10,599 nt of DNA, from NCBI GenBank assembly GCA_964519305.1, contig CAZFHY010000021.1, positions 50,575-61,173 of the forward strand, read 5' to 3'. Positions 1 to 10,599 of the stretch are shown here, one piece after another. Under the pieces are notes generated by a model that did no database searches, had not been told where the DNA came from, and worked only from the letters and a program-made list of their open reading frames with translations. Positions within the stretch are counted from its first letter, which is position 1. The number at the start of each line of letters is the position of its first letter. The position numbers and the translations under genes are program-made. Source of the stretch: Candidatus Undinarchaeota archaeon. Its GTDB lineage: Archaea; SpSt-1190; JASMDC01.

Positions 1-235
1 GTGGCGGAGGTGGGAATGCTGGCGGTTTTACCTCGTCCTTCTTCTCCTCCTTGATAGGAGGCGGAGGTGGGAATGCTGGTGGCTTCACCTCGTCCTTCTT
101 CTCCTCCTTGATGGGTGGCGGAGGTGGGAATGCTGGCGGTTTTACCTCGTCCTTCTTCTCCTCCTTGATCGGCGATGGAGGGGGTGGGAATCCGGGTGGC
201 TTTACCTCGTCCTTCTTCTCTACCTCCTTCTTGAT
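1..235 (-). repeat. 57-bp (19-aa) coding tandem repeat, about 4 copies visible, probably continuing past the window edge
   Basis: The unit ggcggaggtgggaatgct starts at 3, 60 and 117, with a 60-bp variant at ~177. Differences are mostly synonymous in the minus frame (KEEKKDEVKPPAFPPPPPI). Confidence 0.9.
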
Positions 236-751
236 GGCGAACGGTGGTATGGGTGCCCCTGTGACGCCCTTACCCGGTGTGGGTGGCGGGAAGGCCGAAG
301 GCATGGTCGGTTTCATCACACCCTTCTCGGGGGCACCGGTCTCTTTGAGGCCCGAGCGGGGCGGGGGTGGTGGTGCGGGGGGGAATCCTCCGGGTGTTGA
401 CGGGGCTGTTTCCTTGTCCTCGTCCTTCTTCTCCTCGGCAGGTCCTTCCTCGGTCTTCTCTTCCTCGACTGGTCCTTCCTCGTCCTTCTTCTTGCCGAGA
501 CCGAGTGCGCCCTTTATCTTGGCGAAGAAGCCGACCTTCGGTGCTTCCTCCTCCTCTTCCACAATGACGGTGGGCGCGTCTGTCGGTGCCTTATCTGATG
601 GAGCATCCGAGGGCTCTTCTTTCAGAACTCCCTCGTCCTTCACGGGCGTGGAGGCCGCGCCGATCGGGGGCGTGATGTCCTTCTTCTCCGCATACGCTGG
701 CACCTTCTCCGGCGCAGGGCTGTCGTTCTTCGTGACCTCGGGTTCAACCAT
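2..751 (-). CDS. Low-complexity Pro/Glu/Lys-rich tandem-repeat protein, N-terminal ~250 aa (runs off the left edge of the window)
   Basis: Manual translation from ATG at 751 gives MVEPEVTKNDSPAPEKVPAYAEKKDITPPIG...EEEEEAPKVGFFAKIKGALGLGKKKDEEG...(IKEEKKDEVKPPAFPPPPP)n with no stop before the edge. An AGGTGG SD-like site lies at 764-759 and a TATA-like TTTTTATC at ~795-788. It is absent from the ORF track because it has no stop in the window; the 51..812 + ORF is its antisense shadow. Confidence 0.85.
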   Translation of the reverse strand, partial: MVEPEVTKNDSPAPEKVPAYAEKKDITPPIGAASTPVKDEGVLKEEPSDAPSDKAPTDAPTVIVEEEEEAPKVGFFAKIKGALGLGKKKDEEGPVEEEKTEEGPAEEKKDEDKETAPSTPGGFPPAPPPPPRSGLKETGAPEKGVMKPTMPSAFPPPTPGKGVTGAPIPPFAIKKEVEKKDEVKPPGFPPPPSPIKEEKKDEVKPPAFPPPPPIKEEKKDEVKPPAFPPPPPIKEEKKDEVKPPAFPPPP

Positions 752-816
752 AATCCTTCCACCTATGGTCGATAAAAGAGGCAAGATGATAAAAATCCAT
801 GCGCTCCTGTGAGCTC

Positions 817-1548
817 TCAGATGATGAGGGGGACGCGTTCCATGTACTCGGTGTACCCTTCGAGCTCCATCAGCTCCTTCTCCTCCGTCCGACATACACG
901 GATGTACCGGTAGATGAGGATGGGGGCCAATGTGACGGTGAGGATAGTAGGCCATCCGAGGATCCATCCGAGCAGCACGAGAATGAAACCGAGGTACTGG
1001 GGATTCCGTGAATATCGGTAGATGCCGCTAGTGACAAGGCCCCCGTCATGACCTTTGGAGTAGAGCGTGACCCATCCGACCGCGATTAAGAGCGCTCCGA
1101 TGACCATGAGGAGCGCACCATGGGCCATGGCGAACGTCATGCCGATGTTGACCCCTACTGGTGTCATTTCGACGACGATGGGCGCATGACCGATGGAATC
1201 CGCCTGGAATAGCTGTAGGGCCAGAAGGATGGTGAGCGGGATGCCGTACATCTCGATGAAGAGTGAAACGAAAAAGGCAGATACAAGGCCGTATTCACCC
1301 CAGTCCGCCTTCCGGCGGTATGAGAGGGGGATCAGGAAGGCGACGAAGAGGATTATGTTGAGCAACACGAAGTGCCATTCATCGGTCACTGCAACGGGAA
1401 GCACGTTTCCCGTAAAATGATCGTGGACGTGTGTGATTACATCGTCCAGGTGGGTGATCGGCCAGAGCAACAGGACAGCGAGCACGATGCGAGCAGGGAG
1501 GTTACGATATTTTCCCGGGTCTTCTGGCTCGTCCACCTTACTAGGCAT
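817..1548 (-). CDS. Isoprenylcysteine carboxyl methyltransferase / phospholipid methyltransferase (ICMT/PEMT) family membrane protein
   Basis: Several hydrophobic TM segments, the family motif LVTSGIYRYSRNPQYLG and a C-terminal EEKEL...YTEYMERVP. The true start may be GTG at 1536. Confidence 0.85.
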   Translation of the reverse strand: MPSKVDEPEDPGKYRNLPARIVLAVLLLWPITHLDDVITHVHDHFTGNVLPVAVTDEWHFVLLNIILFVAFLIPLSYRRKADWGEYGLVSAFFVSLFIEMYGIPLTILLALQLFQADSIGHAPIVVEMTPVGVNIGMTFAMAHGALLMVIGALLIAVGWVTLYSKGHDGGLVTSGIYRYSRNPQYLGFILVLLGWILGWPTILTVTLAPILIYRYIRVCRTEEKELMELEGYTEYMERVPLII

Positions 1549-1556
1549 CGGCGGCG

Positions 1557-1612
1557 TTTTTATAACCTTTCCCGATAGGCGGTCTGCGCGTGAAAAGGAA
1601 GTTTTATATATT
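1557..1612. promoter_or_regulatory. Divergent archaeal-type BRE/TATA promoters (minus: GAAAGG-TTATAAAA at ~1571-1558; plus: GGAAG-TTTTATATA at ~1597-1610)
   Basis: AT-rich TATA-like boxes with purine-rich BRE-like flanks, located between the divergent methyltransferase and dnaJ-clpB genes. Confidence 0.6.
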
Positions 1613-1658
1613 GCTTCGTCAATATAATGTTATAATTCAACAACAAAGATTGTTTACA

Positions 1659-1838
1659 ATGGATGTTCAACAACGAGGGGTTCCGGAGGGTACGGGCATG
1701 GGCGATACGCTGGATTGCACTCTAAATGGCGCGTTATGGCCTTCATGCATCGGCACCTGCACTGGGGCGACTCTCTCTCCTGATTGTTGCTGGTGTGAAG
1801 TTCTATTAACGAGCGTAGTGGACGGGGGTATCGATTAA
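1659..1838 (+). CDS. Possible small Cys-rich protein (59 aa) upstream of dnaJ
   Basis: ATG lies downstream of the plus-strand TATA. The peptide MDVQQRGVPEGTGMGDTLDCTLNGALWPSCIGTCTGATLSPDCCWCEVLLTSVVDGGID has 6 Cys, and its stop overlaps the dnaJ start (TAATG). No recognisable family. Confidence 0.3.
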   Translation: MDVQQRGVPEGTGMGDTLDCTLNGALWPSCIGTCTGATLSPDCCWCEVLLTSVVDGGID

Positions 1839-2833
1839 TGGTCGCGTACAAGGATTACTACACGATCCTGGGTGTGGACAGGAAAGCAACACGCAAAGAT
1901 ATCCATAAAGCTTTCCGGAAGCTGGCAAGAAAATATCATCCTGATGCCAACAAGTCACCTGACGCCGAAGATCGCTTCAAGGAGATCAACGAAGCGCACG
2001 ATGTCCTCCATGATCCTGAGAAGCGGAAGAGGTACGACGCGCTCGGTGCGAACTGGAAGAACGGACAGAACTTCACACCTCCTCCTGGCTGGGAGAACAT
2101 CCGTATGCACTTCGGTGGTGGTCCTGGGGGGATGGGGGGCATGGAGTTCGACCTCGGCGGTTCGGACTCAAGTGATTTTTTCGATATGCTCTTTGGTGGT
2201 AGTGGGTTCAGAGGATTCAGAAGCATGGGATTCGAACCTCGTGGTGGCATGGGCGGTGCTCGACCTCGACCACGTGAGACTGAAATCACCATTACGCTCG
2301 AGGAGGCGTTCAGTGGAACTAAGAAGCGCGTCGCTCTCGAGTCGATCGAGTACGGGCCTGACGGTCGTCCCCAGCGGAAGGTAAACACACTGGACGTCTC
2401 GATCCCTCAAGGTGTAAAAGAGGGCACGCGTATCCGCTTGTGCGGTAAGAACGGCTCTTCCTGCCCTACTGAAAGCGACATATATCTCCGCGTGCACATA
2501 TCGAAACACTCCGTGTTCGCAGTGGATGGCCGCGACCTCTCGATGGAGCTCCCCATCGCGCCCTGGGAGGCGGTCCTGGGGGGGAAGGTCGGTATCGGAA
2601 CGCTTGACGGAAATGCGATGGTGACCGTACCGAAGGGTTCGCGGAACGGCCAGCGGTTGCGCCTGCGTGGGCAGGGTCTTCATGATGGGAAGGGTGGCCG
2701 CGGTGATCTATATGCACGTATCCGTATCGAGGTGCCTCGCAAGGTGGCTGGCCGTGAGCGGGAACTTTTCGAGGAGCTAGCGGAGACATCTTCCTTCGAT
2801 CCGCGAAATGATTCGGGATCGGATTCATCATGA
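1838..2833 (+). CDS. cbpA: Class II DnaJ-family chaperone (CbpA / curved-DNA-binding protein type; J domain, G/F linker, C-terminal domain, no zinc finger)
   Basis: J domain KDYYTILGV...ARKYHPDANK...FKEINEAH with the HPD motif, a G/F-rich linker, and the DnaJ C-terminal motifs ITLEEAFSG, IAPWEAVLG and LRLRGQG..GDLY. No CxxCxGxG repeats. Confidence 0.9.
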   Translation: MVAYKDYYTILGVDRKATRKDIHKAFRKLARKYHPDANKSPDAEDRFKEINEAHDVLHDPEKRKRYDALGANWKNGQNFTPPPGWENIRMHFGGGPGGMGGMEFDLGGSDSSDFFDMLFGGSGFRGFRSMGFEPRGGMGGARPRPRETEITITLEEAFSGTKKRVALESIEYGPDGRPQRKVNTLDVSIPQGVKEGTRIRLCGKNGSSCPTESDIYLRVHISKHSVFAVDGRDLSMELPIAPWEAVLGGKVGIGTLDGNAMVTVPKGSRNGQRLRLRGQGLHDGKGGRGDLYARIRIEVPRKVAGRERELFEELAETSSFDPRNDSGSDSS

Positions 2834-2854
2834 TTGCAGCAAGGTGATGGGACA

Positions 2855-5485
2855 ATGGACCTTAATCGAATGACCCAACGATCACAGGAGGCGCTACAGA
2901 ACGCCAACACCACGGCCGTTCGCCTCGGCCATGTGGAAGTGGACGGTGAGCACCTGCTCCTGGCACTGCTGTCTCAAGATGATGGGCTCATCCCGCGCCT
3001 GTTCGAACGGATGCAGGTGGACGTCCCTGCTTTCCGCAACGAGCTCGAAGGTGAGCTGGGCCGTCGTCCAAAAGTGACTGGCACTGGGGGTGAGGCAGGT
3101 AAGGTGTACATCACCACACGTCTTAACCAGGCCCTGGTGAAGGCCGGGGATAAGGCTCGTAGCATGAATGATGAGTACGTTTCCGTTGAGCACCTCGTAC
3201 TGTCCCTTCTCGAGGAGGGGGCAAGTACGCCTGCCGGCAAGCTCTTCGATCAGTTCGGGATCACGCAGGAACGGTTCCTCGACACACTCACTACCGTGCG
3301 GGGTTGCCAGCGGGTGACCTCGGCGGATCCAGAGGGGACCTACGAGGCCCTCGCCCGGTACGGGAGGGACCTGGTGGCCGAGGCCCGGCTCAACCGCTTG
3401 GACCCTGTGATTGGCCGTGATGCTGAGATCCGTCGTGCGGTGCGTATACTATCACGGCGTACAAAGAACAATCCTGTTCTCATCGGCGAGCCCGGTACGG
3501 GCAAGACTGCCATCGTGGAGGGTCTGGCGCAGCGCATAGTGCGCGGTGATGTTCCCGAGGGGCTCAAGAACAAGAGCGTGTTCGCGCTAGACATGGGTGC
3601 GCTCATCGCCGGTGCCAAGTACCGGGGCGAGTTCGAAGAACGACTGAAGGCCGTGCTCAACGAGGTCAAGGAGAGCGAGGGCCAGATCCTACTCTTCATA
3701 GACGAGCTCCACACGATCGTCGGGACAGGTAAGGCCGAAGGTGCTATCGATGCCGGGAACATGCTAAAGCCTATGCTGGCTCGTGGCGAGCTCCATTGCA
3801 TCGGTGCCACGACCCTCGATGAGTACCGCAAGTACGTCGAGAAGGACAAGGCCCTTGAGCGGCGGTTCCAGACCGTTCTCGTGGACCAGCCCTCCGTGGA
3901 GGACTCGGTGTCCATCCTTCGGGGACTGAAAGGGAGATTCGAGGAACATCACGGTGTCAAGATACTGGACAACTCCCTGGTCGCGGCAGCAGTGCTCTCT
4001 AATCGTTACATATCGGACAGGTTCCTGCCCGACAAGGCCATCGATCTGGTGGATGAGGCCTGCGCAATGATCCGCACGGAGATCGATAGCGATCCTGCCG
4101 AGCTGGACGAGGTGACGCGTCGCAGGACCCAGTTGGAGATCGAGGAGACGGCTCTGGCCAAGGAGAAGGACGCGGCGAGCAAGGAGCGTCTGGGAATCCT
4201 TAGGAAGGAGCTTGCTGATCTCAAGGATCGGGAGGCGACTATGCGCGCTCAGCTGGAGTCGGAGAAGGATGCCATCCACGGCAGCCAGTCACTACGCTCC
4301 GAGATCGAGCGCACGAAGCGGGATATCGAACGAGCCGAGCGTGAGTACGATCTCCAGACGGCTGCGGAGCTAAAGTACGGGAGTCTTCCCAAGCTACAGG
4401 AACAGCTGACTGAAGAGGAAGAACGACTTGCTAAAGGGAACGGCGGCAAGCTCCTGCGAGAGGTGGTCACAGAGGAGGAGATAGCCCAGATAGTCTCGAA
4501 GTGGACTGGCGTCCCTGTGACGCGGCTCATGGAGGGTGAGCGTGAGAAACTACTGAAGCTGGATGAGGTGCTCCACCAGCGTGTCATTGGCCAGGACGAG
4601 GCTGTCCAGCGCGTGGCGGACGCAGTCATCCGGGCCCGGTCGGGTATCAAGGACCCGCAGCGTCCCATCGGTTCGTTTATCTTCCTAGGTCCGACAGGGG
4701 TAGGGAAGACCGAACTGGGTAGACGCCTGGCCGAGTCACTGTTCGACTCGGAAGACAACATGATCCGTATCGATATGAGCGAATACATGGAGCGTCATGC
4801 GGTCTCACGCCTCATCGGCGCACCTCCGGGTTATATCGGATATGATGAGGGCGGTCAGCTCACCGAAGCAGTGCGACGCAAACCATATGCTGTCATTCTT
4901 TTCGATGAGATCGAAAAGGCCCATCGTGATGTGTTCAATGTTCTTCTTCAGATCCTTGACGATGGGCGGCTCACTGACTCGCATGGGCGTACGGTGGACT
5001 TCAAGAACAGCATTATCATCATGACCTCAAACATCGGTTCTCAACTCCTTCTAGAGGGGATCACTGAGGGCGGATCCGTCCCTGATGATGTCCGTGCGAA
5101 CGTGATGAGTATGCTCATGGGCCACTTCCCGCCTGAGTTCCTGAACCGCGTGGACGAGACTGTGCTCTTCAAGTCATTGACGCGGGATGAGATCCGGCGA
5201 ATCGTGGACCTTCAAGTGGAGGATCTATCTGCCCGTTTGGCCGGGCGAAGAATGGTTCTTGAGTTGTCCGACGCGGCTCGCGACTTCATTGCCGAAGCTG
5301 GTTATGATCCTGTCTTCGGAGCACGCCCACTCAAGCGATATCTCCAACGGGAGGTCGAGACGCTCATCGCTCGGGTAATTCTTGCCGAGGCTGTCCCTGA
5401 CGGCTCGCGTGTGGTCGTGGATGTGGGTGATGAGGGGCTCACGGTCCGTCATGTATCCTCCGACGTGGGATCGGTCGTTCCGTAG
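2855..5485 (+). CDS. clpB: ATP-dependent disaggregase ClpB (Hsp100)
   Basis: Clp N domain, NBD1 ([40 protein letters not shown]), a long coiled-coil M domain and NBD2 ([33 protein letters not shown]). Start placed at ATG 2855 behind the AGGTGA SD at 2842-2847, rather than at TTG 2834. Confidence 0.97.
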
Positions 5486-5546
5486 CGTTCTGGTACGCGA
5501 ACTACGAATCCCGGACAAGAACGGTCCACTTCCGAGTGGTCACGGA

Positions 5547-5569
5547 AATTTAATAACATTTATTAAGTT
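5547..5569. promoter_or_regulatory. TATA-like box embedded in an inverted repeat upstream of the wHTH gene
   Basis: TTAATAA-CAT-TTATTAA (5550-5566), extendable to 10-3-10 with one mismatch. Confidence 0.45.
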
Positions 5570-5671
5570 CAGAATCCACACGATCGACTGGGGTACGGAA
5601 CACCTATTTTGAGTGGGTGTTCAAAATGGCCGGACCGGGAACGCCGGCCAAGCGAGAGAGGGTACGAGAGA

Positions 5672-6046
5672 ATGTTGAGCAAATTGCGAGAGCTCTTATT
5701 CTTCACGGCTGAAGGGACCGTGGAGGAATGGGGAGAATCCCTCAACGAGGCACCGGGGGGCGAGATATACGAAGCCGCTGAAGACGCTCTTCCCGTCTCG
5801 AATCTGTGTGGGACTGAGGCAAAGGTGGCTGCTGTCGTCCTTCAGAGCCGAAAACCGATGACCTATGTGGAACTGTCGCGTAAAGTGGGGATGAAGGTCA
5901 GTCGTGTGCGTAAGGTATGTCGTGGGCTTGAGAACCGGGGACTCGTCTCCAAGAACGGATGGAAGGAGGTGCCTTTCGATCAACGCCGCCGCACTGTGTC
6001 GCCCACTGCGCGTCTAAGGGATGCTGAGGTCGCTGTCTGGTCCTAA
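5672..6046 (+). CDS. Winged helix-turn-helix DNA-binding protein (TrmB/MarR-like)
   Basis: LCGTEAKVAAVVLQSRKPMTYVELSRKVGMKVSRVRKVCRGLENRGLVSK fits the wHTH pattern. ATG at 5672 is preferred over TTG 5609, but the start is uncertain. Confidence 0.7.
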   Translation: MLSKLRELLFFTAEGTVEEWGESLNEAPGGEIYEAAEDALPVSNLCGTEAKVAAVVLQSRKPMTYVELSRKVGMKVSRVRKVCRGLENRGLVSKNGWKEVPFDQRRRTVSPTARLRDAEVAVWS

Positions 6047-6136
6047 GCTGTGTATGTCCTACGTCGCCTTTCAATAGAACCGGATATGCATGGACATCGG
6101 ATTCGATGACTTAGGCAGTGGTCGGGGGAGGATTAT

Positions 6137-6159
6137 CGGGAGGGGAACATCCCCTCCCG
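6137..6159. terminator. GC-rich hairpin just 3' of tRNA-Pro, between convergent genes
   Basis: Perfect 10-bp stem CGGGAGGGGA / TCCCCTCCCG with a 3-nt loop. Function is inferred. Confidence 0.5.
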
Positions 6160-6162
6160 TAG

Positions 6163-6237
6163 TGGGGCCGACGAGATTTGAACTCATGTCGCCGGATCCC
6201 GAACCCGGAAGGATGGACCAAGCTACCCTACGGCCCC
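6163..6237 (-). tRNA. tRNA-Pro (anticodon CGG), intronless, CCA not encoded
   Basis: The reverse complement GGGGCCG TA GGGTAGCTTGGTCCATCC TT CCGGG TTCGGGA TCCGG CGAC ATGAG TTCAAAT CTCGT CGGCCCC A folds as a cloverleaf. A TATA-like TTTTTAAAA lies upstream at 6285-6277. Confidence 0.95.
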
Positions 6238-6289
6238 TCTAGTTCTCATGGAACTTTCACGTGGAGTTTCTGCAAGTTTTAAAAAGGGA

Positions 6290-7200
6290 CCGATATCGAC
6301 TGATGACGAACAATTCGACAATTGTCGAGTTTATATGAAAACAAATAAAATCGTCAAATGACGTAATAAATGGGAATGTGAATTCTGGACATTTAACGTT
6401 AGGGTTCACGTATTGCGTTTTTCCTCAATTTGATGGTTTTTGCGCTCAAATCCTTCGAGCAGCCTGATCTTGGGCTCATTGGGTGTGGAGTTGTTCTCAT
6501 GTATTATAATGGTGTCATATTTTTCGGTTGGAAACTGGTGATGGGCTGCGTAGAGTCCCGTATATGTTGTTAAGCGTGGGGAATGGCGGGCAAATGTAAT
6601 GAAGGCTGATTATATTTAGTGATGTAAAGAATAGTTGCATAATTGGGGGTATAATTAGTAATACAGCAGGGTAAGTGCGTTATATAATATACTCTGTAAA
6701 GTATTTGTCTAATATAATTAATGGATGTCTTTGCGTATGACATACTACTAATCAGCGCTTAATATTAATAATAACCGGGATTGCAACTAAAATACAGGAC
6801 TGTTATAAAAAAAACAAATATAAAGCACTCAAATAAGGATACAGCATGTAAATAGTGCTATTGAACGGAATATAAGGGAATATATAAGCAATAATCAAAA
6901 AACCGTAAATATATGGAGTAATACATATAAAACATGCAATAAATATGTAGTATAATGTATACAAGGATATGAATCGAAAATAAGACAAAATAAAGAGAAA
7001 AAAAAGAACAATAAAAGTAACAACAAGATACTTTACGTAATAAGGGAAAAAACCAAGATTTATGGCATAAGGGTATGAAATAAGGTAGAAATGACGTTAA
7101 AAACGCTTGTTGCGGACCGCACACTGACCCAAAAACATGGTTTTCTCAAGCATATAGCTGATAAAATGGGTGCGTTTTGTTGATAATTACGGCATCCAAC
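6290..7200. other. Long AT-rich non-coding region with ~10-bp periodicity (possible replication origin or DNA-architecture element)
   Basis: Far more AT-rich than the flanking genes, with no credible ORF. G/C clusters recur about every 10 bp over at least 6826-7105. Confidence 0.55.
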
Positions 7201-7216
7201 GAAATCTTTTTAAGTA
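7201..7216 (+). promoter_or_regulatory. BRE/TATA promoter of the ftsZ transcript
   Basis: GAAATC-TTTTTAAG. The expected TSS near 7235-7240 coincides with the start of the structured leader. Confidence 0.6.
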
Positions 7217-7239
7217 ATTACTCGACATAGAAAAAATCA

Positions 7240-7371
7240 CCCGTTGCAAGGGTTGTGTACCCCACTTCCTTGCTTCGCCCAATGGATCAAAGTCCACTCC
7301 CTGGGCAGCGCATGACGGTGGTCATGCGGGTCATGAGTCCAAACTAGACCGACCCATAAGGCGAGAACGGG
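7240..7371 (+). ncRNA. Candidate structured 5' leader / cis-regulatory RNA upstream of ftsZ
   Basis: Nested stems: CCCGTT/AACGGG, GCAAGG/CCTTGC, TTCGCC/GGCGAG, TGGA/TCCA, TGGG/CCCA, CGCATGAC/GTCATGCG and GGTC/GACC. Confidence 0.5.
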
Positions 7372-7412
7372 AACAATGGAACAAGTGATGAACAAGAAGG
7401 GGTTGGGATATA

Positions 7413-8486
7413 ATGGAGTCGATCATACAAAACGCCTTACAGAACATTCGAGACGAGGACGAACAGGTTCAGGCCGGACAGCCCAGGATATTTATAGTGG
7501 GTTGCGGTGGGGCCGGGAACAACACAGCTGACCGCCTATATTCTATGGGTATCAGTGGGGCCGAGATCATTTCGATCAACACCGACAAGCAGCATCTTGA
7601 CTGCCGTGAAGCAGACAAGAAGCTTCTCATCGGTGCAGAGCTCACCAAGGGTCTGGGTGCTGGTGGCTACCCTCAGGTAGGCAAGGCAGCCGCAGAAGAA
7701 TCAAAGCAGGAGATCAAGGAATGGCTCCGCGACGCGGACCTCGTGTTCATCACTGCTGGTATGGGTGGCGGGACCGGTACAGGCTCCGCATCCGTTGTTG
7801 CCGAGATCGCACGCAACGCCGGCGCGATCGTCATTGGTGTCGTAACGATGCCATTCAAGCTGGAGAAGGCTCGCATATTCAAGGCCGAGACAGGCCTCAT
7901 GGAGCTGCGGAAGAACTCCGACACGGTCATTGTCATTGACAACAACCGCCTTGTAGAGATTGCAGGTAACCTTCCCATTGGTGCCGCTTTCTCCGTTGCA
8001 GATGAGCTCATCTCAACCATGATCAAGGGTATCGTGGAGACCATCGCGGTCAACTCCCTTGTCAACCTCGACTACGCTGACGTCAAGGCCATAATGAAAG
8101 ATGGCGGCGTCGCTATGATCGGAGTTGGCGAGTCAACATCCGAGCACAAGGCCGAAGAGGCTGTCAAGAAGGCACTCAACACGCCCCTCCTGGACGTGGA
8201 CTACGCTGGTGCCACCGGAGCACTTATCCACATCGTGGGTGGGCCCGACATGACCCTCGACGAGGCCAACAAGATCGGCGACCTAGTCACCGCCAAGCTC
8301 GATGACAATGCGAACGTCATCTGGGGTGCTCGCGTCGACGGCCACATGGACGGACGGGTCCGCGTGATGACCATCATCACCGGGGTCAACTCGCCCTTCA
8401 TCCTGGGCCGCATCGACGAGAGGCAGGCGAAGGCCAACGAGGCCGAGAAGGTCAAGGCCGAGCTCGGGATCGAGATCATCCGATAG
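7413..8486 (+). CDS. ftsZ: Cell division GTPase FtsZ (archaeal, FtsZ2-like)
   Basis: [22 protein letters not shown], the tubulin signature [11 protein letters not shown]7 loop VNLDYAD, PLLDVDY and NVIWGAR, plus the archaeal-type C-terminal LGIEIIR. The FtsZ2 assignment is by resemblance to remembered sequences. Confidence 0.97.
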
Positions 8487-8580
8487 GTAGCAAGAGGGAT
8501 GGGATCGGGGATTCCCCCCACCCATGGTCGAGTCACCCCCCCCGACTCTCCAGATCCCCCCCTTTGCATCCTCTAAACAC

Positions 8581-8608
8581 AGGGCCCCCATTCCCCCTTG
8601 GGGGCCCT
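8581..8608 (+). terminator. Hairpin downstream of ftsZ
   Basis: Perfect 10-bp stem AGGGCCCCCA / TGGGGGCCCT followed by a pyrimidine tract. Confidence 0.45.
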
Positions 8609-8745
8609 CCCCTTCTTCATATCCAATCGCATGACGCGTAGCTATCGGTATTGTCCGCGGTCTGCCCGGCAATAGCCATTTAAACCTGACATCGTCACGC
8701 CAACTCGTAATGGGGAGGGTGACGCGCGCCCTGGGAGAGGAGCAC

Positions 8746-9432
8746 ATGGGGCAGAAGCTCCTCTGCCTCGAGGGGCTGATCGGTGCCGGGAAGACGACGC
8801 TCATCAACGAGCTCAGGAACACCAAGGACTTCTACTTCATCACGGAACCCGTTCTCCAGTGGCAACGCCAGATCGATTCGAGGTCCCTGCTTGGAAATCT
8901 CTACTCTGATTTCCACCGGTGGAGCTACACGTTCCAGGTGAACTCGGTGCTCACCCGTGCCCAGGCCATCGAGGAGGAGAGCAGGTTATCACGTGGCCGC
9001 CATCTTGTGATGGAGCGGTCCCTCCTCTCGGACCGGGAGTGTTTCGCTCGCCTATACTTCGACTCAGGACAGATGTCGGCACTGGAGTGGTATTGGTATA
9101 CCAGATGGTACGATCATATCAACGCGAAGATAAAGTCCGTCGGTGCTTTCGTTTACCTGCGTGTCGATGCAGAGGTAGCTCTGGAGCGCATCAAGAAGCG
9201 TGCCCGCAGTGAGGAGGTGGACATCGATATAGAATACCTCCGGGCCCTCAACCGCAGGTATGAGGTGCTGTTCGCGGGTGGTGAGGCGTCCACAGCCCAA
9301 GGACGTATCCCCGTCCTAGTGGTCGATGGCAATCCCGACGTCATCAAGGATCCGGGGGCCAAGGACCGGATGATCGAGCAAGTGTTCGACTTCCTCGAGG
9401 ATCAGGGATTCTCCAACGGAAAGGATGAGTGA
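8746..9432 (+). CDS. Deoxynucleoside kinase (dNK; dCK/dGK/dAK family)
   Basis: P-loop LEGLIGAGKTT, EPV..W, Y.D..RWSYTFQ, the ERS motif (VMERSLLSD) and lid RIKKRARSEE. ATG 8746 follows GGAGAGGAG; an alternative start is 8710. Confidence 0.92.
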   Translation: MGQKLLCLEGLIGAGKTTLINELRNTKDFYFITEPVLQWQRQIDSRSLLGNLYSDFHRWSYTFQVNSVLTRAQAIEEESRLSRGRHLVMERSLLSDRECFARLYFDSGQMSALEWYWYTRWYDHINAKIKSVGAFVYLRVDAEVALERIKKRARSEEVDIDIEYLRALNRRYEVLFAGGEASTAQGRIPVLVVDGNPDVIKDPGAKDRMIEQVFDFLEDQGFSNGKDE

Positions 9433-9528
9433 ATCTGACAAAGAGGACACGTCCGGGATTTCCGCTGACTCAAGGAAATATTTATTAACGGCCACTGGCG
9501 GCCGTCACCACTGTAAGGTGACATCGAC

Positions 9529-10380
9529 ATGATCGCTGAAGGAGGACTCTACGAACAGATCGACGGAGCGGCCGCTTATCTTGAGAGCACAGTGCCGGCC
9601 GAGAAGCTCGGTCATCATACTGTCAGTTTCGAGCAGAGCGGATATTCTCTGAGCGGAGGGATCTCTGCATGGGCGAACATATCTTACTTCGATGGCGCCA
9701 CACAGGACCCCTCGATGCACCGGCTCTCAATCGAAGGTCGTGTAGGGGAGGCTAAGGACACCGACCAGCTGATGGAGCAGTACGGGTCCGGCGACAACTT
9801 CTCGCTCAAGATGGAGGTGCACGGCGACGACTACGCGAGCAGCTTCTACAAGATCGAGCAGAAGGGCGACGAACTCACCCTGCGTGTGTTCGGAGAGAAG
9901 ACCGGTACGATGTCACGGATGAAGGACTGGTTCTACTCGAACGCTCCTAAGGTAGGGATCAAGGCCGAGGACAGACGGGCCTATACAATTATGAAGGACG
10001 TAATGGCCAAGTCGTTCGAAGAGGCAGGGATCGACTTCGATGTGGAAGACCTCTCCAACGGATCGTACACTCTTGATTCAAGCGTCACAGCAGGACAGAT
10101 CGGCACCCTCTATGAGGCGACCGTCCGTGAGCTCAAGGAGCGACGGACAGAGATGGACTCGGTCCTAATGTCGAGCGTTGACAATCCAGAGTCTCCACAA
10201 ACATCCATACTGCTCTCGTACTTCGATCAGCCAGGTCAGTTCTCCAAGGAAGAGCTCCGCCTGGTCCGACAGACCAAGGATGGATCACCGCTCTTAAGGC
10301 AGGAGGTCGATGACATGGTCTCGGAGTTCACCGAACGCAAAGCGATCATCGGGGACAAGTGGTCCATGAAGGTGCATTAG
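9529..10380 (+). CDS. Hypothetical acidic protein, 283 aa
   Basis: Long ORF with host-like GC-rich codon usage, an AGGTGA SD before the ATG and a TATA-like TTTATTAA at ~9481-9488. No motif recognised. Confidence 0.8.
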   Translation: MIAEGGLYEQIDGAAAYLESTVPAEKLGHHTVSFEQSGYSLSGGISAWANISYFDGATQDPSMHRLSIEGRVGEAKDTDQLMEQYGSGDNFSLKMEVHGDDYASSFYKIEQKGDELTLRVFGEKTGTMSRMKDWFYSNAPKVGIKAEDRRAYTIMKDVMAKSFEEAGIDFDVEDLSNGSYTLDSSVTAGQIGTLYEATVRELKERRTEMDSVLMSSVDNPESPQTSILLSYFDQPGQFSKEELRLVRQTKDGSPLLRQEVDDMVSEFTERKAIIGDKWSMKVH

Positions 10381-10430
10381 AGATACTTGGGCCCTAGAAA
10401 GAGCGATTCCTGACGTCCTTGGGGCGCCAG

Positions 10431-10445
10431 AGAAAAGGTTTTAAA
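10431..10445 (+). promoter_or_regulatory. BRE/TATA promoter of tRNA-Ser
   Basis: GAAAAGG-TTTTAAAG about 35 nt upstream of the mature tRNA 5' end. Confidence 0.65.
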
Positions 10446-10478
10446 GAGCGAGAGGGATTGGCGGTCAGTCCCTTTTTT

Positions 10479-10562
10479 GCCGGGATAGCCAAGTCTGGTA
10501 TGGCGCAAGCCTGCTAAGCTTGTGGGGGAGACCCCACACGGGTTCAAATCCCGTTCCCGGCG
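10479..10562 (+). tRNA. tRNA-Ser (anticodon GCT), long variable arm, CCA not encoded
   Basis: GCCGGGA TA GCC AAGTCTGGTAT GGC G CAAGC CTGCTAA GCTTG TGGGGGAGACCCCAC ACGGG TTCAAAT CCCGT TCCCGGC G forms a cloverleaf with discriminator G. Confidence 0.96.
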
Positions 10563-10599
10563 CTTATCATTCAATGACACAGGAATACTCGCTTAGGGA

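Follow-up and report, generated by a model that had tools for sequence, protein, structure and literature searches.

A helically phased, AT-rich array upstream of ftsZ in an uncultured marine archaeon keeps its rhythm, and seemingly its shape, while its sequence turns over

Introduction

What might be selected in about 650 bp of non-coding DNA, some 65 helical turns, that lie upstream of ftsZ in an uncultured marine archaeon (Candidatus Undinarchaeota) and carry a helical rhythm? An earlier note on this DNA, which covered the window (the whole stretch of 10,599 nucleotides analysed here), described AT-rich sequence with a period of about 10 bp in this region and proposed a shape-encoded element, possibly a track wrapped on histones, an origin- or centromere-like site or a topoisomerase site. 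In this study, we show that the region carries one coherent 9.96-bp wave in which A/T-rich (W) bases alternate with G/C-rich (S) bases, and that the sole other genome of the genus keeps this wave in a nearly randomised sequence. We then weigh who or what may read it.

Results

A single wave between two divergent promoters

The features of the locus, with positions counted in the window, are as follows.

5609..6046, plus strand: small TrmB/MarR-type winged-helix gene left of the tRNA gene (Pfam TrmB, 26.3 bits), a candidate reader of the array only
6162..6237, minus strand: tRNA-Pro (CGG), transcribed away from the array (ARAGORN; Rfam RF00005, 51.2 bits)
6279..6286, minus strand: CTTTTTAA, the putative TATA-like box of tRNA-Pro; the surrounding block is conserved in the sister genome, and the inferred ftsZ promoter contains an identical 8-mer
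6500..7150, no strand: helically phased array, W/S wave of 9.96 bp, 24-46% GC per 100-bp window
6550..6830, no strand: weaker left half of the array, power 9.6-9.9 at 9.92 bp, plus a 14.97-bp component (8.4)
6830..7110, plus strand: A-rich half of the array with the strongest signal (power 19.5 at 9.92 bp)
7200..7213, plus strand: inferred BRE-like (CGAAA) and TATA-like (CTTTTTAA) elements of ftsZ, 14 of 14 bases invariant in 3 of 3 lineages
7236..7412, plus strand: GC-rich, highly conserved leader (or small RNA) that separates the inferred promoter from the ftsZ start codon and contains a hairpin (7309-7328)
7413..8486, plus strand: ftsZ (FtsZ1-type, 357 aa; Pfam Tubulin 1.1e-47, FtsZ_C 1e-34)

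The array sits between the divergent inferred promoters of tRNA-Pro and ftsZ, the latter assigned on the archaeal promoter consensus. Its right end lies about 55-95 bases upstream of the inferred ftsZ TATA box (7206-7213). The array is shared with the divergent tRNA-Pro promoter, and for that reason it is not simply an ftsZ upstream element.

Spectral power over 6500-7150 amounts to 27.6-28.0 at 9.96 bp on a finer period grid, shuffles giving about 4 and none of 300 equalling it. Measured against 300 dinucleotide-preserving shuffles of 6550-7110, the G/C indicator reaches 20.7 at 9.9 bp (3.8 ± 1.7 in shuffles) and WW dinucleotides reach 30.2 (5.5 ± 2.0), neither value being attained by any of the 300. 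The periodicity that had been noticed in the sequence is thus borne out, with a peak at 9.96 bp that falls at the low end of the 10.0-10.3 bp expected. All 28 G/C positions that the earlier note had listed coincide with a G/C or miss one by a single base at most, and they show phasing (Rayleigh R 0.81 at 9.96 bp); since they are picks from the 51 G/C runs in 6820-7110, it is the spectrum that provides the unbiased test. Moreover, a fixed single wave projects positively in 13 of 13 half-overlapping 100-bp windows starting at 6500-7100 (z 1.3-4.2), and it reaches z 2 in none of 10 windows outside the array.

The two halves of the array differ in strength. In the strongest half, G/C makes up 52-53% of the bases at the crest of the wave and 7-10% in the trough, the composition of 6800-7100 being A 52%, T 22% and about 26% GC. 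The weaker left half, whose value over 6550-6820 was reached by a fraction of 0.010 of 300 shuffles, sums coherently with the right half, in accordance with the earlier observation that the phase extends back to about 6550. GC content is 24-31% along most of the array, and 32 A/T runs of at least 5 bases occur within 561 bp. The absence of a repeated sequence unit was also correctly noted: the only repeats that we found were three direct families of two short copies each, three inverted pairs, likewise short, and one A-rich tandem of 11 bp with a low score. Over the whole array, the spectrum shows a second peak at 14.97 bp (power 8.8 here and 8.5 in the sister genome); by itself this peak does not rise above the maximum that shuffles reach over all frequencies, and power at 30 bp proper is absent (1.4 and 0.5).

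The dinucleotides AA/TT, AT and TA share one phase, 2.0-2.9 bp, in both genomes, TA and AT steps being as periodic as AA/TT. The WW crest lies at 2.5 bp here and at 2.1 bp in the sister genome and the SS crest at 7.4 and 6.9 bp, so that the two classes run in antiphase, about 5 bp apart; WW power at 9.96 bp is 37.4 and 46.0, respectively. Strict A-tracts without TpA are weakly phased in both genomes (24 tracts, R 0.44, p about 0.01 here; 20 tracts, R 0.42, p about 0.03 in the sister genome). Contigs from 4 runs of 2 studies span 5900-7700 with 0 differences, which speaks only against mis-assembly, because the assembly may itself derive from these runs.

The sister genome keeps the rhythm in another sequence

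The comparison covers two lineages of this one genus. It brings out three further features.

6366..7106, no strand: sequence-diverged, length-constant block, 742 bp between BLAST anchors 6365 and 7107 in both genomes
6492..6514, no strand: conserved island in the diverged block, 95.7% identical to the sister genome over 23 bp, a possible protein-binding or promoter element
6619..6632, no strand: second conserved island, GTGATGTAAAGAAT, made up of invariant alignment columns

The flanks of the block are 83-96% identical between the genomes, and the anchor offsets are the same at both of its ends. Within it, blastn found no match in the sister genome beyond the 23-bp island, ungapped identity is 0.423 (0.33-0.37 at in-phase lags), and a gapped alignment of the core at 6640-7090 scores a z of just 2.1 over shuffles of 10-bp blocks. 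Four-fold sites in five flanking genes are 59-77% identical. The block evolves at a rate at least that of synonymous sites, while its composition by phase stays constant.

The sister block is equally AT-rich and has a power of 26.2-26.3 at the same period, its 9.96-bp wave being 0.4 bp out of phase with that of the present genome. The array limits coincide, the same-phase wave gives a z of 2.0-4.4 in all 13 windows of the sister genome, and local best lags between the genomes stay within -2 to +1. When neutral decay was simulated to 42% or 62% identity, the power of the sister genome was reached in 0 of 1000 runs each. The finer structure is shared as well: the left half has a power of 10.5 at 9.92 bp and 6.0 at 14.97 bp in the sister genome, with phases within 0.3-0.5 bp of those found here, the whole-array 14.97-bp waves are 0.7 bp apart, and GC profiles folded at 29.9 bp correlate with r 0.79. 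AT skew in the strongest half is +0.41 here and +0.26 in the sister genome, and 6400-6650, just left of the weaker half, is T-rich in both (AT skew -0.25 and -0.18).

As period, phase, length, extent and AT content are all retained despite near-randomised sequence, the core idea of the earlier note, a shape-encoded element, is supported, and what is preserved seems, from the sequences, to be the shape of the DNA and not its letters. The conserved block length and the sharp common limits point to a purging of insertions and deletions, and so to selection.

The comparison with relatives, which had been suggested as a check, came out as predicted within the genus, where the DNA is periodic and sequence-divergent. 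It did not do so among ten small-genome relatives of the class, whose ftsZ upstream regions are mostly non-periodic (z above 3 in 1 of 10). A metagenome scan gave two contigs: one (L107) has a profile identical to that of the sister genome and is hence not independent, and the other (L106) starts exactly at the right edge of the AT-rich block, for which reason a third version of the array was not obtained.

The array is exceptional within its genome

In a genome of 3.63 Mb with 59.6% GC, the array is the most AT-rich stretch and ranks second in periodicity. A scan in 300-bp windows gave a power of at least 16 in 9 of 72,448 windows and in 0 windows of three permuted genome-equivalents (null maximum 14.6). 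Richness in AT is insufficient to produce the signal, since only 3 of the 26 loci that hold a window with less than 38% GC reach a power of 10, and the intergenic ~10-bp signal across the whole genome is weak (1.16 vs about 0.9). An initial list of 37 periodic loci (power at least 9.05) proved to be mostly noise, windows at a power of at least 9 being equally many under permutation (75 vs 73); loci stand above noise only from a power of about 12 (20 windows vs 2.0 in permutation). There are just four to eight strongly periodic loci, all in long intergenic gaps, and their periods vary from 9.8 to 10.6 bp. The strongest other locus has a period of 10.34 bp over 650 bp.

Discussion

Histone wrapping

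Our preferred reading, to which we would give a probability of roughly 45% on the sequence evidence, is that the array is a selected track for histone wrapping. Because W dinucleotides recur every 9.96 bp along the 65 turns and S dinucleotides lie half a turn off, one face of the helix should bend easily over the whole array. The likeliest reader would be the organism's own pair of HMf-type histones, and these may package the array as a single extended hypernucleosome of fixed rotational setting, with roughly 21 dimers that each take up 30 bp. So wrapped, the array would fill the 930 bp that separate the divergent tRNA-Pro and ftsZ promoters and might serve there as an architectural spacer or insulator, and probably also as a platform that governs how the ftsZ promoter and the conserved islands upstream of it are presented to one another. 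We infer that histones are the reader and that the element influences ftsZ expression.

Among the identities that had been offered, histone wrapping is the best fit. Archaeal nucleosomal DNA is described in PMC3691661 as carrying 10-bp repeats of AA/AT/TA/TT that lie 5 bp off GG/GC/CG/CC, and the WW/SS offset and shared WW phase of the array match this rule, which makes its pattern one of the nucleosome type. The genome encodes two canonical histones, at C8:31360-31548 and C17:71428-71616 (PF00808 matches of 69.8 and 64.8 bits), both ORFs measuring 66-69 aa and containing a GRKTV motif. Only the C8 histone was searched against solved structures, and its best matches there were archaeal histone A, HMfA and HMfB (E about 1e-15). 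An archaeal histone dimer takes up 30 bp of DNA (PMC10516927), and the 10- and 15-bp peaks are harmonics of 30 bp, which hints at a histone-dimer unit.

However, several points speak against histone wrapping. A/T-only pentamers and intergenic regions are reported in PMC3691661 to be excluded from archaeal nucleosomes, and the array is of this class. The composition that favours occupancy, with few A/T-only pentamers and G/C-rich centres, is not that of the array, and its abundant A/T-only runs argue against high histone occupancy. In vitro, a high-affinity histone site reportedly failed to nucleate hypernucleosomes (PMC10151503). Moreover, the period of 10.34 bp at the other strongest locus is awkward for one rigid protein lattice, and the readers of the array could instead be MC1 (C6:142164-142415) or Alba, which are encoded too. 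On the same side stand the absent 30-bp power, the 15-bp peak that shuffles can equal, the reach of the comparison, which took in two lineages of one genus, and the mostly non-periodic class relatives.

In its most elaborate form, the histone reading would have the ~650-bp track dictate the rotational setting and, via a 30-bp super-period, the dimer register of a single ~21-dimer hypernucleosome, with insertions and deletions purged so that the upstream islands and the ftsZ promoter keep a fixed three-dimensional relation. The artificial 601 and Clone20 arrays would then have a counterpart in nature that evolution maintains, and histone load or supercoiling would thereby be read at the ftsZ promoter. 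We regard this full chain of events as unlikely.

Curvature, imprinting and domain boundaries

The most serious alternative, itself unlikely, though a little less so than that full chain, is that the array acts without histones, as DNA with intrinsic curvature or superhelicity: by its own shape, or through a bound protein with a preference for curved DNA (MC1 or Alba, for example), it would hold a plectoneme in place or take up negative supercoils produced between the divergent genes, thereby buffering the tRNA-Pro and ftsZ promoters or coupling them. The very high AT content with phased A/T runs, the location between divergent inferred promoters and the presence of gyrase, MC1 and Alba genes are all in line with this proposal, as is the mirror-like A-richness on the sense strand of each flanking gene, which the sister genome keeps. 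The variation of period from locus to locus also suits free DNA better than one lattice. Yet the strict A-tracts are few and only weakly phased, and the signal is borne as much by TA and AT steps as by AA/TT, unlike in the ftsZ upstream regions of Archaeoglobaceae, which have a classical AA/TT-only signal at 11.1 bp. Free B-DNA has a helical repeat of roughly 10.5 bp, and the 9.96 bp of the array are well under it.

It is improbable that the periodicity is a consequence instead of a cause, a stably positioned protein-DNA complex making mutation or repair phase-dependent and so imprinting the W/S wave on unconstrained DNA. The fast evolution of the block with constant composition by phase would agree with imprinting, but something must still have held the register since the two species separated, and the conserved total length with sharp common limits points to purged insertions and deletions.

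Marginally less probable again is a chromosome-domain boundary or roadblock, an AT-rich A-tract site at which a TrmB-family chromatin protein would stall SMC, as has been described for TrmBL2 in Thermococcus. AT content and A-tracts are correlates of TrmBL2-dependent Smc positioning in PMC11840125, and a TrmB-type winged-helix gene adjoins the array as a MarR/TrmB-type gene adjoins the strongest other periodic locus. These two winged-helix proteins are barely alike (E 0.029 over 38 residues) and not clear paralogs, they are small (145 and 203 aa), their orthology to TrmBL2 is putative at most, and helical phasing is no reported feature of TrmBL2/Smc sites in PMC11840125, where the word 'periodic' is absent.

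Replication, decayed genes and mobility

We consider three further identities very improbable, namely an origin of replication, a centromere-like site and one strong gyrase site, although the array is the most AT-rich stretch of the genome and gyrase is encoded. The only Orc1/Cdc6 match (Cdc6_C) is on another contig (C2), a search for ORB-like inverted repeats gave only the three short inverted pairs mentioned above, and over the locus GC skew remains positive and does not switch. A gyrase site wraps about 140 bp, so that one site is too short for a coherent array of 650 bp. The origin is rejected and the single topoisomerase site disfavoured, and a centromere-like role, like a link from chromosome state to division, is speculation.

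Equally improbable is that the array is what remains of a foreign AT-rich gene, a reading that we reject, or an RNA gene that has escaped recognition, notwithstanding AT-rich DNA in a GC-rich genome, short minus-strand ORFs (57, 61 and 88 aa) and a skewed strand composition: the 6550-7110 spectrum has no 3-bp peak among its top periods, contrary to the 3-bp periodicity named beforehand as the signature of such a gene, the ORFs match no Pfam family, Rfam over 6000-7500 (E up to 1) finds only the tRNA at 6163-6237, the block has no match in phage or plasmid collections and no second copy in the genome, it occupies the same place at the same length in the sister genome, and a 10-bp rhythm with conserved DNA phase is not expected of an RNA gene.

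We also considered a mobile cassette, as the edges of the diverged block carry a 15-nt direct repeat with AATGACGT (6356 and 7089) and a periodic locus on contig C5 is absent from the sister genome. It was rejected as the main reading: the left conservation edge fades gradually, the C5 locus is an insertion with its own small gene, and the block lacks the other copies and collection matches mentioned above.

Relation to known systems

The array shares its dinucleotide classes, 5-bp offset and ~10-bp period with the archaeal nucleosome signal and with the HMf SELEX product Clone20 (PMC3691661, PMC10151503). Clone20 is an artificial 60-bp sequence and, as printed, roughly half G/C, whereas the array is far more AT-rich. 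The known natural archaeal signals are weak averages over ~60-bp fragments, in contrast to a single natural coherent run of ~650 bp. In Halobacterium salinarum, a high-GC halophile, the histone HpyA binds few discrete regions with local ~10-bp periodicity and none genome-wide (PMC10128011), which is a precedent for the histone reading. Both are high-GC archaea with little genome-wide periodicity and a few regions of several hundred bp with a ~10-bp rhythm; however, HpyA binding was measured by ChIP-seq, at genic and intergenic sites alike, while the present array is known from sequence and the strong loci are all intergenic. Phased A-tracts or curved DNA upstream of prokaryotic promoters are likewise AT-rich, phased, intergenic and promoter-proximal (PMC516772, PMC3431218, PMC3372288). 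They show AA/TT at ~10.5-11 bp, unlike the equal share of AT/TA, the 9.96 bp and the 65-turn coherence seen here.

A search of open-access papers and preprints found no phased array upstream of an archaeal ftsZ. Widom 601 arrays form regular chromatin in vitro; they are artificial, directed at eukaryotic histones and built from an exact repeated unit. Like them, the present array would be a sequence-encoded, regularly phased substrate for wrapping, in this case without a repeated unit.

Archaeal chromatin work relies on one artificial 60-bp positioning sequence, and sequences highly similar to Clone20 or 601 have not been identified in genomes, as PMC10151503 states. A natural 650-bp array would be a ready substrate for studying how hypernucleosomes are positioned, started and bounded, and for asking whether archaeal histones regulate specific genes. 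The sister array offers a second natural version, with another sequence and identical rhythm, register and length, and the two genomes together would make a clean case of selection on DNA shape amid sequence turnover.

The genes on either side

To the left, the winged-helix protein is 73% identical to its ortholog in the sister genome, the lowest value among five neighbouring genes. To the right, 7180-7412 is 92.2% identical to the sister genome and 96.5% to contig L106. With the array placed before ftsZ and next to a leader of such unusual conservation, a path by which chromosome state might act on cell division suggests itself and could be tested. The fold of the whole leader is not unusually stable (z -0.92). 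Its hairpin stem contains one double change, from U-A to C-G, which is present in both relatives.

Results

The genome (G000; window at C21:50575-61173) comprises 3.63 Mb in 42 contigs at 59.6% GC, with 99.8% completeness and 4.3% contamination by the tool's figures. The window FtsZ is 98% identical to its closest public record, labelled Candidatus Undinarchaeales MAG. Descriptions of this lineage usually place it among small-genome DPANN. The 15 relatives sampled within the class have 0.6-1.2 Mb, so that G000 and its 3.8-Mb sister are three to six times larger. The features of the window are as follows.

817-1548, minus strand, PEMT-like gene
1838-2833, DnaJ gene
2834-5485, ClpB gene
5609-6046, gene for a small TrmB-type winged-helix protein
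6162-6237, minus strand, tRNA-Pro CGG
between tRNA-Pro and ftsZ, gap of ~1.17 kb without credible genes
7413-8486, ftsZ
8710-9432, deoxynucleoside kinase gene
9529-10380, unknown ORF
tRNA-Ser

The GC content of the window, 55-60%, drops to 26-30% within 6600-7050. The earlier note had claimed a rhythm of about 10 bp at 6550-7110, and Fourier analysis against dinucleotide-preserving shuffles confirmed and strengthened this claim. The spectral power of the G/C indicator was 20.7 at 9.9 bp (shuffles, 3.8 ± 1.7) and that of WW dinucleotides (W, A/T; S, G/C) was 30.2 (shuffles, 5.5 ± 2.0), the observed power being matched by 0 of 300 shuffles in both cases. On a finer period grid the array peaked at 9.96 bp (power 27.6-28.0). 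The 28 G/C clusters on which the rhythm had first been noticed are all G/C, but they were picked out of 51 G/C runs, and it is therefore the spectrum that provides a valid test of periodicity. The proposed leftward extension to ~6550 held, the left half (6550-6830, power ~9.7) being coherent with the right half (6830-7110, ~19), and no repeated sequence unit was found in the array, as had been noted. A single wave of fixed phase gave a positive projection in each of 13 windows of 100 bp (half-overlapping, starts at 6500-7100), and z 2 was reached in 0 of 10 windows outside; thus, the array extends from ~6500 to ~7150, or ~65 turns. Contigs from four runs in two studies, which may be the assembly's own source, span 5900-7700 with zero differences, indicating that the region is not a mis-join.

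The genus comparison consisted, in the genome collection searched, of G001 besides G000. Here, the periodic but sequence-divergent DNA upstream of ftsZ that the earlier note had envisaged in relatives was indeed present. The flanks are 83% (5502-6365) and 90.5% (7107-7600) identical by blastn, whereas between the anchors at 6365 and 7107 the sole blastn match is a 23-bp island. Two conserved islands, 6492-6514 and 6619-6632, lie within this diverged block. Its ungapped identity is 0.423, compared with 0.33-0.37 at lags of ±10, 20 and 30 bp and 0.27-0.31 out of phase, and when the core (6640-7090) was aligned globally with gaps, the score was only z 2.1 over 10-bp-block shuffles (a fraction of 0.025 of 200 reached the score). 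Since four-fold degenerate sites in five flanking genes differ at just 0.23-0.41, the block has diverged beyond synonymous sites. Its rhythm, register and length are nevertheless conserved: the array has power 26.2 in G001 and 28.0 in G000, the phases of the 9.96-bp wave are 0.4 bp apart, the array limits are identical, local best lags are -2 to +1 bp in eight of eight sub-windows, and both genomes share a composition gradient from T-rich on the left to A-rich on the right. The block measures exactly 742 bp in both genomes (equal offset at both anchors), and the stability of both length and register implies purging of insertions and deletions. To model neutral decay, we redrew sites in the G000 sequence from the regional composition, with 1000 runs per identity level. 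Power fell to 3.4 ± 1.5 (maximum 10.9) at 42% identity and to 6.8 ± 3.0 (maximum 21.8) at 62%, and 0 of 1000 runs reached 26.2 at either level. Because neutral decay never attained the power of G001, the rhythm is, judging from the two lineages compared, maintained rather than passively inherited. Two is the number of lineages for the array, as L107, from a metagenome scan, has the same sequence as G001, and L106, a further contig from that scan, ends at the block edge.

A direct repeat (6356-6370 and 7089-7103, 13 of 15 bases, core AATGACGT) lies on both edges of the diverged block, and its core is present at both edges in G001 too; it may be due to chance or mark two sites for protein binding at a spacing of 733 bp. 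The TrmB-type protein shares 73% identity with its G001 ortholog, and four other neighbouring genes 86-98%.

In both genomes, AA/TT, AT and TA share a helical-phase peak at 2.0-2.9 bp, with GG/CC/GC/CG 4.8-4.9 bp away. The same dinucleotide phase rule has been reported for DNA in archaeal nucleosomes, according to PMC3691661. Strict A-tracts are few in the array (24) and weakly phased (R 0.44), so that the signal does not seem to be carried by the classical signature of curved DNA. A further peak, at 14.97 bp, occurs in both genomes (8.8 and 8.5), its phase differing by 0.7 bp between them; when GC profiles are folded at 29.9 bp, those of the two genomes correlate with r 0.79. Archaeal histone dimers are described as taking up 30 bp of DNA each (PMC10516927), a unit whose third harmonic is 10 bp and whose second is 15 bp. 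A reading of the 15-bp peak as a sign of this unit is only suggestive, since that peak alone lies under the shuffles' 95% global maximum, the array shows no 30-bp power, and at the other periodic loci the peak is absent.

Genome-wide, power of at least 16 occurred in 9 of 72,448 300-bp windows and in none of three permuted genome-equivalents (null maximum 14.6). Four loci exceed 16 (C4:62351, the ftsZ array, C1:456051 and C1:163851) and about four more exceed 12; all strongly periodic loci lie in long intergenic gaps and adjoin unrelated genes. The array is second in periodicity, behind only C4:62351-63000, and is both the most AT-rich and the longest AT-rich stretch of G000. The rhythm is not a product of low GC, since power 10 is reached at only 3 of the 26 AT-rich loci. 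The WW/SS antiphase was the same in all five periodic loci tested. Among four other periodic loci checked in G001, three are ordinary conserved DNA (81-88% identity) with a weaker rhythm there and one is inserted DNA that carries a small gene of its own, so that sequence turnover with kept rhythm is peculiar to the ftsZ locus. When 583 other intergenic gaps were pooled, their spectrum showed a minor peak at 9.9 bp (1.16 vs ~0.9); that of coding DNA has no peak there.

The strongest locus, C4:62351-63000 (L096:2550-3200; power 27 at 10.34 bp, 35-44% GC), is flanked on one side by a MarR/TrmB-type gene and on the other by a family-2 glycosyltransferase, and in G001 it is 81% identical with periodicity kept (power 16.9). 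At C5:7273-7765 (L099:2574-3066), a periodic intergenic region missing from G001, a ~450-bp insertion in G000 contains AT-rich DNA and a short ORF that is rich in cysteine and has CxxC-type motifs.

tRNA-Pro is transcribed leftwards and has a conserved CTTTTTAA on its strand at 6279-6286; CTTTTTAA recurs within 7200-7213, with CGAAA ahead, in a stretch invariant in three lineages. Going by the archaeal consensus, we take both as putative TATA boxes, and the array takes up most of the 930 bp between these two divergent putative promoters. Across 7180-7412, identity to G001 and L106 is 92-96%, exceeding that of synonymous sites of neighbouring genes. Inside it are the inferred promoter, a ~175-nt GC-rich leader before ftsZ, and a hairpin (7309-7328) whose stem shows one compensatory double change, U-A to C-G. 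The leader had no Rfam match; it may have a regulatory function or give rise to a small RNA.

G000 also encodes a second FtsZ1-type protein (C8:14231-15265), 72% identical to the window FtsZ, and an FtsZ2-type protein (C7:30973-31983), 51% identical; a weak tubulin-family match lies at C1:39195-40148. The upstream regions of the second FtsZ1-type and FtsZ2-type genes showed no periodicity (top powers 6.1 and 6.5).

Discussion

The element is best described, from the sequences of two lineages, as a selected DNA-shape array. The signal is of a known kind; what is notable is its length and coherence, and the conservation of rhythm, register and length while sequence is not conserved. Candidate readers of the array encoded in G000 are two canonical HMf-type histones, one Alba, one MC1 and a gyrase A bearing six C-terminal blades; no HU is encoded. 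Among the identities offered in the earlier note, wrapping by the organism's own histones appears to be the most likely mechanism, with a probability of roughly 0.45, whereas a replication origin and a single gyrase site were rejected. The combination seen in G000, weak periodicity across the genome and a strong one in a few regions, resembles measurements on the histone HpyA of a high-GC halophile (PMC10128011). The extreme AT content of the array, however, counts against histone wrapping. Next comes intrinsic curvature or another architectural protein, which we consider rather unlikely; the few and weakly phased strict A-tracts speak to some extent against curvature. A single gyrase site does not match the array in size. 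A replication origin is rejected, as the only Orc1/Cdc6 match lies elsewhere, ORB-like repeats were not found and GC skew has no switch. The earlier note had named a decayed AT-rich gene with 3-bp periodicity as the contrary outcome; the 6550-7110 spectrum has no 3-bp peak, the ORFs of 57, 61 and 88 aa gave no Pfam hit and the Rfam search yielded just the tRNA, and a decayed gene or known RNA is dismissed. Foreign or mobile DNA is dismissed too, as the block has no second copy in G000 and hit nothing in the phage and plasmid collections searched.

Upstream rhythm with z>3 was found at 14 of 49 archaeal-type ftsZ loci (four from this genus, eight Archaeoglobi at 10.8-11.5 bp, one Woesearchaeota MAG and one class relative) and at 0 of 100 bacterial-type loci, a survey that is only a lead because kin are not independent and bacterial upstream DNA is usually a gene. 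In the Woesearchaeota MAG (L004:1433-1918), a 486-bp divergent gap of 32% GC directly before ftsZ has a 10.2-10.3-bp rhythm (z 6.2 vs shuffles). In Archaeoglobi (L012:2510-2985 and seven other loci), gaps of ~475 bp with a rhythm of ~11 bp precede ftsZ. The Archaeoglobaceae MAG L012, the sole Archaeoglobi locus analysed, has an 11.1-bp rhythm in AA/TT only, of the classical phased A-tract type and thus unlike the window array. In G001, the polyprenyl synthetase ortholog (C28:15037-16155, L188) matches with two in-frame TAG codons, which may reflect misassembly, gene breakage or recoding.

Follow-up and report, generated by a model that had tools for sequence, protein, structure and literature searches.

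A conserved structured element in the 5′ leader of an archaeal ftsZ gene, a candidate regulatory RNA

The ftsZ gene studied here is preceded by a structured element of 132 nt (7240-7371) that is real and conserved, and for which the exact fold and the function are candidates only. Positions are those of the window, the whole stretch of 10,599 nt that was analysed. The explanation that we favour, and to which we give an even chance, is that the element constitutes the 5′ part of a leader of ∼173 nt, in which invariant hairpins are recognised by a trans-acting factor for the post-transcriptional control of ftsZ. Archaeal mRNAs seldom have long structured leaders and, to our knowledge, nearly all that has been learned about the control of cell division in archaea concerns transcription factors such as CdrS.

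The window corresponds to positions 50575-61173 of contig C21 in an archaeal genome of 3.63 Mb with 59.6% G+C (G000), which belongs to an uncultured marine lineage. This genome is unusually large and gene-rich for its class (3.6 Mb, against 0.6-1.2 Mb in the other genomes of the class). The features of the locus on which the analysis relies are the following:

6163-6237, minus strand: tRNA gene, an Rfam tRNA match in the window
7093-7199, plus strand: conserved upstream blocks seen in a three-way comparison, with TGATAA at 7160-7165 and 7182-7187
7200-7214, plus strand: BRE/TATA-like promoter read from the sequence, CGAAA followed by TCTTTTTAAG (CGAAA-TC-TTTTTAAG)
7239, plus strand: putative transcription start, an A after a C, ∼27 nt from the TATA centre, placed by promoter geometry
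7240-7371, plus strand: structured element, the first 132 nt of the leader, single copy, fold z −3.92, without an Rfam match
7246-7273, plus strand: hairpin 1, GCAAGGG..GUG-UACCC-CAC..UCCUUGC, pair probability 0.86-1.0 in all three variants, with 10 pairs that never vary
7277-7306, plus strand: hairpin 2, GCCCA/TGGGC around TGGA/TCCA, invariant except at 7283, replaced by long-range stems in the window
7309-7328, plus strand: hairpin 3, 8 bp, carrying the sole compensatory change (7313/7324)
7329-7371, plus strand: variable 3′ part, with a hairpin at 7336-7345, GGUC/GACC and the 3′ arms of both the closing stem and the long-range stems
7372-7412, plus strand: A/G-rich spacer, with an SD-like GGGGU at 7399-7403, 9 nt before the ATG, predicted to be unpaired up to 7398
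7413-8486, plus strand: ftsZ, 357 aa, ATG at 7413, Pfam Tubulin and FtsZ_C, TIGR00065 at 403 bits

The gene at 7413-8486 encodes a bona fide FtsZ. It is one of three FtsZ paralogues in the genome, which carries three more tubulin-family genes, and its product is 70% identical to the copy on contig C8 and 50% identical to the copy on contig C7. Of the three, the C21 and C8 copies come nearest to an Archaeoglobaceae FtsZ (locus L020; 57 and 54% identity, respectively). At that locus, a ribbon-helix-helix ORF of 72 aa (CdrS-like, 2266-2484) ends 1 nt ahead of the ftsZ orthologue, in the same order as the cdrS-ftsZ2 arrangement of Haloferax described in PMC8406309. Judged by sequence likeness and by this gene order, the C21 gene would be consistent with an ftsZ2 label. 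A tblastn search of G000 with the 72-aa L020 query, which has low power at that length, gave no CdrS-like gene below E = 1. The leader of the C8 copy is short and unrelated to the element, and no paralogous structured leader was found there; thus, the structured leader sets the two recent duplicates apart. The spacer ahead of the C21 gene is 1.17 kb long and gene-free, begins at the tRNA gene and is mostly of 23-30% G+C in a genome of 59.6% G+C; its ∼1 kb gene-free part at 6250-7100 contains no notable repeats. Beside the tRNA gene, the AT-rich stretch 6311-6442 (33% G+C, −37.4 kcal/mol) folds more strongly than is usual at this composition, ranking within the top 25 of 6306 intergenic windows, and it is only 50-66% identical to G001, a congener of G000.

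We then asked where else the element occurs. By blastn, it was present in 2 of 61 archaeal genomes, G000 and G001. The covariance model R1 recovered it in 2 of the 17 genomes of the class, in 2 of 151 archaeal genomes of a wider sample, at none of 23 other archaeal ftsZ loci and at 2 of 19 further metagenome ftsZ loci, both from close relatives (L092 and L091). L092 had a bit score of 150.7, equal to that of G001, and L091, a metagenome contig, provided a third variant, so that the element is represented by three distinct sequences (window, G001 and L091). Within the genomes and contigs searched, it is found only in the genus-level lineage of the window. This is not the covarying core across diverse taxa expected of a riboswitch, since the element was seen in 2 of 151 genomes with one compensatory pair. 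Nor does its position agree with an RNA thermometer of the ROSE or fourU type, the SD at 7399-7403 and the ATG lying 28-42 nt past the element.

The first-pass annotation, made from the letters alone, had recognised no riboswitch and had supposed a new RNA, and the Rfam searches agree with it. Over the whole window, two matches reached the gathering threshold, both to tRNAs and none at the element, and 4227 models searched against 7000-7500 with E up to 10 gave nothing in the element. The sole match in that range, snoR41 on the minus strand at 7113-7199 (16.5 bits, gathering threshold 40), lies outside it. A C/D-box reading of 7113-7199 was discarded at this sub-threshold score, and a C-box-like GTGATGA at 7385-7391 is not conserved in G001. 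An identity as 5S rRNA or another stable RNA was also rejected, as the 5S gene sits on contig C1 (84.5 bits) and the element has no Rfam match. A dispersed or MITE-like repeat, the alternative origin named at first pass, does not account for the element either: blastn found a single copy in its own genome, the other matches being 14-nt chance matches (E = 5.78), viral contigs gave 0 matches, and the covariance model R2 of the 5′ half, searched in G000 and G001, gave the element itself as the only match below E = 1. On either strand, the element is overlapped by short ORFs (23-52 aa). A small ORF or leader peptide was nevertheless rejected, because G001 lacks the ATG at 7282, an upstream ORF (7091-7183) is shortened there as read from the alignment, and the 14 variable sites, counted by hand, have no third-position bias in any overlapping frame.

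The compact fold claimed for this region was supported by its energy. The minimum free energy of the element was −57.0 kcal/mol, against −41.1 ± 4.05 kcal/mol for dinucleotide shuffles (z −3.92), and 0 of 200 shuffles were as good; the G001 version had a z of −3.19. When intergenic 132-nt windows of the genome were ranked by GC-corrected energy, 37 of 6306 were equal or lower, which places the element in the top 0.6%, with a slight bias in its favour since the scan moved in 22-nt steps and the element was scored in exact register. This top 0.6% includes, for example, a tRNA region. The G+C content of the element is 58%, for a genome mean of 59.6%. The minus strand folds about as well as the plus strand (z −3.46), and the strand is therefore not given by the folding energy. 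In the predicted fold of the full leader (7239-7450), the element stays a closed domain and 7372-7398 is free, as had been proposed for the A/G-rich spacer.

The particular architecture drawn at first pass, a set of nested stems, stood only in part. In the window, the predicted fold contains the closing stem 7240-7245/7366-7371 (CCCGTT/AACGGG), the hairpin 7246-7273, the stem 7274-7279/7360-7365, the 8-bp hairpin 7309-7328 and the hairpin 7329-7350. Two other helices, a hairpin at 7283-7296 (TGGA/TCCA) and a stem 7302-7305/7353-7356, are absent from it, and 7292-7296/7302-7306 and 7282-7285/7354-7357 are used in their place; the TGGA/TCCA hairpin is present in the predicted fold of L091. The alternative pairing of GCCCA (7277-7281) with TGGGC (7302-7306), which had been put forward as a switch, does exist and is predicted to dominate in both relatives, with a probability of 0 in the window itself. 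The observation of a compact structured element is thus partly confirmed.

To estimate constraint, we compared the element with the four-fold sites of ftsZ, which differ at 42/185 positions between window and G001, 40/187 between window and L091 and 18/185 between G001 and L091. Of the 14 variable sites of the element, two lie in the first 73 nt (7275 and 7283) and 12 in the last 59 (7313-7371). The differences are distributed as follows:

Window and G001: bases 1-73, 2/73 (p = 3.3e-5); promoter −60 to −1, 3/60; bases 74-132, 9/59 (p = 0.27)
Window and L091: bases 1-73, 1/73 (p = 1.4e-5); promoter −60 to −1, 1/60; bases 74-132, 5/59
G001 and L091: bases 1-73, 2/73; promoter −60 to −1, 3/60; bases 74-132, 10/59

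Bases 1-73 are conserved far above the neutral rate, and bases 74-132 drift at roughly that rate. The conservation expected of a functional RNA was therefore found in the 5′ half, well above the level of the four-fold sites, and the near-invariance of both the promoter and the first 73 nt points to a constrained unit of about −60 to +73. Over the whole element, G001 and L091 differ at 12/132 positions, about the same as at four-fold sites (18/185). The two kinds of sites also disagree on the tree: the window is nearest to L091 in the element (6 differences) and is the outlier at synonymous sites.

The three predicted folds agree at the 5′ end and disagree in the middle and in the 3′ part. Along with hairpin 1, the central pairs of the closing stem are predicted in all three variants (probability 0.83-1.0). 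The long-range stems 7274-7279/7360-7365 and 7282-7285/7354-7357 have a probability of 0.70-1.0 in the window and of 0 in both G001 and L091, and the GCCCA/TGGGC helix behaves in the opposite way (0 in the window, 0.89-0.99 in G001 and 0.91-0.98 in L091). Hairpin 3 is predicted in the window and in L091 and not in G001. It contains the double change at 7313/7324, U-A in the window and C-G in the relatives, with C/G also in contigs of runs X18 and X8, which represent at least one additional variant, and it contains mismatches as well, A.C in G001 (7322) and C.A in L091 (7328). Three one-sided changes preserve a pair in the plus-strand RNA, A to G opposite U at 7367, G to A opposite U at 7365 and C to U opposite G at 7349. 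On the window fold, seven events break a pair (7275 twice, 7283, 7322, 7328, 7361 and 7366), the terminal pair at 7371 is broken, and two further changes fall in unpaired bases. The closing stem has mismatches at 7366 and 7371 and is less conserved than any other helix (88.9% of cells paired).

Covariation in homologues, the check suggested by the first-pass annotation, was not significant: with one double change, 158 of 500 shuffles reached the score (183 of 500 when a four-hairpin model was used), in a comparison of three sequences that has almost no power. No other refuting outcome named at first pass was clearly seen. The nested multi-stem architecture did not carry over to the relatives either, since its long-range stems have a predicted probability of 0 in both and gather mismatches. 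These predictions suggest that the nested architecture is specific to the window's own sequence, that GCCCA/TGGGC is the better candidate for a conserved helix, and that what is common to the variants would be a series of 5′ hairpins and a weak clamp.

The transcription of the element was considered next. Archaeal promoters follow a BRE/TATA consensus, with a TATA-to-start distance of ∼25-27 nt, and this geometry would place the start at about A7239, with a conserved promoter 25-32 nt upstream. The promoter has no change across the three variants and resembles a CTTTTTAAAA box (6277-6286, minus strand) that precedes the tRNA gene. The sequence from 7371 to the ATG is free of oligo-T runs and of suitably spaced TATA-like boxes, which argues that ftsZ is transcribed through the element. 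We mapped assembled contigs of four public runs, three RNA libraries and one DNA run (X8), to 6800-8700. Contigs of all three RNA runs fell on the ftsZ reading frame, those of run X12 being identical to the window. A 415-nt contig from the RNA library X18 of a close relative (record 5) spans 7250-7663 with 27 differing letters (∼93% identity) and joins the element to the ftsZ reading frame; this evidence for RNA across the element consists of one unstranded assembled contig from one study, in which DNA carry-over is possible. RNA contigs lay on 7250-8501, with none on 7056-7247 or beyond 8501, assembled contigs being unable to prove the absence of RNA; the X8 DNA contig starts at 7107. This distribution is a hint that fits a start near 7239 and speaks against one downstream of 7371. 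The element is thus probably transcribed, and the proposal that it begins at the predicted start was upheld insofar as it begins at the most plausible one and is bridged with ftsZ in an RNA-library contig.

Farther upstream, 6400-7080 is essentially unalignable with G001 (∼40-50% identity), and the identity rises to 70-78% at 7120-7200, where the conserved blocks are located. The two TGATAA motifs are 22 nt apart from start to start, and TGATAA-N16-20-TGATAA occurs at only three places in the genome. These blocks (7093-7199) are possible transcription-factor sites.

The 3′ end of the 16S rRNA reads ...GGATCACCTCCT, which makes GGGGU at 7399-7403 a plausible SD, and this motif is predicted to pair weakly with the early coding sequence. 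An anti-SD-like CCGACCC at 7349-7355 can pair with GGGUUGG at 7400-7406 over 7 bp, with a probability of 0.99 in L091. However, sequestration of the SD by CCGACCC or by the C-rich loops was no better than chance, with 189, 414 and 221 of 500 dinucleotide shuffles as good, and 5′-3′ UTR pairing fared no better (254/300 and 271/300 shuffles equal or better). A switch is therefore not supported by either pairing. With constrained energies, the ON state was favoured by 4.4 kcal/mol in the window and by 5.2 in G001, and the OFF state by 5.6 kcal/mol in L091. For the riboswitch or thermosensor put forward at first pass, neither a ligand pocket nor an expression platform nor a wide distribution was demonstrable, and its SD test is at the level of shuffles.

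The favoured explanation would operate as follows. Transcription would start at ∼7239 from the BRE/TATA-like promoter, and the nascent RNA would fold into hairpins 1 (7246-7273), 2 (7277-7306) and 3 (7309-7328). The first six bases can pair with 7366-7371, and this short stem may clamp the hairpins. The 5′ hairpins would be recognised in a sequence-specific manner by a trans-acting factor, most likely a protein, and would in this way set the stability or the translation of one FtsZ2-type paralogue; the base-paired 5′ end may also shield the mRNA from 5′-end-dependent decay. Sequence-specific recognition is suggested by the near-invariance of both stems and loops over bases 1-73, in contrast to the drifting 3′ part, and simple structural roles, which do not need invariant loops, are thereby less favoured than recognition in trans. 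The analysis shows strong folding, a single copy, conservation above the neutral rate and an assembled RNA-library contig shared with ftsZ; in this scheme, we infer the start site, the action on RNA and not on DNA, the factor and the direction of the effect. Among the points against the leader explanation are these: its RNA hairpins are equally inverted repeats in the DNA, so that a DNA-level reading fits the same sequence, and seven pair-breaking events stand against one double change and three wobble-preserving ones.

The main rival is a DNA operator region, in which repeats just 3′ of the start bind dimeric factors that repress or pause transcription and the RNA folds are a by-product, an unlikely explanation but one with some substance. 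Its repeats (GCAAGG..CCTTGC, GCCCA..TGGGC and GCATGAC-N4-GTCATGC) are operator-like, the last being a perfect 8-bp palindrome with a 4-nt spacer; one continuous invariant block spans the promoter and reaches from −60 to +73, the two strands fold to the same degree, as DNA palindromes would, and the conserved blocks at 7093-7199 suggest dense transcriptional control. A precedent for the control of an archaeal ftsZ by a transcription factor is CdrS in Haloferax (PMC8406309). However, 73 invariant bases far exceed the needs of one or two operators, and no regulon is obvious, the hairpin 1-type repeat being found at four sites and the hairpin 3 core giving 16 hits over the two strands with palindromic sites counted twice, both being raw counts. 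The symmetric double change at 7313/7324 is predicted by RNA pairing and not by a conserved half-site, and it is only on the plus strand that the one-sided changes leave G.U pairs; these compensatory and wobble changes oppose the operators weakly. A functionless leader, whose fold would be a local G+C accident by an AT-rich spacer and whose conservation would reflect recombination or short divergence, has in our view little probability. It draws on the inconsistent divergence of element and gene (window and L091 have 6 differences in the element, but differ at 40/187 four-fold sites), on the equal divergence of G001 and L091 in both, on a G+C content that is simply the genome mean (58 and 59.6%), and on the finding that windows with z below −3.5 also occur upstream of ftsZ at 4 of 19 other archaeal loci. 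Against it, the z of −3.9 is corrected for composition, the element ranks within the top 0.6% of intergenic windows of its own genome, the sharp boundary between bases 1-73 and 74-132 is hard to explain by recombination alone, and each of the three pairwise comparisons shows conservation of the promoter-proximal block.

Two further explanations keep the RNA and change its role. In the one, a riboswitch or thermosensor would gate the translation of ftsZ by exchanging a compact fold for an alternative one, the candidate pairs being GCCCA/TGGGC against the long-range stems and CCGACCC (7349-7355) against GGGUUGG (7400-7406). Mutually exclusive pairings do exist and swap dominance between variants, 7349-7355 and the SD region are paired in the full-leader fold of L091, conservation of the 5′ core is high, and the lack of a match to a known family would make such a riboswitch new. 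However, the complementarity to the SD does not exceed that of shuffles, the preferred state differs in sign among variants, the SD is outside the element, ∼30 nt beyond the closing stem, the distribution over 2 of 151 archaeal genomes is unlike that of typical riboswitch classes, and the 3′ half, which would be the platform, drifts near-neutrally. We regard this reading as improbable and, so far, unsupported. A related idea, a lineage-specific sensor RNA for a ligand or a protein that would couple FtsZ2-type synthesis to the state of the cell through the exchange of GCCCA/TGGGC for the long-range stems, in a relative of the Undinarchaeia with an unusually large genome, is decidedly unlikely; if true, it would be the first cis-regulatory RNA described in archaeal cell division. 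In the other explanation, the same promoter would yield an independent or processed sRNA of ∼130 nt, cut off or terminated and acting in trans through its C-rich loops. The autonomous closed fold with paired 5′ and 3′ ends, a size and composition like those of a stable RNA and the loops UACCC and CUCCC are in its favour, and trans-acting RNAs are known to use C-rich loops against G-rich ribosome-binding sites. It is nonetheless very doubtful, since the sequence from 7371 to the ATG lacks an oligo-T terminator, no separate ftsZ promoter lies 3′ of the element, an RNA-library contig bridges element and reading frame, the closing stem is the least conserved helix, and complementary targets in the genome are 14-nt chance matches at most.

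The leader with trans-recognised hairpins can be compared with known systems. Among bacterial mRNAs, 5′-terminal stabiliser hairpins are known from the ompA-type 5′ UTR and the aprE and ermC leaders. The element shares with them a predicted pairing that begins ∼1-2 bases from the putative 5′ end (at +2, the end being supported only by the contig from 7250), an unusually long leader and a ribosome-binding site outside the structured domain. It differs from them in that it belongs to an archaeon, is conserved in sequence including the loops, and has no homology to them. Protein-binding leaders, such as the archaeal L7Ae 5′-UTR K-turn and the leaders of bacterial ribosomal proteins, are likewise structured, constrained in sequence, attached to one gene and restricted to a lineage, without ligand-type conservation. 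However, no K-turn or known protein motif was recognised in the element, and no Rfam leader matched it. With the riboswitches of Rfam, it shares a compact multi-helix 5′-leader fold with alternative pairings, and it differs from them by the absence of a match in 4227 models, a genus-level distribution and the lack of a supported expression platform. The cdrS-ftsZ2 locus of Haloarchaea (PMC8406309) also gives dedicated control to an FtsZ2-type paralogue, and control by CdrS is transcriptional; here, a 1.2-kb spacer and a structured leader are found instead of a cdrS-like ORF. Among the papers listed by full-text searches outside subscription journals, none dealt with an ftsZ leader of archaea that is structured or acts as a riboswitch. 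The presence of a conserved leader on just one of two FtsZ2-type copies with 70% identity would suggest post-transcriptional tuning, by which recently duplicated division genes are told apart. For now, the element is a well-defined candidate regulator with three sequence variants.

Strongly folding sequences were also seen upstream of ftsZ in other archaea. In 4 of 19 such regions, a 120-nt window had a z below −3.5, a value inflated by taking the best of several windows. Loci L014, L015, L017 and L099 have gene-free stretches of 260-520 nt upstream of their ftsZ orthologues with such windows, the one at 2300-2500 of L015 reaching a z of −4.65 with 0 of 200 shuffles as good. These regions have no similarity to the element in sequence or by model.

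On the 3′ side of ftsZ, the spacer before a deoxynucleoside-kinase gene (8487-8709) is as conserved as coding sequence. The ∼90 nt after the ftsZ stop have one substitution relative to G001, followed by a 2-base gap at a C-run. The spacer contains many G-runs and C-runs (fold z −2.8) and, at 8600-8622, a hairpin of the GGGGGCCC type with a T-rich tail behind it; the spacer is probably a conserved structured 3′ UTR and the terminator of ftsZ. A conserved 3′ UTR fits a heavy post-transcriptional control of this gene. A TATA-like ATTTAAAC is located ∼25 nt upstream of the kinase ATG, and at this distance the kinase mRNA would be leaderless.
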